A stretch of 63,796 bases of DNA, the filler included. It is 15 parts of 15 records of this genome, joined end to end, with 100 filler letters (N's around TTAATTAATTAA, not from the genome) between each part and the next. Parts side by side here need not be neighbours in the genome. Positions count along the whole stretch, not along the records: positions 37,878 to 42,834 come from SRR15195285_7615; 14 more parts are not named here. One strand, written 5' to 3'. Positions 1 to 63,796 of this stretch are shown here, piece after piece. A model generated the notes under the pieces. That model saw only the letters and a program-made list of their open reading frames with translations. It ran no database searches and had not been told where the DNA came from. The position numbers and the translations under genes were made by a program. Every line of letters begins with the position of its first letter. Position 1 is the first letter of the stretch.

Positions 1-738
1 GGTTGGTGCGTGCATGCGCAAAGCGTGCCTGAGTCACTCAAGATTGAGCCTCTGGCCAGCAGCAGGTGCTCGCAGCTGCATAAAGCACGTTGAGAGGGAG
101 GTGTTGATCAGCTTGGCACCACTCGACCCACGCCCCATCACTGTCACAACATGATACCTACATTCCTCTGGTGAGTCGAATGTCACCAGGGACAGGGCCT
201 GTGCCGGTGACAGAAGACCCCGCCTCAGACCATTATTTCATTCGGGCTCATCGCCAAGCGGGTGGATGCAAACTTTCAAAGTCAGCAAATAAAGGTTAAA
301 AGGTGTGGGTGTACATCTAATTTGGACATGGGGGCAGGCAGCTTGTGTTTGCATCAGCTATGTTGTTCCCGTGGCGACGTTAGTTGGAATGCGTCAATGC
401 GTCTTCATCATTGTCGCACTGTTGTTTCATCTGCATGACGACCAGACTCACGATGTCTCTCTAGCAGCCACATCACTAGAAAGGCCAGGACACACGAGCA
501 TTGTCCGTGCTACAATCTACGTTGAGGTCCCAGAAAATGAACAATTGAACCAAAACTTGAACTTGAGTCAAGCCTCCGACAGAGAGTGGGACAGATCTGT
601 TTCAAGGTCCACCGTTGCCACCTCTTCGCACACGCCCTCCCTGTTACGAGCATCAGGTTGTAGAGTTATCGGCGATCATTCGGCTATTGCATTGGCATGC
701 AGGAGCAGCAAGCGATGGAGTATGCCGGGAATTAGGAC

Positions 739-1603
739 TCACGGCTGCTTCCGGTTGGCGCTGCGAGCGTACCATCCTAGAATGAGCGGCAGAATGATGG
801 CGATGGGGCCGAAGGTCAACCACAACTTAGTGCATCCCAAGATCGTGCCAGATTGTCCACGATTCAACGCCACCAATACTAGTGGGAGGAAGCCGATGAC
901 AAGACCGCACGAACACGTACATAACACACACGTCACCGTGCCCCTTTGTAATTGTCGTTTTGCTTGAAGATCTTGCTCGAGGATCACGCTGCGAGGATCG
1001 CCGGTTAGCGACATAAGGTGATTGACCTGGACTTTCTCGCCTCTCTCAACCCGGCTGCTCTGCTTAACGTTCCTAAACTCCTTCGTAACCTTGAAATACT
1101 TCGCGCCAGTGCTGGATGGATTGGGCATTGGGACCGCATAAAGAACCCTCATGTGATAGAAGGCCGTCGCTGCGGACGGAGAAACAGAGCGGAAGGTCAT
1201 GCATCGCAGAGGGTCAGACGAATAGCTGAGGTGTTGAAAGGCGACAGGGGCTGAAGCTGGAGCATGAGCTGAAAGTCAGTGGGAGATGGAACGCACTGTT
1301 TACGCGATTTTTGGACTGCCTGAAGGACATGGTCGTCCAGCTGTGTACACAAATGCCTTCTACCTGCATCCCGTGCTGCTGGTGAGCTTTCAGCAGCCGG
1401 CTCGTACCTATCATCGAGATTACTGCCACGCCCGCTATTGCGATCCCGAGCACAAACGGCACGAGCAGCAACGGCACTGGCATCTCGAGCGCGTGGTTGC
1501 AGGTGCCTCTTCCCTCCCCCTCCTCCTGTGCCGCAGCATTCTGCACCGCTGTCCGCACGAGCAGCACACCAACGAGCGCGAGTCTCCACGATGGCGACCA
1601 CAT
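739..1603 (-). CDS. Membrane protein: signal peptide, TM, DUF3592-like beta domain, two C-terminal TMs; one intron (1170-1296)
   Basis: ATG at 1603 (MWSPSWRLALVGVLL). A GTGCGT...CAG intron joins ORFs 1214-1660 and 739-1200 in frame. Pattern HGMQVEG...Y...GEKVQV...DPRSV lies between hydrophobic helices. Confidence 0.5.
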
Positions 1604-2692
1604 CTTGACAAGCTGACTTGTCACGTGCTCTACATCTGCCGTACTAGTATCTTCCACCACACAAGACTACATCGATGCGATCGGTCCGCTCCTTGGACGC
1701 CGCTCAGCCTGCGATGCAGGCCATTTGTCCGTCCGCCCCTGGCATCCGCGCCGCTCACGTCACGAGCATGCGTGCCGCCGCCCGGGCTGTGCGACCCGGG
1801 TCCCAACGGCGGCGCCAGTGGCGTTTCTCGCGTACTGGTATTACAATTTCATTGCAAAACCAATTGCATTTGTCAATGTCCTTGTAATTTCTGCATAACC
1901 ATAGGGTAGCACTACTGTATAACCGGTCGGATCCTAGCTAGCTAGGAGCCTGAACACACATGATCAAGATCACGTAGATTTACGTCCCCCGGGGTATCTG
2001 TTTTCCAACTTTTCTGCAGTCTGTATTGGAAAATAGTGCCATTCTGTTGCATGGCGTCCGGTCGCTGCAGTCACTTTCAATTCCGAAGGTGTACAGTACA
2101 GTGTGTGTATCGGCGGGAGCATGCATGCGGTTTACCGCACCGGCGCACCGCGCACTACCTGTCGAACCTGGGCACTGCGATGCGTGAGACGCCGGCAGGG
2201 ACCGTGACGCCGCAGAGACTACAGGATACGGATCAACGCATCAACGCACAACGGGCTCGGGGCTGGCGTTAGCTGCCGCTGACACAGTGCGTCCTGGTCC
2301 TGGTCCTCGCCCGAGTCCCTCAGCCATGCTTCTGCTGCCGGACTCACGCGAGCTCTGCCTCGTCGCTCAGCCCACCCGCCGCCGGTAGCGCTGCTGCTGC
2401 ACGCCAGCACTCAGCGTACCACCCGCTCTGGCCGCCTTGGTCAATGCACTGACCATTAGTGCTCCTCCTTACGCCGAATGGTGGGGGGCAGTGGGTGGGA
2501 TTTTCAATTTTTCTCCGCCACCTAGTTCCCAGGCAATTCTCAGGGCAGCTGGAAGTACAGTTTTGGGAAGAATGTAGAGCTGACTGGGAGCTGCTTGGCG
2601 TGGCCCTGTTCCTGGCGCCGCGCTGGCCGCGCTTCGTCACGCACGCCACAGTGCTCTTCTGCTGGCGCCCCTGCTTGCTTGCGTGGGCGGAC

Positions 2693-3287
2693 ATGGCGAT
2701 GGACGTGGCTGCGGGTACAGCCGCCGCAACGCGAGCTAAGCGGCGTAACGCGGTGGTGCGTGAGATTGATGAGAGCGTGGTGGTGGCACGGCTGCTGCGG
2801 GAGGAGATGAAGGCGCTGCTGGCCAGCGCAGCCACTGCCACAGTGCGTACCACCCCTCTTCCCCGTCTAGATTGCACCGGCACGCTGTATGTATGCAAGA
2901 GACTGTGGGGAATGTCACCTGCACTTTTGCTCAGAGAGGGAAATGCTGGCGTTCGTTTCACCCGCAGCCAACAGCGCCGTCACCCGGAGCCGACGCGAGG
3001 CACGCACCAAAGTTCTCCGCGGGTGCAGAAGACCCAGCCAGGAAGATGTGCGGTGGCGAATGCTGTATGACAGAGCATCAAACGGAAGCAGACGGGCGAC
3101 TGGACGCACGTATTCCAGCAGATCAGCTAGCCTTGCCCGCAGCAACTCGAGCAGACTGGCAGCTGCGCACCGATTTGAGTGCGCAGATGCAGCGATGCGC
3201 CGAGATCGAGACGCGCCTAGCGGTCTTGCGCGTGCAAGAATCTGCCGAGTCCGAGGTGAGGAAGCATGCGGCCGAGGCAGAACGGCT
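2693..3287 (+). CDS. Hypothetical coiled-coil protein, spliced, 3'-truncated
   Basis: ATG-initiated exon MAMDVAAG...ATAT ends at a GTGCGT donor. A downstream helical exon (RCAEIETRLAVLRVQE) runs into the spacer. Confidence 0.35.
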
Positions 3288-3387
3288 NNNNNNNNNNNNN
3301 NNNNNNNNNNNNNNNNNNNNNNNNNNNNNNNTTAATTAATTAANNNNNNNNNNNNNNNNNNNNNNNNNNNNNNNNNNNNNNNNNNNN
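3288..3387. other. Artificial contig-joining spacer (first of 14)
   Basis: N44-TTAATTAATTAA-N44, with stops in all six frames. Identical spacers at 8961-9060, 12997-13096, 17136-17235, 20535-20634, 24190-24289, 28018-28117, 32029-32128, 37778-37877, 42835-42934, 47727-47826, 51443-51542, 54891-54990 and 59892-59991. Genes are truncated at these points. Confidence 0.99.
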
Positions 3388-3734
3388 GATTACGGGTCTG
3401 TCTGCCACCCCTACCGCTGGTCAGGAGATTGGCGTGAGCGAGCTCGTGCGCCGTGTGTACACAGAGTACACCGACCCTACCTGCGGTACCGGTATTTAGA
3501 TCTACCCTCAACCCTGAGGTCAGGAAGACCAGCGCAGGAAGAGGTGCACCCTCGACCCTCACCCTGCACCGCACCGCCACCGGCCGGTGTGCAGCGCCAT
3601 CATCCTATCAATACGGATACTAGTACATTTATCACTTGTAGTGCGTACAGCTGTAGAATTCACGTGAACGACCACCATCCACAAACGGCTGCCGTCTTGG
3701 GCTGTCTGACCGCGGGCCACTGTTCATAGCAGAG

Positions 3735-5831
3735 ATGCTGGCGACGAGGTCGGGGATCGTCGCGCGCGCTAAGGCGCTGCCGGCCTGTGGGCGGGTGCCT
3801 GCGGGGCGGCAGCATGTGCGGAGCGTGGTGAGGAGCGCGTCGGAGTACGACCCGGAAGGGTACTCGGCTGCGGCGTGGGCGGGGCCGAGCGGGCTGTCGG
3901 GACCGGTGCCGAAGCCGTACCTGGTCCCGAAGAAGGGTATGGATCTGCTCCACGAGCCGCTGTTTAACAAGGGGGTTCGGTTCCCCATGCGCGAGCGCGA
4001 TCGGCTCTCGTTGCGAGGACTCCTCCCTGCCAAGGTGCTCACCACGCGCATCCAGGTGGACAGGTTCCTGAAGGAGTTCCGCAGCACCGACAACATGATG
4101 GCCAAGTACAACCTGCTGTCTTCGCTGCAGGACCGCAACGAGACGTTGTTCTTTAAGGTTTTAGCCGAAAACATCACGGAGTGCGCGCCAGTGGTCTACA
4201 CGCCGACGGTCGGCGAGGCGTGCCAGAAGTTTTCTGCTCAGTTCCGTCGGCCGCGCGGCATGTTCTTCTCCGCGGAAGACCGCGGCGAGATGGCGTCCAT
4301 GCTGTGCGTACCCACAAAACTATGCGCACTCATTGCGTACACATTCTTGACGTCTGCTCGGCCCTGTGGCCAGGTACAACTGGCCGGCGGACGAGGTCGA
4401 CGTGGTGGTCGTCACCGACGGCTCACGCATTCTCGGTCTGGGCGACCTAGGCGTGCAAGGAATGGGTATCTCTATCGGGAAACTGAACCTCTATGTTGCC
4501 TGTGGCGGTATTTCGCCAGCGCGTGTCTTGCCAGTCTGTCTCGACGTCGGCACCGACAACATGGAGCTCCGTAACGATCCAGCGTACTTAGGCCTCGACC
4601 AACCGCGTGTCAATGGGGACGAGTACTACGCAATTGTGCGACGCATGGATTCCGTGTCCTGCTTGTTCTCTATGTACGCCTGCACGTTTTGAGGAGCATG
4701 AGTCTTTTGTGTTTCTGGGCTCAGGTTGACGAGTTCATGGACGCGGTGTCACACCGCTACCCGAACGCCCTGATCCAGTTCGAGGATTTTCAGACGCCGC
4801 ACGCGCTGCCTCTGCTGAACAAATACCGCGACAACTACCGCATGTTCAACGACGATATTCAGGGAACTGGCACTGTTGCCCTTGCGGCGATGATGGGGTC
4901 GATGCGTGCATCTGGTAGGCCGTTCTCCGCACTCGCAGAGCAGACGTTTGTGGTGGCGGGTGCTGGCTCTGCTGGCGTTGGCATTGTCGATACACTGGTG
5001 ACTGCCATGGTCAGCCTGTATGGCTTGAGCCTAGAAGATGCACGCAAGAATTTTTGGCTTGTGGACCACATGGGTCTGCTTGGCAAAGGCCGCACTGACC
5101 TCACAGAAGACCAGTTGCGTTACCGACGCGACGATGCGGAGGGTGGAATGCCGCTGGCTGATGTGCTCCCAGCAGCTGGAGCGACTGTGTTGCTTGGCGT
5201 TTCTGGAGCTGGCCCGATCTTCTCCGATCCGATCCTGCAATGGATGGCCAATAATAATGAGATCCCATTGATCTTTCCAATGTCAAATCCCACCAGCAAG
5301 GCGGAGGCTACTGCTGATGACGTGTTCCGCATCACTGAGGGCCGCGCCATCTTCGGCTCGGGCTCCCCTTTCGCAAACCCGACCGTTAACGGCAAGGACT
5401 GCATCGCAAACCAGGCCAACAACATGTACATATTTCCGGGCCTTGGGCTCGGCACAGTAATCTCTGGCGCGCGTATCATCTCGGACGGCATGCTCATGGC
5501 AGCAGCTGAGGCAGTGGCCTCCTACTGCAGCGACGAGGACAGCGCGCGCGGACTGATCTTCCCAGATCTGGGAGAGATCCGTGAGGTCTCCCGCAAGGTG
5601 GCTGTCGCGACCGTGCAGCAGGCATTGAAAGAGGGCCTTGTTGCTGAGGCACTGCGCGACTCTTTGAGCGACCTGAGCGAAGAGGAGCTCTCTGAGGGCA
5701 TCAATGAGCGCATGTGGAAGCCACGCTATCACCCGGTCATCTATCGTGACGCAGTCGACGTGGGCATTCGCAGTGACGATATATTCGATCCGCACACGCG
5801 CTGGGGAAATGATCATTTCTACTACAACTGA
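3735..5831 (+). CDS. NAD-ME: Mitochondrial NAD-dependent malic enzyme (plant NAD-ME type); introns 4304-4373 and 4636-4724
   Basis: Motifs [62 protein letters not shown] and NNMYIFPG. Arg/Ala-rich presequence. Both GT-AG introns restore the frame (ML|YNWP; YAI|VDEF). Confidence 0.95.
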
Positions 5832-5964
5832 GCCGCACCGGTCTGAGGAAAGAGCTCTACGATCGGTGTGCCGTGGGCCACCGTTCCACATCCGTGTGCA
5901 GTTGCCCATGGTGAAACTACGTAAATTGTCAGATGAATTTAACACACTAACGTAGCATGCATGA

Positions 5965-8792
5965 TCACGGCGCCTCGCCACTGTTGGCCCCCGCCTGCTC
6001 CTCGGCGGTTGCAACACGCACTGTCGTCTCGAGCGCGTCGAAGTTTCCATCCTCGTCCTGCCCCCACTCCACCTCGAGAAGGTACGACTCCCACCCACCA
6101 GCACTGTTCTGCAGACGCACGACCTGCGTGTCGCTGCCGACCACCACGTTTACCTTCTGCGAACCACCCTTGAGAAGATCAGACTCCACGTCGACACTCT
6201 GCACTCTGCCGTTGCCTTCTGCAATCTCGGCCTCTTTCGCAATCCGAAGAAACACCGTCTCCAGCGATGTCAAGCTCAGTGTCAGATGATCTGCGCCCGA
6301 TACGTCCTTCAGCTGCGAGAATAGGTCTACGAGCTCCGCCTCCTTCGCACGCGGAACGACGTACCGGTGCGCAGCCACACTGCTTTTGCTCCCAGCCTCA
6401 GCCGGCACTCCTCCCTCCGTTAGCTGGTTGGCACTTTGGCTCACACCCTCGCCAGAGCCCGAACCCTTTTCCTCTTGTACGCCAAGGCGTTCGAACGCCG
6501 CCCTCACCGATGTGGCTGCATCCTCCGTCTTGGGTGCCACAGACACCGTGAACCCCGCCCCGAATCGCTGTTTCAGGCGGATCGAAGTGCCGATGCAGCG
6601 CATCACACCCTTTGCAATTATAGAGACACGGTCACCTAGAATCTCAGCCTCCTCCATCGAATGTGTCGTCAAGATCACCGCACGACCCGGATATCGTGTA
6701 GAATCTTTCGCTGCGTTGATGAGGTTCCACACCTCGCGGCGAGAGATCGGGTCCATACCTATCGTCGACCACAATGAGACTTCGTGAGACTCGGTGAGAC
6801 AGCATGAGACAGTCTGATCACAGTCAATTGACTGGAGTGAGACAGTGAGACATTGAGACGCGTACCTGTGGTCGGTTCGTCCAGGTAGATGATCTTCGGC
6901 TCACCCATCAGCGCCATCGCGACAGACAGACGCCGTTTTTCACCACCACTGAACGTGGCCACCCGCGACCCGATGCGGCCTGTCAGCTTTGCCCGAGTTG
7001 CTTCGTCGCCGCACAACCACGGCTCCTTTGCGCCCAGTCCCACCTGCTGAAGACGAAGCTTAATTTCCTCGTCTAGCTTGTCCGACGCGATCCCCTTCAA
7101 CGCACCGAAGAGCTGGAGGTGCTCGTATCCAGTCAGCTGTCCCCACTGAACATCAAACTGAGGGCAGACGCCGATGATCTTGCGGATTGCTCGCATGCCA
7201 GCGGGTGAGGACACAGCATGACCGAGCTCTAGTGCTTGCCCGGCAGTCGGCGGGAGGTTCCCGACAAGCATGTTGATAGTCGTGGTTTTGCCCGCGCCGT
7301 TCGGACCTAGCAGGCAGAATAGTTCATTTTTCTTGATTGCGAACCAGGGACCCTTAACGGCAGTGAACTCAGTCCCGCCTGGGAGATAGAGGCGGGATTT
7401 GAATGTCTTGACCAGCCCACGAACCTCCACCGCTGCCTGCTCATCCATCGGTCCGCCAGAGCGCTGCTTGACGCGTTCAGCCTCCAGCTGGACGTCCTCA
7501 TCGGTGGGCGGCCCGAAGGGGTCCTCTGTGCTCTCAACCATATTGGGATCCGCAGACATCCAGAAGGAAGGCGAGAAGCAGAACCACGGTGGAAGCACGA
7601 GGCCATCGTCCGGGATAACACGGTCGAGGTACAGCGCAGCTGTCGTGTACAGCACGAAGCACATCACGTACCACCAGTAGATCGTAGCAAGTGAGAAAAC
7701 ACAGCCGTCTTCCTCCACGCAGTAGCTGTCGCGGTCCGACCAGCTGAGACCAGCCCCATCGTTTGCGGTGTACCTCCCGAGATCGATTAAGCCTTTCGAA
7801 AAAAGCGTCGGCGGGAAGAAGGCGAACAGTACCTGCCAGTACCCCTCAAATTCTGTCGAGAACGGGAAGCCGAACTGCACCACAATCTGGAAGACGAACC
7901 CGAACAAGAAGATCACGAATCCAACCGACGTGGCGCTTGCAGATTTGCTGGTCAGCGTCGATATCAGGAACGCCAGAGCCATCATCGCCAGCTTGAACAG
8001 GAAAATCAGCATGAACGTCAGCGAGATGTCGTTGTTGAGGAAGAGGTCGAAGTGCAGGATGACACCGAATAGGCACATGAGGATGGACGAGAAGGTGATC
8101 ATCATCAGTTCAAAGACAATCCAGGTCAGCCACCAGGCTGGGCGAGAGAGGCCCATGCCCTCCATGGCCTGCCTCTGTTTCTGCTCGCGCTCCAGCACGA
8201 CCGCGCCAACCTGGATCACGAAGCCAAACATTGCGCCCGCGAAGAAGAATGGTGGCCCGACCGAGCTCACGATGGACTGCGTCCGAAAGGCGGGGTGTGC
8301 GAACTCCCGGAAGCCCACCTGCCACTCAAGGTTGGGCTCGCTGAGCTCGTGTCGCACGATCTCGCGCTCGGTGGCCACCTGCAGCGGCATGGAGACCAGC
8401 ATGTTGGGGTCGCCGAACTTGCCGCGCGAGTAGATCGTGCTCGAGTTGAACTGGATCTCGAAGTGGATCTGCGTGGGCGATTCGACGAAGAAGTGCACGG
8501 CCGCCTGCACGGTCTCCGGGTTTGCGAGCATATAATCATCCGCCGCGATTCCGTTCGGGAAGCCTTTCACGCCGTCCGCCGGGATCGCCGGCTTGTTCGA
8601 CTCCCTGATGCCCGCCACGATGGCCTCGACGTCCGCGTCGCCCGCCGGCGAGTACGCGAACGTGTAGCAGCGGTCGTGGATCACCTCGCAGAGCGGGATC
8701 GGCGTGACCTCCACGCGCTCCGGGTGCGGCAGGTTCCGGAAGCGCGTCTCCTCCTTCTGCTGCGTCTGCACCGCGACGTCCACGATGTAGAC
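5965..8792 (-). CDS. ABCA: ABCA half-transporter (plant ABCA2/ATH-like), 5'-truncated; intron 6759-6865
   Basis: Six TM helices, Walker A GPNGAGKTT, signature FSGGEKRRL, Walker B IIYLDEPTT|GMDP, TTHSMEEA and LETVFL. The C-terminal EVEWGQDEDG resembles the plant ABCA2 tail. Confidence 0.93.
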
Positions 8793-8889
8793 CTGCTCGA
8801 GCGCGACCAACATCGAGTCAGAACCAGCGCCCACGGCAGTCCAAAAAAGCCGCTCAGCGCGGCGGCTCAGAAAGAGAACACCTGCTGCT

Positions 8890-8960
<71 letters not shown>

Positions 8961-9060
8961 NNNNNNNNNNNNNNNNNNNNNNNNNNNNNNNNNNNNNNNN
9001 NNNNTTAATTAATTAANNNNNNNNNNNNNNNNNNNNNNNNNNNNNNNNNNNNNNNNNNNN

Positions 9061-12000
9061 AGCCTCATCAAAAGATAGAAACCACACCGTCTTCGTGACA
9101 CCCGGCAGCAACACAAAGGCGTTGTCCGAGAACCGACCTTGTTCCAGCGTACTGAGCCAGACATAGATGGCAGTGGCAGTACTGGTGACGGTGAGCTCAA
9201 TATTTCCGGTCTTTTCGTGTGGCAACGTCTCCTTGACAACAAAGGTAACATTCGCACGCGGCAGATGGAGCTTGCTGGGCAAGGCAAGCGGCAAGATATT
9301 GCGGCATAGCTGCTTGGGCGAATCGCCGGTGTCATCATCAGCTGCGGTCACCGTGACGTTCAGCAAACAGTCCGCAGGTCCATTTGCGCAGCCCGCTAGA
9401 TCATACAGTTTGTCGAAGTTCACACAGTCACCAGGCTTGCCCCTCGATAGCTTGGTGCTGTTTGCTGTAACGCAGAAGAATGAAACCGATCCATGTTCTC
9501 CTGTCGGTGGGATAGAAACTGGAACAGTGCTAAGTCGCACCGCCTGACCGCTCATGAAATGGATCGCCTCAACAGCAACTGTCCCGGTGAACGGCGTTGG
9601 AAGATCGTTGCGGATGTAACACAGCGCCGATCCGTTGGCGGTGGAGCCAGCGATACCACCAATTCCATACTCCCCGGCGCCAGTGCTTGTCATCTCCTTG
9701 CCACAAGATGCAACCACATCAGCAAACGCTGACTGCTGCAGGGCATGATGCATAACTTTCCATCGTCCGCCGAGCACCTGACCTTTGACTGGGGTGCCGT
9801 ACTCCAGCGAACCCCACCCTCCAGTCTGCGCCAACACACGCACCAATCTCAAGAAAACGCAGAATCACAACCAGAACCCATATGCGACACACAACACTTA
9901 CTGGCCAGATTTCATTCAGCTGCCACATCAGCATGCCCCAGATTCCAGTCGATCGCCATGACTCGATGTCTGACTTGCGCTCGAGCGAAGCTGCCAGCAT
10001 ACTAAGGTAAGTCTGGCTCTGCAGGGCCTCCACGCCAACCGCACTCATATCACGATGTGCTCCAAAGTAAGAAAGGATCAGAGAATTGCTCGCGTAGTTC
10101 CGCTCTCGAAACGGCTCGGTGTTGACACCATACTCCGTGGGTGTCAGCGTCGCGGCCATGCTCTCGTAGGAAGAGAGAGATGTGCAGCCAGTTTCGCTCT
10201 TGAAGTAGCCGGGCTGGCCTGCAGACACGAGGAAGCCAGGCTGCACGGCGACGAGTAGAGCAGGATCGGTGAAGAGACCGCCGCCACCGTTACTGTTGAT
10301 CGTACGCCACATCCCTCCGTTTCCATTGTTGTATGGACCGTGCTGCTCTGCGCCACCCTGCCACGGCACCGCTGAATCACCACCAGTCTTGTTGCACCAC
10401 AGAGCGTGATTGTCACAGTTCTGATCGTGCCAGTTCTGTGTCCAGCGCAGCGGCTGTCCATTGGGCAGACCTGTCAGCGTGTGAACACCACTTGTATACA
10501 AGCCGAAGGGGCAAGCACCACGGATCACCCGAGAGTTGTCCTCCTCAGCCACCGTTGACATCACCTCTGCTGGCGTCTGCTCACACTCATTGCAGCCGGT
10601 CCAGCCAACGATCTTCGCAGGATGGTGTCGCAGGAAGGCGATTGCAAGTTTCGTGGTCCGCATTCACGCAACCGTGGTGTTAGCGATTGGAGAGACAAAC
10701 ACATGCAGAAACTATCTCACGATAGTGATAGAATGAACTCGATATTTGATTCACCCACCGATGCATGATGGCTCTGACGCCGTATCTGATTTGTGAAGAC
10801 AGCGCAAACTTATATCTTCGGAACCAATTAAAGAAGACAATTACAGACGACTTTCTTCGCCAAGGTATTGCCCTGTAGCAATACCAATAGGGCTATGGAT
10901 GGTGATCACGTACCTGGTACCTCAGCTCGCGCTCTTGGTCAGCTTCTGTGATTGGGATCATCGCTCCATGACCACCCTGTGCATACATCATATCCATCAG
11001 AATCATGACGCCTTCCTCGTCGCACGCGTCGGAAAATTCAGCAAGTGGATAAAGGCCACCTCCCCATATCCTGAGTTGAGACAAGCATTTTCAGGGCATA
11101 CACACAGCCAGTGGATCATAGCTGCTGAGTCGTACGCTGGGCATTGCATTCCTGCATGGACAGGGGCTGTCCTCGATCACAAGAAACTTGCTGCCAGCGT
11201 AGCTCGCATCTATCTGAGTGGTGTCGCTATTGGCAATGGGATCGCCAACGAAACTGTGCAGGCTGGGTCATTACCTGAGCATGTTCATGTTGGCCTCAGC
11301 CGCCGACTTCACCAGCTGGCGGTGCATGCCTTCAACATAGCGCCCTTCCATGGACTCCATTGGAATCAAATTTCCGCCACGCATCACAGTCGGGACACCA
11401 TTGATGCGAAACATTACGGTCGATGCGTCACGGTAGCCGTTGCCATTGGAGTTGGCCGCAACCCAAGCTTCGTCCGTGTCGTTCCCAGTGGTCAAATACG
11501 CTGTACGAAACCCTATTCGTCGACTGGCTGTCACAGCAGTATCAGTTGCATGATAGCCCTGTAATGTGTTGGCAACAGCTGACGGCACGAACTGCGCACT
11601 GACGTTGTACAGCACTGGTCGACCCATGCCCATCCCACGGGGCCACCATAGCTTCACACGACGGGCTTCAATGATTACTGACACGGCCTTCGTGCCGTTG
11701 TCTGCCGCGGTGATCGCGACAGGGACAGCTACACTCTGAATGGACTGTGGACCGCCCCAATCTCCTGTCACCGTCAACGTCCCTGATGCATCGGCTTTCG
11801 CGGCAAGATGTGTGGTCACATTGACCTCGAACGTGTGGGTGCCGTCGTCCTTCAGCATTGATGTCGGAAACATACCTTTGTATAGGATTGTCGGCGAGAG
11901 ATGATCGATCGCGACAGTCCCTACAGCCGTGGCTGCGAGATACACGCTACCAACAATGCCTCGCGTCCACTCAAGGCGACCGCCGCGGTCTCGCATTCTC

Positions 12001-12899
12001 GAGTAGGGTGCCCAGTCCCACCCACCACTTGCGGCCATGAAACGCCCACCAGTATCGATCGATCGATCAAAGCGGACACTCAGCGTGTTCTGCCCACTTG
12101 TTAGAAACGGGCCAATGTCGAACATGTAGCGCAGAAATTGGTTGGTTGTGTTGCCGAGCGTGTGGCCGTTGATGCCGACCGTGGCGCCCATCTTCACCGA
12201 GCTCAGCACGAGACGCACGCTTGCAGCTGCATGTATGGCGGCAGTGACGGAGAAGTTCTTTGAGTACGTGTAACTGACTCCGTTCCACCACTGCACCTGT
12301 GAAGGATCCTTGTGGTTGCTGGATGACAGCGGATCGAGCACCTTGCCCGCTCTCTGCAAATCAGTCACCAGGTCCCCTGGCACTGTCGCCGGGATCGAAA
12401 CTCGAATGTTGCGCAGGGCAGTTGGTACACAAGCCGTGGTGCCGTTTGCTGCCCACGTGCCCTGCGCCACCTCAGCGACAGTGCGAAAACCACACCCCGT
12501 CCCCGCGGCACCCACAGGGTGGCCGTGCACGGGGGCGGTCCAAACTGCCGCGGCACAGTCCGACGTCGCAGCGCAGAGCTCGACGCAGTCGCTCTGCGTC
12601 CAGCTGGCGCCCATACCAAGCGACTCAACGCTGTACCAGCCGTGGGGGCCGACTGCAGGCGCTGAGTAATTGGCACCCTCCTTGCAGACGGCGCAGCCGG
12701 CATCGTCCCTGGAGGATGGCCCGCCCCCGGTGCAGTTGTGGCTGAAAGCACGGCCATGGCCCTCGACCCACCAATCATTGCCGTCCAGGCTCTTTATAGC
12801 GGAGGCGGCGACTGAAGGGCCGTCGCGCCAGCTTCCACGCCACTGCTTAGCGGTGGTGGCGCCGGCTGCAGTCAGCAGGAGCAGCAGACGGTGTGGCAT
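9061..12899 (-). CDS. Secreted GH2 beta-mannosidase-like glycosidase with N-terminal PAN/apple-like module, 3'-truncated; introns 11071-11274, 10786-10913, 10613-10758, 9826-9901
   Basis: Signal peptide MPHRLLLLLTAAG. Motifs ATVPGDLVTDL, GGWDWAP, LWWPRG, RRIGFR, RGGNLIP, NMNMLR|IWGGG, IRRQSHHAS|IVGWTGCNE, SETG and WQLNEIWP|TGGWGSLEY. All four introns restore the frame; includes a 27-nt micro-exon (10759-10785). Confidence 0.87.
11071..11274 (+). pseudogene. Fragment of a serine carboxypeptidase (S10) coding sequence filling intron 1 of the mannosidase, antisense
   Basis: Plus-strand translation IIAAESYAGHCIPAWTGAVL...IYLSGVAIGNGIANETVQ matches the S10 motifs GESYAGHYIP and INLKGIAIGNG. The similarity is confined to the intron. 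Confidence 0.8.
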
Positions 12900-13096
12900 C
12901 GTGTCGGCTGCTCAATACATTTCCGTGACGCGGTGGACTACCGTATAATCGCGCGCGCGGATACTGTACTGTGTGTTTCCCATGTTCTGAGACTTCNNNN
13001 NNNNNNNNNNNNNNNNNNNNNNNNNNNNNNNNNNNNNNNNTTAATTAATTAANNNNNNNNNNNNNNNNNNNNNNNNNNNNNNNNNNNNNNNNNNNN

Positions 13097-14997
13097 CCGC
13101 ACTTGATATTGACGTGAAAATTGCAGTGGTCGGTGGCCGATCGGTCTGGAGTGGCAGCGTCGGCAAGCGTCAGGCTGGTGGGGTCTGCCTTCAGTCCTTC
13201 GCCTTGCCCTCGGTAGAGAGTCTGCGCCTCCCCGCTGGCGACGAGCTGTTTGTGCCGTATATGTTTGGTGCCAAGGGATCTGATCCAGCGTTCCCTTGGG
13301 GTGGAACGATGCCAGAAATTGCAGGCGTCCGTGGTATCGGCGATCAGTCTGGCGATGATCGCGAGCGAGCGTGGATGCCCAACGGCTGGGAGCGGACTAT
13401 GTCTTGGGCCGCGTGGCTGTCAGACGACATCGGCCTGTATATGGGCGTCCACGATCCTCAATCTCGGTTGAAGATGATGCCGGTTGGCCCACAGCGTGGA
13501 TTGAATGGACTGAGTGGCAACCTTCGCGCCGTGCACGTGCCCGACTCTTTCGACGACTCCTCGAGGGCTAGCTTCATGCTCCCGTACGAGGTCGTGGTGC
13601 AGGCCTTTCGTGGTGGCTGGTGGGACGCTGCGCAGATCTACCGAGACTGGGTGCTGAACGAGGCTGCGTGGACACGCAGAGGAAATCTCTCCGAGCGGAC
13701 GGACGTGCCATCATGGCTACTACGGAGTCCACTGTGGCTCAAGGTCAGTGGGAACGATCCCAAGGCTGAGAGCACGTTTGCGATCGTCGACGGAATTCGT
13801 GAGGTGCTCAGTGGCGACGATGGCGACTCGGCTGTCACGGACATTGGCATCCATTGGTACAGCTGGAACAAGGAGGAGTTCGACAGTCACTATCCTATCT
13901 ACTCGGCAAAGGATGGGTTTAGAGAAGCTGTGTCACGTCTGCAAAAGCCACATGCTGGGATCACAGCGCGAGTTGTTCCCTACACCAATGGCCGAATCTG
14001 GGATCCCACGGGTCCGCTGAGCTCAGTACCCGAGGGAGCGACGTGCAGGGCACGAAATGGTACGCCGTACAGAGAAGTTTACGGGAGTGGAGTTCCGTTC
14101 CGAGTGATGGATCCAGCCTCTCGTTTCATGCAGGATGAGTGGTCTGATGCCGTTGCCAACATCTCCCTGCAGTACGACACCGCTGGAGTCTACTCCGACC
14201 AAATTAGCTGCTCGCATGCTGAAGCTTGTTACAGCGAAAATGCATCCAGTGCGTCAAGCTGGGCAGTGGGATCCCAGCAACTGCTCTCAGAGATGCAGCG
14301 CAAGATGGGCGCGGACAAGGTGCTGATTTCGGAAAGCCATGACGAAGCAATGATTGGAGGGCTATCTGCATTCTTATCAATATACGGCTGGCTGGGCAAC
14401 ATGAAGTGCCAGACAGTGCTGGCGTGGCAGGCGGTCTATGGTGGTTGGACAGTGAACGTCGGGGACATACGCTATCCTGCTCATCCAACACAGAAAACTG
14501 CGACGGGCTTGCTTTCATTTAATGCCACGGAGGCCGCAGCTCACCGCGCAATTAGTGCACAGCTATTTGTCTCAGGTGGGGTGATGGGCTGGTACGGTGG
14601 CTCTGTTGGCTGGGAGAATGTGTTGGCGCTGCCTGCGGCCGACGTGAATTACACGCGATTGCTGGCAGCGACGAAGGTCACGGCTAGCAAGTACCTCGTC
14701 TACGGGCGGCTGTGGCGGCCGCTTGTGTGGCGAACGACAGTACCGACCATGCAGCTGCATGACTACGGCTATATGGAGCATAACACCAGCCAGTCATGCA
14801 CGACCTCGCTTGTTCTAGCGGAGTGTTGGCATGCCAGTGACGGGACGTTTGCCATTGTGGCGACCAACCATGGCGAGTCGCCGGTTACTCTCAATGTGAC
14901 TGTAGATGTGTCTACAGTGGGTGCCGCGACGCCTAGTCTCGTACATGTTGTCCACGTGATGCCGTCGTTATCGGCGGAGGTCTTCCCGCTCTCATGA
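13097..14997 (+). CDS. Putative glycoside hydrolase (DUF6259-like TIM barrel), intronless, 5'-truncated
   Basis: Motifs GGWWDAAQIYRDW, HWYSWNKEEFDSHYP, PYTNGRIWD, MDP, GVYSDQI and ISES resemble bacterial DUF6259-type proteins. The frame is open from the contig edge. Confidence 0.65.
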
Positions 14998-15820
14998 TGC
15001 TAGGTTCAGGACTGTCATCAATGTAAACTAAGTTCCGTAGGTATAGCCTACTACCTGGTACAGCTGCAGTTTGCAACCAAGTGCTCCAACCTCGAGATTG
15101 ATTGCGCAGCACGACATTTTGAAACATTGAATGATTGACCACTTCTAGTCTTGAACGGTTGATGTTCTTCCCTTGCTTAATTGCCCGCATCCTACCGCAC
15201 GTCGCACCATTGAGATCGCGCGTGGGGCCTCAACGCTCCGTCGGAGTGAGGGTCAACGCTGCAATGTCGTGTGAACCGACCAGAGCACTAAATAATCCAG
15301 AGGAAGAGCCGCGTGCTCTACACCATGGTCGTGTTAGGAGTTGGTGGTGGAACGCGACGGGTGCAAACGCGTGGCAAGGGTGCGCATTGTAGACTACGAC
15401 CATGGAGGTGGTATGGTGAGTGCGACGAGCATGACTCTTTTTGCGAACAAGGGCGTGGTCATGCGGCATCTAGATTGGTGCAAGGAGGAATTCACAAAGC
15501 TTGACGCTAATGACATGTAGAGTTGTGTCGAGAGAGCAACTGAGTAATGCATCTGCATCTGACTCTCATGTTCTAGGTTGTAATATCATGCAGTAGATAC
15601 CAACTAGTTTTTTAAAGATCGCACTGCTCTAGGGGTCGTGGTGAGCTGCGCCATGACGTACATGTGACAAGGGTGGACGTTTGGCTTCAGGAACTTATCA
15701 AGGTCTCGCCGGCTGCCGAAGACGTTGGTCGTGGCGCGACGTGATATTGCATTAGAAGAATACGTCTGCGTGTTTCGTTCATCACGTATGTACTCAGTCT
15801 ACCGCCAGTCGTTGGTTGTC

Positions 15821-15879
15821 TTGTCTGTAGCATGCAGTATAGGACCTCTGTGTCTGCTAGCTTGCAGTATAGGACCTCT
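15821..15879. repeat. 30-bp tandem duplication
   Basis: TAGC(A/T)TGCAGTATAGGACCTCT at 15828 and 15858. Confidence 0.85.
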
Positions 15880-16123
15880 TCCTGCCTGGCGAGGTGCAGA
15901 CGGCCTGAGAGCCAATGCCGAAGCCACAGTCCAGCAGTACGGAGTACGTACAGACCTCTGTGGATATTGTGCCGAGAATGCAGTCGATCAACACCAACAC
16001 CAACACCACTGCCAGGTGCACCCTGCTATTAAAAGCCGCGAAGCCAAAATGAGACTGGCAGCCGCATCAACAGGTGGAGGAGGAGCGTCAGAAGGGCAGT
16101 AACGAGATGCGCAAGATCTTGGC

Positions 16124-17050
16124 TCAGCTGATCCGCCACTCGATTGTCCGCTGCTGGTTGGCGACGTCCCACGACTGCCGCTTGATCGCACACGAGTCCG
16201 CACTCGCAGTTGTTTGCGGCTCCGTTACACAGTACTGGCCATCACGCAGTGGGTCGCCTGCGTATCTGCGCACTGCTGCCCTGTACCCATCCACCGCGCC
16301 ACTGAAATCGCCGCTGGCTCGTAGCTCAGCGCTTTCGGCGATCGCCTCGCGGTACTCGCGGCAAGCAGCTTCTTCAGCGGACTCACTGGGCTGCAATGGT
16401 GTCTGATGATAGTGTGCGGGTAGTGCTGATGCTGGAAGCCACGAGCACGCAGATGCCAGCGGTGGGTGATCGTCCCGTGGATCCGACACCCGCGAGGCAG
16501 CCAGGGCCTCCTCACCCTCGCCGAGTTCCAGGCCCGGCCGGTAGTTCAGCTGCTCAGCTGCGGCACCCGCGTGGCGACAGGGTCCCCTGAGCAATGAGAC
16601 CACGAGGAAAGCGTCACTCTCCTCTGAGCTCCCATTTTCCATACGCGCGTTCGCGACGGACAAGGCGGTGCTTCCACGCGGGAACTCAGCCCCATCGAGT
16701 TGCCCACCGAGCTTCTCACAGCGCTTGAGCATCGTGGACTGGCAGCCAACGTCCGCGCTCGCCTCAAGGAGCTCGGCCACAACTGCTGGCAGCGTACGCA
16801 GCGCCGCATGCATCAGCAGCGTCCACCCGTGCTCGTCCCTCGCGTCCACATGCGTGGCCAGCCGCGCAACCAGCGGCATCTCCCTGCTGCGCTGCGCGCC
16901 CGAGTGCTGCTCGAGCAGCAGCGCCACGTCATCCCCCGTGATCCAGCGCCGCACTTCAGAACGCCCCCCCAGCTCGGGGGGCGGGCTCTCGGTCACGCCC
17001 ACTGGCTCGTCCACAGCAAGGGCGGGCTCATCCCCAGCGCGGCGGGCCAT
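16124..17050 (-). CDS. Ankyrin-repeat protein with TPR-like helix; 3' end uncertain
   Basis: VDARDEHGWTLLMHAA...VAELLEASADV and GSTALSVA ankyrin motifs; GDFSGAVDGYRAA is TPR-like. Confidence 0.65.
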   Translation of the reverse strand: MARRAGDEPALAVDEPVGVTESPPPELGGRSEVRRWITGDDVALLLEQHSGAQRSREMPLVARLATHVDARDEHGWTLLMHAALRTLPAVVAELLEASADVGCQSTMLKRCEKLGGQLDGAEFPRGSTALSVANARMENGSSEESDAFLVVSLLRGPCRHAGAAAEQLNYRPGLELGEGEEALAASRVSDPRDDHPPLASACSWLPASALPAHYHQTPLQPSESAEEAACREYREAIAESAELRASGDFSGAVDGYRAAVRRYAGDPLRDGQYCVTEPQTTASADSCAIKRQSWDVANQQRTIEWRIS

Positions 17051-17259
17051 AACGGCTCCCGCCGGTAGCCGTTACCCGCGCCCACTCCTTAGGCCTGGCG
17101 CGATTTTTTAAAAGTTCATTCCGGCGCTTACCGTCNNNNNNNNNNNNNNNNNNNNNNNNNNNNNNNNNNNNNNNNNNNNTTAATTAATTAANNNNNNNNN
17201 NNNNNNNNNNNNNNNNNNNNNNNNNNNNNNNNNNNCGTCACCGTTACGTGTCGTTGCAG

Positions 17260-19240
17260 CTGCGGCAGCCCACCTTGCTTGTCGGTGCCCCGTCCGATGA
17301 CTGGCCAGCACAGCACTGGACGATATCCTCCGTGCGTGGCGCTCTCGGGAAAACGGTGCCAAACGCCATCCTGAGCCGGCAGCCACGGCTCTACTACTAC
17401 AACAAAGCATTTCCGATGTTTAAAACTCCGCCACTACTACAGCGAAGATGGCACGAGCCCTATTCAGTCAAAAATCTCTCATCAAACGACTTTTTCGAGC
17501 TCGTTCAGTCCACAACAACACCGCTCGAGGATAGCAGAGATGGGGAACGTGGAAACATGGCATCGAGAAACCGAGGCGATGCGAGTGAGAGCGAGCAACA
17601 TCTGTTCGCTTACTTCAGCAGCCAGATAGGAAAGCTACCGAAGGTCGTTGGTGAGCTTCTTGCAGCTGATCTTCAACCGCCGTTTACGTACCAGCCTGAT
17701 GGCCAGCGAAGCACCGCCAGGAACCTTGCTACTGGCGATGTAAGTCATGCATGGCGACCTTCGCTGTGGGTGGGCTCGGTGGGCACTATAGCACATCTTC
17801 ACTGGGATGCTCGGTGCGCTTTTTCTTTTCTGCCAGACTTTCCCCCGGCTTTCTTTTACGTCATGTGCTGTTTGGAATGAATATGTCGATGCCACGTGAT
17901 GTCTTTGTGTCAACCAACCAGACCAAACATCTTCACTCAGCTAAGCGGGCGAAAACACTTCCTGCTTGCGCAACCGGACGGTGCCAGACTCTACCCATTT
18001 TCGCGACTTCACCCGGGCTCGCGGCAGTCCCAGGTAGATTTGAGTTTGCCTCGTGCGAAAGTTGCAAACCGATTTCCGAGGCTAGTTGGCGCGGTATTTC
18101 ACAAGCATGTTCCTTGACTATGTATCACAGGCTTGGTTGGATTTCCCAAGACAGGCGCATCGCTGCCGACAAATTGAGAGTGTGTATTTGTGATGGAACA
18201 GGCGTGCAGTGAAGTCACGCTCGAACCTGGACAGGTGACAATCACACGTAGAGCTTTCATTCCGCAAAGGCTCTGAGACATAATATCCGCTCACGACGGA
18301 TCCTTGCCGCAAGAACATTTGATCCGAGGAGAATTGACGGTGTGAAACGCAGGTACTACTAATACCAGGTGGTTACTTTCACGAGGTCACCACGTTGACT
18401 CCTTCAGTCGCGGTCAACAGCTATTTCGGCACAGAAGACACCGATACGGTATGGATTCAGTCGGAACGTGCTAGACAGTTGGCGTAATTTGCGTTTTGAG
18501 ACTCTCGAACGATATAAGTCGGGATCCTGTGTGACCTATCTCGCTGTGTGCTTGCGCAGGTGGCAGACTTGTTCTCGATCAAGCCTTCGCTCAGCCTCGG
18601 CGCGTTGCTGCAGCTTGAGTCGATAGACACGCACGAATCGGCATTAGAATTGCGCGAACGGCGCCGGCTGTCCGAAAAGATTGCCATGGCGTACGTTGGA
18701 ATGTTTGTCACGCTAGGGGATGGATTTTCAGCGAAGTCAACCGGCTCAGAGCAGGAGCGCCAGATTGATCTTGCACAGGAAGGGAGCAGCATTGGAAACG
18801 CCAAAGTGAAGCCCGACTTGGTGCTGGACTTTGCTCAACGGCTGGTTGATAACCGCCACGCCCATTTTGAGTACGACCCACTCTTTGCGGACGACGCAAC
18901 AGTCGGTGCTGCTAGCGATGCAACAGGCCAAGGCGATTTTGAGCGTGATGACGAGGAAGACGAGCGCTCATGGGACTGGTGCCCATCAGGTCTGCCTGAG
19001 CAGAATTGGGCAAATGCAGCTATCCACCACAAGCACGGACGGACAGTGGAGCAACGTCTGTGGGTGTTGGCTGCCGAGGCCGTCCAGTTGGTGAGAAAGC
19101 TGCCTCCTGATACGCAGGAACTGACGGCAGGAAATTACGTGGAAGAGTCGGTGTGGTTGATCCTCTCTATGGCTCGGCCAGCGCAAGGGAGGTATGGAGC
19201 GGTGAGGCGGATGCTATATCTACTGTCCGAGTGCCTGTAG
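17260..19240 (+). CDS. JmjC/cupin-8 2-oxoglutarate-Fe(II) oxygenase, 5'-truncated; introns 17814-17921, 18094-18201, 18235-18352, 18449-18559
   Basis: LWVGSVGTIAHLHWD (HxD), NIFTQLSGRKHF, LYPF..HP..RQSQVD and EVTLEPGQ|VLLIPGGYFHEV (distal His). All introns are GT-AG and in phase. Confidence 0.88.
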
Positions 19241-19767
19241 ATGCACCATCGAGAATGAGAGATACCACCGTTTTCGTAGCTGCCATGCCATCAGGTCCCT
19301 CATAGTTAGGGACACGGCACCCATCCTTGACGCGCCCTAAGTACTGCCCCACGAGTTCTCGCATATGCCTTTAGCATCCAAGAACACACTCTACTGCACT
19401 GCCAGGCAGCGCTACCAAGTAACGCGAAGATACAATACTATGCACCGGAATGCCGACGGCTATGTTGTATTCGTCGTCGGCGCCATCCACAATCATCAAG
19501 TTGTCGCTAGTACCCCCATTTGTCATACTATGGATAGTAGTATGCGAATCTGTACTACTAGTAGTACTATTCACCTGCCTGCATTGCGGGTGTAGTACAC
19601 ACCCAAAAACCGAATAACTTGATGACCTAACTCGTCGCGCGCGCCGCCCCGCCCCCCGGCGCCCTCTCACGCAGGGTCGCGCGCGGCGGGTGTACTGGCG
19701 GCGTTGCACTGAGCTTGAAGGCCGTCGCCGTGCACGGCTGTACCACGGGTATAGCTGCTCCACAACA

Positions 19768-20400
19768 ATGGTCCTAGTGCTCCTGACTTCGCTTGCGGTT
19801 GCTGCACTGGCAGGGACAGCCTTGGCTGACGAGGATGTGCCTGGCTGGAATGATTGTGCGTGACCACGAGTGCCGGCTGCGCGCCGGCGCTGCAGTGCCT
19901 GCCCTCGCGTGCTGCCTGCCCAGATAGTAGCATATAGATGATCTGTACTGTGGAGCAGTAGCACTTTGCAGCTCCCAGTCGAGTAACATCACTACAGTCG
20001 ATCTCCTACAGTAGTCAATATACGTACGACCACCTCGTGGACCACACACAATGACAGCAGTGCCGCTTGTCTTCACGCTGCAGACAGCAAGGGAGCACGG
20101 CAAGTATCGACTGCTGGAGACCGCTTGTCCGGTGATTTCGCTGACCATACTCTGTCTGCGCTGTTGCTCGTCCCCCGCGCGGTGTGGCCGGAACTGGCGC
20201 AGGCAAAAAGGAGCAGTGCGACCTGCGCATCATCCGGCACCCACAGGCACGCAGCTGCAACACCACAGACCGACGCGACCCTTGCCGTGCTGCAAGGAAC
20301 GCCGTCGACAAGCCGTGGGCGCTCGAGTACGAGTACGCCGTGCCCAGCCACGAGCAAATGCCAACTGGCAAGGACTGGAATGCAAAGGTGTGGTCAATGT
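19768..20400 (+). CDS. Putative secreted protein with short exons, 3'-truncated; exon structure uncertain
   Basis: ATG plus signal peptide MVLVLLTSLAVAALAGTALADEDVPGWND, then a GTGCGT donor at 19856. Downstream protein-like segments KKEQCDLRIIRHP and NAVDKPWALEYEY. Confidence 0.4.
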
Positions 20401-20503
20401 CCGATTGCGAGATTGCATAGCGCCCTCACTTGGAGCGACACTGTGACGATGAGATTGACTTCGGCCAACACACTGGCTGATTATACACTGCCTGTACTAC
20501 TGC

Positions 20504-20534
20504 TTCTCTCTCTCTCTCTCTCTCTCTCTTTCTC
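20504..20534. repeat. (TC)n microsatellite at contig end
   Basis: Directly visible. Confidence 0.9.
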
Positions 20535-20634
20535 NNNNNNNNNNNNNNNNNNNNNNNNNNNNNNNNNNNNNNNNNNNNTTAATTAATTAANNNNNNNNNN
20601 NNNNNNNNNNNNNNNNNNNNNNNNNNNNNNNNNN

Positions 20635-22035
20635 GGGAAGACCTGTATGTTGGTCTCGTACTCGCAGGACAAGTTTCCGACGGAGTACGTGCCAACGGTG
20701 TTCGACAACTACGTGAGGACGCACACTGGCCCCACGCCGAGCTGTGCAGCTGCCGCTGCCGTCACGGCCGCCGCTGCACGCCTGCACACGATGTGCGCCT
20801 ATCTGACTTGCCCGCGCCACCGGTGTTCCACAGAACTGCGAGCTCGATATCGATGGGAACAGTGTGAGCCTGGAACTCTGGGACACCGCGGGGCAGGAAG
20901 AGTACGACCGTGTACGGCCGCTCAGCTACCCCAACACCGATGTGTTCCTGGTCTGCTTCTCTATCAACAGCCGCAGCTCATTCAACAACGTGCGGGACAA
21001 GTGGATGGTGGAGCTGCATGCGCAGCCGAGCTTGGACTTCAATAAGACCAAAGTACTGCTGGTCGGCACGAAGAGCGACCTGCGGGACGAGGATGCTGAC
21101 GACCTGATCTCCGCAGACGAAGGCGAATTTCTGGCGGATCAGATCGGCGCGAACAAGTACGTCGAGTGCTCTGCCCGCACGCGCAACGGCTTGAAGGACG
21201 TGTTCGATCAGGCACTGAAGCTGCACCTGGGACTAGAGGAGGCGATAGAGGTGCCCGAGGAGAAGAAGGGCTCCCGGCTGGCCGCAGGGATTGGCGCGGC
21301 GTTCGGTAAAATCGCTGAGCTGAGCAAGGCGGAAGAGAATGCGCTAGCGGACGCCACCGTGCGGGCGACTTCACGACCGGATATTGAGGTTGTGAACCGC
21401 GGTTGGCTGGAGAAGAAAGGCGGGAATACGGCAGTCCTCCCAGACGGGAGCTTAAAAAAGGTGCGAAACATGAAGAAGGGGGGGCGACGAAACTGGACTC
21501 GGAAGTTTTTCGTACTGCTGTCGAACGGCGTGTTGCTGTACTACAAGGAGGAGGAAGTGCGTGCACGCTTGCCGACTATAACCCTTCTTCTCGTGTGGCA
21601 CACCTCTGCCCGCGCGTTCTCAGGCTCATCCGTGCCGGTGTGTGTGTTGCGAACGCGCGCGTGCCTGTGCAGGAGACAGCAGAGAACTACAAGGGGTTTG
21701 TGCAGACTGGGCCTGGGACTGAGGCACTGGCGATGGCAGAATCGGCTGTGGAATCGACTGCGCGTGAGTTTATCATCAGTGCAAGCAACAGCACGAGTGA
21801 GGAGGGGGTGGACGCAATAGAGTCGACAAAGAATAGTTTGATGCTGCGAGCGGCAGACGAGAACGAGCGGCAGAACTGGCTCACTATTGTGAAGGCAACT
21901 TGTGTGGCTGTCGGTGGCGGAGCTGCTGCACCGGCGGCTGCAGCGGGGGCGGAGGAAGGAGTGCCTCCAGCCACTGAGCCAGCACCGGAGCCAGCACCGG
22001 AGCCAGCACCGGTAGATGATCTGTACGAATTCTGA
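20635..22035 (+). CDS. Rho/Rac-family GTPase fused to a C-terminal PH domain, 5'-truncated; introns 20713-20833 and 21557-21672
   Basis: GTPase motifs [39 protein letters not shown] and ECSA. PH motifs [22 protein letters not shown] and [14 protein letters not shown]. No CAAX box. Confidence 0.92.
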
Positions 22036-22094
22036 ATCTCAACTGCCGTCTGCTCCACCGGCCAGAAGCTACCGATATCCGCTGAGGCTCTCAA

Positions 22095-23655
22095 TCAGAT
22101 TAAACGGCAGGTCTGATACAAGTCAGTCATGTCGATCAGTTTTCCGTCGCTGTTGTAGTAGTTCTTCTTCACTTCCGTCATCCCAAACTCAGCCCAGCAT
22201 TGTTTATAACTGCCGTGATTGATGTCGGTGTCGACAAGCGAAAATGTTATCCGGTCAGGGTCCTGATTCCGAGACAAAGGCGAGTCAGTCAGGTTGCAAA
22301 CGGAGGCCGCGCGGGCGTGTGTGCCAATTGCATGACCGCGTGTGCGCTCGCGCACCGGCTCGGAGCCTCGACCCCACGATACACCGTTCGCAGTCCCTAA
22401 ACTTATTTGCGCGTCGTTTACTGTCGGTGGCCAGGTGTTCGGATTCGGATATCTGAGCTCCGTAGGGTACACAGTTGGTGATCTCCCAGCTGCGAAGTCG
22501 GTATTCGCTTGCTCAACGAGAGCCTTGCACTCAGCCGCAGTTGGTGTGTCTGGCAACCTAACCTCCTGACACGCACTGGTCGTGCTCAATCCCGCAGCGC
22601 AGCCGCCATCCCCCAGCTCCCAGGCGGTGCCAGGCACACCAGGTGTGCAGTCTGGTCCGAGGTCCACGCAGCACTGGGTCTGTTGACACTTTGTACCCTC
22701 TGGCGTGCAGAAGATCTCGTTGCGCGGCGAAACAACAGCGAACGAGCTGAAGTCGCCGCCGTTGGCGGACATGCCCGAGGCCCTGACAGCTCCCGCGGAG
22801 CAGTTGAATAGCGTCTCGTCGGGCACGCCGTCGCCGTTTTTGTCGCCACATGCGCGGGGTGGGATGTACTGTGGCGCCTCGTAGGTGACTGGAAAGAGAT
22901 CGCCGAGCCCAAGCGTCTCGCCCAGACCCCAGATGTTCCCACCGTTGATGATCTCGATGGATACCGCCATGCACAAGATGACAATCATGGAAAACACCAC
23001 GAAGATGAACCCAACGCCCTTATGTGACTCGGTTGGCTCACGGCTCGTCGCGTCGTCGAACCGATCCTCAAACTCGCGCGTCGGAATGAACTCGATCCCG
23101 TCCTGCTTTGTTCTAATCGCGCCACCACCCTCGTTGTCAACTATCCCAGTCGGTTGCGGGAACCCTCCGGCCATCTGCTGCGGAGCGGGTCCTGGCGGCG
23201 GGGGATCTGCGACAGCCACACATGCAGGTGAGATTCGCGGACCTCATCTCGTCCTGGAAAACCAACTCCAAGATTGCGGACTGAAAAGAACACAGGATGA
23301 GCGTGGGGTGCATAGCAACTAGCAGGCGCGTCGCAGGCAGTACAACAGAGTGAGAAAGCGACAAAGCGCGCGCAGTCGGCGAAGAGGTGTGGAGCATCAC
23401 CGAATCCATCGTCGTAGCCTTGCTCTGCATAGTTGCCCGTATCCACCCATCCGTCTGCATGACGACAGAGCACGCAAACACGCACATCAAGCAGGCGACG
23501 CTACTGCAGGAGGGCTCAGCCGAGCGCTAGCACCAAGGACGCAGCTGCCCCACTGGGCAGCTCGCTCACGCACTGCCAGCGAGGGGATTCGGCTGGTAGC
23601 CGTTGCCGAAGCCCGTGGGACGGGGCGCCGCGACCGGCGGCTGCTGCTGCTGCAT
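22095..23655 (-). CDS. Type II membrane protein with Cys-rich extracellular region and C-terminal PAN-like module; about 3 introns
   Basis: ATG at 23655 (MQQQQPPVAAP) with a GTGCGT donor at 23573. Single TM GFIFVVFSMIVILCMAVSI; NGVSWG...CWAEFGMT...YQTC module. Probable in-frame intron at 22263-22355. Confidence 0.6.
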
Positions 23656-24818
23656 TGCTGCGTCAAAATCAACCCCTGCGCTCTCTCGTAGTACCGCCAC
23701 TGTCTCTCGCCCCGCGCGTAGGCAGCGGGACGGGGAGTCCGCTGCGCTGCCCAGTCAGTTGTATGGGCGAAGAAACGGGACGACCACTTTTCACAGCCAG
23801 TTGTATGGGAGCAGAGGTCTGCTGTATTATCTCTCCCGATCGCTTCCGCGCCGTCGGTGTCAAAATGATAAGGATTTCAGTACTAAATGCAGGGCCGGGC
23901 AGCCGGGCGGGAAGAGAAGACGCGCCCGCACGATTTCTCAGTGAGTTCTCCCTAGCAACCCGTCGCTCACCATATTCTCTACAAACCCGTACTTCTTTCA
24001 GTTTGCATATCAGAATAAGTGCTAATTTCATTGAAGCGTAGACCGTTGATAAATGCGCTTCAATGTGAGCGAGGCTCCCGTGCCTGTGGGTTCTCACGGT
24101 GTCCTCCGGCGCTAGCGTCGGAGCGACTTGAGGGCAGTCATGACTACCTTCTCCGTAAAACATTTTAAATGTATAATCGGGATTCGGAANNNNNNNNNNN
24201 NNNNNNNNNNNNNNNNNNNNNNNNNNNNNNNNNTTAATTAATTAANNNNNNNNNNNNNNNNNNNNNNNNNNNNNNNNNNNNNNNNNNNNGAGTTCTATGT
24301 ACTCCACAAGAATTCAACCCTGGCCAAAAGCACGGTAGAGCGCTGCCAGCCTCCTGCATACACCGTGTTCTCAGAGTGGATCGCACGCACTCACTCTCGC
24401 GTAGTAATACACAGTCGCTCAGCCGGCGGGTTCAGGAGTGCCATACGCTGCTCGCTGGGGAGTGAGCCATTGATGGATCTTTGGGGTCTGTGCGAGTCGT
24501 CCGGCAGATATGGCGGTGATGATCTGCGCGGCATGGGCTAGCTAGCGAGCGCTCTGCGTTCTTCCTTCCGGAGGGGGCGGCTCGGGGCTGTGGAGAGAGG
24601 CTGCTTGTGATACAGCATTCCCGGGGCGGGGGTGTGGCTGGGGCGTGGCTGGGACGTGGCGGTGAGCTGGCGCTGCGGCTTGCCAACCGGAGGTGACGAG
24701 CCAAGTGAAGGAAGAGTGGCGAGCTGAGGCTTGGCAGCAGCAGTCGTACCGTGTACACTCGAGGGCTGATGGCCCGGGGGAACGTGCGGCAGGCTGCGTG
24801 AGCGGCGAGCGGGTCGAT

Positions 24819-37564: not shown

Positions 37565-37882
37565 GTCTCAGCGCTCCAGGGTCTCAGTCGAACCGACGCT
37601 CTCAGGCTAGGCGTGTCGGTCCGACACAGTCGGCGCGTGCGTGCTATCGCGCCACGGCCCGGCGCGGCGACGGTCCGGCGTGCTTCCGCTAGCGGCGTGT
37701 CGGTCCGACGCAGCGGCGTGCGTGCGTCGCGCGCGTGCTATCCGGCACACAGCTATGGTACTCGAACTACGGTACGTNNNNNNNNNNNNNNNNNNNNNNN
37801 NNNNNNNNNNNNNNNNNNNNNTTAATTAATTAANNNNNNNNNNNNNNNNNNNNNNNNNNNNNNNNNNNNNNNNNNNNCTGTA

Positions 37883-40800
37883 ATGATTCCAGAGGACGCC
37901 ACGTATTTTGTCTGGGCTTACCAAGGCGTGGACTTGGACAAGGAGCTGGATGCCACACAGGCCAAGGAGCTGGATGCAATCTCTCCCGAGGTCAACTTTG
38001 TCTCGCTGGGCGGATTTGTGTACCTGAAATATGTTAAGTGGGGCGGTGAGGATGGCAAGACAGTTCTGTCGGCGGACGTGTGCAGGGCAAATGCCATCGG
38101 ACTAGAGGGCAGCACCTTCCGGTCCCGTACCATCAACCGCCCCGTATGCGACAAAGCAGATTGCGACCCAGAGTTTCCACACCGCGTGACTACGGCTGTT
38201 GCGTCGCCAGAGCTGTTTGACGGCCTCAGTATCGGCCTTGAGACGGACATATATGCGTTCGGTGTTGTCATGTGGGAAGTTTTCACGCGGCGGCAGGCAT
38301 GGGAATGGTTTACAGGCCACACGAAGGCCAACCAGATCATGAATGCGGTGATGGTTCTGGACCGCCGCCCACGTATGCCTGGCGGTCTGAACCCTCATTG
38401 TGCTAGCTGGATGCGACGCTGTCTGCACGCGGACCCAGTGCGTCGACCGAATATAAAGCAGATCACAGAATGGGTCACTCGCTGCCGAAAGAGTGTTGAG
38501 GAGGGTATGTGGTCGCAAGCCGAGGCTTCTCTTAGCCAAGCCAGTATTAGAGAGAGAGATATGCATGCCGGGGCGGACGAAGCGAGAGGAATGTTTGCGA
38601 ACTGCGAAATCACGAACAAAACCAACGAGCATTGGAGCGAGCGTGGTCAATTTTCGCTGCATAAATCGAAGTTCTCGAGTCGTTTTGGCCTATCCCTTGA
38701 GGTCATGGAGTGCACGCTGGACCAGTGGATGGAAAACGCCTTGGTCGGTGACGAGGACGAGCCTGCACCGCTCGGCAAGCTCTCTAAGATCAAGATGGGC
38801 GGCTTTGGCCTCAAGTTTGAGAGATTGGACCCTTCTGGTGGCAAAGAAAAGACCTGGCCGGTCGTAACGGGCTGTGCCCTCAAGGACAAAGTGGGCTTGC
38901 CGACGATTGCTGCGGAGTTTCCATCCATCGCGCCCGGCTGTCGCATCACAATGATCAACGGGAAACCCACGCCCCCTACGTTCAAGGCCGCCTTGAAAGA
39001 GCTGAAGAAGCGCCCGCTTGCCCTGGAGTTTACAACAGGAAACAAGGAATCCACTAGTATCGGCAGCCCGTGGCTGCGAGCCGGGCTGCAAGCTGTTGAC
39101 GTAGTTCGCAGGCACGAGATGGGACCTGGGTCTCCAAAACAGCCACGCTTGTTCGCCATCGCGGAACAGTATCTTTCTCGCGCCGCGAGTTTTGATGATA
39201 TGGATCTTTCACAGCCACAGCCAGTCCTGTCCGTCCTGTCCGCAGAGGAAAGGAAGGAGAGATTTGCCGAACAATGCCTTGTTCACGCGGCAAGTGAGGG
39301 CCTCGTTCGCTATGCTCGCGACTTGCTCGAGCACTTTAGCCATCTACTGCAGCGTAGCCTCCGCCCGTGGAGCAACACGGGCATCAGTGCATGTGAGCTT
39401 ACCTCTAGCGGACGTGGGGACTTCGAAACGGTCGTGCGGCGAGAGTGGTCGCCCGCAGAGGCCGATCAGATGTGCCGCACTAACTTCCACAGGCTCGCGT
39501 GCGAAGTTGGTACTGCATCACTGGACAGATCTGTGCGGCAGCTCTTCCAAGTTTTGGGTTGTTTTCTTCGCTATCGGGACGCACATGGGCATGAAACTGG
39601 TTACCGATTAGACGATGAGCCGTCGTATCAGAGTCCCACATGCAAGGTCTTTTGTGCGACACGCGTCAGCGCGTGGGAGTCCACTGTCGACATGCGGGTT
39701 GCTGTGAAGATCATTCAAGGCCCAGACGCATCTAAGCACTTTCATCGTGAGCGGTTATCGCGACTTCAAATGCGCAAGCGAAAGCTTGTGCAGACTATTT
39801 GGCGCTCCTTTGCTGTTGAGGACGGGGTGGATGGAAGCCTCAGTCGCGATCAGCTAGCAACTGTCGTGAACCAGATGGGACGACACGCAGATGATGCGAC
39901 GTTAAGGTGCATTGAGGATGAGATTACTCGTCACTCGACTGCTAGAAAGATCGATATGGTGAGCTTTGAGAAGTGGTTCTTCGCATCTGCAAGCAGCGTC
40001 GAGCAGAGACGAATGTACACGCAGCACAACTGCCTTACAGCGCGACATGATGCAGCAGTTGTAGCCATCGAGATGATCGTTCCAAAATCATACCGACTGG
40101 ACCAATACAGTGACATCATCCCCATCCGCATGCACGATGACTGTGGTGCAACGGATTACGTTGTAGTGATGGAACTGGCCAGTGATAATCTTGCGACATT
40201 TATGCTGAAGAACCAAACTGTGGCCGGGCAGAGCATATCTTGGGTTCAGGGCGACTTCAAGGACATGGCAATTGCGCTGAACGCAGTCCATGAGCTCGGA
40301 GTGGTCCATCGTGACGTCAAGCCTCGCAATATGTGCCGGAGTTCGGGCGAGACCTGGAAGCTGATTGATTACGATGCAGCGATAGGTCAGTCAGACCCCG
40401 CAGGCTTCTCTAAGGCCAGCTCTGCGTATGCCCCGCCTGAGCTTGCGCGGCAGATGTTCTGCTCCTGCCCCGGTACCAGCTGCCAAGGCATTGTGGGCTG
40501 TGCAAACGCAACTCAGGAGGATGTCGGCGCTTGTGCCAAATCAAGCTTCGATGTGTGGTCGCTTGGAGTGGTGTTGTACGAGATTTGCTCTGGGCGCCCT
40601 CTTTTCACAAAAAATTCTGCAAACGACACCCTGGTATCCTTTGAGGACAAGGCATCGCTTTGCGTCTGGAACACGATCAGCGATGCTATGCTCGACCCAG
40701 TCTTCCAATCGGTCTCCGAATCAGAATGCAAGTGGAAGGAAGCAGCAAAGGACCTCATTCGGTGGTGTCTCAAAGGTCGACCAGAAGACCGGCCGACAGT

Positions 40801-42382
40801 GAAGGAGATTCTTGCGCACCCCTTCATCAATCCTGTCAAATGCTTCAGTGGTGACTCCGAGGCGTCAGTGCCAATGCCACGAGACCTCCCTGTTCAACCG
40901 GCAGTTCAGATCTCCTGTCGCGCAATGAAATATCACGCATTCATCAGCCATGCGCAGGCGGATGCAAGTGGCACCGCCAGCACCCTTCATCTGGCGTTCA
41001 AGCGCCTGGGGGTTCAAACGTGGCTTGACGTGCAGCAAAAGGACGTCACGTTAGAGGGAATGAAGCAAGGAATCAGAGACTCCGCGGTCTTCATTCTGAT
41101 ACTGACTGAACACGTCCTCGCGCAATGGTTTTGCCAACAAGAGATCCTGACAGCGATACACGAAGATAAGCCGTTTCAGATCGTCCTTGAGGAAGACAGT
41201 CGCTTCTGTCCATTTGATGAAGCTACATGGCGTGACAATTCAGGAGATCGAGACTCTCACGGCAGAGTCGCGCGCTTTGTGAAGAATGTGGTGGGTATCA
41301 AGAAGGAGGTACCTAAACGCATATCTGACAAGATTGACGAGGTACTGGATTGCGCGGACACACCACCAGTGACATACAGGCGACGTGGGTTTGAAGCCGA
41401 AGCAATGATTACGGAGCTGTGCAGTAAGACGCGGATGGGTGTAAGTCTGCCCGCCAAACCAAATCCAACCCCGAAGCTGGACAAGCCGTTGGTTGTCTAC
41501 GTGATCCACAATGCTGAGGGGCAGGACATGTACAGCGTCCTCGAACACGAGCTTCAGCGTGGTGCCATCGAACTGTGTGTCGATGAAGGTCGAATCGCAG
41601 AGGCAGACCACGTTCTATTGCTGCTTACTGCTAAGATACTTCAACAGCCTTCTCTTGGGCAGCTCAAGGCTGTGTTGAAGCAGGATACGCAGCAGCGTTG
41701 CGACCGTTTAACTGCCATCTACAGTGCAGACACGAGGAAACACGGCTGGGAATTTTACTGCGAAGAACACCGTGCTTGCGCCGACTCACAGGTGAAGCAA
41801 GCCCTTGATGATCACGAGGCTCTCATTTTCAAAAAGCTCGACCTTGAATTTGGCGCTCGCAATAAGCACGAATTTCCAGCAATGCTGAGCCACCTGCTTG
41901 AGCAGATTGTTCGGCGCAGCGAAGCACGCACAGATGCCCTCGCTCGATATGCTCGAGATGGCTCAGCAGAGCTGTTTGCACCAGCAGCAGAAGGCGTGCC
42001 CCCAAGTCTTGGAGTTGGTCTAGACGACACCAGTGCAAATTACGAACAACTCTCTGCGATGAAACAGGGAGCGCTGATCAGGCATGCTCAACGTTTGGGA
42101 ATAGGCATTGACACAATTACACAGGCCATGGATGATGCAGAAGACAGTCTAGACTGCAAGTCTGCGATTATCCAGATCATACGTACGAACGCGGTAGAGA
42201 AAGAATCCGCGGAATTAAGAGAAGCACTCGCTCCGATGAAGCTGGGGGCGCTACTCAAACGTGCTCGAGAGTTAGATATAGATCATGAGACGACAGAACA
42301 AGCGATGGACGACGCAGACGACCCAAAGCCTGCCATCATTGAACTCATCGTCAAGGGTGAGGCATCGTCGCGCCATGCTTAA
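37883..42382 (+). CDS. Kinase (C-lobe)-PDZ-like-kinase (EF-hand insert)-TIR-second alpha/beta domain-two helical repeats; intronless, probably 5'-truncated
   Basis: Kinase 1: SPEL, DIYAFGVVMWE, RRP. PDZ-like: PGCRITMING..RPLALEF. Kinase 2: VAVK, HRDVKPRN, KLIDYD, YAPPE, DVWSLG. TIR: AFISHAQ, WLD, GIRDSAVFILILT, WFCQQE. Confidence 0.88.
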   Translation: MIPEDATYFVWAYQGVDLDKELDATQAKELDAISPEVNFVSLGGFVYLKYVKWGGEDGKTVLSADVCRANAIGLEGSTFRSRTINRPVCDKADCDPEFPHRVTTAVASPELFDGLSIGLETDIYAFGVVMWEVFTRRQAWEWFTGHTKANQIMNAVMVLDRRPRMPGGLNPHCASWMRRCLHADPVRRPNIKQITEWVTRCRKSVEEGMWSQAEASLSQASIRERDMHAGADEARGMFANCEITNKTNEHWSERGQFSLHKSKFSSRFGLSLEVMECTLDQWMENALVGDEDEPAPLGKLSKIKMGGFGLKFERLDPSGGKEKTWPVVTGCALKDKVGLPTIAAEFPSIAPGCRITMINGKPTPPTFKAALKELKKRPLALEFTTGNKESTSIGSPWLRAGLQAVDVVRRHEMGPGSPKQPRLFAIAEQYLSRAASFDDMDLSQPQPVLSVLSAEERKERFAEQCLVHAASEGLVRYARDLLEHFSHLLQRSLRPWSNTGISACELTSSGRGDFETVVRREWSPAEADQMCRTNFHRLACEVGTASLDRSVRQLFQVLGCFLRYRDAHGHETGYRLDDEPSYQSPTCKVFCATRVSAWESTVDMRVAVKIIQGPDASKHFHRERLSRLQMRKRKLVQTIWRSFAVEDGVDGSLSRDQLATVVNQMGRHADDATLRCIEDEITRHSTARKIDMVSFEKWFFASASSVEQRRMYTQHNCLTARHDAAVVAIEMIVPKSYRLDQYSDIIPIRMHDDCGATDYVVVMELASDNLATFMLKNQTVAGQSISWVQGDFKDMAIALNAVHELGVVHRDVKPRNMCRSSGETWKLIDYDAAIGQSDPAGFSKASSAYAPPELARQMFCSCPGTSCQGIVGCANATQEDVGACAKSSFDVWSLGVVLYEICSGRPLFTKNSANDTLVSFEDKASLCVWNTISDAMLDPVFQSVSESECKWKEAAKDLIRWCLKGRPEDRPTVKEILAHPFINPVKCFSGDSEASVPMPRDLPVQPAVQISCRAMKYHAFISHAQADASGTASTLHLAFKRLGVQTWLDVQQKDVTLEGMKQGIRDSAVFILILTEHVLAQWFCQQEILTAIHEDKPFQIVLEEDSRFCPFDEATWRDNSGDRDSHGRVARFVKNVVGIKKEVPKRISDKIDEVLDCADTPPVTYRRRGFEAEAMITELCSKTRMGVSLPAKPNPTPKLDKPLVVYVIHNAEGQDMYSVLEHELQRGAIELCVDEGRIAEADHVLLLLTAKILQQPSLGQLKAVLKQDTQQRCDRLTAIYSADTRKHGWEFYCEEHRACADSQVKQALDDHEALIFKKLDLEFGARNKHEFPAMLSHLLEQIVRRSEARTDALARYARDGSAELFAPAAEGVPPSLGVGLDDTSANYEQLSAMKQGALIRHAQRLGIGIDTITQAMDDAEDSLDCKSAIIQIIRTNAVEKESAELREALAPMKLGALLKRARELDIDHETTEQAMDDADDPKPAIIELIVKGEASSRHA

Positions 42383-42479
42383 TGTAATGGTTCGCCTTTA
42401 CCTCGCTTTCATTCGCCCACCTACCAGTTGCGTTCACAACCATGCATTCAGAGGTATTGTGCCGGGAAACTATCAGAAA

Positions 42480-42701
42480 ATGCGGATGGTGCTCAACGAT
42501 GTGGTCATGCCGTACACGTGGTACAACATACAGGAGACCAGTCGGCATACGCCGACACAGACTCTGCAACATCTTGGAATCTACGTCGATTTGCGGCGAG
42601 GTTTATTCCTCGTTCCTTCGGCGAAAGAACGCAAGATTGTTCAGTTCGCCAGGCGGTTTTCGTCATGTGTCGGCCGCGGCCGTTACACTCTTCGATGGTA
42701 G
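42480..42701 (+). mobile_element. Degenerate reverse-transcriptase fragment of a DIRS/tyrosine-recombinase retrotransposon
   Basis: PTQTLQHLGIYVDLRRGLFLVPSAKERKIVQFAR matches the DIRS-type RT C-terminal pattern P.Q...LG...D......P..K..KI. No YxDD nearby. Confidence 0.6.
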
Positions 42702-43279
42702 GCCCCACCCTGTGAAGGGGAGACGTGGTATGTGCCTCGCATGCTCTTAAGATGTTGAGTAGGGGCTAATGTTTGGCTTTATGCTCTTGCTTTTGTCACG
42801 GTTCTAGAGAAGGAGGCTGATATGCTGCTCATGCNNNNNNNNNNNNNNNNNNNNNNNNNNNNNNNNNNNNNNNNNNNNTTAATTAATTAANNNNNNNNNN
42901 NNNNNNNNNNNNNNNNNNNNNNNNNNNNNNNNNNATCCAACCTGGGCATATCGAGTTTGGTACCAATAGGCTCGCGCTGTCCTGAAATTTGTACCTCTCG
43001 AGGCCGTCCTGATTCAGGACCCAAAAACTCGCACTTACTGTAATGATAACTCATACAAATATACATACAAGTGTATACAAACATACGCGCAGTCTCGCAG
43101 CTGGAATTCTGAGATATTAACAGGGCTGCGCGCCCGCGCTCGCGCAAACATGCGCATGCACGCACACTGCATGCGGGAATCCCGCGGGCGCGGCGCGAGC
43201 TGGGACGCGATCGACGACGTGGACGTGGCCGGGACTATCGGTACTTGTAGGGACTCGCCGCCTGTACGTGCACCTGCGA

Positions 43280-46200
43280 ATGACCTCGAAGGCCGCGGTC
43301 GAATGTCGGCTGCAGGGTCTTCTAATGCTGCTACTCGTGGATGCGTCCAATGGGCTGCCAAGGATGGATACTATGGAGCCGCCCCACAACACGACGAGCG
43401 CTGTCGTCGGTCGCCGGGTGTTGGCGGAGGCAAGCACGGACGTCTGCGACCTGACCCATATCTCGCTCGCGTGCGCTAATCCGGGTGATCTGCTGTCAGG
43501 TGACGTGTGCTCTTCTCCGTGCGCCAAAGCCATTGTCGCAGGGTATACTCCATGCACGCAGTCGGTGGCAGCCTGGACTTTGCTCCAGACACTGAGCAGC
43601 ATTGTGCAGGGCTGTGATCCATGCTCCTCCAACCCGTGTGTGAAGGGGACCTGTGTCACGCATTCGGCCGGTCAGACGGCCACGTTTTCATGCAGCTGTG
43701 CTGGTGGCTTCCAAGGACACCTGTGCGATCAGCTCGTCGATGTGTGCGCCTCTCAGCCGTGCCGAAACTCAGCGAGATGCGTACCACTCCCAACGCTGGG
43801 AGGAGCGGCACGCTACCAGTGCACCTGCATCGCTGGGTATACCGGCGCAGACTGCGAGGCGAGCATCTGTGCGTCGCGTCCCTGTGGAAACGGAGGCGTA
43901 TGCATGTCGATGAACGACGGCTACTCATGCAGATGCGCCTCTGGGTGGAGTGGCGCTGACTGCATGTCACCCTCCGACCCATGTGAATCGCAGGACTGTG
44001 GACATGGGCGATGCATAGGGGACATAGCTGGTATCACACCCACGTTCAGATGCTCGTGCCAAACTGGCTTTCAAGGCCCCGCCTGTGATCGAGCAGTTTG
44101 TACTGCCAACCATTGCCAGAACCAGGGAACATGTGTGCCTTCGAGCGCCGGTGCAGCTTGCTCATGCCGTGTTGGGTATGTCGGCACGACGTGTGCCGAC
44201 GCGGTGTGCGCTGGCAGTATGAACCCGTGCGGAGAGCACGGGACGTGCAATGTCATAGTCGATGAAAACATGCACTCGTTGGCGTCGTGCAGATGCTCGC
44301 CCGGCTTCGCTGGCGAACACTGCACAAATTCGGTCTGCGATAGTAGTCCGTGCATGAATGCTGGACAATGCCACTCCAGCCACCCCGCTTCTGCATACTC
44401 GTGTACGTGCTTGGGTGGCTTTGCTGGCAGCAACTGTGAGGTGACAGACCGTGTGTGCGACTCGACACCATGTCAGCATGCAGGCGAATGCTCTGAAGAT
44501 CGCGGCCTACTCGGTAGCTTTACTTGCAACTGCCCTGGTGGCTACAGTGGGTCATCCTGCGAAACTGACGAATGTGTTGAGAGCCCTTGTCGCAATGGTG
44601 GCACGTGCGGACACGGAGCTGCAGGCTCACAGGGAGAAGGTCTGTCCTGTCAATGTGTTCCAGGCTGGGTGGGCGACACATGCGAGTCCGATCTCGACGA
44701 ATGCTCGAGTTTTCCGTGCCTCAATGGAGGCAGTTGTACAGACTCGTCCACCGATCCATCTGTTGCAGTCGGTGCTTTCTCGTGCTCATGCCCATCATCA
44801 CACAGTGGCGACACGTGCAGCTCGCTCGTCAATTTCTGCAATGTGGCAAACCAAGACGGCGCTGGTGAAGAGATTTGTCAGAATGGAGGCCAGTGCATCA
44901 ACACTGACATTACGTACAAATGCGTATGTCCAAATGGCTTTATGGGAGACGCCTGCGAAACCAACGTCTGCGACAGCCAGCCGTGTACCCATGGAGGTAC
45001 TTGCACGGGAATGAAATTTTTCCAAGATACGACCTTTCAGTGCGATTGTGCCCCAGGATTCCACGGTCCAACTTGCGAAACAGATGTTTGTTCCAGCCGT
45101 CCATGTGGCGCGCACGGCAATTGCGCTGGTGACCTGTCAGGGTCCCACGAATCCAGCTACGTGTGTCACTGCACGACAGGATTTTCTGGTTTGCACTGCC
45201 ATGTGCAACACGACCCATGTACTAGCACGCCCTGCGAAAATGGTGCAACCTGTACATTTGATCATCAATCGCCCGATGATGGGTATGAGTGCAGCTGCCA
45301 TTCTGGATTCTCTGGGTCGAATTGTGGTGTCGACGTGTGTTCAAGCCAGCCATGCGAAAACGATGGTGAGTGTGTATCCGCCGCAGATGCCCACGCATCG
45401 TATCATTGCATGTGCGAGACTGGATTCACAGGCTCCATTTGTTCGATCGGCGTTTGCGATCCGAGTCCCTGTCAACATGGTGGAACGTGCAGCGCTGTGG
45501 CAGTCGAACATGATGGACCTGCAGACCATTCGCACACTTACAGCTGTGACTGCACGGCAGGTTTCACTGGTTCTGACTGCGAGGTAGATGTGTGTGCCTC
45601 AAACCCATGTTCTGAGCACGGCACTTGCCATAGAAGTGCCTCGGGATACACTTGCGCGTGCAGTACGGGCTGGGAGGGGGTACGATGCTCCAGCACCGTG
45701 GACGAGTGCGTGTCTAAGCCTTGTAGGAATGCTGGAACGTGCGTAGGAGGTGTCGGAAGCTACTCGTGCAGCTGCCTGGCAGGATTCATGGGCGCGCAAT
45801 GTGAGGTTGACATCTGCAACAGCAACCCATGTCAGAATGCTGCTGAGTGTGTACCATACGCGGATCCGGGTGTTACTTTGTTTGGTGGGCCTGTTGGACC
45901 TGCAACAGAGACATATCAGTGCACCTGCCAGGCAGGCTTCAGTGGTGAGCACTGCGAGAAGTCCCTCTGCGCGCACAACCCATGCAATCACGGTGGGACG
46001 TGCGTGCCAAACAGTGGGTCGGTGGTCTCTACGGATGGTGGCTATACGTGTCGGTGTGCCAGCGGTTTCAGCGGCGATAATTGCGAGGGCGTTTGCGACA
46101 CCTCTACCTGTAATGGTGGCATCTGTCACGTTTCAGGAGACGACTTCGTATGTACGTGCCCCAAGGGATTCACTGGGACGAGATGCGAGGTCAGCCTCGA

Positions 46201-47380
46201 CCCATGCATTTCAAATCCATGTGGCGCGAACGGCCACTGTACCAATTCTGACGCAGGCAACGACTTCAGCTGCAGGTGCTTAGATGGATGGAGGGGCACG
46301 CTGTGTCAGACAGACATTTGCACAACCGACAAACTTTGCGTTAGAGGATCATGTACTGCCAGAGGCTCTTTGGAGTGCACCTGTGAGGATGGGTGGAGTG
46401 GTGATCGATGCGAGACCAACGCATGTGATAGCCTGCCCTGTCTGAATTTTGGGACATGCGAAGCTCAGAACACGCGTGGCTCTAGCCTTCCGTACAAATG
46501 CAACTGTGCAAATGGGTACTCTGGCAGTAACTGCGAACACGATCCGTGTTTCTCTTCGCCATGCCAAAATGGAGCTACGTGCAGTGCACTTTTCGGGCAC
46601 TTCTCCTGCACTTGCTCCACTGGCTATCTGGGGGCACTCTGCGAGACAAATCTAGACCCGTGCGCCTCATCTCCATGCCAAAATGCGGCCACGTGTGTAG
46701 AGCAGACTTCTGGTCGGCTAGAATACGACTGTACGTGCAGTGATGGCTTCGCTGGCATACGTTGCGAGAGAGACATCTGCGTTTCGGACAATCCCTGTGG
46801 AGATCATGGCACGTGCAACGCCGGTGGTTCGACCGGTGTAACCTGCACGTGCGACAAAGGCTTTGCCGGAGAGCACTGCTCAATCGATGTGTGTGCATCT
46901 CATCCGTGTCTACATGGTGGCTTGTGCTCGGCTTTGGACAGCGGCAGTTTCACTTGTGCGTGTCAGTCTGGCTTTGGCGGGGATACTTGTGACGATGACG
47001 TGTGCGCTGCCACGAACGATGCATGTGGTGTGCATGGCACTTGTCAGCCAGCCACACTAGGATCATTTCACTGTGTGTGTGCCCCGGGATGGCAGGGTCC
47101 GAAGTGCGCCACAGACATTAATGAGTGCGAGCAAACGCCAGCGGTCTGCCTGAACGACGGGATATGTCACAACACTGACGGCAGCTTCACCTGCGAGTGC
47201 GCTCATCAGTACTTCGGCACAACCTGCAATTTGGACTACTGCAAGTACGGCGATTCTGCGTACTGTCAGAATGGCGGAGTATTGCCGGGGTGCACGGATC
47301 CACACTTACCCCAAGCATGGGCGTGTGCTTGTCCAGACGGTATCACCGGCTCTCAGTGCGAGAAGCCAGTGAGAATGTAG
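43280..47380 (+). CDS. Secreted protein with about 30 tandem EGF-like repeats (Notch-ectodomain/fibropellin-like), intronless
   Basis: Hydrophobic N-terminus. Repeats C.S.PC.NGG.C....Y.C.C..GF.G..C, some with a Ca-binding signature (DLDEC, DINEC). No TM helix. Confidence 0.92.
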   Translation: MTSKAAVECRLQGLLMLLLVDASNGLPRMDTMEPPHNTTSAVVGRRVLAEASTDVCDLTHISLACANPGDLLSGDVCSSPCAKAIVAGYTPCTQSVAAWTLLQTLSSIVQGCDPCSSNPCVKGTCVTHSAGQTATFSCSCAGGFQGHLCDQLVDVCASQPCRNSARCVPLPTLGGAARYQCTCIAGYTGADCEASICASRPCGNGGVCMSMNDGYSCRCASGWSGADCMSPSDPCESQDCGHGRCIGDIAGITPTFRCSCQTGFQGPACDRAVCTANHCQNQGTCVPSSAGAACSCRVGYVGTTCADAVCAGSMNPCGEHGTCNVIVDENMHSLASCRCSPGFAGEHCTNSVCDSSPCMNAGQCHSSHPASAYSCTCLGGFAGSNCEVTDRVCDSTPCQHAGECSEDRGLLGSFTCNCPGGYSGSSCETDECVESPCRNGGTCGHGAAGSQGEGLSCQCVPGWVGDTCESDLDECSSFPCLNGGSCTDSSTDPSVAVGAFSCSCPSSHSGDTCSSLVNFCNVANQDGAGEEICQNGGQCINTDITYKCVCPNGFMGDACETNVCDSQPCTHGGTCTGMKFFQDTTFQCDCAPGFHGPTCETDVCSSRPCGAHGNCAGDLSGSHESSYVCHCTTGFSGLHCHVQHDPCTSTPCENGATCTFDHQSPDDGYECSCHSGFSGSNCGVDVCSSQPCENDGECVSAADAHASYHCMCETGFTGSICSIGVCDPSPCQHGGTCSAVAVEHDGPADHSHTYSCDCTAGFTGSDCEVDVCASNPCSEHGTCHRSASGYTCACSTGWEGVRCSSTVDECVSKPCRNAGTCVGGVGSYSCSCLAGFMGAQCEVDICNSNPCQNAAECVPYADPGVTLFGGPVGPATETYQCTCQAGFSGEHCEKSLCAHNPCNHGGTCVPNSGSVVSTDGGYTCRCASGFSGDNCEGVCDTSTCNGGICHVSGDDFVCTCPKGFTGTRCEVSLDPCISNPCGANGHCTNSDAGNDFSCRCLDGWRGTLCQTDICTTDKLCVRGSCTARGSLECTCEDGWSGDRCETNACDSLPCLNFGTCEAQNTRGSSLPYKCNCANGYSGSNCEHDPCFSSPCQNGATCSALFGHFSCTCSTGYLGALCETNLDPCASSPCQNAATCVEQTSGRLEYDCTCSDGFAGIRCERDICVSDNPCGDHGTCNAGGSTGVTCTCDKGFAGEHCSIDVCASHPCLHGGLCSALDSGSFTCACQSGFGGDTCDDDVCAATNDACGVHGTCQPATLGSFHCVCAPGWQGPKCATDINECEQTPAVCLNDGICHNTDGSFTCECAHQYFGTTCNLDYCKYGDSAYCQNGGVLPGCTDPHLPQAWACACPDGITGSQCEKPVRM

Positions 47381-47494
47381 GGCGCACGAGGGTTGAAGCA
47401 CAGCAGTAGCGACGTGCAGTGCCAGAGAACGTTTCGGGTCTTTATGTATACTCCATGTTACCGTCTGCGCTCAAGTGTGTGAGTTCTGGATGAT

Positions 47495-47726
47495 CTAGTA
47501 CTCAGACTCAGTGTCTTCTCCAAATACTTCGACCTTCTTGCGACCCTTCGTCCCGTGGTAGGCATGCAGCTCGTGGGTAGCCAGCGTGCCGTGATCGACC
47601 AGAGGACGGAAGTGGTTGAAGCAGCCCCTGACGTGATCTTTGTAGATCTTTTTGTTCATTTCCGATTTCTCCAGGTTCTTGTTCCCGGCCATCATGTTCG
47701 CGAAGACTCCGTGAGGCGTACCCTTG
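47495..47726 (-). CDS. 3' end of an unknown truncated gene
   Basis: Frame open from the contig edge to TAG; protein-like composition. Confidence 0.4.
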
Positions 47727-47903
47727 NNNNNNNNNNNNNNNNNNNNNNNNNNNNNNNNNNNNNNNNNNNNTTAATTAATTAANNNNNNNNNNNNNNNNNN
47801 NNNNNNNNNNNNNNNNNNNNNNNNNNAACGCTAACTTGAGCGCGACCACGAGCAACTAAAACTGAGAGAGTATCGCGCCAGACCGCTGAATCGCGTGGAG
47901 TCC

Positions 47904-47988
47904 TATGTACAGGGAGTGCGCCCCAGGTCGGCGCGCACATACAGTTCAATATGTACAGGGAGTGCGTCCCAGGTCGGCGCACATACAG
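47904..47988. repeat. 46-bp tandem duplication
   Basis: TATGTACAGGGAGTGCG(C/T)CCCAGGTCGGCGC(GC)ACATACAG at 47904 and 47950. Confidence 0.9.
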
Positions 47989-48748
47989 CTGTTGTAGAGG
48001 AGGCTAGTTAAGACAGTATCAAGCAACCCTATCCCAAGTACGCTACCCAGCACCAGTCCGTCAATCCATCATTCCATCTTATACACCCCACAGTCCTAAT
48101 TAGCCATTTACCAAACCCACCTCACCCGGTCCGCGATGAGTGAAATGCGCCACCACGCTTCCTCAGCAACCCGGCCACCCATCGAGGCTGCAAGCATCAC
48201 TCCGTTGGGTAGCGCCACGTCCGTTAGTTCGTAGCGCATGGTGAACGAGTGGCACTAGCAAGTTGCTAGCACCACCGGATCCACGTTCCTGGTGCGTGTT
48301 GGGGTTTGGGTAAGCCATTGTGCCGGGGTATTGACGCGTGGCCCATCAGGGGATCTCGATTGCGTAAGTAGTGTTTCAACGCCGACAGTGCCGAGGATCT
48401 CCGCGAGCTGCTGGGTCTCATTCGCTTGACTAGGTGCGCCACGGCGGTGTGGGCTGACTACTCTAGCAACTCTAGCTAGAGTATGAGGTAGATCGCGAAC
48501 GCCCACTAGTAAGCTCAAGGGACCGACTCGCTGGCTTGTGAGGCCACCATGCAGTGGCTACGCAAGGACGAGCCATCGTGGCGGTGCGCGTTATGGCGGT
48601 GGCTACAAGACAGATTAAAACAGCGGTGTTTTACACTGTTTATTCCGTTCGCGCGAGTACTTTCATATCCTCAATTTTGCCGGCTTTGGCTGGGTGTCAG
48701 TCACATGCGCGGAAGCTGCGATCAGAGGCAACCGCAGTACAACATAAT

Positions 48749-51325
48749 CTATACGCGGCGAAAATTGTTCCGGTTTAGAACATGGAACACTGAAACACCT
48801 TGCGCCCTCAGCTTGGTTTCGATGTCTTTCATGGAATACTGTCTCCCTGTGTCCAACTGCACAACTGCTGATCCGACTTCAACCGTGCCGTCTTCCAATG
48901 CCTTAAATCTGCCTTCGAGCCTGCCTCCTCCTGGTGGCTGGTCGTCCACAAGCTTGATCAGAAGACACGGCGGATTGTTGCGCCGCAGCGTGTCGCCGGC
49001 ATGGAAGACACCGTCCAGGCGGGGCTGTTTGTTTGGCAAAACACCTACCGCTGGTTCGCCAGGAGGTGAGTGTGGTCGCTTCTTCGGCTGCCAAACAGGG
49101 ATCCTTTCCAGCGTCTCTCGCACCAACCCTCTGAGTGTTTCATCCGCAACCTCCCAGCTTGAGAACTTCTTTAACATCAGCTTGTCGATCTCCTTTTTGT
49201 CGTCGGGGCGTAATGCCTCTGCGCGTTCGCAAGCGAGTAGCTTGCAGCACCACTTCAGTGCCTCCTCTTTCTGTTCCGGCATCATTCCTGCGACCCCCTC
49301 TGCTGGTTTTACCCCGAGCCGGTTGGCTGGCGTATGTGCAATCTCGTACATGCACCAAGAACGGGTCAGAGGCGTCAGCCCACGAGGATCCTTCTTATTG
49401 GAGGGACCATACAGGTCGATGACCACCTGCGTGTTCCCGATCTCACCAACTGTTGTGGCGATTGCACTGACGTCTTCGGTCTGTGCTATTGAGCGCCGCT
49501 GTACGATTGCAAAGACGTCTAGCCACAGGAAGCAACCATCGTCCGCACAGCCGTTCGGACCAGTCAGCGCGCGGCAGAGCTTGCTGAACAAGTCGTCCCA
49601 CGCATGGCTCACAAACACCGTGGATGCTCCACGGTATACATCTGGCACTAGATCAAAGAGCCTGGTGGCATCGTGAGTAGTGGCAAAAAACTCAGCAAAG
49701 GGGGCCGCCACCTGTTCCACGAACTCTCGCGTTGTCCGAACTTTGTGTGTTTTCTGGCCCTTTTTGTCCTCGAAGCCAGACTTGATGAGATTGTCATAGA
49801 ATGCCTTGAGCCACTTGGCGGAGATACCTCGCCCTGCAACCGGGATCCGCCGCGGATCGGGGTGATGTAGCAGCTCTCCTAAGCCACATCCCCGCGGGAG
49901 CTCTGCAAGGAGCTCGGGCATCACACTGCTGTCTTGCCGTTCCACTGGAATACCTGGGTGTCCGTGCGAGATTGCATCAGCCTGTCCAACCGTGCCTCTA
50001 TCGCGATTGTTAGCGATCTTCTGGTGCGACTCTGGGTCGGGGCTATCATCGTCGGGTTTAGGTTTCGGCCGCTTGTTGTCGTGGCCGAGTGCGATCGGCG
50101 TCTTCAGTAATTGTTCGACTACTGTGCTCTTCTTGTCAGCAAGCACATTCTGAAGCACGTGAAACCCAGAGAGCTTATCGGTAGCGTCACGCACCGCGAT
50201 CGCCCCCAGATTTGGAAACCGCGACTGGCACGCGCGCACGATCTCGAGGCATTGCTGTGCGCATACGTGCTTGGGAAGGTCATCGATATGCAGCAGCACA
50301 CAGCCTTGCTGAGCGAATTTCACTTTGAAAGTGCTTTTGAGTTGGGTTCCGCTCGCAAGTCCTCTTTCCAGCTGTGCCCTGTAGCCTTCTTCGAGCGCCC
50401 TCTTCCCAGCATCGGATGCAACACGGTAGTATTCTTCGGCTTGCAAAGCTTGCTGAACAGCATCTGTCGAAATGGTTCCACGTGCTGCATCAAGCAATTG
50501 GGCACGAAACTGCTTTTCGTATGCGAGCACGGCCTTCATACAAAGCTTGTCTTTGTGCTCTGGCTGAAACGTGTGCAGCCGCTCTGCTAGCGAATCACCG
50601 GAGGGGTTGCCACTCAGGGCTTTGGATTCCTGGTACACGTGCTCAGCCACCCGGTCGAATTCCACCTCGCGCAACAGCAGCAGGACTTTCGCGTACGGTA
50701 GCGCCCGAGACAAGTTGGTCAGCTTTGTTCTGACGTGCTCGCACAGCGACCGAACGACCACTTGCCGAGCCTCGACCGTCTCGGTCTCGGCGTCAATCCA
50801 TTCCATCAGCTGCTTTTTCCGGGCGACGCTGAGCACCGCGATGGAACATTCCTGCCCAGTTCCCTGGTTCACAAATTTCTCAAAGCCCTTTAGAATCTTA
50901 CCTTCCTTTGTTTTCGCCTTCAGCCAGTTGTCTCTCAGGTTTTTCCACTTCCACTCCTTCTGACGCGGAGCTGTGATTGAGCGTATGTATTTCGTGATCG
51001 CCTCTATGTTGCTCATCCGCAGCCGCAGGTGAAGCCCGTCTGCACCCCATTGAACCGAGTCAGGCTGAACACCGTCATGAGCTGGTGAGCGGCAACGTGG
51101 CTGTCGCCCTTCCGCCATCGCCACCAGGAACGTCTGGGCTCTGTCCCTGGGTTCTGTCGGTCTGGCAAAGGTAACCGCGCCCGCAGGAGCTCCTGCAGCC
51201 GCAGCTGCAGCGCTACTCGCAGAGGCAGCGGCAGCTTCGTCGATGGCCGTCGCTGACACAGTATGATTATCCGGAATTGCTGCGCCCTCGCAAAGTGGGA
51301 GTCCTTCCAGTTCAGCCGACGACAT
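48749..51325 (-). CDS. 858-aa intronless protein with a HET/TIR-like domain
   Basis: RGIS..WL, TT.EFV, ATVF-like ASTVFVSHAW, FLWLDVFAIVQ, PLTRSWCMYE, C..AEA..P.DK..I. Confidence 0.75.
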   Translation of the reverse strand: MSSAELEGLPLCEGAAIPDNHTVSATAIDEAAAASASSAAAAAAGAPAGAVTFARPTEPRDRAQTFLVAMAEGRQPRCRSPAHDGVQPDSVQWGADGLHLRLRMSNIEAITKYIRSITAPRQKEWKWKNLRDNWLKAKTKEGKILKGFEKFVNQGTGQECSIAVLSVARKKQLMEWIDAETETVEARQVVVRSLCEHVRTKLTNLSRALPYAKVLLLLREVEFDRVAEHVYQESKALSGNPSGDSLAERLHTFQPEHKDKLCMKAVLAYEKQFRAQLLDAARGTISTDAVQQALQAEEYYRVASDAGKRALEEGYRAQLERGLASGTQLKSTFKVKFAQQGCVLLHIDDLPKHVCAQQCLEIVRACQSRFPNLGAIAVRDATDKLSGFHVLQNVLADKKSTVVEQLLKTPIALGHDNKRPKPKPDDDSPDPESHQKIANNRDRGTVGQADAISHGHPGIPVERQDSSVMPELLAELPRGCGLGELLHHPDPRRIPVAGRGISAKWLKAFYDNLIKSGFEDKKGQKTHKVRTTREFVEQVAAPFAEFFATTHDATRLFDLVPDVYRGASTVFVSHAWDDLFSKLCRALTGPNGCADDGCFLWLDVFAIVQRRSIAQTEDVSAIATTVGEIGNTQVVIDLYGPSNKKDPRGLTPLTRSWCMYEIAHTPANRLGVKPAEGVAGMMPEQKEEALKWCCKLLACERAEALRPDDKKEIDKLMLKKFSSWEVADETLRGLVRETLERIPVWQPKKRPHSPPGEPAVGVLPNKQPRLDGVFHAGDTLRRNNPPCLLIKLVDDQPPGGGRLEGRFKALEDGTVEVGSAVVQLDTGRQYSMKDIETKLRAQGVSVFHVLNRNNFRRV

Positions 51326-51408
51326 GTGTCTCAGTTCATATTCAGACTCTCGGCCACGATCACCATCAGGAGAGGCTAGCGGAGAGAGAGGAGAGTATCC
51401 TCCTCCGA

Positions 51409-51442
51409 GTCCGCCAACCGCCGCCGCCGCCGCCGCCGCCGC
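51409..51442. repeat. (CCG)n microsatellite at contig end
   Basis: Directly visible. Confidence 0.9.
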
Positions 51443-51542
51443 NNNNNNNNNNNNNNNNNNNNNNNNNNNNNNNNNNNNNNNNNNNNTTAATTAATTAANN
51501 NNNNNNNNNNNNNNNNNNNNNNNNNNNNNNNNNNNNNNNNNN

Positions 51543-54500
51543 AGGTGGACAAGAGCTTCCAGGCGTGCCGGAAGGTGCATGGGACTTAAGACGAAGATCA
51601 CTTGAGGTAGCACGCGAGAGCATCCTTGCCCTTGAGGGGAGCTCGACGGGCGGCGGCGACAGTCGAAATCGCGCAGTGTCTGTGTCGCGCTGGCAGAAGG
51701 TCGTGGATCGATCAGGCGAGGATGCGGCCGGCGGTTCACAGTACTGGGTGAACCGTGTGACGGAAGAAGTGCGCAGCGAGAGGCCGACACTTGAAGAGGA
51801 GGCTGCGGACGTGAATCGGCGCGCTCAGGAAGTCAAGCGGCTGCGCTTGACCACCTCGGGTTTGGTGACGGTGGCGAACGGAGACTCCCTACCGGAAGAT
51901 GATCAGATGAGTCCTGCCGTGCAAATGGAAGAACCACAGCAGACGGGATTCGAATCAAGTTCGCCTAGGGCCTCTCGAGGCGGTGCGATGGACGGCCTAG
52001 GACTGTTAGCGGGTGTCGTAATGGCGAAGAAGCGAGCTGCTAAGAAGCGCAATATCGTTGCCTCGAAGTTCAAGGTCAAAAATGGGCGGATGGGGCGCAC
52101 CAGCTCAATCGAAGAGGACCTGTCTACCAAACATGAGGCAGACAACAGCTTGCGATCTTCTTCGGATCTTGCTGGGTTGTTCGCTGGCAGCGGTGACGTT
52201 TGCATGGAAATGGAGCGTGGGATATACGGCCAACTAGTGTTTGACACAGGACGGCACGTTGTCGATACAAGCGCCCAGTCTCTTCCAGAGGCCAGGCAGG
52301 CCAAATTTCTAAAACTTGAAACAGGGGAATGTGAGCGGTTTCTGCAGCTTGATGCCGCGGCGCAACGCGCACGGGTACAAATATTGCGAGGGCTTGCGGA
52401 TTACATGCGTTACTCCTGGGAACTGAAGCCGCCTTCTGTCATCCTGTCCGTCACCGGGAGTGCTACGCCGTTCACGTTGCGACCTTCGTACCAGCAGGCC
52501 TTCAGCCGATCACTGCTGCATGCGACGCGCCACACGAACGCGTGGGTGTTCACTGGTGGCACAAACTCTGGGATAATGAAGCTCGTAGCAGACGGCTTGG
52601 CCAGTCAGAAGCGGGCAGAGACCGTCATTGGGGTGACGACCTGGGGAGCAATTCACGGCCGAACTGAACTCGAGGCGGAAGACTCTCTTCCTCGCACGGT
52701 TCTAGAGCAGTTTACGGTGGCACTTCACGGGTTGGAATCGCTGGCTGATGACCGGATATGGGAGGACAGCATTCGAGAAGTTTGTTCAGAATTTGGGACA
52801 GTGGTTGCAGTCACGGTTGGCAAGTCACTGGTAGTGGGTACTAGCAAATGTGGCATCAAGTGTTATGTCACGTTTCGATCCAAAGAAGCTGTTGAACGGG
52901 CTTGTGCAAAGGGAGCATTTAGAGACCATGCTCACCGGACACACTTTGGTGCGGCACGTGTGTATGCAGCTGCACTCGAAAAGTACGAGGCCTACGAGGT
53001 CTCTGAGGGCGATAGTTTACGTGGGGAGCACACACGGAAGGTGCTTCGGTGTCGTGGCGATGTCGCTATGCCGTATATCTACCACGGACGGCGGCAGGCC
53101 GGAGAAGGCCTCGTCGGTGCCCCACTCGATCGCAACCACAGCCACTACCTGCTGGTGGATGATGGAACGGACGATGAATTTGGACGTGAGCTTGCCATAC
53201 GTGATGAGCTGATCAAGTTTTTCTCTTTTCGAGACGACTTGCGCACTTGCTCGGATACTGCCCTGACGAGTATCATCCGGGAACGTCCGTCTGACGCGAA
53301 GCGGTCTGTTCCTGTTGTCTGTCTGGTCTACGGAGGAGGCGTGAATTCGTTGCAGACAGTCCAGGAACATCTTCAAGCGCACGATCCTATTCTGGTTGTG
53401 CAAGGCACCGGACGGGCTGCAGACCTACTGTTCGATTGGAAGTTGCTTTATGCAGAATGCCGGCGAGTCAAAAAGCAAGGCAAAGCACCATGGGTACAGA
53501 ACGAACGGATGCGAACTAAGGCGCGCGCGTGGCTGCTCAATAATACCGATCTGTGCCTAGACGAAAATTTGCCTCAAGATAGCAAGCTACTAGAGCTGGA
53601 GATAGGAGAGCTCTGCAAGCAACTAGACAAAATTGTGGAGTACCCACGCCTCCATTTTGTCAATGTTTCGCCTGGGGACGACTTCTCAGAGCGTGCAGCA
53701 ATTCTAAATGAGGCGCACGCCTCCATATTGCCGACTATGCTTGAGGCAATAACAGCATCATCAACCATTTTGCAGAAGGTAAAGCTGCCGCTGGCGATTC
53801 GATACAATGACTCGAAGATGATCAGGCAGATCCTTCTCGATGAAGGGTTTTGCACGAAAGAGGGTTGCCAAGAGTTGTCAGCTGACGCCCGCCCATTGCT
53901 GTTCGCAGCTTTCACTGACCAGCCAGACGTAGTTCGTCTGCTGCTTGACGCTGGATTTGATGAGCAAGCCATCGATCATTTGATCTTGCTGGAGTTGCAC
54001 CAAGTCGCGGAGCTTCGTCAACTGGATAGTCTTGGGGGGAGTACTGCATGGGAATCGCAACCGCTTCCATGTCCTCCACAATGGGAGGAGCAGCGCCGCC
54101 ACGAGATTTCTCTTTCAGCTTCGAGCATGGACAGAGACAAATTCAAACATATGACTTTGGACCAAAAGTATGTTGAGCAGTTGGCACAGGTGCAAAGTGA
54201 GTGGGAGCAGATGGCTCGCGACGAGCAGATGCAAATTGCCCGAACTACTACTGCCAAGGTGACATGGGACAAGCTGCAGTTAGTTCCTGGGTGGTCCTTT
54301 GAAGTCGTTGCCAAATCCTGCAGATCGATGGTGCAATCAAGTGCCGACAATACGCCTACTGAAAGCTTGGAGGTTGGTACACGATATCAGCTAGCTTCCT
54401 CGAAATGTTGCTGTGATAGCAAAGATGTGGAGCTGAATCTAGTGTCGGTTGAGGAACCATTTGAATCATACACCGGCTGTGTTGTTGAACCAGAAGAGGC

Positions 54501-54890
54501 CAAACGAACGATGATGACTGATCATGGAGATAGCAGCACCCGTACCAGCAAATTGCTTCGGGAAGTCATTTGGGAAAAGTACCTCTGGGTCATTGTCGAG
54601 GATCCTTCAGTCGGGCGTGTACTGCTGAGACAGGTCAGTGTAGATGAGGTCTCAGGGGCTCTTACTATCAATTCACCAGGGCGCTGGGTGGTTCCACTAG
54701 GTCCAGACATGGTGTCGCTGTACGAATCCGCATGCTCGGCATTTGATCCTTGGTTCATTGTAAAAGAACTGAAGCCTGGTGTTGTATGGTGGCGGCACCT
54801 GGCAACAAGCCGTGATAAGTGTATGTTTGAGGCCCTCCGGGGTGGACTATCGCCGATGTTGCGCGTATTCTGGGCAACTATGACGGGGAG
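51543..54890 (+). CDS. TRPM-like channel N-terminal region: WW-like domain, SLOG (LSDAT) domain with inserted RRM, ankyrin-like repeat; truncated at both ends
   Basis: P.VILSVTGSA, AWVFTGGTNSGIMKLV, IGVTTWG, LDRNHSHYLLVDDGT, VPVVCLVYGGG, PILVVQGTGRAAD. The terminal P.LRVFWA resembles TRPM MHR4. Confidence 0.85.
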
Positions 54891-54990
54891 NNNNNNNNNN
54901 NNNNNNNNNNNNNNNNNNNNNNNNNNNNNNNNNNTTAATTAATTAANNNNNNNNNNNNNNNNNNNNNNNNNNNNNNNNNNNNNNNNNNNN

Positions 54991-57399
54991 AATTGACGCT
55001 GCTCAGTCGGAACATGATGTACAGGTAGACACCACGGTAAAGTCCGATCCGTGCGTGGAGGCTGCAGCTTCCAAGCGACAAGAAGCCTCCCGTAAGTTGA
55101 CAAACGAAGAAGCGCGTGGGCTTGTACAGGACGCAGCAGTGCAGGAACACCAACAGGCGGGGCTGGAGGAACGCAAACGTAAGAAACGCGCAAAGCAAAA
55201 ACAAGTGAGGCAGGAAAAGGAGAGGAAGGAGCGACACGAGGCAGCCAAGAAAGCTAAAGCTGAGAAAGACCGCGAGGCACAGGCGCAGGCACAGGCGGAG
55301 GAACAGGCTACGGCTAAGGCTAAGGCAGCTATTCAGAGGCGACTCGAGCAGGAGCGGACGGAGCGGGTTGCTATAGCGGCGATGGCACGCCGTGAAATGC
55401 AGGAGGCCAGCGACGCCGCAGCAGAGAGTAGTGAGCATGCGTCAGAGGACGAAGTGGTCGGAGGAGATGGCACTGGCTGGTCCGACGAAAGTGAAGAGGA
55501 TCACTCTTTTGACTCTATCGTGGGGCCACAAAAGATTCTGACAGTAGAAGAGCCACAGTTCCAAGGGTGGCGAGAGTATGCAGATGAAGTAAAGGCAAAG
55601 CGGGAGGAGCATGAGATGGCTGCAGCAATGTGCAGGAGTCTCTTGTACCAAACACCACCCAAAAGCACACAGAGTCTTTTCGAGAGAGGCCGGGCTATGC
55701 ACGCAGAGCATGGGTTGATACAGTTGAAAAAAGCCGAAGAACGAGCCAAGCTGGAGAAACAGGCCACTGCTCTTGCCAACCGACAAACAAAACCGATCAG
55801 TGCGGATGGCACAGAAGATCTCATCAACAGGTTGTACAAGCCAGCCAAACGCTGTGATGCGCGGCTGGAAGACAACAGCGTGCGTGCTAACGTCAACTTT
55901 GTTCAGTCGTTGCGTGGCCCTGCGACACCCAAGAGGCGGACGGGACCCGCACCAAAAAGCACAGGTTCGAGAGGTAAATCGTCTCACGTGGGTCCAGGTG
56001 GAGGCTCAGAGATACGGGAGGCGGATGATGACGAGTTTGCAGACCTGGAGGCATTGATGAGTTCCTACGGAGGCGAAGATGTTGGTGGAAAGCAGGGCAC
56101 ACAGCTCGTTGCTGACAGTCAGAACGGCGGACAGCCAAATGGTGGTGGTGGCGTATTCGACAGGCTAGGAAGCCCGCAGAACTTCACTGGCGTTCACAAA
56201 CACCGTGCTCGTGTAACGGGCAAAGCGAAAGGTAGTGGTACTGGTCGTGCTGCTGCCAACTACCGTGATAGAGGTGAAGGAGCTGCGAATCATCGCAGGC
56301 GCCGGGCTGAGACTGGTGGATCGGCTTCTACAGCGTCTGCAGGGGATGAAACTACACCAGAGCCAGAGCCCGAACAGCCAGCAATATTTAACCGACTGAC
56401 AGACCCAAAACTTTTCACTGGTACACACGTTCATCGATTTCAATCTTCGGCCAAAAAAGGCCGCCGTCGCGTCGGGGCACGGAAGCAGGGGGCCAAGGTT
56501 GTGGCTGTCGATCAAAGACAGCACTCAAGAGGTCAGGAGCACCGCGCTCGTGGAAGGGGTAGAGCAAAAGGTACTGGTTCTGGCCGTGGTGCTGCTGGTT
56601 ACCGTAGTAGAGATAGAGGAGCTGCAGCGAGTCCTCGCAGACAAACTATACAGGCAGCGACAACTGATGAGGAAGTCGATCTATCGCGATTGCCACACTC
56701 ACCAGGCACCGGCGACGGATCTCCTAGTGCAAGTGTTGCATCCCCCGCCGAATGGAGTGTGGACGAAGTTGATGACGTTTCATCTCATGACAGTGAGTCA
56801 TCGGGACGAGATGCAGCATCTATCGACTCTAGTACGATCTTTGATAAGCTCACGGACCATGAGCAGTACACTGGGGCGCACAAGCATCGGTTTGACAAGA
56901 AAGGCAACGGATTAGGACTTGCTGGCAGAGATAGCATTCAGAAGGGCGCAGGCCACGCGAACAGAAGCGCCGTTATTAACTCAGACGGAGCTGTTCACGA
57001 CCTTAGCCAAATTGTTCGGCCAAGCTTCTACGGGGGCAAACAGAACGTCGATGGCAGGGATGTCCCTGGTGCGCTGGTGCCACTGCTTCTTCTGCCTTTT
57101 TTGTTTCGTTTGATGCACGTGTAGTGTATCATTCTCACCTGATCTATGATGATGACGCGGTTGTTGTCTACTCCTCTACGTACTCAGAGGGCACTCCACC
57201 ATCTGCTCAAAGATCTGCCCTACTGGAGCCCACGGCTGGCATCTTCGCCAAGCTGACGGATCCCAAAAGGTTCACTGGGTCGCATAAAGAACGGTATGCT
57301 GATTCAGGGTGTGGTCCTCGTCGCCTGCATTGTTTTGTCTGACATGTGGCGTGCGTTTCTAATAGGCCACCCGGTCCGCAAAGTGAGTTTGAACGGTGA
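54991..57399 (+). CDS. Coiled-coil protein with four partial p25alpha (TPPP/apicortin-type) repeats, 5'-truncated; introns 57069-57187 and 57294-57365
   Basis: VFDRLGSPQNFTGVHKHR, IFNRLTDPKLFTGTHVHRF, IFDKLTDHEQYTGAHKHRFDKKGNGLGLAGR and IFAKLTDPKRFTGSHKER. Confidence 0.82.
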
Positions 57400-57639
57400 C
57401 GGTGACGGTGACGCCTACTTGCAAGATCGATCTGCATCGCATGGCTAGCCTGCACGTCGGAATCGGTTTTGGGAGAACACAATTTGCGCTGTTACATGAG
57501 AGCAAGAGTAGGCCGCAACCTGAGCATGCTGCTGCGTAGACCGCACAGCGTATGCTGAGAGCGCACTCGGACAGTATGGTTGAGTCACCTGCGTCATAAC
57601 TGTGAATTCATGCATCACACAAATGAACAGTCACTTCAC

Positions 57640-58341
57640 ACTAAACGCGAGGAAGGCAACGAGACCTGCCCACAGTCGTGCAGTTGCAGGTCAGGAACAG
57701 CTGCATGACGAAGGACGAAGGGATGTTGGAACGCCCTCGGCACGTGCGTCACGTACCGAAGCATAGCGGTGTTAAGAGTGCACCGCACAATAAATGAAGC
57801 GCCATCCCTGCTGTCATGCCACCATCCGGGAGAGGATGGTCATCAGTCATCCACTCGACTAGTGACAGAACGATCTTGAACACCCAGAGAATGTGGATTT
57901 TCTTGGCCTCTGATTCGTCCACTACTTTCTTAAACCTGCACATGCAGCGAGGGAGGAGTACTCAGCAGTGGTATTCGTCGAGCTGCTATGCGGTGTTGGT
58001 GGCACGGAGCACGTTGGTAGCGAAGCAGCAGATCACCTTTGGGTGAACACGATCACGATCACCAGCCAAGCGAGGGTAAGCAAGTCTGACATTCCAGCTA
58101 CCATGTCGATCACGATCTCTTCACCAGGCCCCTGTACAGCCCCATCGCCCGCGGTGTCTCCTGCATCCACTGGACCGTCTGCATTATACACGAGTAGCAC
58201 TGACAGCAGATGCATGACGGCACACGAGATAGATACACAGACGACCGCAGCACTCCAGATGCCAATGGCACCGGCATCCTCTTCTTTCGCAAGGAATGAT
58301 GCCGTAGCTTCACCTGCACTCGTCCCTTCTCGAACGACCAT
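57640..58341 (-). CDS. Small multipass membrane protein, spliced; both ends uncertain
   Basis: Hydrophobic exons (58033-58341 and 57755-57935) joined in phase by a GT-AG intron; further donor GTACGT. Confidence 0.45.
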
Positions 58342-58649
58342 CGGTGGCAGGCTGAACGCCTGGGGGTGTCCGCGTTGCAGCCCAAGACCACGCACGGCAG
58401 GTGCTCTCGTGCGTGTGCTGGCGGCGGGGCTGGCTGAGCCAACGCTGTACAGGAGCGCTCGCCCCGCCGCCGGTGGCGGCTTCGGTCGCAGCAGTCAGAG
58501 GTCCTCAGCCACGGCTCCTCGTCGCGTCATATCATATCGCAACGCGTCGCTCGATCGAGTCGACTCGGCACGGCGGATGTTGCGAACTCACGATCGGCGG
58601 TTGGGAGCCCAGGTTTATGCATTATGGATCGCTACGCCGGCTCGCGGGC

Positions 58650-59120
58650 TACAGTACGGTACTACATGCCATACTAGTACATGTACTGCATTGTACATCT
58701 ATGATAGCATGCGCGCGCGAAGGACGTACACTATTATAGTATACTCAATACTGTCGATAACTTACCAAGGTATTCGAATACCGGTACGTGTACTGTACAG
58801 CTGTACTACTATAATAGTATTGTGTCAGTAGTACACTGTACACACAGTACTGTACTCAAGTACTGTATTGCCGGAGTACTTGGGTACTTGAGTACACGGT
58901 ACAGCTGTACCGTACTGTACTGGTACAGAATCCTATTACGGCTCTACTGTCCCGGTAGTATCGCACTAGATCTAGTACGGTACTTGAGTAGTAAAGTACA
59001 GTACTAGTATGCTAAAGGGCACGTGCCTTGTGGTACAAGCATGCAACTGCTGCGGTGCAAATGTGTACTGGATCTATTCATAGCTGTATTCGAATACAAC
59101 CAGTACGGTCTACTAAATAG
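58650..59120. repeat. GTAC/TAGTA-rich palindromic intergenic tract
   Basis: Very dense GTAC. Perfect palindrome ACGGTACAGCTGTACCGT (58896-58913); inverted pair 58851-58863/58884-58896. Confidence 0.85.
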
Positions 59121-59259
59121 TAAACAGTAAATAGCGTTTCGCCGTTTCCTGCCCGCCACAACGCCTACTTCAGGGTCACACCCAGGCACCATCACTGCGC
59201 CGCCAGGGTCTACACTCTCGTGCACCAACGCAATCCCTAGCTGCCCGACAGGCACAAAA

Positions 59260-59821
59260 CTATACATTATCTTGCTCGTGCTGTGGTTCGGTTGACGCTT
59301 GCGGAGCTTGCTCCATCCCGCGAATGGGCCCTTGCTCCTCCTCTTGTTGCGCAGCAAAACCGTTGAAAACTTGCTCCAAGGTCGTCTGCGAGACCGCATA
59401 CTCTTGGATCTCGAGTCGACCCTCCGCTCCGGCCTGCCCAGCCCTTGCACGGGCTGCCTCGATCCGTGAGAAAATCTCGGCCAAGGTCAAGTGCTCAGAC
59501 GGAATGTTGAAGCGAAAGTTTTGCTCGTGCTGCTCCAATAGAACGCCACCGAACTCCCGCGTGATGAAAGTCTTGAGTGAGGTCGTGTAGTCTTGCAGTA
59601 CGAACCAACCGATCAGGAACTCGCCAGACGTCAAGCCATTGGCGTGCATAGCGTTGTGGATCGTGGAGCCGCCAGGGTCCATGGCGTTGATGCTATTGGC
59701 GCGGCTTGCATTCCCAAGCTGGCTACAGAGAGTAGCCAGCTCAGCTGGCCGCACCGTCGCTGGCACGGCGTCCAAGCCTCTCGATCGCGCAAATTGTGCA
59801 ATCAACGCAGCAGGTGGGTAG
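59260..59821 (-). CDS. ABCA: C-terminal exon of a second ABCA transporter
   Basis: LLEQH....RFNIP, LAEIFSRIE and IQEYAVSQTTLEQVF are typical of the ABCA C-terminal regulatory domain. Confidence 0.85.

Positions 59822-63796: not shown

Follow-up and report, generated by a model that had tools for sequence, protein, structure and literature searches.

A 5'-truncated marine protist gene for a kinase-TIR protein that may cleave NAD+

What does a long reading frame that joins protein kinases to a TIR domain encode, and would its TIR domain act as an enzyme or as a scaffold? The frame is located in a window of 63,796 nucleotides, the whole stretch of DNA analyzed here, which consists of 15 unlinked contigs (3.3-5.7 kb each) separated by 14 identical 100-nt linkers. 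Because the contigs are unlinked, the window offers no gene neighbourhood. On our best reading, the frame comes from an uncultured marine protist and encodes a large soluble signalling protein. More specifically, sequence comparisons and structural models suggest a cytosolic sensor-kinase-TIR enzyme that would cleave NAD+, to which we assign a probability of about 0.55. No transmembrane-like segment was found in the ORF product. The features are listed in Table 1.

The contig with the ORF covers positions 37878-42834, and its frame stays open from 37880 until a TAA stop at 42380-42382 (1500 codons plus TAA). The sequence-only reading had described a single intronless ORF that begins with the ATG at 37883; the stop-free frame is real, but the start is the contig edge and the gene is cut at its 5' end. 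A seawater metagenome contig that aligns to 37878-40104 does so starting at its own base 1219, leaving 1218 nt of extra upstream sequence. In two runs, a 30-nt overhang before 37880 is in frame, and its hand translation (..AARRA, then VMIP) agrees with the relative P0186 at the equivalent site. The ORF is collinear with P0186 from residue 505 of that protein, and with the 2360-aa protein of Picozoa sp. COSAG04 (P0002) from residue 491, with identities to P0002 of 48% in ORF residues 1-414 and 40% in residues 395-1318. The ORF preserves the 3' three-quarters of the gene, whose 5' part is missing. Both the cut by the contig end and the unlinked nature of the surrounding contigs had escaped the earlier reading.

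It is very improbable that the gene is a non-working one, whether a pseudogene, a chimera made during amplification or assembly, or DNA of a contaminant. The contig is 5'-cut and comes from a highly fragmented assembly, but the frame extends over 1500 codons without a stop, aligns collinearly with P0002 from end to end and retains all of its catalytic motifs. Metagenome contigs from several studies tile 37878-42471 at 90-99% identity. One of these contigs (depth 2) has a 2-nt deletion at 39192, whereas the other indels listed for the ORF preserve the frame: those at 37938 (3 nt) and 39227 (9 nt) are in-frame, and the pair at 39050/39063 (-1/+1) is compensating. This statement covers the listed rows, with 10 more indel rows in existence. 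An assembly chimera between kinase and TIR is unlikely because independent seawater-metagenome contigs span the junction of kinase 2 and the TIR domain, one of them with 2853 nt on 39001-41862 and 113 differences.

Table 1. Features of the contig with the kinase-TIR ORF, in positions of the window and residues of the ORF product
Feature	Residues	Position	Strand	Basis or remark
Artificial contig linker, N44-TTAATTAATTAA-N44		37778..37877	.	Non-genomic; 1 of 14 identical linkers
5'-truncated ORF		37880..42382	+	Frame open up to the first bases of the contig; ATG 37883 is an internal Met
Final ~105 residues of large insert (~290 aa in relatives), DFG to (A)SPE of kinase 1		37883..38197	+	Comparison with P0002/P0186
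TKL-type kinase 1 C-lobe, ASPE to domain end	106-200	38198..38482	+	Pfam PK_Tyr_Ser-Thr; PDB match to TAK1
PDZ-like domain, GFGLKF ... ING	245-385	38615..39037	+	Probable, weakly supported
Conserved, mostly helical linker, opening with PWLRAGL..VRRHE	395-560	39065..39562	+	Kept in P0002, P0186-P0189
Kinase 2, core kinase of the family	570-985	39590..40837	+	Pkinase 117.7 bits
EF-hand-like insert (~90 residues), kinase 2 helix C to strand 4	632-722	39776..40048	+	Lineage-specific; Ca2+ ligands non-canonical
TIR domain	1014-1188	40922..41446	+	Pfam TIR_2; AF2 model; structure matches
E1087 codon, candidate catalytic Glu in WFCQQE	1087	41141..41143	+	Alignment conservation
Second flavodoxin-like, TIR-like domain with closing helix	1201-1356	41483..41950	+	Model, fold matches
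Two ~45-residue helical repeats	1387-1433, 1446-1489	42041..42349	+	Also in P0002; pLDDT 83-94
3' flank up to contig end		42383..42834	+	

The first domain is the end of a TKL-type kinase, as had been read from the sequence. The Pfam profile PK_Tyr_Ser-Thr matched residues 106-196 with 73 bits (profile positions 170-256 of 258), and the best PDB matches to the C-lobe were to TAK1 (E 1e-10). Only the C-lobe is present because the contig edge cuts the gene; the collinear P0002 has approximately 490 additional residues, including a full N-lobe, HRD and DFG. The CDFG motif of both P0002 and P0186 is located about 300 residues ahead of ASPE.

Residues 245-385 probably form the PDZ-like domain that had been proposed. 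When a profile of seven sequences of this region was compared with the PDB, four of the seven matches were PDZ domains, with E-values of 0.016 for the GIPC PDZ (the best) and 0.19 for the syntrophin PDZ. The region is conserved in seven proteins, and the language-model lead was 0.92. However, neither Pfam, even at E<=10, nor phmmer gave a match. The helices of the linker that follows were read from a low-confidence AF2 model; that of residues 236-725 had a pLDDT of 44.2 and was too poor for use. The TKL kinase with the PDZ-like module also occurs as a stand-alone protein.

Kinase 2 was confirmed with all of its catalytic residues, including the HRDVKPRN (809-816) and DYD (829-831) motifs of the earlier reading, in addition to K609 and APPE at 850-853. 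The strand-3 Lys is conserved in 20/20 family members and the first Asp of the DxD motif in 96/97, and the catalytic loop is nearly invariant across the family (H 84/86, D 83/86, K 82/86, N 86/86). The Gly-rich loop is degenerate, with zero Gly in the ORF product, and ATP binding is therefore not assured. Judged by its residues, kinase 2 appears atypical but catalytically complete. Since both kinases look real, control by phosphorylation is plausible.

A different form of control had been suggested for the insert in the N-lobe of kinase 2, which was taken for an EF-hand pair that would place an NADase or second-messenger synthase under Ca2+ gating. The resemblance itself is weakly supported. 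A phmmer search of the insert against the PDB gave 97 weak matches at E<=10, the best EF-hand with E 0.037, and calmodulin or troponin C made up 58 of the 60 best matches listed. The hydrophobic pattern of the insert tracks an EF-hand pair in an alignment to troponin C (2jnf), and the insert is retained in metagenome variants of about 96% identity. However, Pfam gave no EF-hand match at E<=10, the language-model lead of 0.77-0.80 is at chance level, and the canonical Ca2+-ligand pattern, which we take to be the PROSITE pattern, was found in neither loop (putative ligand positions E, G, D ... Q in loop 1 and R, S, A ... S in loop 2). The insert was found in 0/20 aligned relatives; the Lys-to-His spacing is normal, without an insert, in 15/20 of them, P0002, the closest full-length relative, also lacks it, and the inserts of the six other relatives compared are dissimilar. 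Being missing in P0002 and most relatives, and unlike the inserts of others, it cannot belong to the core mechanism of the family. Ca2+ gating is thus not supported and we consider it unlikely.

The TIR fold is real. The Pfam TIR_2 match scored 46.7 bits, above the cut-off of 28, and the AF2 model covering the domain had a pLDDT of 85.5. The best structural match was to the TIR of SARM1 (9hq0_A, Z 16.1, rmsd 1.9 over 130 residues), and C. elegans TIR-1 (8p2m_A) matched with Z 15.5; RPP1, ThsB and SpbK were also among the fold matches. The sequence identity to SARM1 and TIR-1, whose TIR domain is an NAD+ hydrolase/ADP-ribosyl cyclase, is only 17-20%, their ARM-SAM-SAM architecture is missing in the ORF product, and SARM1 was not among the phmmer matches of the TIR at E<=1. 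Closest by sequence, with marginal E-values of 0.0071 to 0.48, were the TIRs of TcpB/BtpA (Brucella), AbTIR (Acinetobacter), PdTIR (Paracoccus) and plant RPP1/RPPT, and the similarity to solved NADase TIRs is weak (TcpB 0.0071, the best; AbTIR 0.072). These bacterial and plant enzymes open with a 'FISHA..D' motif, as does the ORF TIR, and also share its strand-B/BB-loop pattern, but they are TIR-only, coiled-coil-TIR or TIR-NB-LRR proteins and are not known to be kinase-fused.

The glutamate of WFCQQE to which the sequence-only reading had pointed is retained as E1087. An E was observed at this position in 21/21 aligned proteins and in 176 of the 178 rows that have any residue there (from 194 domain rows of 189 proteins), and an aromatic residue precedes it by four positions in 175 of 177 rows. 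A catalytic residue would be expected to be this well conserved. As in SARM1 and TIR-1, the conserved Glu comes after an aromatic residue where the helix that follows strand C begins, although the fold comparison gives ranges only and the equivalence of E1087 to the catalytic Glu of SARM1 and plant TIRs is not at residue level. Counted from the conserved Trp, the Glu is presumably one residue further along than in SARM1 and plant TIRs. The ungapped spacing from the 'EH' of strand C to the Glu, read from the alignment, is that of the Brucella TcpB TIR.

Conserved TIRs may also serve as pure assembly scaffolds. The TIR domain could then be a homotypic scaffold, as in TLR, MyD88 and TRIF, with phosphorylation by the fused kinases as the output, an alternative that we hold to be possible but somewhat doubtful. 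The scaffold TIRs of IL-18Rbeta (Z 14.5), MyD88 (Z 12.8) and TIRAP (Z 11.7) fit the model well, both kinases retain their catalytic residues, and TAK1 is the nearest match to kinase 1. By contrast, the near-invariant Glu and aromatic rows are not readily accounted for by a pure scaffold, and the top structural match is the enzymatic TIR of SARM1 and TIR-1. To our knowledge, animal adaptor TIRs do not conserve a Glu at the catalytic position, which also counts against a scaffold. A protein of this type would combine a TIR adaptor and an IRAK/TAK1 relay in a single chain, and such a streamlined pathway has been proposed for the 'Kinase TIRs' of choanoflagellates, as described by Richter et al. 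(2018, eLife, PMC6040629).

The second TIR-like domain was borne out by the model (model residues 202-357), for which the Cat1 TIR (Z 12.3) and AtTIR (Z 11.7) were the best fold matches, ahead of receiver and GTPase folds (Z 9-10). No conserved Glu was seen at the TIR catalytic position in the family rows of this domain, which has a conserved motif of its own (W1289, F1291, H1311, E1312 and R/K at 1317). The domain is thus predicted to be non-catalytic, and a Glu-less domain would suit the TIR-TIR interaction of a scaffold. In most relatives, the TIR and the second domain form a single module of about 310 residues. The two helical repeats, also noted earlier, were upheld by a local score of 96, compared to 23.7 +/- 4.7 (maximum 40) in 500 shuffles.

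Kinase 2, the TIR, the TIR-like domain and the helical repeats belong, as judged by alignment, to a protist family. The search gave 938 clusters (50% identity) at E<=1e-3, 305 at <=1e-10 and 70 at <=1e-30. The named members are from Picozoa COSAG01-06, Paulinella micropora and P. chromatophora, and the others are unnamed metagenome proteins. The core kinase was located within 150 residues upstream of the TIR in all 83 TIR-module proteins with at least 350 upstream residues (83/83), and Pfam identified TIR_2 in 44/44 and Pkinase in 43/44 long members. The kinase, the TIR and the second TIR-like domain are thus the obligate core of the family. The N-termini vary (Ank, LRR, WD40, PA, CH, or TKL kinase plus PDZ-like in the ORF here), suggesting a swappable sensor or recruitment module. 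With the N-terminus taken from P0002, the order in the ORF product is a TKL kinase with an activation-segment insert, the PDZ-like domain, the helical linker, kinase 2, the TIR, the TIR-like domain and two repeats.

The family is apparently large and undescribed: the kinase-TIR-TIR-like architecture is common in sequence data, but we found no described family with it in the literature searched. The general combination of kinase and TIR was already reported in 2018 for choanoflagellates (PMC6040629). In the account given there, the 'Kinase TIRs' and 'Kinase TLRs' carry both domains in one polypeptide, the former lack a transmembrane segment and were proposed to shortcut adaptor-kinase recruitment, and the architecture was unique to choanoflagellates within the data set of that paper. 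Compared by description only, these 'Kinase TIRs' are the closest published analogue of the ORF product. The family here differs in its occurrence in Picozoa, Paulinella and marine metagenomes, in its third fixed domain (TIR-like), in its HGD/HRD..K.RN plus D-x-D signature and in its variable sensor N-termini. A 2026 TIR atlas (bioRxiv/PMC13142454) covers 7,432 TIRs from EukProt v3, the database that holds the Picozoa and Paulinella members of the family, and describes clades 3 and 9-13, which are restricted to eukaryotes, as uncharacterised; the words 'kinase' and 'Picozoa' do not occur in its main text.

For the NAD+-cleaving enzyme that we favour, we infer the activity and the direction of its control as follows. 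The N-terminal module would take in a cue, by binding a peptide or partner or by way of phosphorylation, and the core kinase would turn the protein on or off, or be switched by assembly. SARM1 is regulated by an NMN/NAD-sensing ARM domain, whereas the ORF product would use its fused kinases. Gathering of the TIR domains would then lead to cleavage of NAD+ through E1087, with the second TIR-like domain and the C-terminal repeats having a role in assembly or regulation. The outcome would be depletion of NAD+ or the production of ADP-ribose-type signal molecules, and the protein may act in defence or cell death of the protist.

The kinase-TIR frame runs from position 37880 to a TAA at 42380-42382, with 1500 codons uninterrupted by a stop. 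The sequence-only reading had described one intronless ORF; the long open frame stands, but the truncation of its 5' end by the contig boundary had been overlooked. The frame stays open back to the first bases of its contig, and the ATG at 37883 is thus not an established start. P0002, a full-length relative of 2360 aa from Picozoa sp. COSAG04 in EukProt, is collinear with the ORF from P0002 residue 491 (48% identity over residues 1-414 and 40% over residues 395-1318), and P0186, another retrieved relative, is 62% identical, beginning at P0186 residue 505. A seawater-metagenome contig of 3424 nt aligns on 37878-40104 from its base 1219, showing that a further 1218 nt exist upstream. In two other metagenome runs, the 30 nt before 37880 keep the frame, and their translation ends in ..AARRA before VMIP, matching P0186. 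The comparison with P0002, P0186 and the metagenome contigs shows that the gene extends 5' of the contig edge. The counterpart of the missing part in P0002 and P0186 consists of a TKL-type N-lobe, HRD and DFG motifs, and then an insert of ~290 residues up to (A)SPE. Aligned with these two proteins, the ORF begins inside this DFG-to-(A)SPE insert of kinase 1, and the "kinase C-lobe" described earlier thus results from the position of the contig edge. The other contigs of the window contain nothing that matches the missing N-terminus, and the window holds one copy only of the TIR module. All 19 of the 19 sequencing runs containing the sequence are marine or seawater metagenome DNA (shares 0.14-0.30). 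We consider it very improbable that the frame is an artefact or a pseudogene.

The window contains 14 identical linkers, each composed of N44-TTAATTAATTAA-N44, which separate 15 contigs of 3.3-5.7 kb. Since the contigs are unlinked, neighbouring genes in the window give no context, and neighbourhood readings across linkers are invalid. Simple repeats, (GA)n, (CT)n, (GCC)n and (CAG)n, were observed at the ends of several contigs.

Features of the kinase-TIR protein and of the window. Residue numbers refer to P0001, the 1499-aa translation of the 5'-truncated ORF; positions are those of the window.
Feature	Residues	Positions	Strand	Basis or description
Contig of the kinase-TIR ORF		37878-42834		
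Kinase 1 C-lobe	106-200			Pfam PK_Tyr_Ser-Thr, profile positions 170-256 of 258
PDZ-like domain (probable)	245-385			Family profile vs PDB, language-model atlas
Helical linker	395-560			Conserved with P0002
Kinase 2	570-985			Pkinase (PF00069), 117.7 bits
Kinase 2 insert	632-722			~90 residues, between helix C and strand 4
Cys-rich insert of kinase 2	858-887	40454-40543		6 Cys in ~30 residues, after APE
TIR domain	1014-1188			Pfam TIR_2 PF13676 (STIR clan), 46.7 bits vs cut-off 28, match 1020-1104
YRRR..E motif	1165-1171	41375-41395		End of TIR domain
Second alpha/beta domain	1201-1356			AlphaFold2 model and structural alignment
W..F ... HEA..(Y/F)R motif	1289-1317	41747-41835		Second domain
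Helical repeats	1387-1433, 1446-1489	42041-42349		Local score 96 vs 23.7 +/- 4.7, 500 shuffles
Contig with terminal inverted repeat		28118-32028		3911 nt
EGF-repeat ORF		43121-47377	+	1419 aa, next contig
SLOG/LSDAT ORF, TRPM type		51544-54888	+	1115 aa, separate contig, open at both contig ends
Linkers		3288-3387, 8961-9060, 12997-13096, 17136-17235, 20535-20634, 24190-24289, 28018-28117, 32029-32128, 37778-37877, 42835-42934, 47727-47826, 51443-51542, 54891-54990, 59892-59991		Identical 100-nt units

The C-terminal 500 residues were modelled with AlphaFold2 from an alignment of 21 sequences (mean pLDDT 85.5, pTM 0.68). When the TIR part of the model (model residues 15-189) was compared with structural representatives, it matched the SARM1 TIR with a Z-score of 16.1 and an rmsd of 1.9 over 130 residues, followed by C. 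elegans TIR-1 (15.5), the IL-18Rbeta TIR (14.5), RPP1 (12.2) and ThsB (11.4); Foldseek also returned TIR matches. Together with the TIR_2 match above the cut-off, this confirms the TIR fold proposed from the sequence. Enzymatic TIRs have a conserved catalytic Glu where the helix after strand C begins. The Glu of the WFCQQE motif, which had been pointed out from the sequence, is indeed present as E1087. Its column contains E in all 21 aligned proteins and in 176 of the 178 rows with a residue among the retrieved proteins (Q once and A once), and the position four before it is aromatic in 175/177 rows. E1087 is thus a near-invariant Glu at the putative place of the catalytic one of enzymatic TIRs, and a candidate catalytic residue. 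A YRRR..E motif at the end of the TIR domain is likewise near-invariant in the family (R1166-R1168 in 157-158 of 161 rows, E1171 in 158 of 159).

The similarity in sequence to solved NADase TIRs is marginal (E 0.0071-0.48), which speaks against a TIR that cleaves NAD+. A non-enzymatic scaffold TIR, with the fused kinases as the output, is the main rival explanation, clearly less probable than the enzymatic one; this idea has been put forward by Richter et al. for the choanoflagellate "Kinase TIRs" (PMC6040629).

The alpha/beta domain that follows the TIR had no Pfam match at E<=10 when searched as a cut segment. Its best structural matches (model residues 202-357) were Cat1 (9mud_K residues 2-146) with a Z-score of 12.3 and Arabidopsis AtTIR with 11.7, and lower scores were obtained for a chain of the IL-17RA/RB/ACT1 complex (10.9), the TRIF TIR (9.7-9.8), and receiver domains and small GTPases (9-10). 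We take the matched chain of the IL-17RA/RB/ACT1 complex to be a SEFIR domain. In the Cat1 paper, the N-terminal domain is described as a TIR and the C-terminal one as CARF (PMC12162218), and both of the best matches are therefore TIRs. The TIR matches lead the other flavodoxin-like folds by ~2 Z units. The model thus gives moderate support to a TIR-like unit, in agreement with the second TIR-like domain proposed initially. The position equivalent to the catalytic Glu is not conserved in this domain (E in 45/135 rows, and K in this protein). A motif of its own, W..F ... HEA..(Y/F)R, is near-invariant in the family: W1289 is found in 133/136 rows, F1291 in 134/138, E1312 in 133/135 and R at 1317 in 129/131, this protein having K1317.

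The two helical repeats at the C-terminus, also noticed at the outset, scored far outside the range of the shuffled sequences. The ~45-residue repeat (L..MK.GAL..RA..L.I....T.QAMDDA.D...K.AII.LI) also occurs in P0002, and resembles a motif common in the C-termini of marine protist proteins. The Pfam search of the repeats at E<=10 returned only a sub-threshold match to MerR-DNA-bind (E 0.0028, 18.7 bits vs a cut-off of 25.4). No transmembrane-like segment was detected; the peak hydropathy over 19 residues was 1.28, in the TIR core, with the missing N-terminus judged from P0002.

The second kinase with its HRDVKPRN and DYD motifs was recovered as a Pkinase match, and its catalytic residues are conserved across the family. 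The motifs comprise K609, HRDVKPRN at 809-816 (D811, N816), DYD at 829-831 (D829) and APPE at 850-853. In the family, the strand-3 Lys is kept in 20/20 proteins, the catalytic loop retains H in 84, D in 83, K in 82 and N in 86 of 86, and the first Asp of D-x-D is present in 96 of 97 rows. The Gly-rich loop GxGxxG is absent from kinase 2, where it is degenerate with no Gly before VAVK, and the family consensus retains just "GP..H.S.T..V" at this place. A Cys-rich insert was observed after the APE of kinase 2, and Cys-rich inserts are found at the same place in P0002 and in another relative, P0003. Metal binding or disulfide formation is a possible function of this loop.

A longer insert interrupts the N-lobe of kinase 2, and the spacing from Lys to His is 199 residues here versus 109-121 in 15 of 20 relatives. 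It had been interpreted as an EF-hand-like pair. A phmmer search of the insert against PDB gave 97 matches at E<=10, and 58 of the 60 matches listed were calmodulin or troponin C, although the best of them, to troponin C, was weak (E 0.037). In a canonical EF-hand loop of 12 residues, acidic ligands occupy positions 1, 3, 5 and 12. A PROSITE-type pattern of this loop matched no part of the protein, and at most 4/6 of its features were present in any one window. The insert had no Pfam EF-hand match at E<=10 and gave chance-level scores (0.77-0.80) in the language-model atlas. It is absent from P0002 and dissimilar to the inserts of six compared relatives. Thus, the insert itself and its weak likeness to calmodulin and troponin C remain, and an EF-hand origin is plausible from these matches, but the canonical Ca2+ loop is missing. 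Gating by Ca2+ through this insert, which was part of the initial proposal, is unsupported and unlikely.

A full HMMER scan with residues 1010-1330 against 1.84 billion representatives gave 938 clusters at E<=1e-3; at the stricter thresholds of <=1e-10 and <=1e-30, 305 and 70 clusters remained. Many of the matches span query positions 5-313, and the TIR and the second domain thus behave as one module. The family kinase lies within 150 residues of the TIR in all 83 retrieved proteins whose sequence extends 350 residues or more upstream of the module. Pfam domains were assigned in 44 long members (at least 729 aa, not yet scanned) from the 150 best matches, the set excluding P0155, P0156, P0160, P0166, P0175 and P0177. 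TIR_2 was identified in 44 and Pkinase in 43 of these, accompanied by Ank_2 (9), LRR_6 (9), SAM (2) and WD40 (1). A PA domain is found in member P0043, and other accompanying domains are CH plus IQ and a C-terminal ubiquitin. Where the source of a member is named, it is Picozoa COSAG01-06, Paulinella micropora or P. chromatophora (a transcriptome ORF); the remaining members are metagenome proteins, marine and other. Hence, the core of kinase, TIR and second domain is obligate in the family, and the N-termini are interchangeable.

The N-terminus of this protein combines kinase 1, a PDZ-like segment and a helical linker. Only the C-lobe part of the kinase 1 profile is covered within the contig, the remainder being seen in P0002 and P0186. 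The closest solved kinases are TAK1 (E 1e-10), which together with the profile match agrees with the TKL-like assignment made earlier. The PDZ-like segment had no Pfam matches at E<=10 and no phmmer matches against PDB. However, a profile built from seven homologous segments retrieved 7 PDB sequences at E<=10, of which 4 were PDZ domains (Monosiga GIPC three times at E 0.016, and syntrophin at E 0.19). In the protein-language-model atlas, which is taken as a lead only, PDZ clusters were found at 0.92, and 10/10 of the best family-bearing matches belonged to the PDZ clan. AlphaFold2 of residues 236-725 from a 6-sequence alignment (pLDDT 44.2, pTM 0.27) was too poor for a fold search. The initial PDZ assignment is thereby kept in a weaker form, as a probable divergent PDZ-like domain. 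The helical linker, searched as a cut segment, gave no Pfam match at E<=10.

The front end of TKL kinase and PDZ-like domain occurs in three TIR proteins (this protein, P0002 and the relative P0007), and it also constitutes four stand-alone proteins of ~1030-1090 aa, P0186-P0189. These carry a DFG-to-APE insert of ~290 residues in a TKL-type kinase, and a "..GGFVY.." element is duplicated within the insert. The gene is thus a fusion of two modules that are also found apart, and the P0186-P0189 type of protein is the module that was donated to its N-terminal half (37883-39037).

The intact catalytic residues of kinase 2 and the near-invariant Glu make this protein a candidate for a kinase-controlled TIR enzyme, in which respect the proposed gating by phosphorylation is plausible; a part in immunity or cell death, also proposed initially, would be hypothetical. 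We favour a mechanism in which the N-terminal module would sense or recruit, the core kinase would act as a switch, the TIR would cleave NAD+ on assembly, and the second domain and C-terminal repeats may help in assembly or regulation. To this mechanism we assign a probability of roughly 55%; the degenerate Gly-rich loop of kinase 2 counts against it.

Kinase and TIR domains in one protein were reported as unique to choanoflagellates within the data set of Richter et al. 2018 (PMC6040629). Like these choanoflagellate "Kinase TIRs", the protein combines Pkinase and TIR without a transmembrane segment. Unlike SARM1, it does not have the ARM-SAM-SAM-TIR architecture, and no Pfam match to ARM or SAM domains was found in it. 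A 2026 atlas collected 7,432 eukaryotic TIRs from EukProt, and several eukaryote-only clades are described there as uncharacterised; its main text contains no mention of kinases or Picozoa, although the supplements may list family proteins (PMC13142454). In the accessible literature on Picozoa TIRs, Paulinella TIRs and kinase-TIR proteins, no description of a family with kinase, TIR and TIR-like domain was found. Thus, TIR signalling proteins with fused kinases are already known, and what is distinctive here is the fixed three-domain core and the wide distribution in protists.

Other contigs of the assembly contain further features. The contig with the lowest GC of the 15 (0.526) has a perfect 30-nt terminal inverted repeat at both ends; it may represent either a small mobile element or an artefact of assembly or amplification. 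On the contig next to that of the kinase-TIR ORF, EGF-like repeats account for most of a long frame (EGF E 2e-126, teneurin-type EGF), a composition characteristic of surface proteins of eukaryotes. The frame on a further contig matches both LSDAT_euk (E 1.8e-45) and LSDAT_prok (E 6.8e-16). Its SLOG/LSDAT domains are of the TRPM type; such domains bind ADP-ribose-type ligands, and, speculatively, a possible receiver for the products of the TIR may therefore exist in this organism.

In a broader and rather doubtful extension, the family would represent a class of innate-immune or stress receptors in protists that has gone unrecognised and that lacks a STAND/NB-ARC ATPase. Variable sensors (Ank, LRR, WD40, PA, PDZ-like) would be coupled through the obligate kinase to a TIR enzyme, with ADP-ribose-type products as second messengers and possibly SLOG/TRPM-type receivers. 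If true, eukaryotes would have connected TIR enzymes to their signalling in a third, independent way, the other two being plant TNLs and animal SARM1.

Bacteria, plants and animals share the TIR domain as a currency of immune signalling; to our knowledge, very little is known about its use across the remaining eukaryotic diversity. The N-terminus of the family varies in the way that the sensor part of immune receptors does. With an enzymatic TIR, abundant marine protists would possess a signalling module that cleaves NAD+ under the control of a kinase. If the TIR is a scaffold, a fused adaptor-kinase pathway would have arisen outside the animal lineage. Either outcome would inform the evolution of TIR signalling.
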